In this document: one piece after another, positions 1 to 37,820 of the stretch
Layout: each line of letters begins with the position of its first letter
Position numbering within the stretch: the stretch's first letter is position 1
IMG/VR virus record: IMGVR_UViG_3300024187_000016
Location: 1-37,820 of that record
Source of the DNA: a virus
Taxonomy: Duplodnaviria > Caudoviricetes
Reading direction: 5' to 3' (one strand)
DNA: 37,820 nucleotides
Made by a program: the position numbers and the translations under genes
Notes under the pieces: generated by a model
Database searches by the model: none
The model's input: the letters and a program-made list of their open reading frames with translations, nothing else
What the model was told of the DNA's origin: nothing

Positions 1-1
1 G

Positions 2-625
2 GTTGGCAGGCGTCCGTCGAATGACTGGATGGAGCAGACGATGGTCGCCGAGGGCGTCGTCTCGCCGAGTCTGGGACTGATGGACGCGAGCGGCGCGGGG
101 CTCGCGGCGTTCCTGAACCGGCACTACGGCGAGTACGGCTTTACAAGCGCGGCCATCAGCTCGGTGTCGTTCGACACGCTGGCGGCCGAGTCGGGGCGCT
201 ACCCGCTGATGATCGGCGGGCGGAAGTGGGGCGCCGGCGGCCACTGGTCGGGACTCCGCGCGCACGACGCCGAGCGCGACGTGCTGCTGCTCGCCAATCC
301 GGCCGCCGGCTACGTCGGCGTCAACCAGGAGATGAGCCGCGAACAGTTTGCTCGGCTCGGCGCGTTCAGCGCGGTCTCGCTCTGTCACCCGGACCTCACC
401 GAGCCGATCGTCGACCCGACGCCGGGGACGCCGCCGGTGCCAGTGCCGCCGCCGCCGGAGGCGTTGCTGGCACAGATCGCGGCGCAGCAGGCCTATATCC
501 AGACGCTCGAAACCCGGCTTGGCGTGGCGTCGGTCGACTACGCGCGCGATCTCGATGGGCTCTCCGCCGGCGTCAAGACCGTGGCGAACGCGCTGCGGGC
601 GCTGCATCCGCCGCCGATGTCGTAG
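2..625 (+). CDS. 3' part of a papain-fold (C39-like) peptidase, probable endolysin, with Pro linker and C-terminal coiled coil; 5' truncated
   Basis: The frame is open from base 2 (VGRRPSNDW-MEQ). GGHWSGLRAHD...LLLANPA fits the His and Asp/Asn half of a C39-like triad; the Cys would lie upstream of the window. Its position at the end of the late operon, before a terminator, fits a lysin. Confidence 0.5.
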   Translation, partial: VGRRPSNDWMEQTMVAEGVVSPSLGLMDASGAGLAAFLNRHYGEYGFTSAAISSVSFDTLAAESGRYPLMIGGRKWGAGGHWSGLRAHDAERDVLLLANPAAGYVGVNQEMSREQFARLGAFSAVSLCHPDLTEPIVDPTPGTPPVPVPPPPEALLAQIAAQQAYIQTLETRLGVASVDYARDLDGLSAGVKTVANALRALHPPPMS

Positions 626-629
626 CAAC

Positions 630-665
630 GAAAAGCGCCCGGGTCGATCGACCCGGGCGCTTTTC
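630..665. terminator. Bidirectional intrinsic terminator
   Basis: Perfect 36-bp palindrome GAAAAGCGCCCGGGTCGATCGACCCGGGCGCTTTTC with A-tract and T-tract ends, lying between convergent genes. Confidence 0.9.
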
Positions 666-699
666 ACATCAGCAGGCGCCGATGGACAACCTGGAGCGA

Positions 700-1128
700 C
701 TACGTGACTTTCTGGAGACGGTAGACGCGCAGGTCGTCGCCGTACATCGAAACAGTAAACACCGTGACCCAGCCGGGCTCGGCCGGCGAGAAACCGATGT
801 TCAGGCGGTCATCCAGCGTGACCGTGCTACTTGGGTCACTTCTGGCGACAAAGCCCCCGGAAACCTCCCGCGAGACCGTCTGGTAGTAGGTGCGATGGTG
901 CCCGTAGGCGTTGTCCCACTGAAGGATGACGGCCGCGCATGGCGGGACGTCGAGCCGCATCTGCAAGGCCGACGACACGTATGTTCCGGCGATATCGTTC
1001 TGGTCGACGTTTGGCCCGCAGGCGACCGGGGCGGCCGGCTGGGCGGCCAGAGCTGGGGCGGCCGGCAGCGCGAGGAGCGCGGCGGCGAGCGCCAGCGCGG
1101 CGCCAGCGAATGAGAGCCTCGTGAACAT
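700..1128 (-). CDS. Secreted hypothetical protein (moron-like)
   Basis: N-terminal signal peptide (MFTR-hydrophobic-ALA), two Cys, beta-rich mature part, and an AAAGGA Shine-Dalgarno upstream. Confidence 0.75.
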   Translation of the reverse strand: MFTRLSFAGAALALAAALLALPAAPALAAQPAAPVACGPNVDQNDIAGTYVSSALQMRLDVPPCAAVILQWDNAYGHHRTYYQTVSREVSGGFVARSDPSSTVTLDDRLNIGFSPAEPGWVTVFTVSMYGDDLRVYRLQKVT

Positions 1129-1139
1129 GAGAGATCCTT

Positions 1140-1565
1140 TCAGAATGCGTCGGTAAGCTCGAGCGTGTTGTCCTGCTCGCGGTTGATCCAGCGCTCCCAG
1201 GTCGCGGCGATCGCCAGGACGTCGCCGCTCTTGAGCGACGGCCGAGCTGCCCCGAATTCCGCGGCGGCCTTCAGGACGGCCAGGCGCGTGATGGTGCGCT
1301 CACGTTGGCTGCTGGTGGCCCCAGGAGCGCTGCTCGGGGCCGGCGTGAGTGGAACGCCGTCGGCGGGCGCTACGGCCCGCAGGAAGCCCGCCTTATCGAG
1401 CGTAACCGTGACCTGCTCGCCGCGCTCGGGCAGGACGACGCCGACGGCGAAGCGCGAGACGTTGAACCAGCTTTCAAAACCTTCGAGCTTGAGCCCCTTG
1501 TCGTTGACGGAGCGGACGACGCCGCTGATGTGCTGGTCGGTGCCGTTGCCATTGATCGCCATCAC
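1140..1565 (-). CDS. Hypothetical protein, possible OB-fold ssDNA-binding protein
   Basis: Beta-rich N-terminus (ISGVVRSVNDKGLKLEG..WFNVS), Pro/Ser linker, helical C-terminus and an acidic tail (LELTDAF) resembling SSB tails. Confidence 0.5.
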   Translation of the reverse strand: MMAINGNGTDQHISGVVRSVNDKGLKLEGFESWFNVSRFAVGVVLPERGEQVTVTLDKAGFLRAVAPADGVPLTPAPSSAPGATSSQRERTITRLAVLKAAAEFGAARPSLKSGDVLAIAATWERWINREQDNTLELTDAF

Positions 1566-1726
1566 GCCGCCTCGACGATCTGCGTAGCAGCGCGGCGCAG
1601 CGCCCGCTCGGCGCGCTCAGAGAGCGCGGTGCAGGTCGAGCACACGAGGCCCTGGCGGCGGGCGCGACAAACGGCGAGGTGGATGTCGCGGTGCTCGGCG
1701 GTTCGGGCTACGATAGACGGTGTCAT
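1562..1726 (-). CDS. 54-aa putative Zn-binding peptide, not in the ORF track
   Basis: Manual translation MTPSIVARTAEHRDIHLAVCRARRQGLVCSTCTALSERAERALRRAATQIVEAA. Its stop overlaps the start of the next gene, and it carries an H-x3-H-x3-C...CxxC pattern. Confidence 0.65.
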   Translation of the reverse strand: MTPSIVARTAEHRDIHLAVCRARRQGLVCSTCTALSERAERALRRAATQIVEAA

Positions 1727-1794
1727 CGGAGGCTATCCCCTTCGGTGGCTGGCGCCGTCGGGGGTCCATCCCGGCGGCGTCGCTTCATGTCTAG

Positions 1795-1832
1795 ATTGTA
1801 CCAGATGTGTTATAGTTTCTGCTAGTGAGGAG
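1795..1832. promoter_or_regulatory. Divergent promoter region
   Basis: AT-rich patch with a rightward extended -10 (TGTG-T-TATAGT, 1806-1816), a leftward TACAAT (1800-1795) and RBS GAGGAG (1827-1832). Confidence 0.6.
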
Positions 1833-1837
1833 TCTCA

Positions 1838-2218
1838 ATGATCTTGACGCGGCTAAAGGTGATTCGACAGAGCCAGGCGCTTAGCATGCGCGCGCTCAGT
1901 GAACGATCAGGCGTGACGCCGACCACGATTGTCCGCGCCGAGCGTGAGTTAGACGTCTATCCGGCGACGGTGCGGAAGCTGGCGAAGGCGCTCGGCGTGA
2001 CGCCCGCTGCACTCCGCGGCGAGTCGCCAACTCCGTCCGATGGACCGCCGCTACCGTCAGGGCGCCCCGCGACGGCCGTACGTGCGCCGGCCGAGGGCCT
2101 GGCGCATGCGCTCGCTCAGGCCGAACGCTGCCGCGCCGACGATGACCTGGCGGGTGCTGCGCGCTGGGAGCAGATCGCAGCTAGGATCGCCGCGGCAGTC
2201 GCCGAGAGCAGCAGTTAG
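1838..2218 (+). CDS. XRE-family HTH regulator with C-terminal extension
   Basis: LKVIRQSQALSMRALSERSGVTPTTIVRAE...ATVRKLAKALGV is a typical XRE HTH. Confidence 0.85.
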   Translation: MILTRLKVIRQSQALSMRALSERSGVTPTTIVRAERELDVYPATVRKLAKALGVTPAALRGESPTPSDGPPLPSGRPATAVRAPAEGLAHALAQAERCRADDDLAGAARWEQIAARIAAAVAESSS

Positions 2219-2254
2219 TCAGCCTTATTTCGTGCACTACCCGAGTGGGGGAAG

Positions 2255-2665
2255 ATGATGGCGACAGCGACCAGGACGACCAGCCCGCTCAAGGAGCGCG
2301 TGTGGACGCGCTACGCCGGCATCTGCTGGGCCTGCGGTCTCACGGTGAACACGAAGCATGGGCGCCTGGAACCGATCGCGGATGAGCCGAAGTCCGAGAA
2401 GATGGCCGAGGAGAACCTGGCGCCGATGCACCAGGACTGCGCGCTGCTCAAGCCCAAAACACCAACCTGGAAGGCCGCGAACCAGTGGCGAGCCAGGACG
2501 CGCGGGGCGGCTGGTGCTCGAGTGAAGTCCACGCGCTTTGTCCTGCGTGAGATCCTGGAGCACGACTGCGATCCTGCGTACGTCCGCGAGCTTCTCCAGA
2601 CCACGGAAGACGAGCAGCAGGAGTGGTGGGCCTACTGTGACGCGCAAGCGGCACGCCACGACTGA
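2255..2665 (+). CDS. Degenerate HNH-fold / zinc-finger protein
   Basis: LKERVWTRYAGICWACG...ENLAPMHQDC follows the HNH scaffold, but the catalytic His motif is replaced (RLEPI). Confidence 0.55.
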   Translation: MMATATRTTSPLKERVWTRYAGICWACGLTVNTKHGRLEPIADEPKSEKMAEENLAPMHQDCALLKPKTPTWKAANQWRARTRGAAGARVKSTRFVLREILEHDCDPAYVRELLQTTEDEQQEWWAYCDAQAARHD

Positions 2666-2692
2666 CCGACCTATGCACGTTTAGCGGAAGCG

Positions 2693-2762
2693 TATACTAG
2701 CGCCACGCAAGAGCCCCGCGCAGCTGAGCACTGCCGGGGCACGGTGAAACCAAGGAGGTGAT
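2693..2762 (+). promoter_or_regulatory. Probable promoter, leader hairpin and strong RBS of the integrase operon
   Basis: TATACT at 2693-2698, hairpin GCCCCG-C-GCAG/CTGC-CGGGGC at 2713-2740, and SD AAGGAGGTGA at 2752-2761. Confidence 0.55.
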
Positions 2763-2768
2763 TTCACG

Positions 2769-2963
2769 ATGGACAGTGTACCTGAGCGGCCGTTCGAGAC
2801 GATCGAGGTGGTCAACGAGCACCTCACGATCCGACGGGTCTACAAGCCAGACAAGGACCGCTGCGTCGCAGCCACCGTTCTCCTGCTGCGCGCCGCTGCG
2901 CAGGCTCGCGCTACCAGGCTCGCCCGCGAAGCCGCCGAGCAGAGCGCCGAGGCCGAGCGATGA
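2769..2963 (+). CDS. Small protein translationally coupled to the integrase
   Basis: Near-perfect SD and an ATGA overlap with the integrase start. Confidence 0.75.
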   Translation: MDSVPERPFETIEVVNEHLTIRRVYKPDKDRCVAATVLLLRAAAQARATRLAREAAEQSAEAER

Positions 2964-4723
2964 GCGCGCGGCGCGGCAGGGGCGGGCTGATCCCGCTCAC
3001 CGATGAGTTCGTGGCCTACGCCTACAAGCGCGTGTCATCCGACGATCAAGAGAAGGACGGGATGTCACTGCCGGTTCAGGACAAGGAGCTGCTGGCGGAG
3101 ATCGCCAGGCATGAGACCTGGACCTTCGGCGGGTCGTTTCAGGACGTGCAGACGGGGACCAACCCGACGCGCGCCGACTATCAGCGGATGCTTGCGGCAG
3201 CACGAGCTGCGACGGCTGCCGGCAAGCGGGTCGTTATCACGGTTGTCAGGCAGAATCGGCTCGGCCGCGACGGCGAAGAAGCGCTCCGTGCCTGGAAAGA
3301 GTTCGACCGCCTCGACGCGCAGCTCTGGGCGACCCGTGATGGTGGACACCTGGCCGATCCGCTGATGTACGGGGTTCGTGCCATCCTCGCCGAGCACGAC
3401 GTTCGTCAGATCAGCGAGAACGTCAAGGGGACATTCGCCGAGATTCGGGCGAACGGCTGGCTCAAGCCTGGCCGTCCTCGCTGGGGCTACCGTTGGGAGC
3501 CAGCGACCACGGAGCAGCGTCAGCTCCAGGGCTCGCCAATGGTGGTGCCCGTGCCGCACCCGATCGAAGCGGAGTACGTGCGTGAGTTGTTTCTCCGACG
3601 GGCTCGAGGCGAGACGATCCGCGCACTCTCAACCTGGGTACGGAGCCTGCCAGTCGCGGCTAGGGGCGAAGTTCGACGGCATAACGGGAGCATGAGCCCG
3701 CGCGAGCTCTCAGTATCCGCCGTCAAGGACGTGCTCGACTCGCCCGTCTACATCGCCAGGAATCCCGAACCTGGGCAAGACGCGCTCGACGCGCCGGTCG
3801 GCAAGTGGGAGCCGCTGTGCGACGACGTGGCGTGGCGCGCGATCCATCCGCGAACGGGAGCGCGAGAGAACGTCGTCTCGACATCGGCTCGGGGGCAGTA
3901 CGTGCTCACGGGCTTTCTGTTCTGCGAGCTCTGCGGAGCTCGGATGTGCGGGCAGCTCCAGCGTGGTGCGCGCCGCGTCCGACCTGGCCGCCGCGACACC
4001 ATCTCGTCTGATACGCGCGTCTACATCTGTACGTCACGGATGGCAGGCGCCTCGCACGGGACGAAGCCATGCTACCGGACGATCAAGGCAGACCTGATCG
4101 AGGGGCAGATCCTGGGTATCCTGGGCACGCTGCTCGATGCGCTGAAGGAGCCCGGCGTGCGTGAGGCGGTGCGGAAGGCTGCGCGAGACCTGGAGTCGAG
4201 AGATGCGGCGACGGGTGATGCGCGGCGGCTGCGAAACGCCGAGCAGGATCGCGCTGCACTGGTGGCCGAGCGCGTTGGCCTGACGCGCACGCTCTCGGCG
4301 GGCATCATCACGGGTGAGGCCTACGCCGAAGCGGTCGCGGTCATCTCCGCTGGGATCGACGCGCAGGCCGCGGAGATCGCGAGGCTGACGGCGTTGCAGG
4401 TGGGCCAGCAGCGGCGGATGGCGGAGCGGCCAGCGGTTGACGTGATCCTGGATACCGCCGAGGACTGGGCGTGGATGCTCCGAGAGGGGGCCGTCGAAGA
4501 CCAGCGCGCGTTCTTGAAGCTGGTGCTGGAGCGGGCGACGCCGAAGCGGCTCAAGCCTGGGAAGTACCAGGCGGGGATGCACTACACCGGGCTCGGGTGG
4601 CAGGTGATCGAGCTGGGGGCGGCGGTGCTGCCGTTGCTTGGCCGGGTTGAAGATGTTCAGCGGGTCTGGGCTCACTGTACGGCTTCAACCCGGCCGGACG
4701 AAGCCCTCGCCGCCGCGTCCTGA
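2960..4723 (+). CDS. int: Large serine recombinase (phage integrase)
   Basis: Catalytic motif YKRVSSDDQ..GMSL..Q, RADYQRM, RLGRD, a recombinase domain (GYRW), zinc ribbon LTGFLFCELCGARM...YIC...C, and a coiled coil. Confidence 0.95.
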   Translation: MSARRGRGGLIPLTDEFVAYAYKRVSSDDQEKDGMSLPVQDKELLAEIARHETWTFGGSFQDVQTGTNPTRADYQRMLAAARAATAAGKRVVITVVRQNRLGRDGEEALRAWKEFDRLDAQLWATRDGGHLADPLMYGVRAILAEHDVRQISENVKGTFAEIRANGWLKPGRPRWGYRWEPATTEQRQLQGSPMVVPVPHPIEAEYVRELFLRRARGETIRALSTWVRSLPVAARGEVRRHNGSMSPRELSVSAVKDVLDSPVYIARNPEPGQDALDAPVGKWEPLCDDVAWRAIHPRTGARENVVSTSARGQYVLTGFLFCELCGARMCGQLQRGARRVRPGRRDTISSDTRVYICTSRMAGASHGTKPCYRTIKADLIEGQILGILGTLLDALKEPGVREAVRKAARDLESRDAATGDARRLRNAEQDRAALVAERVGLTRTLSAGIITGEAYAEAVAVISAGIDAQAAEIARLTALQVGQQRRMAERPAVDVILDTAEDWAWMLREGAVEDQRAFLKLVLERATPKRLKPGKYQAGMHYTGLGWQVIELGAAVLPLLGRVEDVQRVWAHCTASTRPDEALAAAS

Positions 4724-4740
4724 CGTTCTGCGTCTCATCG

Positions 4741-4778
4741 AACGACCCGCCCGGCGCATCGACGCCGGACGGGTCGTT
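4741..4778 (+). terminator. Stem-loop after the integrase, between convergent genes
   Basis: AACGACCCG-C-CCGGCG-loop-CGCCGG-A-CGGGTCGTT, followed by a weak U-rich tail. Confidence 0.65.
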
Positions 4779-4895
4779 GTTCATCTACGCATAACGTGGC
4801 GGTATGGGCACTCTTGGTTCTTGGCGTTGGTGTAGTACACATGGGCTTGGCTCTAGCCGGTATGTACTTCATGACTCGGTAGATAGCTCAGTGTC

Positions 4896-5327
4896 CTAAC
4901 GAGATTCCGCCGCTTCGAGCGCCTCCCAGGCCCGGTCGGGGTCCATCGCGTCGAACCGCTCCATGATCGCGGTCCAGCGATGCGCAAGCCGTGGACTATG
5001 GAACTGGTAGTACATCGCGAGGTAGAGCAGACTGGACTCGGGATCGATCGTCGGGTCACCGTAGCCAGCCGCCTGGGCCAGGTCTCGGTAGCAATCAGCC
5101 ATGATGATCTCATCATAGCGCCTCGATCCTGATGATCCTCTCACGATACCGAACGCCAGGCGCTCCAGCGTGCGCAGCGTCACCTGGTGCCTCCCGCCGT
5201 CACGGACGTTCTCAATCGCATGCCGCGACAGCCTCGACGCTCGTGAGATGTCCGCAATCGTGACGTCGCGCAGGTCGACCCACGCGGCGTACGCCTCCGC
5301 CAGTGACCGTCGAGGCACGTTCGGCAT
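4896..5327 (-). CDS. CI-like immunity repressor (XRE HTH)
   Basis: HTH VTIADISRASRLSRHAIENVRDG...VTLRTLERLA. It is divergent from a Cro-like gene and next to the integrase. No S24 peptidase domain is visible. Confidence 0.75.
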   Translation of the reverse strand: MPNVPRRSLAEAYAAWVDLRDVTIADISRASRLSRHAIENVRDGGRHQVTLRTLERLAFGIVRGSSGSRRYDEIIMADCYRDLAQAAGYGDPTIDPESSLLYLAMYYQFHSPRLAHRWTAIMERFDAMDPDRAWEALEAAESR

Positions 5328-5397
5328 CGGGTGCTCGTTCTCTGGTGAATTGTGCAGATGAGTCTACGTGCGGCGCGTGCAACCTCCACAGTGAGTA

Positions 5398-5439
5398 GAT
5401 AGGCTACGGATTGCCTATCGGGCAACTGGTGAGTACCGT
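5398..5439 (+). promoter_or_regulatory. Lytic promoter with overlapping operator-like inverted repeats
   Basis: TTGCCT (5411-5416), 17 bp spacer, TACCGT (5434-5439). Inverted repeats GATAGGC-N8-GCCTATC (5398-5419) and TTGCC-N5-GGCAA (5411-5425) cover the -35. Confidence 0.5.
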
Positions 5440-5521
5440 AGTAAGTCCCGGTGGTAGTCAGCCGTCGTAACGCCGCATGTACCGTCGCCCGTCATGTCGC
5501 CGCTCACAGAGGACTGAACCG

Positions 5522-5761
5522 ATGGCTGTTTCGACCACGTCGCCCCTGTCATCGCTGGCGATCGTCGCTGGCCGGCTCGGCATCTCGCAGAACGAGATTG
5601 CACGGCGCACTGGCCTGTCGTATCAGACGGTCAACGATGCCTGGCACGGACGGCCGTGCACGCTCAGCACCTGGGTCAAGATCGCCAAGAAGATTCCGGT
5701 CCCGCTCAAGATGATCGCGCCGCTGGCCGCCGAGGAGCTCGACGGTCTGGTCATCGGCTAA
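5522..5761 (+). CDS. Cro-like HTH protein
   Basis: GISQNEIARRTGLSYQTVNDAWHG HTH; first gene of the rightward early operon; AGAGGA precedes the ATG at 5522. Confidence 0.8.
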   Translation: MAVSTTSPLSSLAIVAGRLGISQNEIARRTGLSYQTVNDAWHGRPCTLSTWVKIAKKIPVPLKMIAPLAAEELDGLVIG

Positions 5762-5768
5762 GGGCAGG

Positions 5769-5963
5769 ATGATGTCCGTCGCACGGAAGCCTGCTAGTCC
5801 TAGCCACGCGGCCGACGCGCGCGTCACCGCCGCGCTGGCGCAGATCAGCGATGAGGACATGGCCGCGCTGGCGCAGGCTATCGCCCGTCTGCTGATCTCG
5901 GCGACGAAGAACCGCGAGCAGCGGCGCTTGACGACGCTGAAGGAAAGCGCCGCTCGCGGCTGA
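5769..5963 (+). CDS. Small helical hypothetical protein
   Basis: Operon position and RBS; followed by the hairpin AGCGCCGCTCG/CGAGCGGCGCT (5946-5979). Confidence 0.6.
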   Translation: MMSVARKPASPSHAADARVTAALAQISDEDMAALAQAIARLLISATKNREQRRLTTLKESAARG

Positions 5964-6023
5964 CCCGACGAGCGGCGCTGGCATTCCCGGGCGACATCAC
6001 CCAGGACTGAAAGGAGAGACGCC

Positions 6024-6254
6024 GTGTCTAGCGCACCCCGCGTGCCAGTCATCCACGCCGACCTGGGCCCGTCCGCCCGCCATGCCTTCGGCCGCTGGGT
6101 GGGGAGTGTCTACGGCCTGGTGGCGCACCTCGACGTCTGCTGCTTCGGCTGCACCGCCGAGATGACGCGCTGCTCTGAGGGTGACGCGGCGGTCGACGAC
6201 GAGCAGGCGCAGTGGCAGGCCTGGCGCGCTGCGAGGGAGATCGAGCCGTGCTAG
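6024..6254 (+). CDS. Small Cys/His-containing hypothetical protein
   Basis: AAAGGAGAG RBS, GTG start, HLDVCCFGC...C motif, and overlap with the next gene. Confidence 0.65.
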   Translation: MSSAPRVPVIHADLGPSARHAFGRWVGSVYGLVAHLDVCCFGCTAEMTRCSEGDAAVDDEQAQWQAWRAAREIEPC

Positions 6255-6745
6255 CGCTGGCGGGGTACATCGGCTGCATCGTGGCCGCCAATCTGACGCT
6301 GGCGCTGGTCGGCCTGGTGCCTGTCGGCTTCGGCCTGATGGCGCCAGCTGGCGTGCTCTGGGCGGGCCTGGCCTTGACGCTGCGCGACATCACGCAGGAC
6401 CAGCTCGGCCGCTGGCCTGTTGTCGGTGCGGTCCTCGCTGGCGCCGCGCTCTCCTGGCTCATCTCGCCCGCGTTCGCCGCAGCCTCGGGCGCCGCGTTCC
6501 TGGTCTCCGAGCTGGCGGACTTCGCGGTCTACACGCCGATCAGGCAGCGTCACTGGCTGACGGCGGTGGCGCTCTCCAACTCGGTCGGACTGCTGGTCGA
6601 CAGCGTGCTGTTCCTGTGGCTCGCCTTCGGCAGTCTGGAGTTCTTAGCCGGGTTGGTGGTCGGCAAGGTCTGGATCACGCTGGCGACGGTGGCCGTGCTT
6701 GCAGTCGTTCGGAATCGGAGGCCGGCATGGCGCTTCGCACACTGA
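6248..6745 (+). CDS. yhhQ: VUT-family (YhhQ-like) preQ0/preQ1 transporter
   Basis: Multi-TM protein with VUT signatures IVAAN, PAG..WAGLALTLRD, ASGAAFLVSELADFAVY and SNSVGLLVDSVLFLWLAFG. Start placed at GTG 6248 after GAGGGA. Confidence 0.88.
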   Translation: MLALAGYIGCIVAANLTLALVGLVPVGFGLMAPAGVLWAGLALTLRDITQDQLGRWPVVGAVLAGAALSWLISPAFAAASGAAFLVSELADFAVYTPIRQRHWLTAVALSNSVGLLVDSVLFLWLAFGSLEFLAGLVVGKVWITLATVAVLAVVRNRRPAWRFAH

Positions 6746-7053
6746 GCCTTGACCCAAGTGAGAAGCCGATCTCGATCAGTCTCGCCGGTCGGCTCACCTG
6801 TCGATGTCCGATCAACGGCCGGATGGATTACGCCACCGTTGAAGTGGCGTACATCCCGACCGGCGCCGTCATGGAACTGGAGGCGTTCGCGCGCTACCTC
6901 GACGGGTTCAGCAGCCGAACAGTCTTCCACGAAACGGTGACCCAGGAGATTGCCGAGGAGGTCTACCAAGCGACCGAAGCCGACGACATCACCGTCAGGA
7001 CGCGCTGGGACGCCGTCGAGGGCATCGCTTGTACCGTGGTGGCCCACCGATGA
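6727..7053 (+). CDS. QueF-like T-fold enzyme (QueF-L, preQ0 amidinotransferase type)
   Basis: 108 aa with CPINGRMDY (catalytic Cys/Asp), YIP and FHE motifs. The NADPH-binding QueF motif E(S/L)K(S/A)hK is replaced by ELEAFAR. It is the 3' part of track ORF 6181-7053, with RBS GGAGG before ATG 6727. Confidence 0.8.
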   Translation: MALRTLSLDPSEKPISISLAGRLTCRCPINGRMDYATVEVAYIPTGAVMELEAFARYLDGFSSRTVFHETVTQEIAEEVYQATEADDITVRTRWDAVEGIACTVVAHR

Positions 7054-7733
7054 TCTGGCTCAGCGGGCAGCTCGGCACCGTGCTCGACTCCGGCCACCGC
7101 TGGGATCTGGGCGTGATGTGTCAGCCGACATCGACGGCGATTGACGGGCAACTCCGCACGATCCGTCAGAGCGGCGTCTATTGGGCCGTCGATAACGAGG
7201 CGTTTAGCAGCAAATTCAGTCCCGAGCGATGGGAAGCGTGGCTGCGCGCTGTGCCGCGCGCCACACGGCTGACGTGCCTGTTCGTGGTCGCTCCCGATGT
7301 CCTGCACCGGGATGACAACGGCAACGTCTACGGCGATCCCGAGGCCACCTACGCACTGTCACCGCGCTACTTCCCACTCCTGCGCTCCCTGGCCTACCGG
7401 GTGGCGTACGTCTCCCAGGACGGGGCTACACGGGATCTGGTGCCGTGGGATGAGATCGACTGCCTCTTCGTCGGCGGCTCTGATGCCTGGAAGTTGTCAG
7501 ACGCCAGCGTCACCCTGATCCGGGAAGCCCAGGAGCGCGGCCTCTGGACCCATATGGGGCGCTGTCAGGCCCGCGAAAGCATCGGCGGACGCATCGGAGC
7601 TGCCCACGCGCTCGGGATAGATTCGGGGGATGGCACGGTGCTGGCCCGCGACCCATCGCGACTTGGCCGCGTCGTGCGCGGCCTCGACGCCTTGAACATG
7701 CAGGCGCCGATGCTGCTGGAGGTGACAGCGTGA
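7050..7733 (+). CDS. DpdA/TGT-like guanine transglycosylase
   Basis: Ordered TGT-barrel motifs: WAVDNEAF (DSGxF-like), APDV, QDG, FVGGS, THMGR and GIDSGDGT (second catalytic Asp). ATGA-coupled to the QueF-like gene and preceded by yhhQ. Confidence 0.7.
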   Translation: MIWLSGQLGTVLDSGHRWDLGVMCQPTSTAIDGQLRTIRQSGVYWAVDNEAFSSKFSPERWEAWLRAVPRATRLTCLFVVAPDVLHRDDNGNVYGDPEATYALSPRYFPLLRSLAYRVAYVSQDGATRDLVPWDEIDCLFVGGSDAWKLSDASVTLIREAQERGLWTHMGRCQARESIGGRIGAAHALGIDSGDGTVLARDPSRLGRVVRGLDALNMQAPMLLEVTA

Positions 7734-7903
7734 TCCTGCTCGAGATCCTGCGCGGCATCGCCGAGACGATCCGCGAGACCCTGCCGAGCGACGAGCGTGA
7801 GGGCGCGGTGTTTATCGCGGCGATGGCGTGGAGCTTCGTCCTGTTCTGGGCAGCCGTGCTGATCGCGTCGTGGCTGAGCTGTCGTGGGTCGGGGAACTGC
7901 TGA
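7730..7903 (+). CDS. 57-aa single-TM membrane protein, not in the ORF track
   Basis: GGAGGTGA RBS, GTGA and TGATG overlaps on the two sides, and the hydrophobic stretch AVFIAAMAWSFVLFWAAVLIASWL. Confidence 0.7.
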   Translation: MILLEILRGIAETIRETLPSDEREGAVFIAAMAWSFVLFWAAVLIASWLSCRGSGNC

Positions 7904-8499
7904 TGCCAGTAACGGCCGAGCGTATGCTGCGCCCCGAGGCGATCGCGATTGCGAAGGCGTTCGTGGCCGAGATCGTGGACACGACCGACCAGTTGATCGT
8001 CGGGGGCTCGCTTCGGCGGCGCCTTGCGATGATCGGCGACGTCGAGATCGTGGCCGTGCCGCAGGTCGTGACTCACGAGTCGGGACTCTTCGCCGATCAC
8101 ACCGTCGAGATGGACCTGCTGGCCGGGCGCATGTCGGTCCTGCTCGATCGCGGCGACGTCAGCAAGCGCCTCGACAAGAACGGCTCGCCGCGCTGGGGAC
8201 CGACGCTCAAGTACCTGACCTACCAGGGCGCTCGCGTGGATCTTTTTTCTCCCGTAGCCGAGCGGTTCGGATGGGTCTTGCTTTTGCGTACAGGGCCTGC
8301 CGCGTTCTCGCGCCAACTCGTCGTCGAGCGCGGGCGGAAGACGAAGGACGGCCGTCCAGGCTTGCTGCCGCCGCTGATCGTGCCGCGTGATGGCTGGCTG
8401 ACGTGGCGCGTGAGCGGCGAGCGCATCGAGACCCGCGACGAGCGGACCGTGTTCGACCTGTTCAAGATGGCGTATCTCGAGCCCTGGGAGCGGACGTGA
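7903..8499 (+). CDS. Minimal X-family DNA polymerase / nucleotidyltransferase (palm and thumb only)
   Basis: GGSLRR, GDVEI (DxE), RVDLF, LLRTG and thumb motif ERTVFDLFKMAYLEPWER. No 8-kDa, fingers or PHP domain. Confidence 0.85.
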   Translation: MPVTAERMLRPEAIAIAKAFVAEIVDTTDQLIVGGSLRRRLAMIGDVEIVAVPQVVTHESGLFADHTVEMDLLAGRMSVLLDRGDVSKRLDKNGSPRWGPTLKYLTYQGARVDLFSPVAERFGWVLLLRTGPAAFSRQLVVERGRKTKDGRPGLLPPLIVPRDGWLTWRVSGERIETRDERTVFDLFKMAYLEPWERT

Positions 8500-9263
8500 C
8501 CTCGTACACCCAACGGAGCATGCCTGGCTCCCGAGCCGACGCCGAGTCGTCCGATCGACTGCCGACGCTGGTCCCTGGCCGCGATCGGCTGCCGACCCGC
8601 TGCCCGCGGCCGACCTGCGGCGCGGCCCTCCTGGGCCGCGAAGAGCCGCTCGGGCCGCATCAGCGCGGCATGCTCTGGTGCGAGATGTGCTCGCGGTCGC
8701 TCTGCTGGCTGGCGGCTCCGCTGGCGGTGGTGCCTCGTAGCCGCGTGCCGGTGGCTGGGTCACCGGCCCCCGTAGCAGCGCTACAGCCTGCGCCCATCGT
8801 CGTCCCGCGGCGGATTATCGCCGCCGGGTTTCGGCACATTGCGGGATGCGGCGCTACCTGTACGGATCGGTACGGCCATGACCCGGTCCTCCATGAGCGG
8901 CACGGTGCCGACGCCGTCCACGCCGAGCTGCGCGCCCGTCGCTCGGGCGACGTCGCGACGGGGCGACTGCTGGTGCAGCTCGGCCCGGCTCGGGTGTACG
9001 TCGACGGTCTGGAGCGCGCGTTCGCGCCGTACGACTGGGAGGTGCTGGCGTACCTGGCCGAACGCCTCGGCGACCTCTGTACGCTCGGAGAGATCACGGC
9101 TGGCGTCTGGGGCCAGGCCTACTACGAAAACTGGCGGCCGAAACGCTGGCAGCCCGTGCGGAACAACATCACCCGCATTCGCCGAGCCCTGGGCGTCGCT
9201 TCGGCGCTGATTGAGAACGACGGGCTGGGCGGGTACTGCCTGCGTGACGAGCCGCCGTGTTGA
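8496..9263 (+). CDS. Zinc ribbon fused to an OmpR/PhoB-type winged-helix DNA-binding domain
   Basis: CPRPTC...CEMC at the N-terminus. The C-terminus has WEVLAYLAERLGDLCTLGEITAGVWG...VRNNITRIRRALG...IENDGLGGYCL. Confidence 0.75.
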   Translation: MTSYTQRSMPGSRADAESSDRLPTLVPGRDRLPTRCPRPTCGAALLGREEPLGPHQRGMLWCEMCSRSLCWLAAPLAVVPRSRVPVAGSPAPVAALQPAPIVVPRRIIAAGFRHIAGCGATCTDRYGHDPVLHERHGADAVHAELRARRSGDVATGRLLVQLGPARVYVDGLERAFAPYDWEVLAYLAERLGDLCTLGEITAGVWGQAYYENWRPKRWQPVRNNITRIRRALGVASALIENDGLGGYCLRDEPPC

Positions 9264-9274
9264 TGGAGGACATC

Positions 9275-10312
9275 GTGAGCACCGACGACACTGCCATTGC
9301 CGTTCGCGAGCAGGCGGGCATCGCCGCGCTCGAGCACGTGCTCGGGACGGGCGATCTGGCGCAGCTCTCGAACACCGAGCGCGTCGGTCACTACCTGCGC
9401 GTCTGTCGAAGCCTTGGTCTCAACCCGCTGAGCCGGCCGTTCGACTGGATCTTCTTCCGCGATCCGGACGGGACTGAGAAACTCCAGCTCTACCCTAACC
9501 AGTCCTGCGCGGCGCAGCTCCGACGGCAGCACCAGATCCGCCTCGAGGTCACGCGCCGCGAGACGATCGGTGAGATGTTCGTCGTCGAAGTCAAGGCGAC
9601 GACGCCGGACGGCCGCGAAGACTTCGCGTCGAAGTACGTCCCACTGACGAACAAGTACGGCCGTCTGAACGGCCAGCAGTACGCGAACGCGCTCATGAAG
9701 GCCGAGACGGGTGCGAAGCGGCGGGCGACGTTCTCGATGGTCGGCCTGGCGCTGCCGCCAGACACGGACGACGGCGGGGCCTGGCGACCCGTCGTCGTCG
9801 ACGGGACGGGCATGATCGTGCGGCACCCGACACCAGAGCAGCAGTATCTCGCTGCGACGCCGACGGCCGCTCGAGCGATCGGTGAGCCCGTCTTTGAGGA
9901 TTCGGGAATCGCCGAAGACGACCTGCCGAGCCAGGCCGCGCGTCCGGAGGAGCTTGAGCGGCCGCGTAGATCCGGGCCGCTGCCGACGTTCCGCCCGACC
10001 AAGGAGCAGGTCGACGCCTGGCAGCGCGCGTTTTTCGCAGCGGTGACGTCCAGCTCACTCGACTCCGATGACGCGCGCCACCGCTACGTCGAGCAGTACT
10101 CGTGCAGCATGCCAGGGTGGCCCGTGGCGAAGCAGACCGACTCGCTGCCGACGTTCCTGGCGCGCTGCACGCCGCGGGAGGCCGAGGACTTCCTGGCGCA
10201 CACGCGCGCGCTGGTGGCCGACGAGAAAGCGGCGAACGATGAAGCGCTGCGGGACGCGCGCGGTTCCGGATCTGCCGCCGCAGATGAGGCCGCGGATGAG
10301 GAGCCGTTCTGA
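9275..10312 (+). CDS. ssDNA-annealing recombinase (Bet/RecT/Rad52-like superfamily)
   Basis: GDLAQLS..ER..YLRVC..LGLNPLSRPF and ANALMKAETGAKRRAT...GL motifs, plus an acidic EEPF tail. GTG 9275 follows GGAGG; 9263 is an alternative start. Confidence 0.7.
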   Translation: MSTDDTAIAVREQAGIAALEHVLGTGDLAQLSNTERVGHYLRVCRSLGLNPLSRPFDWIFFRDPDGTEKLQLYPNQSCAAQLRRQHQIRLEVTRRETIGEMFVVEVKATTPDGREDFASKYVPLTNKYGRLNGQQYANALMKAETGAKRRATFSMVGLALPPDTDDGGAWRPVVVDGTGMIVRHPTPEQQYLAATPTAARAIGEPVFEDSGIAEDDLPSQAARPEELERPRRSGPLPTFRPTKEQVDAWQRAFFAAVTSSSLDSDDARHRYVEQYSCSMPGWPVAKQTDSLPTFLARCTPREAEDFLAHTRALVADEKAANDEALRDARGSGSAAADEAADEEPF

Positions 10313-10590
10313 TGGGTCGGGTCTGCTCCTGGTGCGGCGGCGTGCGGGTCGCCGACCGGCGCCATCGCTGTGCGCCGGAGGATCTCGCACGGCAGCAGTG
10401 TACGAGCTCCGAGCGGACGACGCCGGCGGCCGTGGTGCCCAACACCCGATGGGCGCGCGGGTTCACGATCCGCGCGGACCGCATCCCGCGCGGGACGGGC
10501 AAGCGTGGCAGCATCGCGCGCCGCGTCGTGCTGACCGAGCTCGGCTGGACGCAGGTGAGCGCTGACGTGCTGCGGAGGATTGGCCGCTAA
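10312..10590 (+). CDS. Basic hypothetical protein
   Basis: Coupled on both sides (TGATG, TAATG); N-terminal CxxC...HRC. Confidence 0.55.
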   Translation: MGRVCSWCGGVRVADRRHRCAPEDLARQQCTSSERTTPAAVVPNTRWARGFTIRADRIPRGTGKRGSIARRVVLTELGWTQVSADVLRRIGR

Positions 10591-11357
10591 TGTCGTCGCA
10601 GTCCCCCTGGTTCGAGTTTCACGTCGACCTCCGAGACCACCCGAAGACGGACCTGCTCATGGATCTGCTGGCGATCACGCGACGCGACGCCGTCGGCCTT
10701 CTCAGCTTCGTCTGGGGGCGGGCGATGCTCTACGCGCCGTCGGGCGACCTCTCCGACTTCACCGACGGGCAGATAGCTCGATGGGCTGATTGGGACGGCG
10801 ATCCAGGGCACCTGGTCTCGGCGCTGAAGACGGCTGGCTTCCTCGACGCGCAGCGCACGTTGCACGACTGGCAGGCCTACGCGGGCCGCTGGATCGACCG
10901 ACGGAACGCCGACGCCGACCGCAAGAGGAAGGCCCGCGAGGTCGCGGCCGGCAGGGTGAATGGCAGCCATCCGGCGATGTCCGGCGGACATCCGCCCGGA
11001 CGGCGACCGGAATCCGGCGTACCGGACCTAACCGGACCGGACCTTAACCGGACCGGACCGGACATCCACCACCCCCTACCCCCTCCGCCAGCGGAGGGGG
11101 AGCTGACGTCAGCGACGAAGGGGGACGTGAAGCTCTGGACGGCAGCGAGAGAGCGGCTCAGATCCGACATGAGCCCGGCGAACTGGGACCAACTGGTCGC
11201 CCCGCTCGAGCCGCTCGGCCGGGCTCCCGACGGCGGGCTCCGTCTGCGTGCGCCGCCAGGTCAGAGCATCGGGGCACGGGTGACCAACGGCGTTAGGCGA
11301 GCGTTGCTCGACGCCGGCGACGCGGCGGGGAAGCAGAGCGCGATCGTGGAAGGGTGA
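10590..11357 (+). CDS. Replication initiator / replisome organizer with a DnaA-domain-I-like C-terminus
   Basis: WFEFHVDLRDHPK...GLL..VW..A...LHDW..Y...RKR is a typical phage initiator N-terminus. It has an internal repeat linker and the C-terminal segment LWTAARERLRSDMSPANWDQLVAPLEP. Confidence 0.75.
   Translation: MSSQSPWFEFHVDLRDHPKTDLLMDLLAITRRDAVGLLSFVWGRAMLYAPSGDLSDFTDGQIARWADWDGDPGHLVSALKTAGFLDAQRTLHDWQAYAGRWIDRRNADADRKRKAREVAAGRVNGSHPAMSGGHPPGRRPESGVPDLTGPDLNRTGPDIHHPLPPPPAEGELTSATKGDVKLWTAARERLRSDMSPANWDQLVAPLEPLGRAPDGGLRLRAPPGQSIGARVTNGVRRALLDAGDAAGKQSAIVEG
10969..11063. repeat. Iteron-like repeats, candidate phage origin
   Basis: TCCGGCG at 10970, 10980 and 11013 (variant at 10991). 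ACCGG at 11006, 11021, 11031, 11036, 11047, 11052 and 11057. All lie inside the initiator linker. Confidence 0.65.
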
Positions 11358-11364
11358 GGAGGGC

Positions 11365-11985
11365 ATGATGCCGACGGCAACCGTAGCGGAGCTCCAGGCG
11401 ATGACCGCTGAGAACCATGGCCATCAGGCAGCCGATGCTGTCCGGACCGCACCGTGGATGGTGCTGCGGGTGCCGAGCGAGGCCGAGTTCGGCGACGACG
11501 AGTTCTTCGCCTCGACGGCGCTGGCTCATCGCGCCGAGGTCCTCGAGGCGCGTCACCCCGACCTGTTCGGCCACCTGGCCGACCTCAAGGTCGTCTACCT
11601 GTGGAAAAGAACGGGCGGCAAGGCGAAGGGCAAGGGCGTCTACGGCAAGACGGCGAAGGCGTCGGGTTTGGTCAAGCACTTCTCGGAGCACGCGGCGTTC
11701 GTGATCTGGCTGGCGGCCGATCACTGCCGCGGTGCTGGCTACACCGAGCGGCAGCTCGAGGCGCTGCTGTTCCAGGAGCTGTGTCATACGACCGTCGCCG
11801 AGGTCGACGAGGAGACGGGACGCGGCGGCGGGCCAGCGCTCGTGCCGTACGACGTCGAGACGTTCCGCGCGGTGATCGAGGTCTACGGGCTCTGGGATGC
11901 CGACCTGCGTGACGTGGCGCCAGCGTTCCGCCAGGCTGGGCTGTTCGACGCGGGCGAGGAAGCCGACGCGGAGGACGATGACTGA
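11365..11985 (+). CDS. Putative phage metallopeptidase family protein with a degenerate active site
   Basis: VYLWK...GK..K..G...FVIWL...EALLFQELCH...PYDVETF..V...YGLW matches the family pattern, which normally has HELxH and HDxEEF. Confidence 0.7.
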   Translation: MMPTATVAELQAMTAENHGHQAADAVRTAPWMVLRVPSEAEFGDDEFFASTALAHRAEVLEARHPDLFGHLADLKVVYLWKRTGGKAKGKGVYGKTAKASGLVKHFSEHAAFVIWLAADHCRGAGYTERQLEALLFQELCHTTVAEVDEETGRGGGPALVPYDVETFRAVIEVYGLWDADLRDVAPAFRQAGLFDAGEEADAEDDD

Positions 11986-13235
11986 TGGCCGTTGCGCTTG
12001 AATCGCCGTCGGCAGTCATGCTGCCGGTTGAGTCGGTCCAGTTCGTCAGAGAGCTGTACCCACGGCTCCGCGAAGACGACGCCGCGATCGAGCGCTACCG
12101 CGCGGCACTCGATCGGTTACCGCCGATCATCGTCGCTCGCGGACGGGTCCTGGTCGACGGCTTCCACCGCTGGCAGGCGCACCGCCGCGAACAGGCAGAG
12201 ACGATCGCGGCGGTCGATCTCGGCGACCTGGCCGACATCGAGATTCTGAAGGAGTCGGTCCGTCGCAACTCGGGTCACGGGCGCCAGCTCGATACCCGAG
12301 ACAAAAAGCGTATGGCGGATCAGCTCTGGCGTCAGGGCGTCCGCGATGAGTCGGAATTGGCCGACCTGCTCAGCATCACGCCAAAAACCTGCGCGGAGTA
12401 TGTGCGCGGCGCCAAGCGTGACGAGCGGCAGGCGCAGAAAGAGTCGGCCTGGGATCGGTGGCTCAACTGCGAGTCATACCGTCAGATCGGCGCCGCGCTC
12501 GACGTTGACCACCAGACGGTTGCGGCGTGGTGTGGGGAATTCTCCAATCAATTGGGAAATTCCCCACCTGACTCCCGCCAGCACTTCGACGTCTGGCCGT
12601 TCGCGCAATCCGACGACGACGCAGGCGCCGCGTCGTTCTTCGGGCGGATGCCGCCGCAGGTCGTCGAGAATCTCCTCTGGCGCTACACCGAACCGGGCCA
12701 GATCGTCGTCGACCCGTTCGCGGGATCTGGGACGACGATCGACGTTGCGAAGCGGATGGGCCGGCGTGTCTGGGCGAGCGACCTGTATCCGTCGACGCCG
12801 ATGCTTCCGATCCATCAGCACGACATCGCGAGCGGCTGGCCGCCGTCCGCGCCAGGCCGTGCAGAGCTGATCGTGCTCGACCCGCCGTACTGGAAGCAGG
12901 CGGCCGGGCGCTACAGCAGCGACGAGCGCGACCTGGGAAACCAGACGCTTGACGAGTTCATGGCGTCGTGGCGCGCGGTCGTGGCGGCGTGCATGCCGCA
13001 TCTCGGGAGCGGCGGGCGGCTGGCGTTCATCGTCTCGCCCACGCACGACGGCGAGCGGGTTGTTGATCACGCGCTCGAGATGTGGTTCACCTGTCGGGAT
13101 CAAGGGCTTGCCGTTGAGCGACGGTACATCGTGCCGTACCAGACGCAGCAGGCGACCGGGCAGCAGGTCGAGTGGGCGCGCGAGCACCGTGTCGATCTGA
13201 AGCTGTATCGCGATCTCGTGGTGATGCGGACATGA
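11985..13235 (+). CDS. ParB-N / HTH / amino-DNA methyltransferase fusion
   Basis: ParB motif LPPIIV...LVDGFHRWQA, HTH SYRQIGAALDVDHQTV, MTase motif I VVDPFAGSGTT followed by motif IV LDPPYW. Confidence 0.88.
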   Translation: MAVALESPSAVMLPVESVQFVRELYPRLREDDAAIERYRAALDRLPPIIVARGRVLVDGFHRWQAHRREQAETIAAVDLGDLADIEILKESVRRNSGHGRQLDTRDKKRMADQLWRQGVRDESELADLLSITPKTCAEYVRGAKRDERQAQKESAWDRWLNCESYRQIGAALDVDHQTVAAWCGEFSNQLGNSPPDSRQHFDVWPFAQSDDDAGAASFFGRMPPQVVENLLWRYTEPGQIVVDPFAGSGTTIDVAKRMGRRVWASDLYPSTPMLPIHQHDIASGWPPSAPGRAELIVLDPPYWKQAAGRYSSDERDLGNQTLDEFMASWRAVVAACMPHLGSGGRLAFIVSPTHDGERVVDHALEMWFTCRDQGLAVERRYIVPYQTQQATGQQVEWAREHRVDLKLYRDLVVMRT

Positions 13236-13759
13236 TGAATGGGCAGCGGCGTCTCCACATCGGCATCGGGCACGAGGTCGCCGTCACCGATGCGCTCGCG
13301 GACCGTGGCTGGCTGGTGCAACCGTGGGGCCAGGGGCTCATCCGTGAGGAGATCCGTGCTGCTCTGGTCACGCGCTATCCGCCGGTGCTGTGGCGCTGGA
13401 TTCCTGATCTGATTGCCGTCAAGGGTAAGACGGTTGTGCTCGTCGATCCGAAGACGTCGCTCCGCTCCGATACCCCGAATTTCGCGATCGAGCAAAGCGC
13501 GCTGATCGCCCATCAGATCATGGCGAATCTCGGGCTGCAGATCGTCTACGTGTTCGCAGACCTGACCTGTAACGAGGTTCGTCACTTGAAGATTGCGCAT
13601 CGGACCCTGGATAGCCAGCGCCTCGCGACAGGCGGATCTGGGACGCCGTTTGTGCTGGTCCGGAAGGCCGACCAGCGTCCGCTTGACGACGTGTTTGGGC
13701 CGCCGGTTGGGCACCCGGAGTCCCTGGTTGTGGCGTATGACGACGTGAGGTTACCGTGA
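13232..13759 (+). CDS. PD-(D/E)xK nuclease-fold protein
   Basis: G..HE..V...L..RGW N-terminal helix and RWIPDLIAVKGKTVVLVDPKT; ATGA-coupled to the methyltransferase. Confidence 0.7.
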   Translation: MMNGQRRLHIGIGHEVAVTDALADRGWLVQPWGQGLIREEIRAALVTRYPPVLWRWIPDLIAVKGKTVVLVDPKTSLRSDTPNFAIEQSALIAHQIMANLGLQIVYVFADLTCNEVRHLKIAHRTLDSQRLATGGSGTPFVLVRKADQRPLDDVFGPPVGHPESLVVAYDDVRLP

Positions 13760-14058
13760 CCTTCCTCGACGCCGCGCCGAAGCTCACCGAGGCGTCGTTC
13801 CTGGCGCAGGTGCGCAAGGCGGCGAAGGTGCTCGGCTGGGCTACCTACCACACCCACAACAGCCAGAAGTCGGAGGCGGGCTTCCCTGACCTCGTCCTGA
13901 CCCGCCGGCCGCGCGTGATCTTCGCCGAATTGAAGGCAGATCGCGGGAAGCTCACCGATGCCCAGCGCGCGTGGCTCGACGAGCTCCGCGCGTGCGGCCA
14001 GGAGGCCTACGTCTGGCGGCCGAAGCACTGGTCCGCCGTCGAGAAACTGCTGCGCTAG
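13756..14058 (+). CDS. VRR-NUC domain nuclease (resolvase-like)
   Basis: TEASF...GFPDLVL...IFAELKADRGKLTDAQRAWL..L. Confidence 0.92.
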   Translation: MTFLDAAPKLTEASFLAQVRKAAKVLGWATYHTHNSQKSEAGFPDLVLTRRPRVIFAELKADRGKLTDAQRAWLDELRACGQEAYVWRPKHWSAVEKLLR

Positions 14059-14067
14059 GGAGGGCCG

Positions 14068-14388
14068 ATGTCTGCTGTGCTTGGAGCTGCGCTGCTGCTC
14101 GCGACAACGAGCTGGTGCCAGGAGGCGCGCGTGACGGGCTATAGCCGCCTGGAGTACGGGCCGACCACCTTCGACGGAACGCCGATCGGCACGCCGGAGC
14201 CCATCGCCGCGGCGTCGTGGAACATCCCGATTGATAGCGTCGTGGTCATTCCTGAGCTCGGCTCCTTCCGTGTCGCCGACCGCGGCATGCTCGGGAGCTC
14301 AGGCTGGGTCGACATCGCCGTCTGGTCGAGAGCCGAGGCCTACGAGCTGACGAGCACCAGAACCGTCTGCGTGTATCCCCCAGCGTGA
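14068..14388 (+). CDS. Exported 3D-domain (double-psi beta-barrel) protein, putative lytic transglycosylase
   Basis: Short signal-like N-terminus, then VTGY...TFDGT...IAAA...IPIDS.V.I...G.FRVADRG...WVDI. Confidence 0.65.
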   Translation: MSAVLGAALLLATTSWCQEARVTGYSRLEYGPTTFDGTPIGTPEPIAAASWNIPIDSVVVIPELGSFRVADRGMLGSSGWVDIAVWSRAEAYELTSTRTVCVYPPA

Positions 14389-14398
14389 GGTGACGACG

Positions 14399-14803
14399 AT
14401 GCAGGACCGGCGACTCCGCGCGCTGCTCGACGCCGAGGCTGCTGCGTTCGGCGCGCTGCTGCGGCGACTCCGCGAGTCGCAGACCACGTATGCGCGTCGG
14501 ACGAACCAGTGGGGAACGCGCTGGACGACGGTGCCGCTGAGCCAGAATGCATTGGCCGGGCGCGCCGGCGTCGACGCGGCCCACGTGAGCCGTCTCGAGC
14601 GGGGCGCAACGACGCCGAGTCGTGCGGTTGCCGAGAAGCTGGCCGAGGCGCTCGAGCTCGACGACGTCGGCACGAGTCGCCTCCTGATCGCTGCCGGCTA
14701 CTGGCCGTGGCATGAGCTCGACGAGGACACCGCGCTGCTGGTGGCGCAGACCGCGCTGGCCGTAGTCGCGGGCGACTACCGACGACTGGAGGATGAGCGG
14801 TGA
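14399..14803 (+). CDS. XRE-family HTH regulator
   Basis: FGALLRRLRE...LSQNALAGRAGVDAAHVSRLERGATTPSR...LAEAL, with a GAGGTGA RBS. Confidence 0.88.
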   Translation: MQDRRLRALLDAEAAAFGALLRRLRESQTTYARRTNQWGTRWTTVPLSQNALAGRAGVDAAHVSRLERGATTPSRAVAEKLAEALELDDVGTSRLLIAAGYWPWHELDEDTALLVAQTALAVVAGDYRRLEDER

Positions 14804-15012
14804 TCCACCAGGACATCATGGTCTATGCCCACCCCGACGGCATCACCTACGTAGGCTGCTTCGAGGGCTCCTGGCATCGCTGGCCCGCCGTTGAGCAGGG
14901 CTGGGCAGCGCGGACGCACGGCACCGAAGCGATGGCTGCCGGCTGCGAGGAGCTTGAGCCGCGGCTGGCACGGCTCGCGCTCAGGCTTTCAGGAGTCCCC
15001 GTATGCGCGTAG
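14800..15012 (+). CDS. Hypothetical protein
   Basis: GGAGG RBS, GTGA overlap and good operon fit. Confidence 0.65.
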   Translation: MIHQDIMVYAHPDGITYVGCFEGSWHRWPAVEQGWAARTHGTEAMAAGCEELEPRLARLALRLSGVPVCA

Positions 15013-15527
15013 CGTTCGCCGACCCTCCGTACGTCGGTCAGGCGGCCAGGCACTATCGGCACGAGGCGTCCTATGCGGGCGAGGTCGACCACGCGGCACT
15101 GCTCGCCCGTCTGGGCGCCGAGTTCCCTGATGGCTGGGCGCTCTCCTGCTCCTCGCCATCGCTCAGGCTGCTGCTGCCGCTCTGCCCCGAGGACGTGCGG
15201 GTCGCGGCCTGGGTCAAGCCGTTCCACGCCTTCAAGAAGGGCGTACGACCTGCCTATGCGTGGGAGCCCGTGCTCTTTCGTGGCGGGCGGAACTCGGGCC
15301 AGCCGCCCCCGCCAAAGGGCGGCCGAGCGACCACGCCGCGGGATTGGGTGAGTGCGAATATCACGCTGCGCTGCGGTCTGGTCGGCGTGAAGCCCGAGGC
15401 GTTCTGCTACTGGCTGTTCGATCTGCTCGGGCTCAAGCGTGGTGACGACCTCGTCGATCTGTTCCCTGGAACGGGCGCCGTCAGCGACGCCTGGGCGCGC
15501 TGGCAGACGCGGTGGGATGTTGCCTGA
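15003..15527 (+). CDS. Small beta-order DNA amino-methyltransferase
   Basis: N-terminal ADPPY and C-terminal VDLFPGTG. Confidence 0.82.
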   Translation: MRVAFADPPYVGQAARHYRHEASYAGEVDHAALLARLGAEFPDGWALSCSSPSLRLLLPLCPEDVRVAAWVKPFHAFKKGVRPAYAWEPVLFRGGRNSGQPPPPKGGRATTPRDWVSANITLRCGLVGVKPEAFCYWLFDLLGLKRGDDLVDLFPGTGAVSDAWARWQTRWDVA

Positions 15528-15694
15528 TGCCTGATTCGATCCTGCTGACGATCGCGCTCGGCCTGGCTGCGTCGGCCGCGGCGCTCGGGCTTGCCGAGTG
15601 GATCGCGCTCTGCCGCACACGGCGGCGGAAGCGGATCACCGACGCCGTGCTACGCTGGTATCTCGAGGACCTCGAAAAGGAGCGGCGGCGATGA
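15527..15694 (+). CDS. Small membrane-anchored protein
   Basis: TGATG coupling; an N-terminal TM helix followed by a basic tail. Confidence 0.6.
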   Translation: MPDSILLTIALGLAASAAALGLAEWIALCRTRRRKRITDAVLRWYLEDLEKERRR

Positions 15695-15801
15695 TGGCTG
15701 ATCAGTCGGCGCAGTCGACGGCCTGGCGCAACCGCATCGTGCGGAGCGGCGACGCCGCGCTCTCGGAGATCACGGCGAACCCGAAGAACCGGCGCCAGCA
15801 C
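15691..15801 (+). pseudogene. 5' remnant of a ParB-like gene
   Basis: AAGGAG RBS and MMADQSAQSTAWRNRIVRSGDAALSEITANPKNRRQH, the typical start of phage ParB-N proteins found before terS. Similarity ends abruptly at an AT-rich junction. Confidence 0.6.
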
Positions 15802-15822
15802 GGAAGGAACTGGCGCACGAAC

Positions 15823-15865
15823 TGGTATAATTCTCGTAACGCTAATTACGAGGATCTATCGAGTG
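15823..15865 (+). promoter_or_regulatory. Extended -10 promoter and RBS-sequestering hairpin of the HNH gene
   Basis: TG-G-TATAAT at 15823-15831. Stem CTCGTAA (15833-15839) / TTACGAG (15846-15852) overlaps SD GAGGA (15850-15854) before GTG 15863. Confidence 0.75.
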
Positions 15866-16762
15866 AGAACGTGCGAGCGGTGCGGGAAATCGCATCGCCA
15901 GCGGAACAGTCCGATCTGCGGTGCCTGCCGGCGACAAGACAGCAAGCGGCCATGCCCCGTCGAGGGCTGCGCGACGCTGATCGGCCCTGCGGCGCGAACC
16001 TGCCTCCAGCATCGGCGTTTCGCGGCGACGTGGTCGTACAGCGAGTGCCGCGAGTGTGGCGGGCCGGCGCGCGGCAACATCCCGGCCTGTCCGTCCTGTC
16101 GTCAATCCATTCGCGTCTTGTGTGCCTGTGGGTGTGGCCGTTATCGGAAGAAGTACGGCCCGTCGGGGCAGGTCTACGAGTACGTGTCGGGGCACAACGA
16201 CAACTGGCGGACCGCGCGGCCTCCGCTGGCTACGTGCGCGGCGTGCGGCGAGAAGTTCAAGGCTGCCAGCAGTCGCACGCGGCTGTGCAGCACGGCCTGT
16301 CGTACGGCGTGGTTGACCATGAATCCCCCCAACGAGCGAAAGCGGGTGCCTGTGCCCTGCGCGGTCTGCGGCACCGAGGTTATCCGCCCTCTGAGCAAAG
16401 TGGGGAAGGGGGCCGACTCGGTCTGCGGGAGGACCTGTCAGTACATCCTCGTCGCAAACAAGCTGCGCGAGCGCCCAGTAACCGACACGAAACGGCTTGC
16501 GTTTCAGCGGGACGACGGGGCCTGTCAGCTGTGCGGCTTCGAGCAGTTCGTGCACGTTCACCATATTTGGCCCAGGCACAAGGGCGGGTCGGATGTGCTG
16601 GAGAATCTGATCACGCTCTGCCCGAACCATCACGCGATGATCCATGCCGGCCTGTTGTCGGTGGCCGTGTCTCATGAGCGAGCCGCAGCCGTTGGAGCCT
16701 GCGACCGACCGCGCGGCGACCGACGGGTCCGACTGCCAGCCAGGGAGCAGCGCGGGGCCTGA
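15863..16762 (+). CDS. HNH endonuclease with multiple N-terminal zinc-finger modules
   Basis: Many CxxC pairs. C-terminal QRDDGACQLCG...VHVHHI....GGSD..ENLITLCPNHHAMIH has an intact HNH. Overlaps terS by about 90 nt. Confidence 0.9.
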   Translation: MRTCERCGKSHRQRNSPICGACRRQDSKRPCPVEGCATLIGPAARTCLQHRRFAATWSYSECRECGGPARGNIPACPSCRQSIRVLCACGCGRYRKKYGPSGQVYEYVSGHNDNWRTARPPLATCAACGEKFKAASSRTRLCSTACRTAWLTMNPPNERKRVPVPCAVCGTEVIRPLSKVGKGADSVCGRTCQYILVANKLRERPVTDTKRLAFQRDDGACQLCGFEQFVHVHHIWPRHKGGSDVLENLITLCPNHHAMIHAGLLSVAVSHERAAAVGACDRPRGDRRVRLPAREQRGA

Positions 16763-17180
16763 CACGCGGCGACGAGGCCGCCCGAGCAAGTACACGCCTG
16801 AGCGCGTGAAGCGGATCACGGACGCGCTTAGCGCCGGGAACTCGCGCAAGGCGGCTGCTGCGTACGGCGGGATCTCGGACGACGCGCTCGGCTCGTGGAT
16901 GCGGCGTTTCGCGGATTTCGCGGACGCCGTTAAAAGCGCCGAGGCAGATGCGGAGGTCTCTCACGTCGCGAACATCGCCCGCGCTGCGAACGACGGCACA
17001 TGGCAGGCGTCGGCCTGGTGGCTCGAGCGGCGCCGACATGCCGAGTGGGGGAAGGTCGACCGGCTCGAGATCGAGATCCGCCGAGCCGCCGAGCGCATGG
17101 CCGCGCAGAGCGGCGCTGACCCGGACTGGCTGATCAAGCGCGCGGCCGAGATCGTCGCCGCGTCTGAGCGGGGCGACTGA
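16674..17180 (+). CDS. terS: Terminase small subunit
   Basis: GRPSKYTPE...I..AL..G HTH and WQASAWWLERR motif; lies upstream of terL. Confidence 0.85.
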   Translation: MSEPQPLEPATDRAATDGSDCQPGSSAGPDTRRRGRPSKYTPERVKRITDALSAGNSRKAAAAYGGISDDALGSWMRRFADFADAVKSAEADAEVSHVANIARAANDGTWQASAWWLERRRHAEWGKVDRLEIEIRRAAERMAAQSGADPDWLIKRAAEIVAASERGD

Positions 17181-17199
17181 TGAGCAGCGACGCGCAGCC

Positions 17200-17556
17200 A
17201 TGAATGGTCCCGTCAGTGATTGGGAGTGGTGGGCGATGGGCGATGAGGCCCCGTCGGTTCTACGCCTGTGGGGCAATGACTGGCAGGCAAGTCGCGAGCC
17301 ACTGACGCCGGAGCAGATCGAGGCAACCTGCATCGCGCTGCGCGTTCGGCGAGCAGGATATACCCGCGCAGGCGTCCAGACTATCCGTCGTCTGGCCGGC
17401 GACCTGCTGGAGGGGCGCGCCCGCGAAGCGCGTCTGCTGATGGTGTTGCGGGAGATACGACAACGGCTCGCCGAGGGCGATACAGCGGGGGCGAGCGCGC
17501 TCATTGCTAGCGTGCTCGATCCGAGCCCGACGGGGCTGCGAAAGGCTCCGCGCTGA
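17200..17556 (+). CDS. Hypothetical protein between terS and terL
   Basis: Fills the gap between the terminase genes and is TGATG-coupled to terL. Confidence 0.55.
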   Translation: MNGPVSDWEWWAMGDEAPSVLRLWGNDWQASREPLTPEQIEATCIALRVRRAGYTRAGVQTIRRLAGDLLEGRAREARLLMVLREIRQRLAEGDTAGASALIASVLDPSPTGLRKAPR

Positions 17557-18884
17557 TGCCGCGCTACTCGTCGGCCGTCCTGGACGCGCTCCCGCTCGCC
17601 GGCGCGGAGTGGGAAGCGCTCCAGCTCGCGGCGCGGGCCGCGCTCGCGCTCGACGCGACCGGCGAGTCATGGACGCCGTACCCGCATCAGATCGCGCCGC
17701 CGGGCGACTGGGATCTGTGGCTGTTGCTCGGCGGCCGTGGGGCCGGCAAGACCGACGCCGCGGCGCATGCGACGAACCTGCACGTCTCCGGGCCGCCGTG
17801 CTTGCCGGGCATCCCTGGCGGGCACCGGATCGCGATCGTTGCGCCGACGCTCGGCGACGCGACCGAAGCGTGTGTCAACGGCCCGAGCGGACTGCGGAAG
17901 CACAATCCCGGCGTACGGCTGGTCTCGCGGCTCGGCGGGACGTTCGTCGTCTGGCCGAGCGGCGCTGAGGCGAAGCTGTTCGGCGCCTATGGCCCCGAGG
18001 ACGTCGAGCGCCTGCGAGCGGGCGGCAATCGCTGCTGGGCCTGGATGGAAGAGCTCGCGGCGTGGCCGAAGCTCGACGAGTGCTATGACCACCTCCAGTT
18101 TGGCCTGCGTCTCGGGCCGCACCCGCGAGCGGTCGCATCGACGACGCCGAAGCCGCGCCCACTGATCAAGCGGCTTGCCGCGGATAGCGGGCATGTTGCC
18201 GTGACGCGGGCCACGACGGCAGACAACCCGCACCTGGCGGAGCGCGTTCGGGCCAGCTATTACGAGCGCTACGGCGGCACTCGGCTCGGGCGTCAGGAGC
18301 TCGGCGGCGAGATCCTGACCGACAATCCCGGCGCGCTCTGGACGTACGCCATGCTCGACGACCGCCGTCCAGCCCCCGACGACCTGGCGCGCTGCGTCAT
18401 CGCCGTCGACCCCTCTGGCGGGTCGGACCCCGAGAACGACGAGCAGGGCATCATCGCGGCCGGCCTGGGCGTTGACGGCCGCGGCTACGTGCTGGCCGAC
18501 CGTTCCTGCCGGCTCTCGCCGGACGGCTGGGGACGCCGCGCCGTCCAGGCGTACGTCGACTTCAAGGCTGATGCGATCGTCGCCGAGGCGAACTACGGCG
18601 GAGATATGGTCTCGGCCGTCGTCAAGACGGCTGCGCGTGACATGGGCGTGACGATCGTCTACAAGGCCGTGCATGCTAGCCGCGGCAAGGCGGTGCGTGC
18701 GCAGCCGGTTTCGGCGCTCTACGAACAGGGAAAGGTGTCACACTGTGACGTGTTCGCCGAGCTGGAGGAAGAACTGACGTCCTGGACGACGGAGAGCGGC
18801 CGCTCTCCGAACCGCCTCGATGCGTTAGTCTGGGCAGCAAGCGAACTGCTGGTCAAAGATCAGCGCGCGGTCTACGTGTACTAG
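17556..18884 (+). CDS. terL: Terminase large subunit
   Basis: Q motif (PYPHQ), Walker A GGRGAGKT, Walker B WAWMEE, STTP coupling motif, and nuclease motifs IAVDP and SPNRLDALVWA. Confidence 0.96.
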   Translation: MPRYSSAVLDALPLAGAEWEALQLAARAALALDATGESWTPYPHQIAPPGDWDLWLLLGGRGAGKTDAAAHATNLHVSGPPCLPGIPGGHRIAIVAPTLGDATEACVNGPSGLRKHNPGVRLVSRLGGTFVVWPSGAEAKLFGAYGPEDVERLRAGGNRCWAWMEELAAWPKLDECYDHLQFGLRLGPHPRAVASTTPKPRPLIKRLAADSGHVAVTRATTADNPHLAERVRASYYERYGGTRLGRQELGGEILTDNPGALWTYAMLDDRRPAPDDLARCVIAVDPSGGSDPENDEQGIIAAGLGVDGRGYVLADRSCRLSPDGWGRRAVQAYVDFKADAIVAEANYGGDMVSAVVKTAARDMGVTIVYKAVHASRGKAVRAQPVSALYEQGKVSHCDVFAELEEELTSWTTESGRSPNRLDALVWAASELLVKDQRAVYVY

Positions 18885-18899
18885 CGGGAGGTGATCGCC

Positions 18900-20903
18900 G
18901 TGGGCGTCTGGGATTGGATCGGCCCGCTGAACGCGGGATCGAAGCGCCGCGGCTGGGACGCGCTGCCTGCTGCGATCGAGACCAAGGCGTCGCCAGCGTC
19001 CGTGGCACCGCCGCCGACGCAGATCACGACGCTGACGTACACGCCGCCAGGCTGGCAGTTCGCCTACGACGGCGGCAGCCAGACCGCCATGAACAGTGCC
19101 GTCGCGGCCTGCTTGCAGGCGATCGCCACGGCCATTGCGGAGCCGGAGCTGCGGCTCTATCGTGCCGACGGGAGCGATCGCGTCGAAGTCGACGCCGGCG
19201 AGCTCGGGCACCTGCTGGAGCACCCGAACCCGTACATGAGCCTGGATACGCTGCTCGGGTATCTGGCGACCTGCTTGCACGTCGACGGTAACGCCTACTG
19301 GCGGAAGCTCCGCTCCGGCGACCCGGAGACCGGCCCCGTCGTCGAGCTCTGGCCAATCTCACCGACCCGGATGACGGTCGAGACCCAGAGCGGCTCGGGC
19401 GACTTTATCACCCGCTACCGCTATGCGCCGGGCAGCAAGCCGTCCGAGACGATCAGCCCGTCGAACATCGTCCACTTCCGGTACGGCCTCAACGACCGCG
19501 ATCACCGGCTCGGCGCAGCACCGCTCACACGGTTGGTCCGCGAGATCAGCTCCGATGACCAGGCGACGCGCTACGCCGACCGCCTGCTGGCGAACCTGGC
19601 GATTAACGGGCTGACGCTCTCGTTCGACAAGGAGGCACCGCCGATCGACCAGGCGACGGCCGACGAGCTCAAGGCCCGGATTCAGGCGGCCTATGGTGGC
19701 GACAACGTCGGCGGCGCGGCGGTGCTCTCGCCGGGGGCGAAGCTCGACGCGCTCGGCTTCTCGCCGGAGCAGATGAGCATGGAGATTCTGCATCGGGTGC
19801 CAGAGGAGCGGATCTCGGCCGTGCTCGGCGTCCCAGCCATCGTCGCGGGGCTCGGCGCCGGCTTGCAGCGGGCGACCTATAGCAACGTCCGCGAAGCTAG
19901 AGAGATGTTTACCGAGCAAAAGCTAATCCCGCTCTGGCGGGCGCTTGCCGCCGAGATCACGCTGCAACTGGTGCCGGACTTCGACAGCTCCGGACGGACG
20001 CTCGTCGACTTCGACATCACGACCGTCCGAGCACTCGGCGACGACCAGAACGCCGCGGCGACCCGACTCAAGACGCTGGTCGAGGCCGGCATCCTGACAG
20101 CCGACGAGGCGCGCATCGAGATCGGGTACGAGCCGCGGCCGCAACAGGACGTCCTGCCGTCGCCGGTCGCCCTGCCGGCCGCCGCATCCCGCCGCCTGGT
20201 GCGCGCGCTGGTGCCGGACCGGAAAGCGGCCGAGGATCTGCCGGATCGCTACGCCGACCTTCGCTCTGCCACGCTCCCAACCTGGGAGGACGAGCTGGTT
20301 GCGTTCTTCGCAGCCCAGCAGCGGCGCGTGAACGCTCGGCTGCGCGCCGGCGCCGACGTGGCGTCGGATCTGGTCACCGAGGGCGAGGCCGTGCTGCTCG
20401 AGGCCACGCTCGAGCCGCTCCAACGCTCGCTGCTGGGCGCCGTCTCGCGGATCGTCGAGGCCGAGCTGGCGATCAGCTTCCAGCTCGACGACGCGGCGAC
20501 GCGGCACTTTTTGCGGACGGCCGGCGTCAACATTGGCGGCATCACCGAGACGACCCGCCGTGCGGTCCAGGATGCACTGCTCGCAGGGCAGGAGGCCGGC
20601 GAGGGCATCCCAGAGCTTGCGCGCCGGCTGCGTGGCCTGCCGTCGTTCAGCCAGGCTCGAGGGCGCGTTGTTGCACGCAGCGAGCTTGGCACGTCGCAGA
20701 ACACCGCGGCGATCGCCAGTTATCGGGCGTCTGGGGTCGTGGTCGGTGTGCGCGTGCTCGATGGTGATTACGACGACGCCTGCGCCGCGATGAACGGGCG
20801 GACGTTCACGCTCGGCCAGGAGCCGGCGGCGCTCCAGCACCCGAACTGTACGCGCGCCATGCTCCCGATTACGGACGCCGACGAGCTCACACGCTCAGCC
20901 TAG
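18900..20903 (+). CDS. HK97-type portal fused to a MuF (gpF/SPP1 gp7-like) minor head domain
   Basis: Portal motifs (NSAVAAC, LLEHPNPYMS, GNAYW, ELWPI.P, IVHFR, GVP, YSN, T.DEAR), then VARSE...C..MNG...HPNCTR. GGGAGGTGAT RBS before GTG 18900. Confidence 0.93.
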   Translation: MGVWDWIGPLNAGSKRRGWDALPAAIETKASPASVAPPPTQITTLTYTPPGWQFAYDGGSQTAMNSAVAACLQAIATAIAEPELRLYRADGSDRVEVDAGELGHLLEHPNPYMSLDTLLGYLATCLHVDGNAYWRKLRSGDPETGPVVELWPISPTRMTVETQSGSGDFITRYRYAPGSKPSETISPSNIVHFRYGLNDRDHRLGAAPLTRLVREISSDDQATRYADRLLANLAINGLTLSFDKEAPPIDQATADELKARIQAAYGGDNVGGAAVLSPGAKLDALGFSPEQMSMEILHRVPEERISAVLGVPAIVAGLGAGLQRATYSNVREAREMFTEQKLIPLWRALAAEITLQLVPDFDSSGRTLVDFDITTVRALGDDQNAAATRLKTLVEAGILTADEARIEIGYEPRPQQDVLPSPVALPAAASRRLVRALVPDRKAAEDLPDRYADLRSATLPTWEDELVAFFAAQQRRVNARLRAGADVASDLVTEGEAVLLEATLEPLQRSLLGAVSRIVEAELAISFQLDDAATRHFLRTAGVNIGGITETTRRAVQDALLAGQEAGEGIPELARRLRGLPSFSQARGRVVARSELGTSQNTAAIASYRASGVVVGVRVLDGDYDDACAAMNGRTFTLGQEPAALQHPNCTRAMLPITDADELTRSA

Positions 20904-20919
20904 CCAGGAGGATGCAGGC

Positions 20920-21174
20920 ATGCACGCACAAGAGCCCATCCGCGAGGCGGTCATGATCAGCCCTGCCGCCATCGAGGCAACCGAGCGGCGGCGCGCGCTG
21001 GGCCTGCTGCTGGTCGGGATCGGCGCTCTGATCTTCGCGGCTGCCGTCCTGCTCTACGTGCTCTGGTTGATCCTCAGCCCCCCGAAGGCGACGGGGTTTG
21101 ATGCCGATGGCGTCCGCTGTTACAAGGCGGCCCAGACGATGAGCTGTATCAAGACGGCCGAACCGCCGCGATGA
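20920..21174 (+). CDS. Single-TM membrane protein with a C-terminal Cys pair
   Basis: AGGAGG RBS, a long hydrophobic helix and CY...SC. Confidence 0.65.
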   Translation: MHAQEPIREAVMISPAAIEATERRRALGLLLVGIGALIFAAAVLLYVLWLILSPPKATGFDADGVRCYKAAQTMSCIKTAEPPR

Positions 21175-21566
21175 GCGAGCGCGTGGAGCGCAACTGCCGT
21201 CACTGTGGCCGCGTGACGATGATGTCTCGGTACGTCCGGTATCGGTACCAGCATTGCGAGCCGTGCCAGACGGCGTACCGCGTGCGCCTGTTTCGCCTCG
21301 AGGCTGCCTTGGCCACACGGTATCCGCGACTCATGGAGAGCGGCCTGGGGAAACGGTGCATCAGGCCGCTCGCATCGGCGTACGCCTGGGAGGGCATCGA
21401 GGGCGTGGCCGCGGCGCACGATGCAGCACTGCTTGTGATCGAGGACTTTGGGCCGCGCATGTTGGCCGTCTTCCGCGCAGCATGTCCTCCGCCGCCGGCC
21501 GAGCGCACCTGGGCGCCAGAGCCAGACTGGGCCGAGCACGCGGCGATGGTGGCGCTGGGATCATGA
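21171..21566 (+). CDS. Zinc ribbon fused to an RNA polymerase alpha-CTD-like helical domain
   Basis: CRHC...CEPC, then SGLGKRCIRPL...GIEGVAAAHDAALLVIEDFGPRMLAVF, which parallels the alpha-CTD/HhH pattern L..R..N.L...I......LL.I.NFG.KSL. Confidence 0.55.
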   Translation: MSERVERNCRHCGRVTMMSRYVRYRYQHCEPCQTAYRVRLFRLEAALATRYPRLMESGLGKRCIRPLASAYAWEGIEGVAAAHDAALLVIEDFGPRMLAVFRAACPPPPAERTWAPEPDWAEHAAMVALGS

Positions 21567-22207
21567 ACGGCCGTCGGCTGGTCTCCGTCATCACGCCGAC
21601 CTGGCAGCGTGCGGAACTGCTGGCCGCCGCAATCCAGAACGTTCGCCTGCAGACGTACCGGCCGCTCGAGCACGTGATCGTCTCCGACGGCGACGATCGC
21701 GAGACGGCCCGCGTGGCGGTCTCGGCGCTCGATTGCGCGCTGTTCTCCGACCCGAGCCGAGATGTCCGCGTCCGCTACGTGCCGCTCGGCCGCAACTGGT
21801 CGTCGTTCCTGCCGGCGTCGTTCGCCGCCGCCCCCATGACGGTCGGCATGTTGCTCGCCTCCGGCACGTATCAGACCTGGCTTGCCGATGACGAGTGGAT
21901 GACGCTTGATCACATCGAGGGCCTGGTCAACGCCCTCGAAGCGGCCGACGCCGACCTGGCCTACAGTCGCGTCCGCATGTACCGCAACGGCTCTACCCCA
22001 GATCAGGGGTACGATATCGGCACCGAGCCGCCGGAGCTCGGGCAGATCACGAATGTCCTCTACCGCGCGGAGTTGCTCAAGCATGGCCTCTACCCGTTCG
22101 GCGCTGGCATGACGTCGGACTGGGCGTGCATCGAGCGCTGGCTGGCCGCTGGCGCGCGCTGCGCATTCGTGCCGCGCGTGACGCTCACGCACCGGGTGGA
22201 TCACTGA
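21563..22207 (+). CDS. Glycosyltransferase family 2 (GT-A)
   Basis: LVSVITPTWQR..LL...I..V..QTY..LEHVIVSDG, a DxD-like WLADDE, and SDW. Confidence 0.9.
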   Translation: MNGRRLVSVITPTWQRAELLAAAIQNVRLQTYRPLEHVIVSDGDDRETARVAVSALDCALFSDPSRDVRVRYVPLGRNWSSFLPASFAAAPMTVGMLLASGTYQTWLADDEWMTLDHIEGLVNALEAADADLAYSRVRMYRNGSTPDQGYDIGTEPPELGQITNVLYRAELLKHGLYPFGAGMTSDWACIERWLAAGARCAFVPRVTLTHRVDH

Positions 22208-22398
22208 TGGCCTTCGAGAAACTCAGCATTACCCTCGAGGTCGGCGAGTACGAGGCGCTCTCTCAGCTCGCAGAACGGGAGCTGCGCTCAATACCACAGC
22301 AAGCACGATTCCACATCCGCGAGGCGCTTATCGCCGCGGGCCTGCTCACTCCAGGGGGCGCCGTCACGTGGTCGCGCTCGATTTCGTCGGATCGCTGA
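22207..22398 (+). CDS. Ribbon-helix-helix (Arc-like) regulator
   Basis: KLSITL strand followed by YEALSQLAERELRSIPQQARFHIREAL; TGATG coupling. Confidence 0.7.
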   Translation: MAFEKLSITLEVGEYEALSQLAERELRSIPQQARFHIREALIAAGLLTPGGAVTWSRSISSDR

Positions 22399-22399
22399 C

Positions 22400-23050
22400 A
22401 TGGCGAGCTGGACCGAGGCGAAGGCGGTGATTGGCACCGAGCGCGTGCTGCTCGGGCCGCAGGCGTCGCAGCAGTGGCTCGCGGCGCCCGAGCATCTCGC
22501 GATGGTGCTGGCCCGCTACCGCGCGGCGGCGGCCCTGATCGGCGGGGCTGATCACGTGCTAGAGGTAGGCTGCGGCGAAGGGATCGGGGCGCGCATCCTG
22601 GCGGACGGACGGTCGTGGTATGTCGGCATCGACACCGATGGGGACGCGATCCAGGTCGCGCAGTCGCACGATCTGTCTGACACGACGGAGTCGCTCTTCC
22701 AGCAGCGCGACGTCGGCGTCGTTGAGCCCGTGGACTACGATGCCGTCGTCGCGCTCGACGTCATCGAACACGTCCAGGACGGCACGGCGTTCCTGCGCAC
22801 GCTCGCCGAGCATGTGTCACCGCACGGCGTCTGCGTCATTGGCACGCCGAGCGCGCGCTTCGACCACCTGGCATCGCCGCAGAGCCGGAGCGGCCACGTC
22901 GCAACGTACACCCACGACGAGCTGTACGAGCTGATGGAGCATCACTTCCGCGTCGTCCAGTCCTTCGGCATGCAAGACACCGCGCTGCATCTCGGGCACC
23001 CCGAGGCGCGCCACTACCTGCTCATGTGTGGGATCGGGCCCCGTGGCTGA
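22400..23050 (+). CDS. Class I SAM-dependent methyltransferase (non-DNA type)
   Basis: ARY, VLEVGCGEG, YVGID, YDAVVALDVIEHV and G...IGTP motifs. Confidence 0.92.
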   Translation: MASWTEAKAVIGTERVLLGPQASQQWLAAPEHLAMVLARYRAAAALIGGADHVLEVGCGEGIGARILADGRSWYVGIDTDGDAIQVAQSHDLSDTTESLFQQRDVGVVEPVDYDAVVALDVIEHVQDGTAFLRTLAEHVSPHGVCVIGTPSARFDHLASPQSRSGHVATYTHDELYELMEHHFRVVQSFGMQDTALHLGHPEARHYLLMCGIGPRG

Positions 23051-24173
23051 GCGATTGACGGGGCCGCGCATGTTGGGGCTCGTCGGCGATATGTCTGGGC
23101 CGAGTCTGTGGCGCGTGCTCCAGCCGTTCACGGCGCTCCAGGCCGCGGGCTACCCGTGCGGCTGGGATCGGAAGGACGCGCCCGGCATCGGGGAGATCGC
23201 GCCGGCCTTCGACGGCTTCGTGCTGCCGCGCATGTCCTGGCCGCCGCCTCAGCGCCGGATTGCCGAAGCCTGGTTCGCCGCCCTCAGAGCGGCCAGGCGC
23301 TTCGTGGTCTACGATGCGGATGACGACGTCTTCACCAGTCAACTGTCGTTCAGAACGATCGAGCTCGGCTGGTCGGAGGGCAAATCCTTCCCCGAGCTCG
23401 AGGCTGAGCGCTTTCAGCGGATCTGGGCCATGCAGCAGTGTGACGGCGTCACCGTCAGCACGCAGCGGCTCGCCACGGTCGTCCGTAGCTACACGGACAA
23501 GCCCGTGATCGTCGTCCCCAATGCGATTGACGTTCCGTGGTTCCGGCGCGTTCTGGGGGCCACCACGCGCCAGCAGCACGGACTGACGATCGGCTGGGCC
23601 GGCGGGCGTCGGCCGGATGCGGACCTGGCGCCGATGGCCGCGGCCTGGGGGCGGATCGCTCGGCGGTTTCCAGCTTGCCCCGAGCGAGGAACGAGCCGAG
23701 GGGTGACGTTCGTCGTCCAGGGCCATGTGCCGGCCGTCGTCACGGAACAGGTGCCGGCTGAGCGCCTGGTCCTGCTGCCGTGGATGCCGCTTGAGCAGTA
23801 CCCGGCCGGGCTCAAGGAGATCGACATCGGCTGTGCGGCCGTCACCGACGATCGCTTCAACCGCTGTAAATCGACGATCAAGGCGATGGAGTACGCCGTC
23901 GCGGGCGCGGCCGTGGTGGCGACGCCAACCGTCTACGGCAGCATCATCGAGCACGGCCAGAACGGCTACCTGGCCGAAACGGCCGACGAGTGGGAGCACG
24001 CGCTCTCGGAGCTGGTCTCGCGGCCAGCGCTGCGCTCGATCATGCGGACCCGGCTGCGCAAGCGCGTGGAGCGGAAGCATAGCCTGACGGCGAATCTCTG
24101 GCGCTGGCCTCAAGCCTGGCAGACGATCGCCGAGGATGCGAGAGCCCGCCGGGGACGGTTGGTGACGGTGTGA
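23043..24173 (+). CDS. GT-B (family 4-like) glycosyltransferase
   Basis: VVYDADDD, CDGVTVST..L, VVPNAID, IGWAGG, FNRCKSTIKAMEYAVAGAAVVAT and IEHGQNGYL. Confidence 0.9.
   Translation: MAERLTGPRMLGLVGDMSGPSLWRVLQPFTALQAAGYPCGWDRKDAPGIGEIAPAFDGFVLPRMSWPPPQRRIAEAWFAALRAARRFVVYDADDDVFTSQLSFRTIELGWSEGKSFPELEAERFQRIWAMQQCDGVTVSTQRLATVVRSYTDKPVIVVPNAIDVPWFRRVLGATTRQQHGLTIGWAGGRRPDADLAPMAAAWGRIARRFPACPERGTSRGVTFVVQGHVPAVVTEQVPAERLVLLPWMPLEQYPAGLKEIDIGCAAVTDDRFNRCKSTIKAMEYAVAGAAVVATPTVYGSIIEHGQNGYLAETADEWEHALSELVSRPALRSIMRTRLRKRVERKHSLTANLWRWPQAWQTIAEDARARRGRLVTV
23673..23703 (+). repeat. REP-like short repeat inserted in frame in the GT4 gene
   Basis: GCTTGCCCCGAGCGAGGAACGAGCCGAGGGG encodes ACPERGTSRG and interrupts RRFP-x-VTFVVQG. 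It resembles the GC(T/C)TGCCCTGAGC...GTCGAAGGG repeat type. Confidence 0.65.
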
Positions 24174-24364
24174 TTGAGAACTGCCGCGACTGCACGTGGT
24201 GGAAGTCAATCGAGGACGTCGAGCCCGGTCTGGGGATCTGCACCATGCTGTCAACGTTTGATGACGATCGCCGCCCGATCCAGCTCCACATGGGATACGG
24301 GCGCGGTCAGATCATTGCGGTAGGTGAGCTCTTCGGGTGCAAGTTCTTTGAGGCTCGGGGCTAG
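24170..24364 (+). CDS. Small four-Cys protein
   Basis: CRDCTWW...GIC...FGCKFF; GTGA overlap with the upstream gene. Confidence 0.65.
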   Translation: MIENCRDCTWWKSIEDVEPGLGICTMLSTFDDDRRPIQLHMGYGRGQIIAVGELFGCKFFEARG

Positions 24365-24366
24365 CC

Positions 24367-24525
24367 GTGGCCGCCTCGTCGTGGCGTGAGCCGACGCCGC
24401 CAGCGGTGCTCACGGTCGAGCGCTGCAAGGCCTGCCGGCGCCGGCTCGGCGACTTCGACGGCAAGGGTCGCGCCGAGATCGTCTGCCCGAAGTGCGGCGT
24501 GATGAACACCATCCGCCCAAAGTAG
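24367..24525 (+). CDS. Mu Com-like zinc-ribbon RNA-binding protein, 52 aa, not in the ORF track
   Basis: Manual translation ...VERCKACRRRLGDFDGKGRAEIVCPKCGVMNTIRPK fits the Com pattern RCxxCxxLL...EIxCPxCxxxN. Confidence 0.8.
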   Translation: MAASSWREPTPPAVLTVERCKACRRRLGDFDGKGRAEIVCPKCGVMNTIRPK

Positions 24526-24530
24526 ACCGC

Positions 24531-24559
24531 TTGCGCAGCCGACCGCCCGGTGCGATACT
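24531..24559 (+). promoter_or_regulatory. Promoter of the protease-capsid-tail operon
   Basis: TTGCGC (24531-24536), 17 bp spacer, GATACT (24554-24559), with TG at the extended -10 position. Confidence 0.6.
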
Positions 24560-24581
24560 GGCCAGCAGCTGTTCCGTAACC

Positions 24582-24642
24582 CAGAGGGCCACCGAGCCCC
24601 GATTCTGACGCCCGTTGAGGCGCGCGAGATCGGGGCTTTTCT
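24582..24642 (+). promoter_or_regulatory. Leader RNA switch: two com-type hairpins plus a competing RBS-masking/terminator stem
   Basis: Site 1 CA-GA-GGGC-CACC-GA-GCCC-C (24582-24600) and site 2 CT-GA-CGCC-CGTT-GA-GGCG-C (24605-24623). Alternative stem AGCCCCGAT (24595-24603) / ATCGGGGCT (24629-24637), then a U-rich run up to the ATG. Confidence 0.75.
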
Positions 24643-25224
24643 ATGGGCCTTGAGTACAAAAGCATCCCGTTCGCGGTCAAGGCCGCCGACCGGAACGCCG
24701 ATGACAGCGGCTGGGAGATCGCGGGACTCGCTAGCACGTGGTGGGGCGAGCCTGACAGTTACGGCGACGTCGTCCAGCCTGGCGCGTTCGCCGCGTCGAT
24801 CGCCGAGCGCGCGACCAAGTTTCTGTATGAGCATCACACGCCGATCGGCAAACAGCTCGAGCTCCGCGAGACCGACGAAGGGCTCTACGGCCGCTGGTCG
24901 GTCGTCGACACGATGGTCGGCACCGACGCCTACAAACTGGCGAAGGCCGGCGTCCTCGACAGCCTGAGCATCGGCTACATCCCGCTCGAGTGGGAGAGCC
25001 GCGGCGACGGCGCTCGCGTGCTCCAGAAGTGCGAGCTCTACGAGGTCTCGGCCGTCGCCATTCCGGCCAACACGAACGCCGTCATTACCGCCGTCAAGGC
25101 AGCAACGCCGCCCGCGCCGAGCCAGCCGCGTCTGAACGTCGGTGCCGAGCTGCGTCGTCGCCGACTGGCGCGCCACGGCATCGCCAACCTGAGCATCACA
25201 TCTGATGCTGGAGCCACATCATGA
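24643..25224 (+). CDS. HK97-family prohead maturation protease
   Basis: GLAS....DSYGDVV.PGAF, LYEH..PIG, GL, SLSIGY and LYEVSAVAIPAN. Confidence 0.95.
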   Translation: MGLEYKSIPFAVKAADRNADDSGWEIAGLASTWWGEPDSYGDVVQPGAFAASIAERATKFLYEHHTPIGKQLELRETDEGLYGRWSVVDTMVGTDAYKLAKAGVLDSLSIGYIPLEWESRGDGARVLQKCELYEVSAVAIPANTNAVITAVKAATPPAPSQPRLNVGAELRRRRLARHGIANLSITSDAGATS

Positions 25225-25382
25225 GCCAGCCACAGCCAGCCGCCCCGGACCGTCAGCCACGAGAGCGCCCCGAGCGTGACCAGCGAGCGCCGAAGGATCC
25301 GAACGCGCCGGCCGATCCCACGACCGAGCCCACTGATCCGAACCAGCCGGCGCCGGCGCCCGACGAGGAGGCTACACCGTGA
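25221..25382 (+). CDS. 53-aa Pro/Asp/Glu-rich disordered peptide, not in the ORF track
   Basis: ATGA overlap with the protease stop and GTGA overlap with the capsid start; MSQPQPAAPDRQPRERPERDQRAPKDPNAPADPTTEPTDPNQPAPAPDEEATP. Confidence 0.55.
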   Translation: MSQPQPAAPDRQPRERPERDQRAPKDPNAPADPTTEPTDPNQPAPAPDEEATP

Positions 25383-26680
25383 GCATGACCATCCCCGAGG
25401 CGCACGCCGAGATCCGTCGGCTCTATGACGCGGCAGCGGCGATCGAGAACAAGTACCCGTCCGGCCTGACCCAGGACGACAACGCCGAGGACTACGCCGA
25501 GGCCAAGCGCTTGCTCGGCGCAATCGACGGCCTCGAGGATGCGCTCTCCGGCCTCGAGGACGCCGCCGCCCGCAAGCAGCGCATCCTCGAGAACCAGAAG
25601 CGGCTCCGCCAGCCGGTCAACGGCCACACCCAGCCGGACGACGACGGGCCAGGCGGCGATGCCGGCCGGGCGCCGAAGATGTTCGGACGCCAGTTTGTCG
25701 AGAGCGGCGAGTACAAGCGGATCATCGAGAGCGGCGCGCTCAACAACCCGTCGACGCGCGTGGAGCTCGGCGTCAAACTTGACGGCTCGCTGCTCCACGA
25801 GCTGCTCCGCAAAGCGCTGGTCCACTCCGGGAGCGGCGTCGGCGGCGCGACGATCCGCCCCGACCGCGTCGCCGGGCCGGACTTCCTCTGGCGCCAGACC
25901 ACGCTCCTCGACCTGATCCCGACGTCCTCAACCACGTCGAACATGATCGAGTACTACGAGATGACCCTGTCGCAGAACGCGGCAGCTCCCGTCGCCGAGG
26001 CGACCAACACGACGGGTGCGACCGGCCTGAAGCCGGAGGGCGCGATCGGCTGGACACTGCGCCAGACGCCGGTGTCGACGATCGCGGAATGGGTGCCCAT
26101 TACCAATCAGATGCTCGCCGACTCGCCGGCCGTCCAGTCGATGATCGAGAACCAGCTGCTCACGCACCTGGCGCTGGCGCTGGAAACCCAGATCATCAGC
26201 GGCAACGGCACGGCGCCGAACCTGCTCGGCATCCTGTCGAATCCGAACATCCTGACGACCGGGCTCGGCGCCGGCTCCGGATCGGCGGCCGATGCCGTCT
26301 ACCACGCCATGACCGCCGTCATGGTCACCGGGCTCTCGAATCCGACCGCGTCGGTCTGGAACCCGGTCGACTTCGAGGCCGTCCGTCTCTCCCGCGAGAC
26401 GGGGGCAAGCGGCGGCGCTTACCTCATGGGCCCGCCCAGCGTGGCTGGCCCGACGACGCTCTGGGGCCGTCCGGTCGTGCTCTCGATCGGCACCCCGGTC
26501 GACACGGTCGTCGTCGCGGACTTCACCCAGATGACGCTGTATGACCGCGAGCAGAGCGCCATCCGGACCGGGACGATCAACGACCAGTTTATTCGGAACA
26601 TGCAAACCCTGCTGGCAGAGCTCCGGGCGGCGTTCGCGCTGTTCCGCCCGATGGCGGTCTGCCGGGTCACCGGGGCCTGA
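25379..26680 (+). CDS. Major capsid protein, HK97 fold, with N-terminal delta/scaffold region
   Basis: Coiled-coil N-terminus, VAE...KPE, TIAEWVPITNQMLAD, QIISGNG....LLGI, NP.D, TLWGRPVV and F.RNM..LLAE.R; GAGGAGG RBS. Confidence 0.96.
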   Translation: MSMTIPEAHAEIRRLYDAAAAIENKYPSGLTQDDNAEDYAEAKRLLGAIDGLEDALSGLEDAAARKQRILENQKRLRQPVNGHTQPDDDGPGGDAGRAPKMFGRQFVESGEYKRIIESGALNNPSTRVELGVKLDGSLLHELLRKALVHSGSGVGGATIRPDRVAGPDFLWRQTTLLDLIPTSSTTSNMIEYYEMTLSQNAAAPVAEATNTTGATGLKPEGAIGWTLRQTPVSTIAEWVPITNQMLADSPAVQSMIENQLLTHLALALETQIISGNGTAPNLLGILSNPNILTTGLGAGSGSAADAVYHAMTAVMVTGLSNPTASVWNPVDFEAVRLSRETGASGGAYLMGPPSVAGPTTLWGRPVVLSIGTPVDTVVVADFTQMTLYDREQSAIRTGTINDQFIRNMQTLLAELRAAFALFRPMAVCRVTGA

Positions 26681-26696
26681 CGCGGATGACATCCTG

Positions 26697-26954
26697 ATGA
26701 CGACCTACCGGGTGGGAGCCGAGGGAGCGACCGTCTTCACCCCAGACGGCGAGCCGCTCTACGTGCTCGCGCCCGGCCAGGTCGTCGTGCCTGGCTCATC
26801 GTCCATGCCGGGCTCGCTCGCGCATCAGCACGCCGACAACGAGAAGCGGCGCCGCGGCTACGCCGACAAGCGGATCCGGCCAGCCGAGGACAAAGCGACG
26901 CCGCCACGTCAGCCTGACCCGCGACTCCGCAATCCGCTGGCTGGGAGCGGCTGA
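26697..26954 (+). CDS. Small protein downstream of the capsid gene
   Basis: Position, a K..R...DK tail, and TGATG coupling to the next ORF. Confidence 0.6.
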   Translation: MTTYRVGAEGATVFTPDGEPLYVLAPGQVVVPGSSSMPGSLAHQHADNEKRRRGYADKRIRPAEDKATPPRQPDPRLRNPLAGSG

Positions 26955-27058
26955 TGCGCGTTCGGCCGCTCCTGCTCCGGCTGGCGATGTACGTCTGGGG
27001 CGTGCTCACCGGGGCCGTCGTCGCGCTCGCGAACTGCTCGCGACTCGGGGCATGCTGA
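26954..27058 (+). CDS. 34-aa hydrophobic peptide, not in the ORF track
   Basis: MRVRPLLLRLAMYVWGVLTGAVVALANCSRLGAC; TGATG-coupled on both sides, with a GGGAG RBS. Confidence 0.55.
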   Translation: MRVRPLLLRLAMYVWGVLTGAVVALANCSRLGAC

Positions 27059-27648
27059 TGGTGACCTACACCGACCCGGCCAGGATCGCGGCGCAGCTGG
27101 GCGCGACGTTCACGCCCGACCAGGAGACGCGGGCGTTGGTCGTCGCCGACGCCGTGACGGCCTGGATCGACCAGCGCACCGGGCGGTCCTGGCAGGCCGA
27201 ACCAGGCACGATCGCCGGCGAGCTGCACCAGCTCTACGATGACAGCGTGACCCTGGCGTCGCCGCCGGTCTCGGCGATCACGTCAATCGCGGTCCACCCG
27301 GGCTCGGGTGTCGGCGCCTGGCAGACGCTCAATCCCGCCGACTACGCGCTCTTCGACCCGATCCGCGGCGTGGTCTTCCTGCCGCACGGCTACGCCGGCC
27401 AGTGGGTGCAGGTGACGTACACGAGCACGGCGGCTGGTCCGCCGGCCGACATCGCCGCTGCGGCCGACGTCCTGGCGGCCGACCTGCTGCTGACGACGCT
27501 GAACCCGGAGTCGGCGGGCGCGGACACCGTCTCGGTCGGCCAGAACGACATTAGCGTCAAGTACGCCGGCGCGTCAGGGCAGCAGTCGGCCAGCATCAAG
27601 CAGGCGATCGCGGCTGTGGACGCGCACCGCCGGCCGGTCCTGGCCTGA
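27058..27648 (+). CDS. Head-tail adaptor (HK97 gp6 / SPP1 gp15-like)
   Basis: YT....I, ID..TGR.W, PV.AITSI, VQVTY...PADI..A; position after the capsid gene. Confidence 0.75.
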   Translation: MVTYTDPARIAAQLGATFTPDQETRALVVADAVTAWIDQRTGRSWQAEPGTIAGELHQLYDDSVTLASPPVSAITSIAVHPGSGVGAWQTLNPADYALFDPIRGVVFLPHGYAGQWVQVTYTSTAAGPPADIAAAADVLAADLLLTTLNPESAGADTVSVGQNDISVKYAGASGQQSASIKQAIAAVDAHRRPVLA

Positions 27649-27650
27649 TC

Positions 27651-28007
27651 GTGCCGGCTAACCTGAGCGGGCTGCGCGCACGCCGTCAGGCGTTCCTGAT
27701 CGACCGCTGCGTGATCTCGCGCTACACCGAGACCAGCACCAGCGACGGCGTCGAGCACACCTGGGCCGAGATCGCCGCCGACGTGCCGTGCGAGGTCTGG
27801 CCGAGCGGGGTCTCTGCGACCGAGGCGGTCGGCGCCGCGTCCGCGCTCCGGGCCATCTCGACCTGGACGATCTCGCTCCCGTACGGGACCGACGTGACGG
27901 TGCGTGACCGCGTCACGCTCGCCGACGGCCGCGTGTTCGAGGCCGCGCGCGTCGACGTGCGCACCTACGAGGCGTGCCGCGACGTGATCGGGGAGCTGGT
28001 GAGTTAA
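27651..28007 (+). CDS. Head closure / head-tail joining protein
   Basis: D.C.I.R...DG....W...VPC...LPYGTDV...DRV pattern and position. Confidence 0.75.
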   Translation: MPANLSGLRARRQAFLIDRCVISRYTETSTSDGVEHTWAEIAADVPCEVWPSGVSATEAVGAASALRAISTWTISLPYGTDVTVRDRVTLADGRVFEAARVDVRTYEACRDVIGELVS

Positions 28008-28225
28008 TGGATGCGCTCTTGATCGGATTCGTGTGGCTGCTCCTCTATGCGCTCGCGATCGCGCTGGGCTGCTACATCGTCGTGCGGCTGGCGACCCTGT
28101 TTGTGCCTGCCTTTGCGCCGTTCGCCTGGATCGTCTGGTGCATCGGCGGCCTGATCCTGCTGGTGTTGGCGCTGCGCCTGTTCGCTCCGCTGCTCGGCGC
28201 GCTGCTCGTGAGCGGGGTCGAGTAA
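28007..28225 (+). CDS. Two-TM membrane protein inside the neck operon
   Basis: 72 aa, almost entirely hydrophobic; TAATG-coupled on both sides. Confidence 0.7.
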   Translation: MDALLIGFVWLLLYALAIALGCYIVVRLATLFVPAFAPFAWIVWCIGGLILLVLALRLFAPLLGALLVSGVE

Positions 28226-28578
28226 TGGCCGCACCATCGGGCGTGACGATCCGCGTCGTCTTCAACAAGCTCCCGCAGGTAGCTACCGGCCTCCACGCCG
28301 GCGCGGTCGCCGAGGTCGCCAAGGCGGCACACGATATCGAGGCCGCGGCGAAGGCGAAGACGCCAGTGAAGACCGGCACCTTGATGCGGAGTTACCACAC
28401 GGTCATTGCGTCGGGCGGGCTCTCCGCGACCGTGGGCTCCAACCTGACCTACGCCCCGCACGTGGAATTCGGAACGAGGCACATGGCAGCGAGGCCTCAC
28501 CTACGCCCCGCTGCCGAGCTCGTCCTACCTCGATTCACCGAGGCGATGAAGGCCCTGACGCGGCGAGGCGGGCTCTGA
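28225..28578 (+). CDS. HK97 gp10-family tail completion protein
   Basis: AK..TPVKTGTL.RS...YAPHVEFGT.HM.ARPHLRPA. Confidence 0.9.
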   Translation: MAAPSGVTIRVVFNKLPQVATGLHAGAVAEVAKAAHDIEAAAKAKTPVKTGTLMRSYHTVIASGGLSATVGSNLTYAPHVEFGTRHMAARPHLRPAAELVLPRFTEAMKALTRRGGL

Positions 28579-29000
28579 TGGCCGTCGAAGCCCAGAAAGT
28601 GGCGGCCTTCGTCTTTGACAGTCTCAAGGCCGACGCCACGTTCAACGCGGCGATCGGCGGACGTCTGTACAGAGACATCGTGCCGCAGGCCGCGGCGCTG
28701 CCGGCCGCGACCGTGACCGTCGTCTCGTCGACCGACAGCAACACGCTCGGCGGCGACAGAGCGTTCGGCGTCGTGCTTGTCGACGTCCGCGTGGTGGGCG
28801 CCGGCAGCTCGTACGGGCCGATCAACGCCGCGGCCGACCGTGCGGACGCCGTGCTCCAGAACCGCACCGGGTCGAGCGGCGGCGTCCAGGTCGTCGAGCT
28901 CCGCCGCGATCAGACGCAGGTCTTTCTCGAGTCGGAGAGCGGCCAGACGTTCGCGCACATCATCCAGACCTGGCGCTCGGAAGCGCACCAGCAGGCGTAG
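28578..29000 (+). CDS. Tail terminator (DUF3168-like)
   Basis: L.AD.......GGRLY....PQ.A..P pattern and position before the tail tube gene. Confidence 0.75.
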   Translation: MAVEAQKVAAFVFDSLKADATFNAAIGGRLYRDIVPQAAALPAATVTVVSSTDSNTLGGDRAFGVVLVDVRVVGAGSSYGPINAAADRADAVLQNRTGSSGGVQVVELRRDQTQVFLESESGQTFAHIIQTWRSEAHQQA

Positions 29001-29013
29001 AGGGGACGGTACG

Positions 29014-30006
29014 ATGCCAGATCGTTTCACAGTTCAAGAGGTATGCGAGGTCGGGATTGAATCCGTGATCGGGACCGCCGTCCCATCAAAGTACAAGATG
29101 TCTGGTCTCGTGATCGACATTGATACCGCGCTCGAATTGGATCGGATCGCGCCGTCGGGTAACCTGTTCGATACCATCGCCGCTCCACGGCAAGAACACG
29201 CGGCAGGCTCGCTCTCGGGATTCCCACTCTATACCGAGCTGCCGCTGGTCTTCTCGAACGTCTTCGGCGCGGCAACCATCACGACGCCGACCGGCGCGAC
29301 GCTGGCGAAGCAGTGGGCCTGGGCGCCGTCGTCGGCCGTGCCGTGGGTACCACTGACCTGGACGATCAGACGGGGCATGGCCGGCAACACGGCCGAGCTC
29401 GCAAGCTACGGCCTGCTCTCCGGCGTGAACATGAGCTTCTCGCGGACGGCGACGCCGGAGATCGGCGGGACGCTCTTCGCGAAGGCGCTCGACTACGCCG
29501 CGAGCGTCGGCGCGACTGGCCTGGTCCCGCTCGACGTGATTCCCATTCTCCCGACGCAGGTCTGCGTCTACCTGGACCCGACGGCCGCGGCGATCGGGAC
29601 GACCAAGCTGACGCGGGACTTCCTGGCGTCGTTCGAGATCAGCGATCTGTTCGGCCCGTTCTGGCCGCTCGACTGCCAGAACCCGTCGTTCGGCGGCCAC
29701 GCGCCGCTGAAGCCAGGGGCGATCGCGACGCTTCAGCTCGGCAACGACACCCAGGGGCGGGCGCTCGTGACGAACATGCGCGCTGGGACCAGCGTCTACT
29801 GCCGGATCGAGGCGACCGGGCCAATCATCGAGACGACGGTCGCGCACCGACTGCGGATCGACATGGCGCTGAAGGTGGTCGAAGCGCCGACGCGCGGCGA
29901 CAGTGACGGCCTGTCAACGCTGGAATGGGGCTTCGGCATCTTCGACGACCCGTCGTTCGGCGGGGCGATCAAGGTCCAGGTCATCACGAACCTGGCGACG
30001 CTCTAG
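29014..30006 (+). CDS. Major tail (tube) protein
   Basis: Beta-rich 330-aa protein beginning VG.ES..GTAV and ending V.TN. Start at ATG 29014 after AGAGGGG; lies between the terminator and chaperone genes. Confidence 0.8.
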   Translation: MPDRFTVQEVCEVGIESVIGTAVPSKYKMSGLVIDIDTALELDRIAPSGNLFDTIAAPRQEHAAGSLSGFPLYTELPLVFSNVFGAATITTPTGATLAKQWAWAPSSAVPWVPLTWTIRRGMAGNTAELASYGLLSGVNMSFSRTATPEIGGTLFAKALDYAASVGATGLVPLDVIPILPTQVCVYLDPTAAAIGTTKLTRDFLASFEISDLFGPFWPLDCQNPSFGGHAPLKPGAIATLQLGNDTQGRALVTNMRAGTSVYCRIEATGPIIETTVAHRLRIDMALKVVEAPTRGDSDGLSTLEWGFGIFDDPSFGGAIKVQVITNLATL

Positions 30007-30016
30007 GGGAGGCGCT

Positions 30017-30595
30017 ATGCCGTATGACCTGGCCTCCGTCGAGCGCGGCTATGGCGAGATCGACTGTGAGTGGAATGGGCACACCATCACGCTCCGCTAC
30101 CGCGCCGACCTGAACAACCGCGCGCTGATCGCGATGAAGCGGCTCATGATCGGGGTACTCGCGCTCGACGGCGTGACGCGCTTCCCGGACGTCGAGGCGA
30201 TGATCGACGAGCTGCAGCGCGTGCTGTTGCCGAGCGGGCCGGAGGTGCCGAAGGAGCGGCGCGGCTGGGATCTCACTGACGGCGGGAAGAGCATCCCGAT
30301 CACGTTCGACGCGCTGGTCGACCTGCCGCCGGGGCTGCCGGCCGCGATGCTCGGCGCGATCTTCCGGGACGTCAACGACCCAAACCGCAAACGGCTCTCC
30401 AGCGCTGGCTGGTCTCAGGAGGCAAGCTCGGAGAGCCACCCGACTACTTCGGCATCATCCGCGACGCTAAATGGTCAGGCATCGCTCCCTGGACCCTCGC
30501 CGGACTTGAGCATACCCGTGACGGTGTCTGCTGGCGCTTCTGGATCCGAACGGTCCGGAACGCCGAGATCGCCGCGGAAAACGAGCTCGCCCTGA
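30017..30595 (+). CDS. Tail assembly chaperone (gpG-like)
   Basis: Lies between the tube and tape measure genes; GGGAGG RBS, WDLTD motif and an internal slippery site. Confidence 0.8.
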   Translation: MPYDLASVERGYGEIDCEWNGHTITLRYRADLNNRALIAMKRLMIGVLALDGVTRFPDVEAMIDELQRVLLPSGPEVPKERRGWDLTDGGKSIPITFDALVDLPPGLPAAMLGAIFRDVNDPNRKRLSSAGWSQEASSESHPTTSASSATLNGQASLPGPSPDLSIPVTVSAGASGSERSGTPRSPRKTSSP

Positions 30596-30651
30596 AGCGG
30601 GAGCGGCACCAGAAGATGCAGGCGCTCATGAACCGCAGCCGGAGACACTGA
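30379..30651 (+). CDS. -1 frameshift extension of the tail chaperone (gpGT-like)
   Basis: In-frame heptamer C CCA AAC (30379-30385). The -1 frame reads PKPQTALQRWLVSGGKLGEPPDYFGIIRDAKWSGIAPW...NRSRRH and stops at 30651, 3 nt before the tape measure start. Confidence 0.85.
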   Translation, partial: PKPQTALQRWLVSGGKLGEPPDYFGIIRDAKWSGIAPWTLAGLEHTRDGVCWRFWIRTVRNAEIAAENELALKRERHQKMQALMNRSRRH

Positions 30652-30654
30652 GCC

Positions 30655-33600
30655 GTGCCGGATGTAGCATCGCTCAGCGTGGTCGTGAGTGCGAATACGA
30701 CCGACCTTGAGCGCGGCTTGCAGCAAGCCGACCAGCAGGTCTCGTCGTTCGGGAAGTCGATGGCGTCGGTCTTCTCGGGGATTGGCGTCGGCCTGGGCAT
30801 CAAAGCGTTCGATGTAATCACCGACGGCTTCAAAGCAGCCGGAGATGCCGCGATCGGTTTCAACTCGAACATGGAGCAGTCGACGATCGCGTTCACCTCG
30901 ATGCTCGGGAGCGCCGAGAAGGCTCAGGCATTCCTGGACGACATGAAGCAATTCGCGGCAACGACGCCGTTCGAGTTCCCCGATCTGCTGCAAGCCTCAA
31001 AGCAGATGATGGCGTTCGGGTTCGCCGCGCAGGACGTCCGTCCACTGCTGACGGCGGTCGGATCGGCAGCGGCGGCGATGGGTACCGGGCGCTCCGGCGT
31101 CGACTCGATCACGAAGGCGCTCGGCCAGATGAAGGCCGCGACCGTCGTCCAGGCGGGCGAGCTGAACCAGTTGACCGAGCAGGGCGTGCCGGCGTTCCAG
31201 ATCCTTGCGGACGCGATGGGGATATCCACGGGCGAGGTCAAGAAGCTCGCGTCAGAGGGCAAGATCGCCTCAGACGTGTTTATCACCGCATTCCAGAACT
31301 GGGCGCAGAACAACTACGGCGACATGATGGCGAAGCAGGCGCTCACGTTCGAGGGTGCCATCTCGACCATCAAGGACTCGCTGACGTTCGCCGCGGCCGA
31401 GGCGTTCAAGCCGTTCTTCGAGCTGATGTCCGCCGGCGCGGTGCAACTTGCGTCGTTCGTGCAGTCGGACACGTTCGCGTCCTGGGCTCAGGCGACAGCC
31501 GCGACCGTCCGTACCGCGTTCCAGGTCATCGCCGATTCAGTCAGGACGATTCAGCAGGTCATGGCCGGCGACTGGAGCCCGGCCGAGAACATCCAGCCGG
31601 TGACGCTGGCCGTCGGCGAGCTCGCCGTCGCGTTCCGTGACAATCTCTGGCCGGCGATTCAGGTCGTCGTCGGCTTCGTGACCGGGACGCTGGTGCCGGC
31701 GCTCCAGGCGGTCGGGACGTTCCTGGCCGAGCACGCGGAGCTGATCGCCGGGCTCGCTGCGGCCTGGGCGGCGTTCGCCGTCATCTCGACCGTGGCGGGC
31801 TGGATCATGGGGGCCATCGCCGCGTTCGGCGCGTTCTCGACGGCGATCACCGCGGCCGGCGGCGTGATCGCGGCCATCATCGCCGTGATCGGCGGCCCGC
31901 TGACGCTGGTCATCCTGGCGATCGCCGCCGTCATTGGGGTGCTGACGGCCGCCTGGATCGGCAACTGGGGCGACATCCAGGGGAAGACCGCAACGGCCAT
32001 CGCCGCGATCACGGCGGCGATCCAGACCGGCCTGACGGCGATTCAGGGGTTCTGGACGGCGCACGGCCAGCAGATCATGACGATCGTCACGGCGTTCTGG
32101 ACGATCATCACGACGCAGTTCACGCTGGCCTGGACGGTCCTGAGCGGCATCATCACCGTCGGCATGCAGCTGCTCTCCGGCGACTGGCAGGCCGCCTGGA
32201 CGACGATCACCACGGTCGCTCAGGCGATCTGGGATTCCTGGGGCACCATCCTGACCGCTGTCTGGACGATCATCACGACGCTGTTCGGCGAGCAGATCGC
32301 GGCCGTGCAGTCGGCCTGGACCGCCGGCTGGACGGCCATCGAGACCGCGCTGCAAACGGCCTGGACGACGATCCAGGGCGTCGTCCAGGCCGGCTGGGAC
32401 GCCGTTACCGGGATCTTCACGGCCGCCTGGAATCTCCTCTCGGCGGAGAACCAAACGCGCGTGACGGCGCTGATCACGCTGATCACCGAGCTCTGGACGA
32501 CGCTCGGCCAGCTCTGGACGACCGGCACGACCGCCGTCACGACGCTCGTGACGACCTGGTGGGCGGGGCAGGTGACGTTCTGGACGACGCAGACGACGGC
32601 GTTCGTGACGTTCCTCACCCGGTGGTGGGCGGATATCGTCGCGCTCTGGACGAAGGCCCAGGACGACGTCGCGGCGCTCGTCGAGCCGTGGTGGACGACC
32701 ATCAAGGGCTATTGGGACGTAGCGCTCAAGTACATCACGGACGCGCTCGCGAAGGTCTGGGCCGACATCGTCACGGCGACGACAACGTTCTTTACCGATC
32801 TCGGCACGAAGTTCACCGAGGCGCAGACGACGCTCGGCCAGGCCGCAACCGACCTCGGCACCGCGATCATGGAGTCGCTCAAGACCGCGATCAATGCGAA
32901 GGTGCAGTCGATCGTCGACAGCGTGACGGGCGCCGTGAAGAGCGCGCTCGACGCAGCGCGGAGCCTGATCGGCGGCGCGTCGGGATCGTCTGGCAATGCC
33001 GCCTGGGACCAGATCGCCCGCGAGGAAGGTGTCGACCCGTCGCTGCTGGCGTCGCTGATCCAGCAGGAGAGCGGCGGCAACCAGTCGGCCAGGTCCGGAG
33101 CCGGCGCGATCGGACTGACCCAGCTCATGCCCGGCACCGCGGCCAGCATGGGGCTCGACCCGAACGACCCGGCCCAGAACGTCCGCGGCGGCGCTCGCTA
33201 CCTGAAGCAGATGCTCGACCAGTTCGGCGACGAGGAGCGCGCGCTGATCGCCTACAACGCCGGACCTGGCGGAGGATCGCCGGCCGAGTCGCGGGCCTAT
33301 GCTCAGCGAGTCCTAGCCGGGCGGGTCAAGCTGCCGGCTGGCGTCGGCGCCGCGCAGCAGAACATGACGCCGCAGATTAACCAGTTCGGCCTTCAGGGCG
33401 GCACGCTCACGGCAGCCGAGGCCGCGGCGTTCTGCGGTCCGGCCGCGGCGATGTGGTTCGCGAATATCTACGGACGGATGCCGGACAAGGCCGAGGCCGA
33501 GGCGATGGCGCGGAGCATCGGCTGGACGCCCGAGTGGGGCATGACCGGGCCGGGCTCCGAGCAGCGGCTGCTCTCGATGATGGGCGTCGCGTCGAACGTC

Positions 33601-35148
33601 GACTACTCGCCGACGCCGGCCGAGATCGGCGCGCTCGCCGCGCAGAACGTCCCATTCCAGCTCTCAACGGCCGGGCACTTCTACCAGGTCCAGGGCGGGT
33701 CGCTCGGCGGGCTGAACGTCGGCGGCTCCGGGGTTGCTGCTGGCGGGTCAGCGACGATGTCGTTAGACCAGATCACGGCGCTTTCCGGCGCGATCAACGG
33801 GATCATTACGCTCGCTCCGCAGATGGGCGCCGCGCTCACGATGGCGTCGGCCGAAGGCGGCACGGCGCTCTCCGGGCTGCTGCTCTCGGCGACGACGCTC
33901 TCCGACGGCTCGACGGTCGCCATTACGCAGATGGGCCAGCAGATCACGGCGTCGATCGTCGACGCCTCCGGCCAGGTCGTCGCCACCTACGGCCAGATGG
34001 CCGAGACCGTCGTCACCCAGACGGCGACGATGGCGGCCGGCAGCCTGACCTCGATCACGAACCTGGGCACCGGGATCATGACGACGATCACCGACTCGGC
34101 CGGGTCGACGATCACGACGATCACCGATATGAGCGGCCAGGTGACGTCACAGTACGCGACGCTGGCGAACGGCGTCAGCTTGACGATGGGCGACATGGCG
34201 GCCGGCGTGCTGACGTCGACGACCGATCTTGGCACCGGCGTCATGACCACCGTCCAGGACATGAGCGGCAACTACATCACGACGATCACCGACCTGAGCG
34301 GCAACGTCACGAGCCAGTACGTCTCGCTGGGAGCCGCGGCGACGGCCGAGACCGCGACGATGGCCGCTGCCGTGACCGCTGAGACGGCGACGATGAGCGC
34401 CGACGTCCTGACGTCCGTCACCGACATGGGCGACGGGACCATGACGATCACGCAGAACGCGGCCGGCGAGATGGTCGCGACGATCACCGATATGAGCGGC
34501 AACGTCACGAGCCAGTACTCGACGATGAGCAGCGAAGCGAGCGCCGAGACCGCGCAGATGGCGAGCGACGTCGTCGCGGATTTCCAGCAGCTTGCGTCGG
34601 ACGCGACCGCTGCGGCGCAGGAGCTCGGCTCGGGCTACGTCGGCGAGATGCAGAGCACGGGTGGCGACGTCCAGGAAGAGGCCGAGCAGTGGATGCAGGA
34701 CATCCTCGATACGCTCGAGTCGGCGATTAGCGACGCAAAAGACCAGGCGTCCGAGATCGGCTCGGGGATCACCGACGGGATCGCCGAAGGGATCAAAGAC
34801 GGTTCCGACGCGGTGATGGACGCCGTCTCCGATGTGATCGACGACGCGATCGACGAGGCGAAAGACGAGGCCGAGTCCGACTCGCCGTCGAAGCTGTTCG
34901 CCCGCGAGCTCGGCCTGCCGATCGCTCAGGGCGTCGCCGTCGGGATCGAGAAAGGCTCCGGCCTGGTCGCCGACGCGACGCGTGGCCTGGTCGGCGTCCC
35001 AGAGTACGCGGCGCCGCTACCCGGCGGCTCGGGCGCCGGCGGCAGCCTGGACACGATCGTCCTGAAGATCGACATCGGCGGAAGAGTCGCCGAGGAGATC
35101 TACGTCACCGGACGCGAGCTGGCGATCGCTCGCGGGAGGGGCGGCTGA
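30655..35148 (+). CDS. Tape measure protein with SLT and C39-like peptidase domains
   Basis: Tape-measure N-domain (FAATTPFEF...ELNQL.EQG.P), Trp-periodic repeats, SLT motifs QES/GLTQLMP/AYNAG, NQF...CGPAA...GHF, and a C-terminal SPSKLF. Confidence 0.95.
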   Translation: MPDVASLSVVVSANTTDLERGLQQADQQVSSFGKSMASVFSGIGVGLGIKAFDVITDGFKAAGDAAIGFNSNMEQSTIAFTSMLGSAEKAQAFLDDMKQFAATTPFEFPDLLQASKQMMAFGFAAQDVRPLLTAVGSAAAAMGTGRSGVDSITKALGQMKAATVVQAGELNQLTEQGVPAFQILADAMGISTGEVKKLASEGKIASDVFITAFQNWAQNNYGDMMAKQALTFEGAISTIKDSLTFAAAEAFKPFFELMSAGAVQLASFVQSDTFASWAQATAATVRTAFQVIADSVRTIQQVMAGDWSPAENIQPVTLAVGELAVAFRDNLWPAIQVVVGFVTGTLVPALQAVGTFLAEHAELIAGLAAAWAAFAVISTVAGWIMGAIAAFGAFSTAITAAGGVIAAIIAVIGGPLTLVILAIAAVIGVLTAAWIGNWGDIQGKTATAIAAITAAIQTGLTAIQGFWTAHGQQIMTIVTAFWTIITTQFTLAWTVLSGIITVGMQLLSGDWQAAWTTITTVAQAIWDSWGTILTAVWTIITTLFGEQIAAVQSAWTAGWTAIETALQTAWTTIQGVVQAGWDAVTGIFTAAWNLLSAENQTRVTALITLITELWTTLGQLWTTGTTAVTTLVTTWWAGQVTFWTTQTTAFVTFLTRWWADIVALWTKAQDDVAALVEPWWTTIKGYWDVALKYITDALAKVWADIVTATTTFFTDLGTKFTEAQTTLGQAATDLGTAIMESLKTAINAKVQSIVDSVTGAVKSALDAARSLIGGASGSSGNAAWDQIAREEGVDPSLLASLIQQESGGNQSARSGAGAIGLTQLMPGTAASMGLDPNDPAQNVRGGARYLKQMLDQFGDEERALIAYNAGPGGGSPAESRAYAQRVLAGRVKLPAGVGAAQQNMTPQINQFGLQGGTLTAAEAAAFCGPAAAMWFANIYGRMPDKAEAEAMARSIGWTPEWGMTGPGSEQRLLSMMGVASNVDYSPTPAEIGALAAQNVPFQLSTAGHFYQVQGGSLGGLNVGGSGVAAGGSATMSLDQITALSGAINGIITLAPQMGAALTMASAEGGTALSGLLLSATTLSDGSTVAITQMGQQITASIVDASGQVVATYGQMAETVVTQTATMAAGSLTSITNLGTGIMTTITDSAGSTITTITDMSGQVTSQYATLANGVSLTMGDMAAGVLTSTTDLGTGVMTTVQDMSGNYITTITDLSGNVTSQYVSLGAAATAETATMAAAVTAETATMSADVLTSVTDMGDGTMTITQNAAGEMVATITDMSGNVTSQYSTMSSEASAETAQMASDVVADFQQLASDATAAAQELGSGYVGEMQSTGGDVQEEAEQWMQDILDTLESAISDAKDQASEIGSGITDGIAEGIKDGSDAVMDAVSDVIDDAIDEAKDEAESDSPSKLFARELGLPIAQGVAVGIEKGSGLVADATRGLVGVPEYAAPLPGGSGAGGSLDTIVLKIDIGGRVAEEIYVTGRELAIARGRGG

Positions 35149-36689
35149 TGGCCGAGCTGCCCGCGCAAGCGCACTATGACGTCGCTATCGACTGGCAGGC
35201 CGACGGCGACTTCACCGACGCGCTCGATAACGTCACGCCGCGGGTCTTAGCCGATCCCGGGATCTCGAGCGAGTACGGCCGCGATACCGCCAGGTCGACA
35301 GCTCCGCCGATGATCGGTGTGACCGACTTCGTGCTGGACAACCGCGACCGCATGCTCTCACCCGAGAACGCGGCGTCGCCGGCCTACCAGTTCTTGCTGC
35401 CGGGTCGGCCGGTCCGCGTACGAGCGCTCCACGGCACTCGCACGCGCTACCGCGAGCACCGGCTGTACCGCGACACGATCCCGTACCGCGGCCGCGCGGA
35501 CTACGGGTTTATCAGCGGCCAGGTCGAGTCGCTCGAGCAGCACCCCGAGTACGGGCAGATGGTCGTCTCGGTCTCGGCGCTCTCGACCATGGCCCGGCTT
35601 CAGCGGCAGGTCGTCAGCGTGCCGTTGTGGGGCGTGACCCGGACCGACACGGCGGTCGGCTACGTGCTCGATGCTGCCGGCTGGCCGTCGTCGCAGTACT
35701 CGCTCGCCGTCTCAGACTCGACGCTGCGCCAGTTCTGGGTCGACGAGCGCCCGGCCTGGGACGTCTTGCTCCAGCTGGTGCGGACCGAGGGTCCGGGCTC
35801 GGTGCTCTACCAGGACGGCTACGGCACGCTCATCTGGAAGAACCGCAACCATCGAGCGACCGACCCGCGCAGCCTGACCGTCCAGGCGCGGCTGACGGAC
35901 GGGACGGTGCCGGCCGCTGCTGGCGACCTGCCGTACCAGCAGCTCACGTATTCGCCGCAGTGGGCCGACATCATCACGCGCGCGACGATCACCGTCAAAG
36001 CGCGCGAGCTGGCTGCCGCGCCCGAAGTGATCTGGGAGCTCGGCGCGTCGATGGCGCCGCCGATCGGCACGGTCGTCGTCTGGGCGCGCCCGGATGATCC
36101 GTTTCTGTCAGCGATCGCTCCGGTCGCCGGGACCGACTACACGGTGGCCGGCGGGACCGCGACCGTCGCGCTCGAGTGGACCAACGGCGCCGTCGCCAAG
36201 CTGAACGTGACCGGGCTGACGGGATCTCCGGTCGTCTCGGACTTGCAGCTCCGGGCCTATCCGTTCCGGGTCGTCGGCGAGACGACCGTCGAGACGAAGG
36301 CCCCGGCTGGTGACCCGACGCTCGAGAAGACGCTGACGATCGACGCCTGGCCGGAGCTCGACCCGAATCACGCCCGGTCGATCTGCGACAGCTACGTCTC
36401 GCGCTACATGCGGAGCGTGCCGATCATCACGGCGACCGTCACGGCGACCGACGCCGCGATGCTCCGCCGCGTGCTCGACCTCCAGATCTCGGACCGCCTG
36501 TCGGTCGTCAATCGCCATCTCGGGCTTGCCGGGACGGAGATGTTTATCGAGAAGATCGCGCACCGCATCACGCGCGGCGGCGCGCACACCGTGATCCTGT
36601 CGCTCGAGCCGGCCGCCGCGATCGGAGCTGTCGGCGCCGTCTGGGACATCGCGCGCTGGGACGCGCCGACGTCGGTCTGGGGAGTCTAA
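35148..36689 (+). CDS. Minor tail / baseplate hub protein
   Basis: Directly follows the tape measure gene; LDNRD...SP.N, GRPVRV, L.ISDR..V and a Trp-repeat C-terminus typical of siphophage tip proteins. Confidence 0.7.
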   Translation: MAELPAQAHYDVAIDWQADGDFTDALDNVTPRVLADPGISSEYGRDTARSTAPPMIGVTDFVLDNRDRMLSPENAASPAYQFLLPGRPVRVRALHGTRTRYREHRLYRDTIPYRGRADYGFISGQVESLEQHPEYGQMVVSVSALSTMARLQRQVVSVPLWGVTRTDTAVGYVLDAAGWPSSQYSLAVSDSTLRQFWVDERPAWDVLLQLVRTEGPGSVLYQDGYGTLIWKNRNHRATDPRSLTVQARLTDGTVPAAAGDLPYQQLTYSPQWADIITRATITVKARELAAAPEVIWELGASMAPPIGTVVVWARPDDPFLSAIAPVAGTDYTVAGGTATVALEWTNGAVAKLNVTGLTGSPVVSDLQLRAYPFRVVGETTVETKAPAGDPTLEKTLTIDAWPELDPNHARSICDSYVSRYMRSVPIITATVTATDAAMLRRVLDLQISDRLSVVNRHLGLAGTEMFIEKIAHRITRGGAHTVILSLEPAAAIGAVGAVWDIARWDAPTSVWGV

Positions 36690-36690
36690 C

Positions 36691-37305
36691 GTGGTAACGG
36701 TCTACCCTGGCGCGCTGCACCCGATGCCGAACCCGGGTGCGACGACCTACTGCGACGACCCGGGCTTCGAGCTCGACTCGCTGGTCGCGCAACTCGGCGA
36801 CATCGCCGAGGCGTTGCAGGTCAAGCTCGGGCTCGGCGTCTCGGTCCCGGCGGCCGGGCAGGTCCTCCGCGGCACCGGAGCCGGCTCGAGCGCGTTCGGA
36901 GCAATCCAGACGGGTGACGTCGCGGCCAATGCGATCACCCAGGTCGGCCTCTCCGGGAATTTCACCGGGACGACGACCTCGGGGTCGCCAGTCGCGATCG
37001 CCGGGAGCGACGTCGCGCTCACGACCGTGGCTGGGAGTACCGTGCTGGTCTGGGCGTCCATGGCTGCGTCGCATAGCGCGGCCGCCAACAGCGTGTTCCT
37101 GCAGGTCAACGTCGACGGAGGCGCGGCGCCCGTCGAGACCATGACCACGCTGCCGACCGCAAACCAGCAGCTGAACATCCTGACGATCTGGCGCTTTACC
37201 GGGCTCTCGGCTGCCGCGCACACGTTCCGCGCGCTCTGGCGGACAACCGCGGCGACGGCGACGGCTCAGGGCGGGTTCATGCTCGCGCTCGAGGTGCGGC
37301 GATGA
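36691..37305 (+). CDS. Minor tail / fibre-type protein
   Basis: GQVL.G.G, I.TGDVAANAIT, a beta-sandwich-like C-terminus, and position. Confidence 0.65.
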   Translation: MVTVYPGALHPMPNPGATTYCDDPGFELDSLVAQLGDIAEALQVKLGLGVSVPAAGQVLRGTGAGSSAFGAIQTGDVAANAITQVGLSGNFTGTTTSGSPVAIAGSDVALTTVAGSTVLVWASMAASHSAAANSVFLQVNVDGGAAPVETMTTLPTANQQLNILTIWRFTGLSAAAHTFRALWRTTAATATAQGGFMLALEVRR

Positions 37306-37820
37306 GGGTCACGAAACGGCTCGAGCTCGGTCTACTCGAGACCGAGCTCCGAGCGGCGAGCGTGCCGTTCAACGGCCTGGGAACCGTGCCGATTGAGGAT
37401 GGCTCCGCGACCGAGCTGTTCACCTACGATGCGAGCGGGATGCCGACGGATCTGCCACCGGGCGCCGTGCCGGTCGTCGATGCCCACACGGCGCCGCCGC
37501 TGGTCGTCGCGTACGTCGAGACCCGGAGCGTCGCCGCCGTGACGCGGACGACCGACGGGGCGTTCCACGAGATCTGGCGCCTGGCGACGGCGCCGAAGCA
37601 CGTCTATCGGGCTACGCTCGAGATGCAGGCGACCGACGCGAGCGACGGGACGACCAAGGCCCAGCAGGCCGTCCTCGTCTTCAAGGGGACGGCCGCGGCG
37701 GTCGTGCAGGTCGGCGCGACGGTTGCGCTCTGGATGGCGCAGGACGCGGCGGCCGCGGCCTGGACGATTCAGGCGCAGGTTCAGGGGACGGAGCTGGTGT
37801 TCGGTGTGCGAGGCGCCGCC
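37302..37820 (+). CDS. Tail-associated protein, 3' truncated, not in the ORF track
   Basis: ATGA overlap with the upstream gene; open for 173 codons to the window edge (MRVTKRLELGLLETELRAA...FGVRGAA). Confidence 0.7.
   Translation, partial: MRVTKRLELGLLETELRAASVPFNGLGTVPIEDGSATELFTYDASGMPTDLPPGAVPVVDAHTAPPLVVAYVETRSVAAVTRTTDGAFHEIWRLATAPKHVYRATLEMQATDASDGTTKAQQAVLVFKGTAAAVVQVGATVALWMAQDAAAAAWTIQAQVQGTELVFGVRGAA

Follow-up and report, generated by a model that had tools for sequence, protein, structure and literature searches.

Phages that carry a DpdA-type transglycosylase without preQ0 synthesis genes include those of group 3 in Hutinet 2019 (7-11, Orion, phiLM21, and CDKM15) and Pantoea phage MED16. 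In DpdA-only phages the precursor would come from the host or by import, and in phiLM21 a YhhQ gene is adjacent to the transglycosylase gene (PMC6884629). Supplementary Data 1 of the same study already lists DpdA with YhhQ and without biosynthesis genes for phiLM21, CDKM15, and eHP-6 (PMC6884629). The locus described here follows the same import-and-insert plan; its new element is a QueF-fold (T-fold) partner that lacks the lysines of the QueF NADPH motif. As in phages 9g and Vid5 (Gat-QueC) and nt-1 (ArcS), dG+ is the tentatively predicted end product after DpdA-type insertion; unlike this locus, those phages synthesize preQ0 and use Gat-QueC or ArcS.

QueF and QueF-L have the Cys/Asp thioimide in common; the nucleophile is hydride for QueF and ammonia for QueF-L. 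The substrate of QueF-L is preQ0-tRNA, and conversion of preQ0 to G+ with NH4+ was demonstrated for tRNA (PMC5485725). QueF-L-type enzymes have so far been characterized only in archaeal tRNA modification. According to Cui 2023 (PMC10516641), none of the phage QueF proteins aligned with QueF-L, and DpdA1-4 were treated there as covering the known modified phages. In the portions of the Hutinet 2019 and Cui 2023 tables that were covered, no row combined DpdA, YhhQ, and a QueF-type gene without biosynthesis genes (PMC6884629, PMC10516641). A search of full-text open-access literature found no publication on the transporter, T-fold, and transglycosylase trio.

The DNA analyzed (hereafter the window) comprised positions 1 to 37,820 of the virus record IMGVR_UViG_3300024187_000016, from a soil phage. 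A first-pass annotation of the window had proposed a salvage-only 7-deazaguanine cassette of three overlapping genes, YhhQ, QueF-like, and DpdA-like. The genes were arranged as described, and profile and fold evidence supported all three assignments (Table 1).

Table 1. Cassette genes and other features of the window.
Feature	Position	Strand	Description
Serine integrase	2960..4723	+	PF00239 and PF13408
Divergent ORF	4896-5327		No PHROG match
Cro-like HTH gene	5477/5522-5761	+	Weak phrog_3 repressor match, E 8e-4
Gene 1: Vut_1/YhhQ(QPTR)-family membrane protein, 165 aa	6248..6745	+	Predicted 7-deazaguanine base importer
Gene 2: QueF-fold (T-fold) protein, 108 aa	6727..7053	+	Predicted QueF-L-type enzyme, without NADPH motif
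Gene 3: short DpdA-like guanine transglycosylase, 227 aa	7050..7733	+	TIM barrel, without Zn-binding motif
Short PolX/beta-family nucleotidyltransferase-like gene	7903-8499		PF14791, weak PF14792
ParB-like/N6-N4 methyltransferase fusion	11985-13235		Likely anti-restriction
Second small methyltransferase-like gene	15003-15527		Likely anti-restriction
GT2 glycosyltransferase, SAM methyltransferase, GT1-like glycosyltransferase	21563-24173		Between portal and protease; possibly virion glycosylation

Gene 1 begins with GTG, with a ribosome-binding-like GAGGGAG 8 nt upstream. Gene 2 begins with ATG inside a 19-nt overlap with gene 1 (GGAGG 5 nt upstream), and gene 3 begins with ATG in a 4-base ATGA overlap with gene 2. 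The cassette lies beyond the serine integrase gene, as the fourth to sixth ORFs after the Cro-like HTH gene that heads a rightward early gene run. Terminase, portal, protease, capsid, and tape measure genes marked the window as a tailed phage, and the serine integrase indicates that this phage is likely temperate. A sigma-70 promoter search of 4700-8000 gave no match, and the window contained no tRNA genes and no Rfam match, preQ1 riboswitch included. That folE, queD, queE, and queC are missing from the window, as proposed, was borne out: tblastn with eight FolE/QueD/QueE/QueC/DpdA1 queries drawn from phages Sonali and SHIN8 gave no match at E<=0.1. An identical protein has been recorded from a contig of 39,727 bases, and up to ~1.9 kb of the phage may fall outside the window, a length that is probably too small for four biosynthesis genes. 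A short identical contig in a genome bin (L088) was discounted as evidence of the host.

Gene 1 encodes a mostly hydrophobic protein by hydropathy that matched Pfam Vut_1 (PF02592, E 9e-10) above the cut-off (39.5 vs 27.2 bits) and phrog_4899 (E 7e-36), and scored below the TIGR00697 equivalog cut-off. It was 44-47% identical to Aoka gp38 and phiLM21 YP_009221497, the latter at 47% identity over 73% of the length. YP_009221497 is entered as YhhQ in the Hutinet 2019 list (PMC6884629). Gene 1 is likely, by family membership, an importer of a queuosine-precursor base. Members of the YhhQ family carry preQ0/preQ1 or queuine, with a specificity that differs by member and cannot be read from sequence (PMC11130926).

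Gene 3 had no Pfam or NCBIfam match and matched PHROG 15826, a group of unknown function (E 1e-38). The actinophage matches found by tblastn were annotated ‘DpdA-like tRNA-guanine transglycosylase’. These SEA-PHAGES entries (cluster P, Aoka gp40, and Sonali gp81; PHROG 15826) belong to the same family at 38-43% identity; they are annotations only, and the adjoining transporter and T-fold genes are labeled ‘membrane protein’ or ‘hypothetical’. The structure model of gene 3 was a (beta/alpha)8 barrel (pLDDT 95.4). TGT supplied the three best Foldseek matches, in fold searches that fail to separate TGT from other TIM barrels, and neither the protein nor its profile drew a credible match in PDB sequence searches. 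Eight residues (D48, D83, Q123, G142, G143, H168, R171, and D194) were invariant in 92 of 92 homologues, and the invariant motifs sat at the C-terminal ends of the barrel strands (DSSP on the model). They supply, in the TGT/DpdA order, the two catalytic Asp together with the base-binding Asp, Gln, and Gly-Gly. In Z. mobilis TGT numbering the corresponding residues are presumably D102, D156, Q203, and D280. In line with the first-pass annotation, the product models as a TIM barrel whose aspartates occupy TGT/DpdA motif positions. The Glu of its DNEAF motif, given as a caveat in the first-pass annotation, proved a minor and common variant: Glu occurred at this site in 23 of 92 homologues, the preceding Asn in 81 of 92, and the MED16 DpdA reads DNGAF at the corresponding site.

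Profile alignment (hhalign) placed the gene 3 motifs against DSG/LD of DpdA1 and DNG/PD/HxxR/DS of MED16-type DpdA, with probabilities of 89% to MED16-type DpdA and 84% to DpdA1 from small profiles. The alignment to TGT kept the motifs in register and was non-significant. The HxxR and DN-AF-type motifs are common to MED16 DpdA and the gene 3 family, and MED16 DpdA was matched by the gene 3 branch at E 7e-5 only. Across the scanned loci, genes of the family matched the DpdA1 HMM in no case and the MED16-type HMM in two. The family HMM had no match in the KVP40, phiST, and HVTV-1 genomes. Single-sequence hhalign to KVP40.0122 (DpdA2), phiST CGPG_00065 (DpdA3), and HVTV1_69 (DpdA4) gave <=0.5%, in a low-sensitivity comparison that gave just 3% for DpdA1 as well and is unusable as evidence of separateness. 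The nearest Pfam-bearing ESM cluster was DUF6610 (DpdA4; 0.91), and a Pfam scan matched none of the 92 homologues to DUF6610 or to PF01702 (TGT). Unlike the DpdA-only group, the gene 3 branch is shorter (~200-230 aa), has Gln in place of the DpdA1 His, and has no tblastn link to the listed DpdAs. By these comparisons it is an uncharacterized branch, widespread in phages, that appears as distant kin of DpdA1 in a separate cluster. The searched-for examples of the branch did not appear in the accessible portions of two published surveys.

Gene 3 is likely, from these alignments, a guanine-exchange enzyme acting on phage DNA. A target other than phage DNA, with host tRNA modified or deazaguanines imported and sequestered against host systems such as type IV CBASS, is decidedly unlikely. 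It draws on Gln123, as the TGT-Gln position was Gln in 92 of 92 homologues and His in SHIN8-type and MED16-type DpdA (probably the His196 named in Hutinet 2019), and on the preQ0-tRNA substrate of known QueF-L (PMC5485725). In addition, the family co-occurs with DpdA1 in some phages (L032, Sonali, R29Z, and SHIN8), and Cap10, which retains the catalytic Asp, had a fold-search score similar to that of TGT. Cap10 of type IV CBASS has a TGT fold that binds a deazaguanylated protein and shows that such a fold can serve protein-linked deazaguanine (bioRxiv 2025.04.06.647259). On the other side, the CxCxxC Zn motif present in the TGT alignment was found in 0 of 93 members of the gene 3 family, the profile links are to DpdA and not TGT, and the neighbors of the family comprised phage early genes and DNA methyltransferases. 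TGT was moreover missing in 12 of 14 isolate hosts of transporter-bearing prophages, which would hence have no Q system to alter. DNA is the likely target, favored by the absence of tRNA genes from the window, the lack of the Zn motif, and the early-gene and methyltransferase neighbors. In three loci (L009, L012, and L057) the family was directly beside QueC/QueE/QueD with no other DpdA detected, which indicates that it can be the inserting enzyme.

Several phages in which DpdA1 accompanies a complete preQ0 pathway bear a second, short transglycosylase of the gene 3 family: R29Z (L086:4767-5351), Sonali (gp81, L085:6902-7519), and L032. In SHIN8 the short transglycosylase was split in two (gp36/gp35; L083:6708-7300).

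Gene 2 matched Pfam QueF (PF14489, E 4e-15) and scored under the TIGR03139 QueF-II cut-off (62.7 vs 86.9 bits). Its best PDB sequence match was QueF-L 5JYX (E 8e-10; 30% identity), which also topped the fold search in a near-tie with QueF. The protein keeps C27, D34, E50, H68, and E69, that is, the thioimide Cys/Asp plus the base-binding His-Glu. Among 17 close homologues C27, D34, and H68 were invariant and E69 was present in 16. The QueF NADPH motif is defined as E(S/L)K(S/A)hK(L/Y)(Y/F/W) in Cui 2023 (PMC10516641); both motif lysines were replaced in all 17 close homologues, and gene 2 lacks RGG too, in line with the first-pass annotation. Within 153 aligned T-fold rows from the best 150 profile matches, 63 of 66 rows with neither lysine were also without RGG/RGN, and RGG/RGN was present in 65 of 74 rows with both. 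Gene 2 falls in the class without either feature.

Cryptic NADPH-dependent nitrile reduction through other residues, giving dPreQ1 as in Dp-1 and HVTV-1, is very improbable for such a protein. The Pfam QueF match, the fold near-tie, and E50, which aligns with the QueF motif's first Glu, speak for it, as does the fact that previous phage QueF-L predictions (Dp-1 and HVTV-1) turned out wrong. The Dp-1 and HVTV-1 proteins, however, retain the motif (Cui 2023; PMC10516641), with both lysines and RGG in HVTV-1, whereas in gene 2 RGG and both lysines are gone and acidic residues have been acquired. The archaeal QueF-L homologues L183 and L193 likewise have the Glu and lack the first Lys of the motif. 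L178, L183, L187, L189, and L193 form a second archaeal QueF-L homologue type in which the first QueF-motif Glu is kept as in the phage proteins.

Like Pyrobaculum calidifontis QueF-L (5JYX), gene 2 encodes a unimodular T-fold of ~108 aa that keeps the Cys/Asp/His-Glu and Glu46 positions and has lost the NADPH-motif lysine and RGG. Unlike that enzyme, with which it shares 30% identity, it occurs in a bacterial-phage setting, would have DNA or the free base as its substrate instead of tRNA, is acidic, forms no supported common clade with it, and does not keep Tyr90. In place of Tyr90, an ammonium-site residue of QueF-L, the window clade has Val/Glu, the Aoka type Ala/Thr, and an ~80-aa mini type His, in a comparison aligned by eye around a one-residue insertion. 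An invariant Glu98 in the gene 2 homologues occupies the position of RGG's Gly in QueF. In a T-fold tree of 108 columns with 44 of 77 forks open, the gene 2 clade was apart from archaeal QueF-L, and the 80-aa mini type grouped with archaeal rows (SH-aLRT 91).

Were the preQ0 thioimide resolved by water or by an organic amine, possibly at the free-base stage before insertion, the result would be dADG or a new N-substituted amidine. This outcome is quite unlikely. It would fit the acidic T-fold surface, Glu98 and the missing Tyr90 counterpart, the lack of a supported grouping with archaeal QueF-L, and the source of the nearest DpdA with measured DNA, a dADG phage. Set against it, the dADG phages MED16 and 7-11, searched for a hidden gene of this kind, had no match to these T-fold genes, which indicates that dADG does not require one, and ammonia is the sole non-hydride nucleophile shown for a T-fold (PMC5485725).

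Neighborhoods with flanks of 5-6 kb were sampled: the best 80 were taken from 509 viral loci, and likewise the best 80 from 189 prokaryotic-genome loci. Of the 80 viral loci, 66 had a transporter gene and seven a T-fold gene no more than 1.5 kb away; for the 80 genome loci these counts were 40 and five, respectively (one of these loci, L088, being identical to the window). The loci are partly non-independent. Collapsed at 90% identity with L088 left out, the loci formed 131 clusters: 80 with a transporter, 11 with a T-fold gene, nine with both, eight with biosynthesis genes (QueC or others), and 42 lacking all of these neighbors; the T-fold profile was built iteratively partly from the same loci, which makes the scores of those loci circular in part. 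Transporter, T-fold, and transglycosylase genes occurred in this order in eight of the 11 T-fold loci, and likewise in L203 and the cultured Arthrobacter phage Aoka (ON755180; gp38-39-40, L082:3044-4528), which places the trio above chance. A metagenome scan with the T-fold alignment gave four loci: L202, which is the record of the window itself, and L203-L205, three loci with apparently one related cassette; a viral contig scan with the same alignment gave no relative. The cassette is real and conserved, and its product is uncertain.

It is unlikely that import and insertion proceed as proposed while the T-fold protein does no more than bind or store the base, or can be dispensed with, leaving dPreQ0, or dPreQ1 if that base is imported. 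No T-fold neighbor was detected in 120 of 131 clusters, cluster P mycobacteriophages carry just the transporter and the transglycosylase, and the mini homologues L038 and L051 lack the catalytic Asp, all of which would suit a passive protein. The conservation of the Cys, Asp, and His-Glu residues in close homologues weighs against it. So does the finding that three distinct T-fold types, all without the NADPH motif, fill the same slot beside the transglycosylase branch, which suggests selection for an activity.

Mini QueF-fold genes of ~80 aa, unannotated, also overlapped or abutted MED16-type DpdA genes in Microcystis phage Mae-JY30 (L208:1315-2231) and Pseudomonas phage Epa33 (L209:1995-2965), which points to a T-fold partner common to several DpdA branches. 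A Helicobacter phage gene annotated ‘QueF-like protein’ (PQ159904 22465-22743) weakly matched the window and Aoka T-fold proteins. In Aoka, gp38 is annotated as a membrane protein and gp39 as hypothetical; they are the transporter and the lysine-less QueF-fold protein. Aoka was reported as probably lytic, and the accessible text of its genome announcement is silent on the transporter and T-fold genes (PMC10586098).

The claim that such a cassette is unusual in a temperate phage found no support. The gene 3 family was found in 189 prokaryotic-genome stretches, and phiLM21, HK106, and BTP1, all in the Hutinet 2019 list, are temperate. As that list of DpdA phages includes temperate members and Aoka is reported as probably lytic, phage lifestyle is not the novelty.

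The salvage logic of the first-pass annotation found support in gene content. The transporter was nearly excluded from loci holding biosynthesis genes: it was present in zero of six loci with QueD/QueE/FolE and in 105 of 153 without (Fisher p 0.0013), where the QueE match of L122 is weak and the loci are partly non-independent. SHIN8 was a counter-example. Nine of the 14 isolate genomes with a transporter beside a gene 3 homologue held neither full-length QueC nor TGT, although drafts may miss genes, and in these hosts the modification would depend on environmental precursor. A contrast in host TGT (two of 14 hosts with the transporter vs 11 of 19 without, p 0.015) was discarded as support because nine of the 11 are Nocardia; by genus the counts were two of 12 vs two of six (p 0.57).

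Taken together, the cassette is probably a salvage-type deazaguanine DNA modifier. The YhhQ-family protein would bring preQ0 into the cell, and after replication the short transglycosylase would exchange some guanines of phage DNA for preQ0. The T-fold protein would then form a Cys27 thioimide with preQ0 and ammonia would release the amidine, giving dG+; the ammonia step could occur either in DNA or while the base is still free. This full precursor-scavenging scheme is plausible but tentative, at somewhat less than even confidence, with dG+ as the single product most favored. More doubtful, though possible, is the broader reading of a QueF-L-type amidinotransferase outside archaea and acting on DNA, which would be a third route to phage-DNA archaeosine alongside Gat-QueC and ArcS, linked with an importer carried by the phage and with a short DpdA branch that is widespread and has been overlooked. 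Restriction protection by the cassette is an unproven assumption: phage MED16, source of the DpdA most closely related to gene 3, has trace dADG only and is unprotected, as its DNA contained 0.13% dADG and the enzymes tested cut it (PMC8306585).

Aoka, cultured on a laboratory host, carries the whole trio, making the idea directly testable: production of archaeosine or of a new base in DNA by a T-fold enzyme is decidable in one cultured phage. The answer bears on what DpdA-only phages do in hosts unable to make preQ0. If the scheme is true, phage DNA chemistry would be set by deazaguanines released by other microbes, even in hosts without a queuosine pathway, and the cassette would offer a 1.5-kb tool set with which deazaguanines could be put into DNA.

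Three loci (L020, L022, and L023; 5001-6650) held a transglycosylase, QueC, and a transporter without QueD/QueE/FolE in the locus, a gene set that would fit CDG import. In the window, the PolX/beta-family-like gene lies just 3' of the cassette and was not seen to recur as a cassette neighbor. The glycosyltransferase and SAM methyltransferase genes between portal and protease may possibly serve virion glycosylation, which occurs in mycobacteriophage Che8.

Follow-up and report, generated by a model that had tools for sequence, protein, structure and literature searches.

What switches on the head genes of this phage, and does a small zinc-ribbon protein encoded just upstream of them take part in it? 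The window, meaning the whole stretch of DNA analyzed here (37,820 bases), is a virus record that is nearly complete (98%). Its plus strand carries, in order, genes for the large terminase, a portal-MuF fusion, two glycosyltransferases, and a methyltransferase, followed by a 52-aa ORF, a 117-nt gap, the prohead protease gene, a 53-aa ORF, the capsid gene, and the tail genes. The protease gene (Peptidase_S78, 24643..25224, plus strand) is the first gene under the leader; the start of the 53-aa ORF (25221..25382, plus strand) overlaps the protease stop, and its stop overlaps the start of the major capsid gene (Phage_capsid, 25379..26680, plus strand), which has its own strong ribosome-binding site, open in the fold prediction. 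The answer that we consider probable, from comparison of sequences and modeling of RNA folds, is that a Com-related protein would bind two hairpins in the leader, free the ribosome-binding site, and activate the translation of the head genes, possibly with the assistance of antitermination.

Several other genes describe the phage around this locus. The portal gene has a MuF-like C-terminal domain fused to it (window 18891-20903). The two glycosyltransferase genes and the SAM methyltransferase gene between portal and protease (21563-24173) are kept in relatives and possibly serve virion or host-surface glycosylation, and a 64-aa ORF with a CxxC motif (24170-24364) is inserted between the glycosyltransferase and ribbon genes. 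A large serine recombinase gene (2960-4723) is consistent with a temperate lifestyle. A QueF/GTP cyclohydrolase-like gene (6181-7053) and an N6/N4 methyltransferase gene (11985-13235) suggest DNA modification, and no Com-type site was found upstream of either of them in the window.

A sequence-only reading of this DNA had pointed out an unannotated four-cysteine zinc ribbon of 52 aa upstream of the protease and had called it Com-like. The ORF is there (24367..24525, plus strand), as the last gene of the terminase-portal run and the sole such gene in the genome, and it belongs to the first of the four classes described below. Its cysteines, Cys20, 23, 40, and 43 (C-x2-C-x16-C-x2-C), have a spacing identical to that of Mu Com, with Cys6, 9, 26, and 29 (PMC3299994). 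PHROG 6417, 'translational regulator', matches the protein with an E value of 1e-5, a comparison of its class profile with three canonical Com proteins gives an hhalign probability of 97.6, and 'phage FluMu protein Com' is the source name for three of its eight sequence-search matches. The Pfam Com model (PF10122) gives it 17.6 bits, below the curated cut-off of 22.9, and a different zinc-ribbon family scores about equally; among the seven class I orthologs scanned, three pass the cut-off (L003, L008, and P0007, with 23.7, 37.4, and 25.9) and four stay below. No match to an NCBIfam model was obtained. Cysteine spacing, PHROG match, passing orthologs, and profile alignment thus bear out the Com-like identity, and the 52-aa protein is best described as Com-related and its membership in PF10122 as borderline. 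The predicted structure is a confident four-strand ribbon (pLDDT 91) of a generic zinc-ribbon kind, and no structural match at E<=0.001 was found for it in PDB or BFVD. Compared with Mu Com, the protein is extended at its N terminus and does not have the long C-terminal tail: only nine residues follow the last cysteine, and the disordered C-terminal segment is absent. As described in PMC6483171, this portion of Com is not required for binding and is possibly needed for melting; according to PMC6240691, tail length varies within the family.

The leader contains two Com-type hairpins on the plus strand. Site 1 (24584..24600) consists of GA at 24584-85, the stem GGGC at 24586-89, the loop CACCGA, the stem GCCC at 24596-99, and C at 24600. 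Site 2 (24607..24623) follows 23 nt later with GA at 24607-08, CGCC at 24609-12, the loop CGUUGA, GGCG at 24619-22, and C at 24623; folded singly, each gives a 4-bp hairpin with a 6-nt loop. The sequence-only reading was correct in describing tandem hairpins of like architecture with the stems GGGC/GCCC and CGCC/GGCG. It had also recognized the architecture of the Mu com operator, and here experimental data are available: SELEX with a Haemophilus Com selected NGAGNNCC(N)2-3GAGNNCCNN, in which the loop GA is crucial (PMC6483171). Site 1 fits this selected motif, with the CC(N)2-3GAG loop, the C-G closing pair, and the full bipartite pattern, of which it is the single match on both strands of the 37.8 kb; in site 2, the loop motif and the closing pair are present. 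The looser GA-stem-loop-GAG pattern occurs three times in the window, two of them 23 nt apart in the leader, compared with an expected mean of 0.48 in 100 shuffled windows. A further site-like element at 25263 lies inside a reading frame, is also present in class II and III loci, and was not counted.

In the predicted fold of the whole leader, a long stem takes over part of site 1. Its 5' arm (24594..24604, plus strand) overlaps site 1, so that the loop GA and the 3' arm of this hairpin are paired within it, and its 3' arm (24628..24638, plus strand) buries the GGGG ribosome-binding site (24632-35, 7 nt before the ATG at 24643). The earlier claim of a stem that shares the 3' arm of site 1 and hides the GGGG therefore stands, with the length changed from 9 bp to 11 bp, namely nine Watson-Crick and two G-U pairs. 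The region 24593-24645 has a fold z of -4.3, and opening the start region costs 21.6 kcal/mol compared with 3.3-15.6 for 18 other genes of the window. A partial overlap of target and inhibitory structure is also reported for Mu Com (PMC6483171). The two folds had been called mutually exclusive; this is true of site 1 and the long stem, whereas site 2 is compatible with the stem, sits at its apex, and can be forced there at a cost of 2.1 kcal/mol.

The relatives of this leader were collected by a protease-based search, which gave 46 close loci, of which 30 were distinct after 16 duplicates had been dropped. These 30, the window, and three metagenome loci, minus L102 (a 7.8-kb fragment without such a leader or ribbon), make up 33 leaders; L100, cut 137 nt upstream, was excluded from the counts, and L012, in which the contig ends 960 nt after a class I ribbon, was not counted. 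Eight further weak metagenome matches to the ribbon (L017-L024) had no tandem site. Conservation next to homologous zinc-ribbon genes, which the sequence-only reading had made a touchstone of its proposal, was found, since the arrangement is kept beside orthologous genes. In 33/33 leaders a G-rich ribosome-binding site lies 7-9 nt before the start and is predicted to be buried in the long stem, and opening costs 13.8-29.4 kcal/mol, compared with the same 18 genes of the window. Rfam gave seven weak matches in window 23800-25400, none over the leader at gathering score, and 0 matches in 11 related loci.

Within class I, the evidence from covariation is weak. The long stem is 95.5% paired in 12 leaders, with two pairs changed on both sides. 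The small hairpins show one compensatory change in these leaders, a number reached by 34/500 shuffles. Site 2 is paired in 48/48 cells (100%), with one compensatory and one wobble change; site 1 is paired in 91.7%, with imperfect copies in L128 and L133. The earlier statement that structure rather than sequence is conserved is thus overstated, as site 1 is near-invariant in the 12 leaders of the same class, and what is left of it is the one compensatory change. The better pairing of site 2, as well as its compatibility with the long stem, would suit a protein acting as a repressor, which binds the apex site, stabilizes the closed stem, and limits protease and capsid synthesis. We judge this very improbable. 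The leader is predicted to be closed even without protein, so that a repressor would add little; repression leaves unexplained why the site 1 region overlaps the stem in every class that has a 5' hairpin and why site 1 is the better Com match; and Mu Com is described as an activator (PMC6483171).

The closed fold is 10.3 kcal/mol more stable than the one in which both hairpins are forced, the latter may re-bury the ribosome-binding site by pairing with the first codons, and full opening costs 20.6 kcal/mol; melting at equilibrium is therefore unlikely. In the growing transcript, hairpin 1 has a probability of 0.93-0.96 for 3' ends at 24610-24623, before the long stem is possible, which drops to 0.47 at 24630 and 0 at 24634. 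A co-adaptation of the 5' arm of hairpin 1 to the first codons was considered and rejected, as native pairs were no better than swapped ones (14/30, p 0.58).

A promoter between the ribbon gene and the hairpins had been claimed from the sequence. The consensus scan found neither promoter nor terminator; the claim is nonetheless sustained by the relatives, as a TTG lies exactly 17 nt before a -10-like box in 28/33 leaders (TTGACA in L114), with the -10 boxes picked by eye. In the window, the likely -35 box is TTGCGC (24531..24536, plus strand) and the likely -10 box, 17 nt further and likewise chosen by eye, is GATACT (24554..24559, plus strand). The U-rich run between the long stem and the protease ATG was also confirmed: the tail (24637..24644, plus strand) has 6 U in 8 nt, is moderately conserved in relatives, and is possibly a weak terminator tract. 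Across the 33 leaders the 8-nt tail contains 2-7 U with a median of 5 (at least 5 in 18/33, at least 4 in 27/33, and 2-3 in 6/33) and is often interrupted, and U averages 4.2 in the 7 nt that immediately precede the start, compared with 1.1 in 25 other genes of the window.

These tails, together with a promoter about 80 nt upstream and an order of folding that suits co-transcriptional capture, raise the alternative that the long stem is mainly an intrinsic terminator and the protein an antiterminator for the whole head-tail operon. We regard this as unlikely, although less so than repression. A pure terminator would not need the G-rich ribosome-binding site that every leader keeps at its proper distance from the start, tails as short as 2-3 U and frequent interruptions are found, and a simple terminator scan was negative, with a loop limit that excludes the long stem. 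Since the burial of the ribosome-binding site is universal and the U content of the tail varies, translational activation is ranked first, followed by antitermination, and then by repression and by mere linkage, discussed below; the first two may act together.

The preferred reading, translational activation, can be put as a sequence of steps. By default, the long stem would bury the protease ribosome-binding site. Hairpins 1 and 2 are predicted to form first in the growing transcript, where the protein would capture hairpin 1 during transcription, probably assisted by a second molecule on hairpin 2, and ribosomes would then load, with activation as the net result. The signal may pass from the protease to the 53-aa gene and on to the capsid gene through their stop-start overlaps, and head synthesis would have to wait for the expression of the terminase-portal region. 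In the closed state, the U-rich tail may add termination. A translational switch would act directly only on the protease gene and on the two genes that follow it through stop-start overlaps; beyond these genes, control would need termination or polarity, and given the capsid gene's own open ribosome-binding site, control of capsid and tail genes is something that we infer.

The relatives yielded a second line of evidence. The leader sequences fall into four classes with the same layout, and each class has its own ribbon class. Class I, the Com type, comprises 13 loci. In class II, the hairpin is GGGCG...CGCC and the ribbon contains W and CGNRRC; the class consists of two protein subtypes, each paired with one loop type. 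Class III has a GGGC...GCCC hairpin that agrees with class I in stem and loop, mostly with AC in place of the 5' GA, and a ribbon ending in C-x-D-x-R-C. Class IV, with two loci, has ACCACCAGCGG and a CWRCG ribbon, and its 5' hairpin is poorly predicted. In profile alignment, classes III and IV reach 94-95% with canonical Com, and class II reaches 27% with canonical Com and 94% with class III.

Divided into four clusters each, ribbons and leaders gave identical partitions (ARI 1.0 for 27 loci, then for 31/31), where k=4 had been set after four classes had been seen by eye; at other k, the agreement for 31 loci was 0.28 (k=3), 0.79 (k=5), 0.62 (k=6), and 0.58 (k=7). With the ribbon clusters at k=4, the protease agreed at an ARI of 0.0-0.06 and the intervening promoter at 0.12-0.16, and the partial Mantel correlation of ribbon and leader was 0.67 (p 0.0005, 27 loci). 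Several loci are close kin, so that the 31 do not count as 31 independent events, and because gene and leader are physically linked, part of the match reflects the common ancestry of the block. L115 was excluded from the clustering because its ribbon is cut, yet this ribbon is of class II, as is its leader. Four leaders lack a ribbon within 2 kb; in all four, a ribbon was found 2.3-3.3 kb upstream and fell in the leader-matching cluster (4/4). One of them, L129, with a class II leader by eye, has a class II ribbon, and L116, L126, and L131, the leaders of which form a separate group by eye, have three near-identical ribbons of class III type.

The classes are dispersed across the protease tree, and the well-supported sisters L090/L096 and L119/L120 differ in class. 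L090 and L096 share 91% identity on the upstream side and 95% on the downstream side of about 220 bases that do not align. Comparison of the window with the class II locus L088 delimits the exchangeable block: blastn aligns 35 nt at 97% at the ribbon gene start (24358..24392, plus strand, SWREP codons), a left joint common to the four classes; the ribbon core, promoter, and leader (24393..24631, plus strand) have no blastn alignment to L088, and the flanks align at 81% and 88%. In L025 (1983-2300), a larger insert at the position of the 64-aa ORF, between the glycosyltransferase and ribbon genes, is flanked by two copies of the ribbon gene start, suggesting that this start sequence may serve as a recombination joint.

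Such exchange raises the possibility that linkage is all there is: ribbon and leader would travel together as a block, the leader would be a constitutive attenuator or belong to another factor, and the ribbon would have another role, for example binding DNA as an Ogr-like activator. In 20/31 loci, no more than 131 nt lie between the end of the ribbon gene and the start of the protease gene, the swaps replace both partners together, and the generic fold without significant structural match would suit such a role. We consider this as improbable as repression, since several observations separate the pair from its neighborhood. The intervening promoter does not track the ribbon class. Where the gap reaches 600 nt or more (11 loci), ribbon distance correlates with leader distance at a rho of 0.44, compared with 0.16 for the protease and 0.18 for the promoter. 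L089 and L095 (class I) and L092 (class II) have a common promoter and part of an inserted gene in common, and each pair still matches. Finally, the motif of class I is the RNA motif already known for Com, and it recurs in unrelated phages behind their Com genes.

Extra genes amounting to 0.6-3.3 kb occupy the insertion site between ribbon gene and leader in L089, L092, L095, L098, L127, L013, L015, L116, L126, L129, and L131; some of these genes have starts that resemble signal peptides, and in these loci the promoter varies independently of the ribbon-leader pair.

The recurrence in unrelated phages was seen when viral contigs were searched for the tandem motif without regard to the protein. 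This search gave 20 matches, nine with both stems fully paired, and six of these nine lie directly behind a Com-type gene: two in this clade, two that are copies upstream of a tape-measure gene, and two upstream of adenine methyltransferases. In the tandem sites of unrelated phages, stem sequences differ and pairing is retained. The remaining three are a site about 25 kb away from a com gene, a site on a 24% fragment without a com gene, and a simple repeat; among the 11 matches without full pairing, one lies behind a com gene. In genome contigs (10/64 parts), 79 tandem matches had enough flank and none was by a Com-type gene; the one with both stems paired (1/79) was a simple repeat. The exact pattern of site 1 had 13 matches in viral contigs, seven in this clade and six, without ribbon or second hairpin, in unrelated contigs; the latter were set aside as chance.

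Some of these sites deserve a description of their own. In L071/L073, from an unrelated phage, tandem Com-type hairpins (reverse strand, ~1201-1254) stand directly before the tape-measure-like gene, and the Com-like ribbon has C-x4-C as its second pair. L067 (G007, ~26,800) has a fully paired tandem site followed by a U run, ~25 kb from the com gene L300 (G007 1933-2070), which precedes an adenine methyltransferase; it is possible that this distant gene serves the site in trans. L083, a 24% fragment in which no com gene was found, has three Com-type hairpins with a 23-nt period (reverse strand, ~1201-1240), then a terminator-like stem and a U run. Among 27 weak tblastn matches, no cultured phage with the ribbon-leader-protease arrangement was found; three were inspected, two with a methyltransferase next and none before a protease.

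The nearest known system is the Com-mom pair of phage Mu, which shares the four-cysteine ribbon of the same spacing and a hairpin with the SELEX motif that partly overlaps a start-hiding structure. The locus described here differs in its target, which is the prohead protease and capsid rather than a DNA-modification gene; in the separate promoter between gene and leader, with the gene up to 3.3 kb away; and in the three other protein-leader classes that replace class I in relatives. It has been reported that com homologs precede genes for methyltransferases, for bacteriocins, and for lytic enzymes (FluMu, B3, and Pseudomonas llpA loci; PMC3299994, PMC6240691), and phage AP3 is a further example. 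These loci likewise place a com homolog ahead of a gene other than mom, and a hairpin almost the same as site 1 lies within the com gene of AP3, but there the site is at the com end, directly before one cargo gene. In the available text of these papers on com-linked genes, neither a head-morphogenesis target nor specificity classes are named (PMC3299994, PMC6240691), and the general regulatory role of Com is said there to be unexplored so far (PMC6240691). The biochemical characterization of Com, as presented in the available text of PMC6483171, PMC3299994, and PMC6240691, concerns one target, the mom leader. 'Com' is absent from the main text of the RNA-motif surveys PMC11109978, PMC8632094, PMC5737381, and PMC6429828; the supplements of two of them may hold such a motif. 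In our literature search, no paper was found on Com-type control of head genes or on specificity classes. What is new here is the set of 33 leaders in four classes, each with its own ribbon.

The N-nut and Q-qut systems of lambdoid phages are also comparable with the ribbon-leader pairs, in that a small regulator and its cis site are type-specific and are exchanged together between relatives. They differ in that other proteins and folds are involved and act on RNA polymerase, whereas the leader described here hides a ribosome-binding site.

The four matched protein-leader pairs at the same spot in related phages make it likely that this locus is an exchangeable lock-and-key protein-RNA switch that would time capsid production. 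The four classes would form a natural specificity code, and the replacement of GA by AC in class III and the split of class II into subtypes with their own loops make the reading of RNA by Com-type ribbons testable. As Com/com is described as an RNA tether in engineering, this use would benefit from new orthogonal pairs of ~50 residues and 20 nt. If a Com-type site gates virion head genes, an RNA-level activation step would be part of the late program. More tentatively, and at somewhat less than even chance, we propose that the temperate phages of this group carry mutually orthogonal ribbon/leader switches for the timing of capsid synthesis, exchanged as cassettes of ~220-280 bp and forming a post-transcriptional counterpart of immunity groups. 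If this is true, the cassettes would be a natural source of new RNA-protein pairs beyond Com/com, and co-resident phages would be kept from activating each other's head genes.
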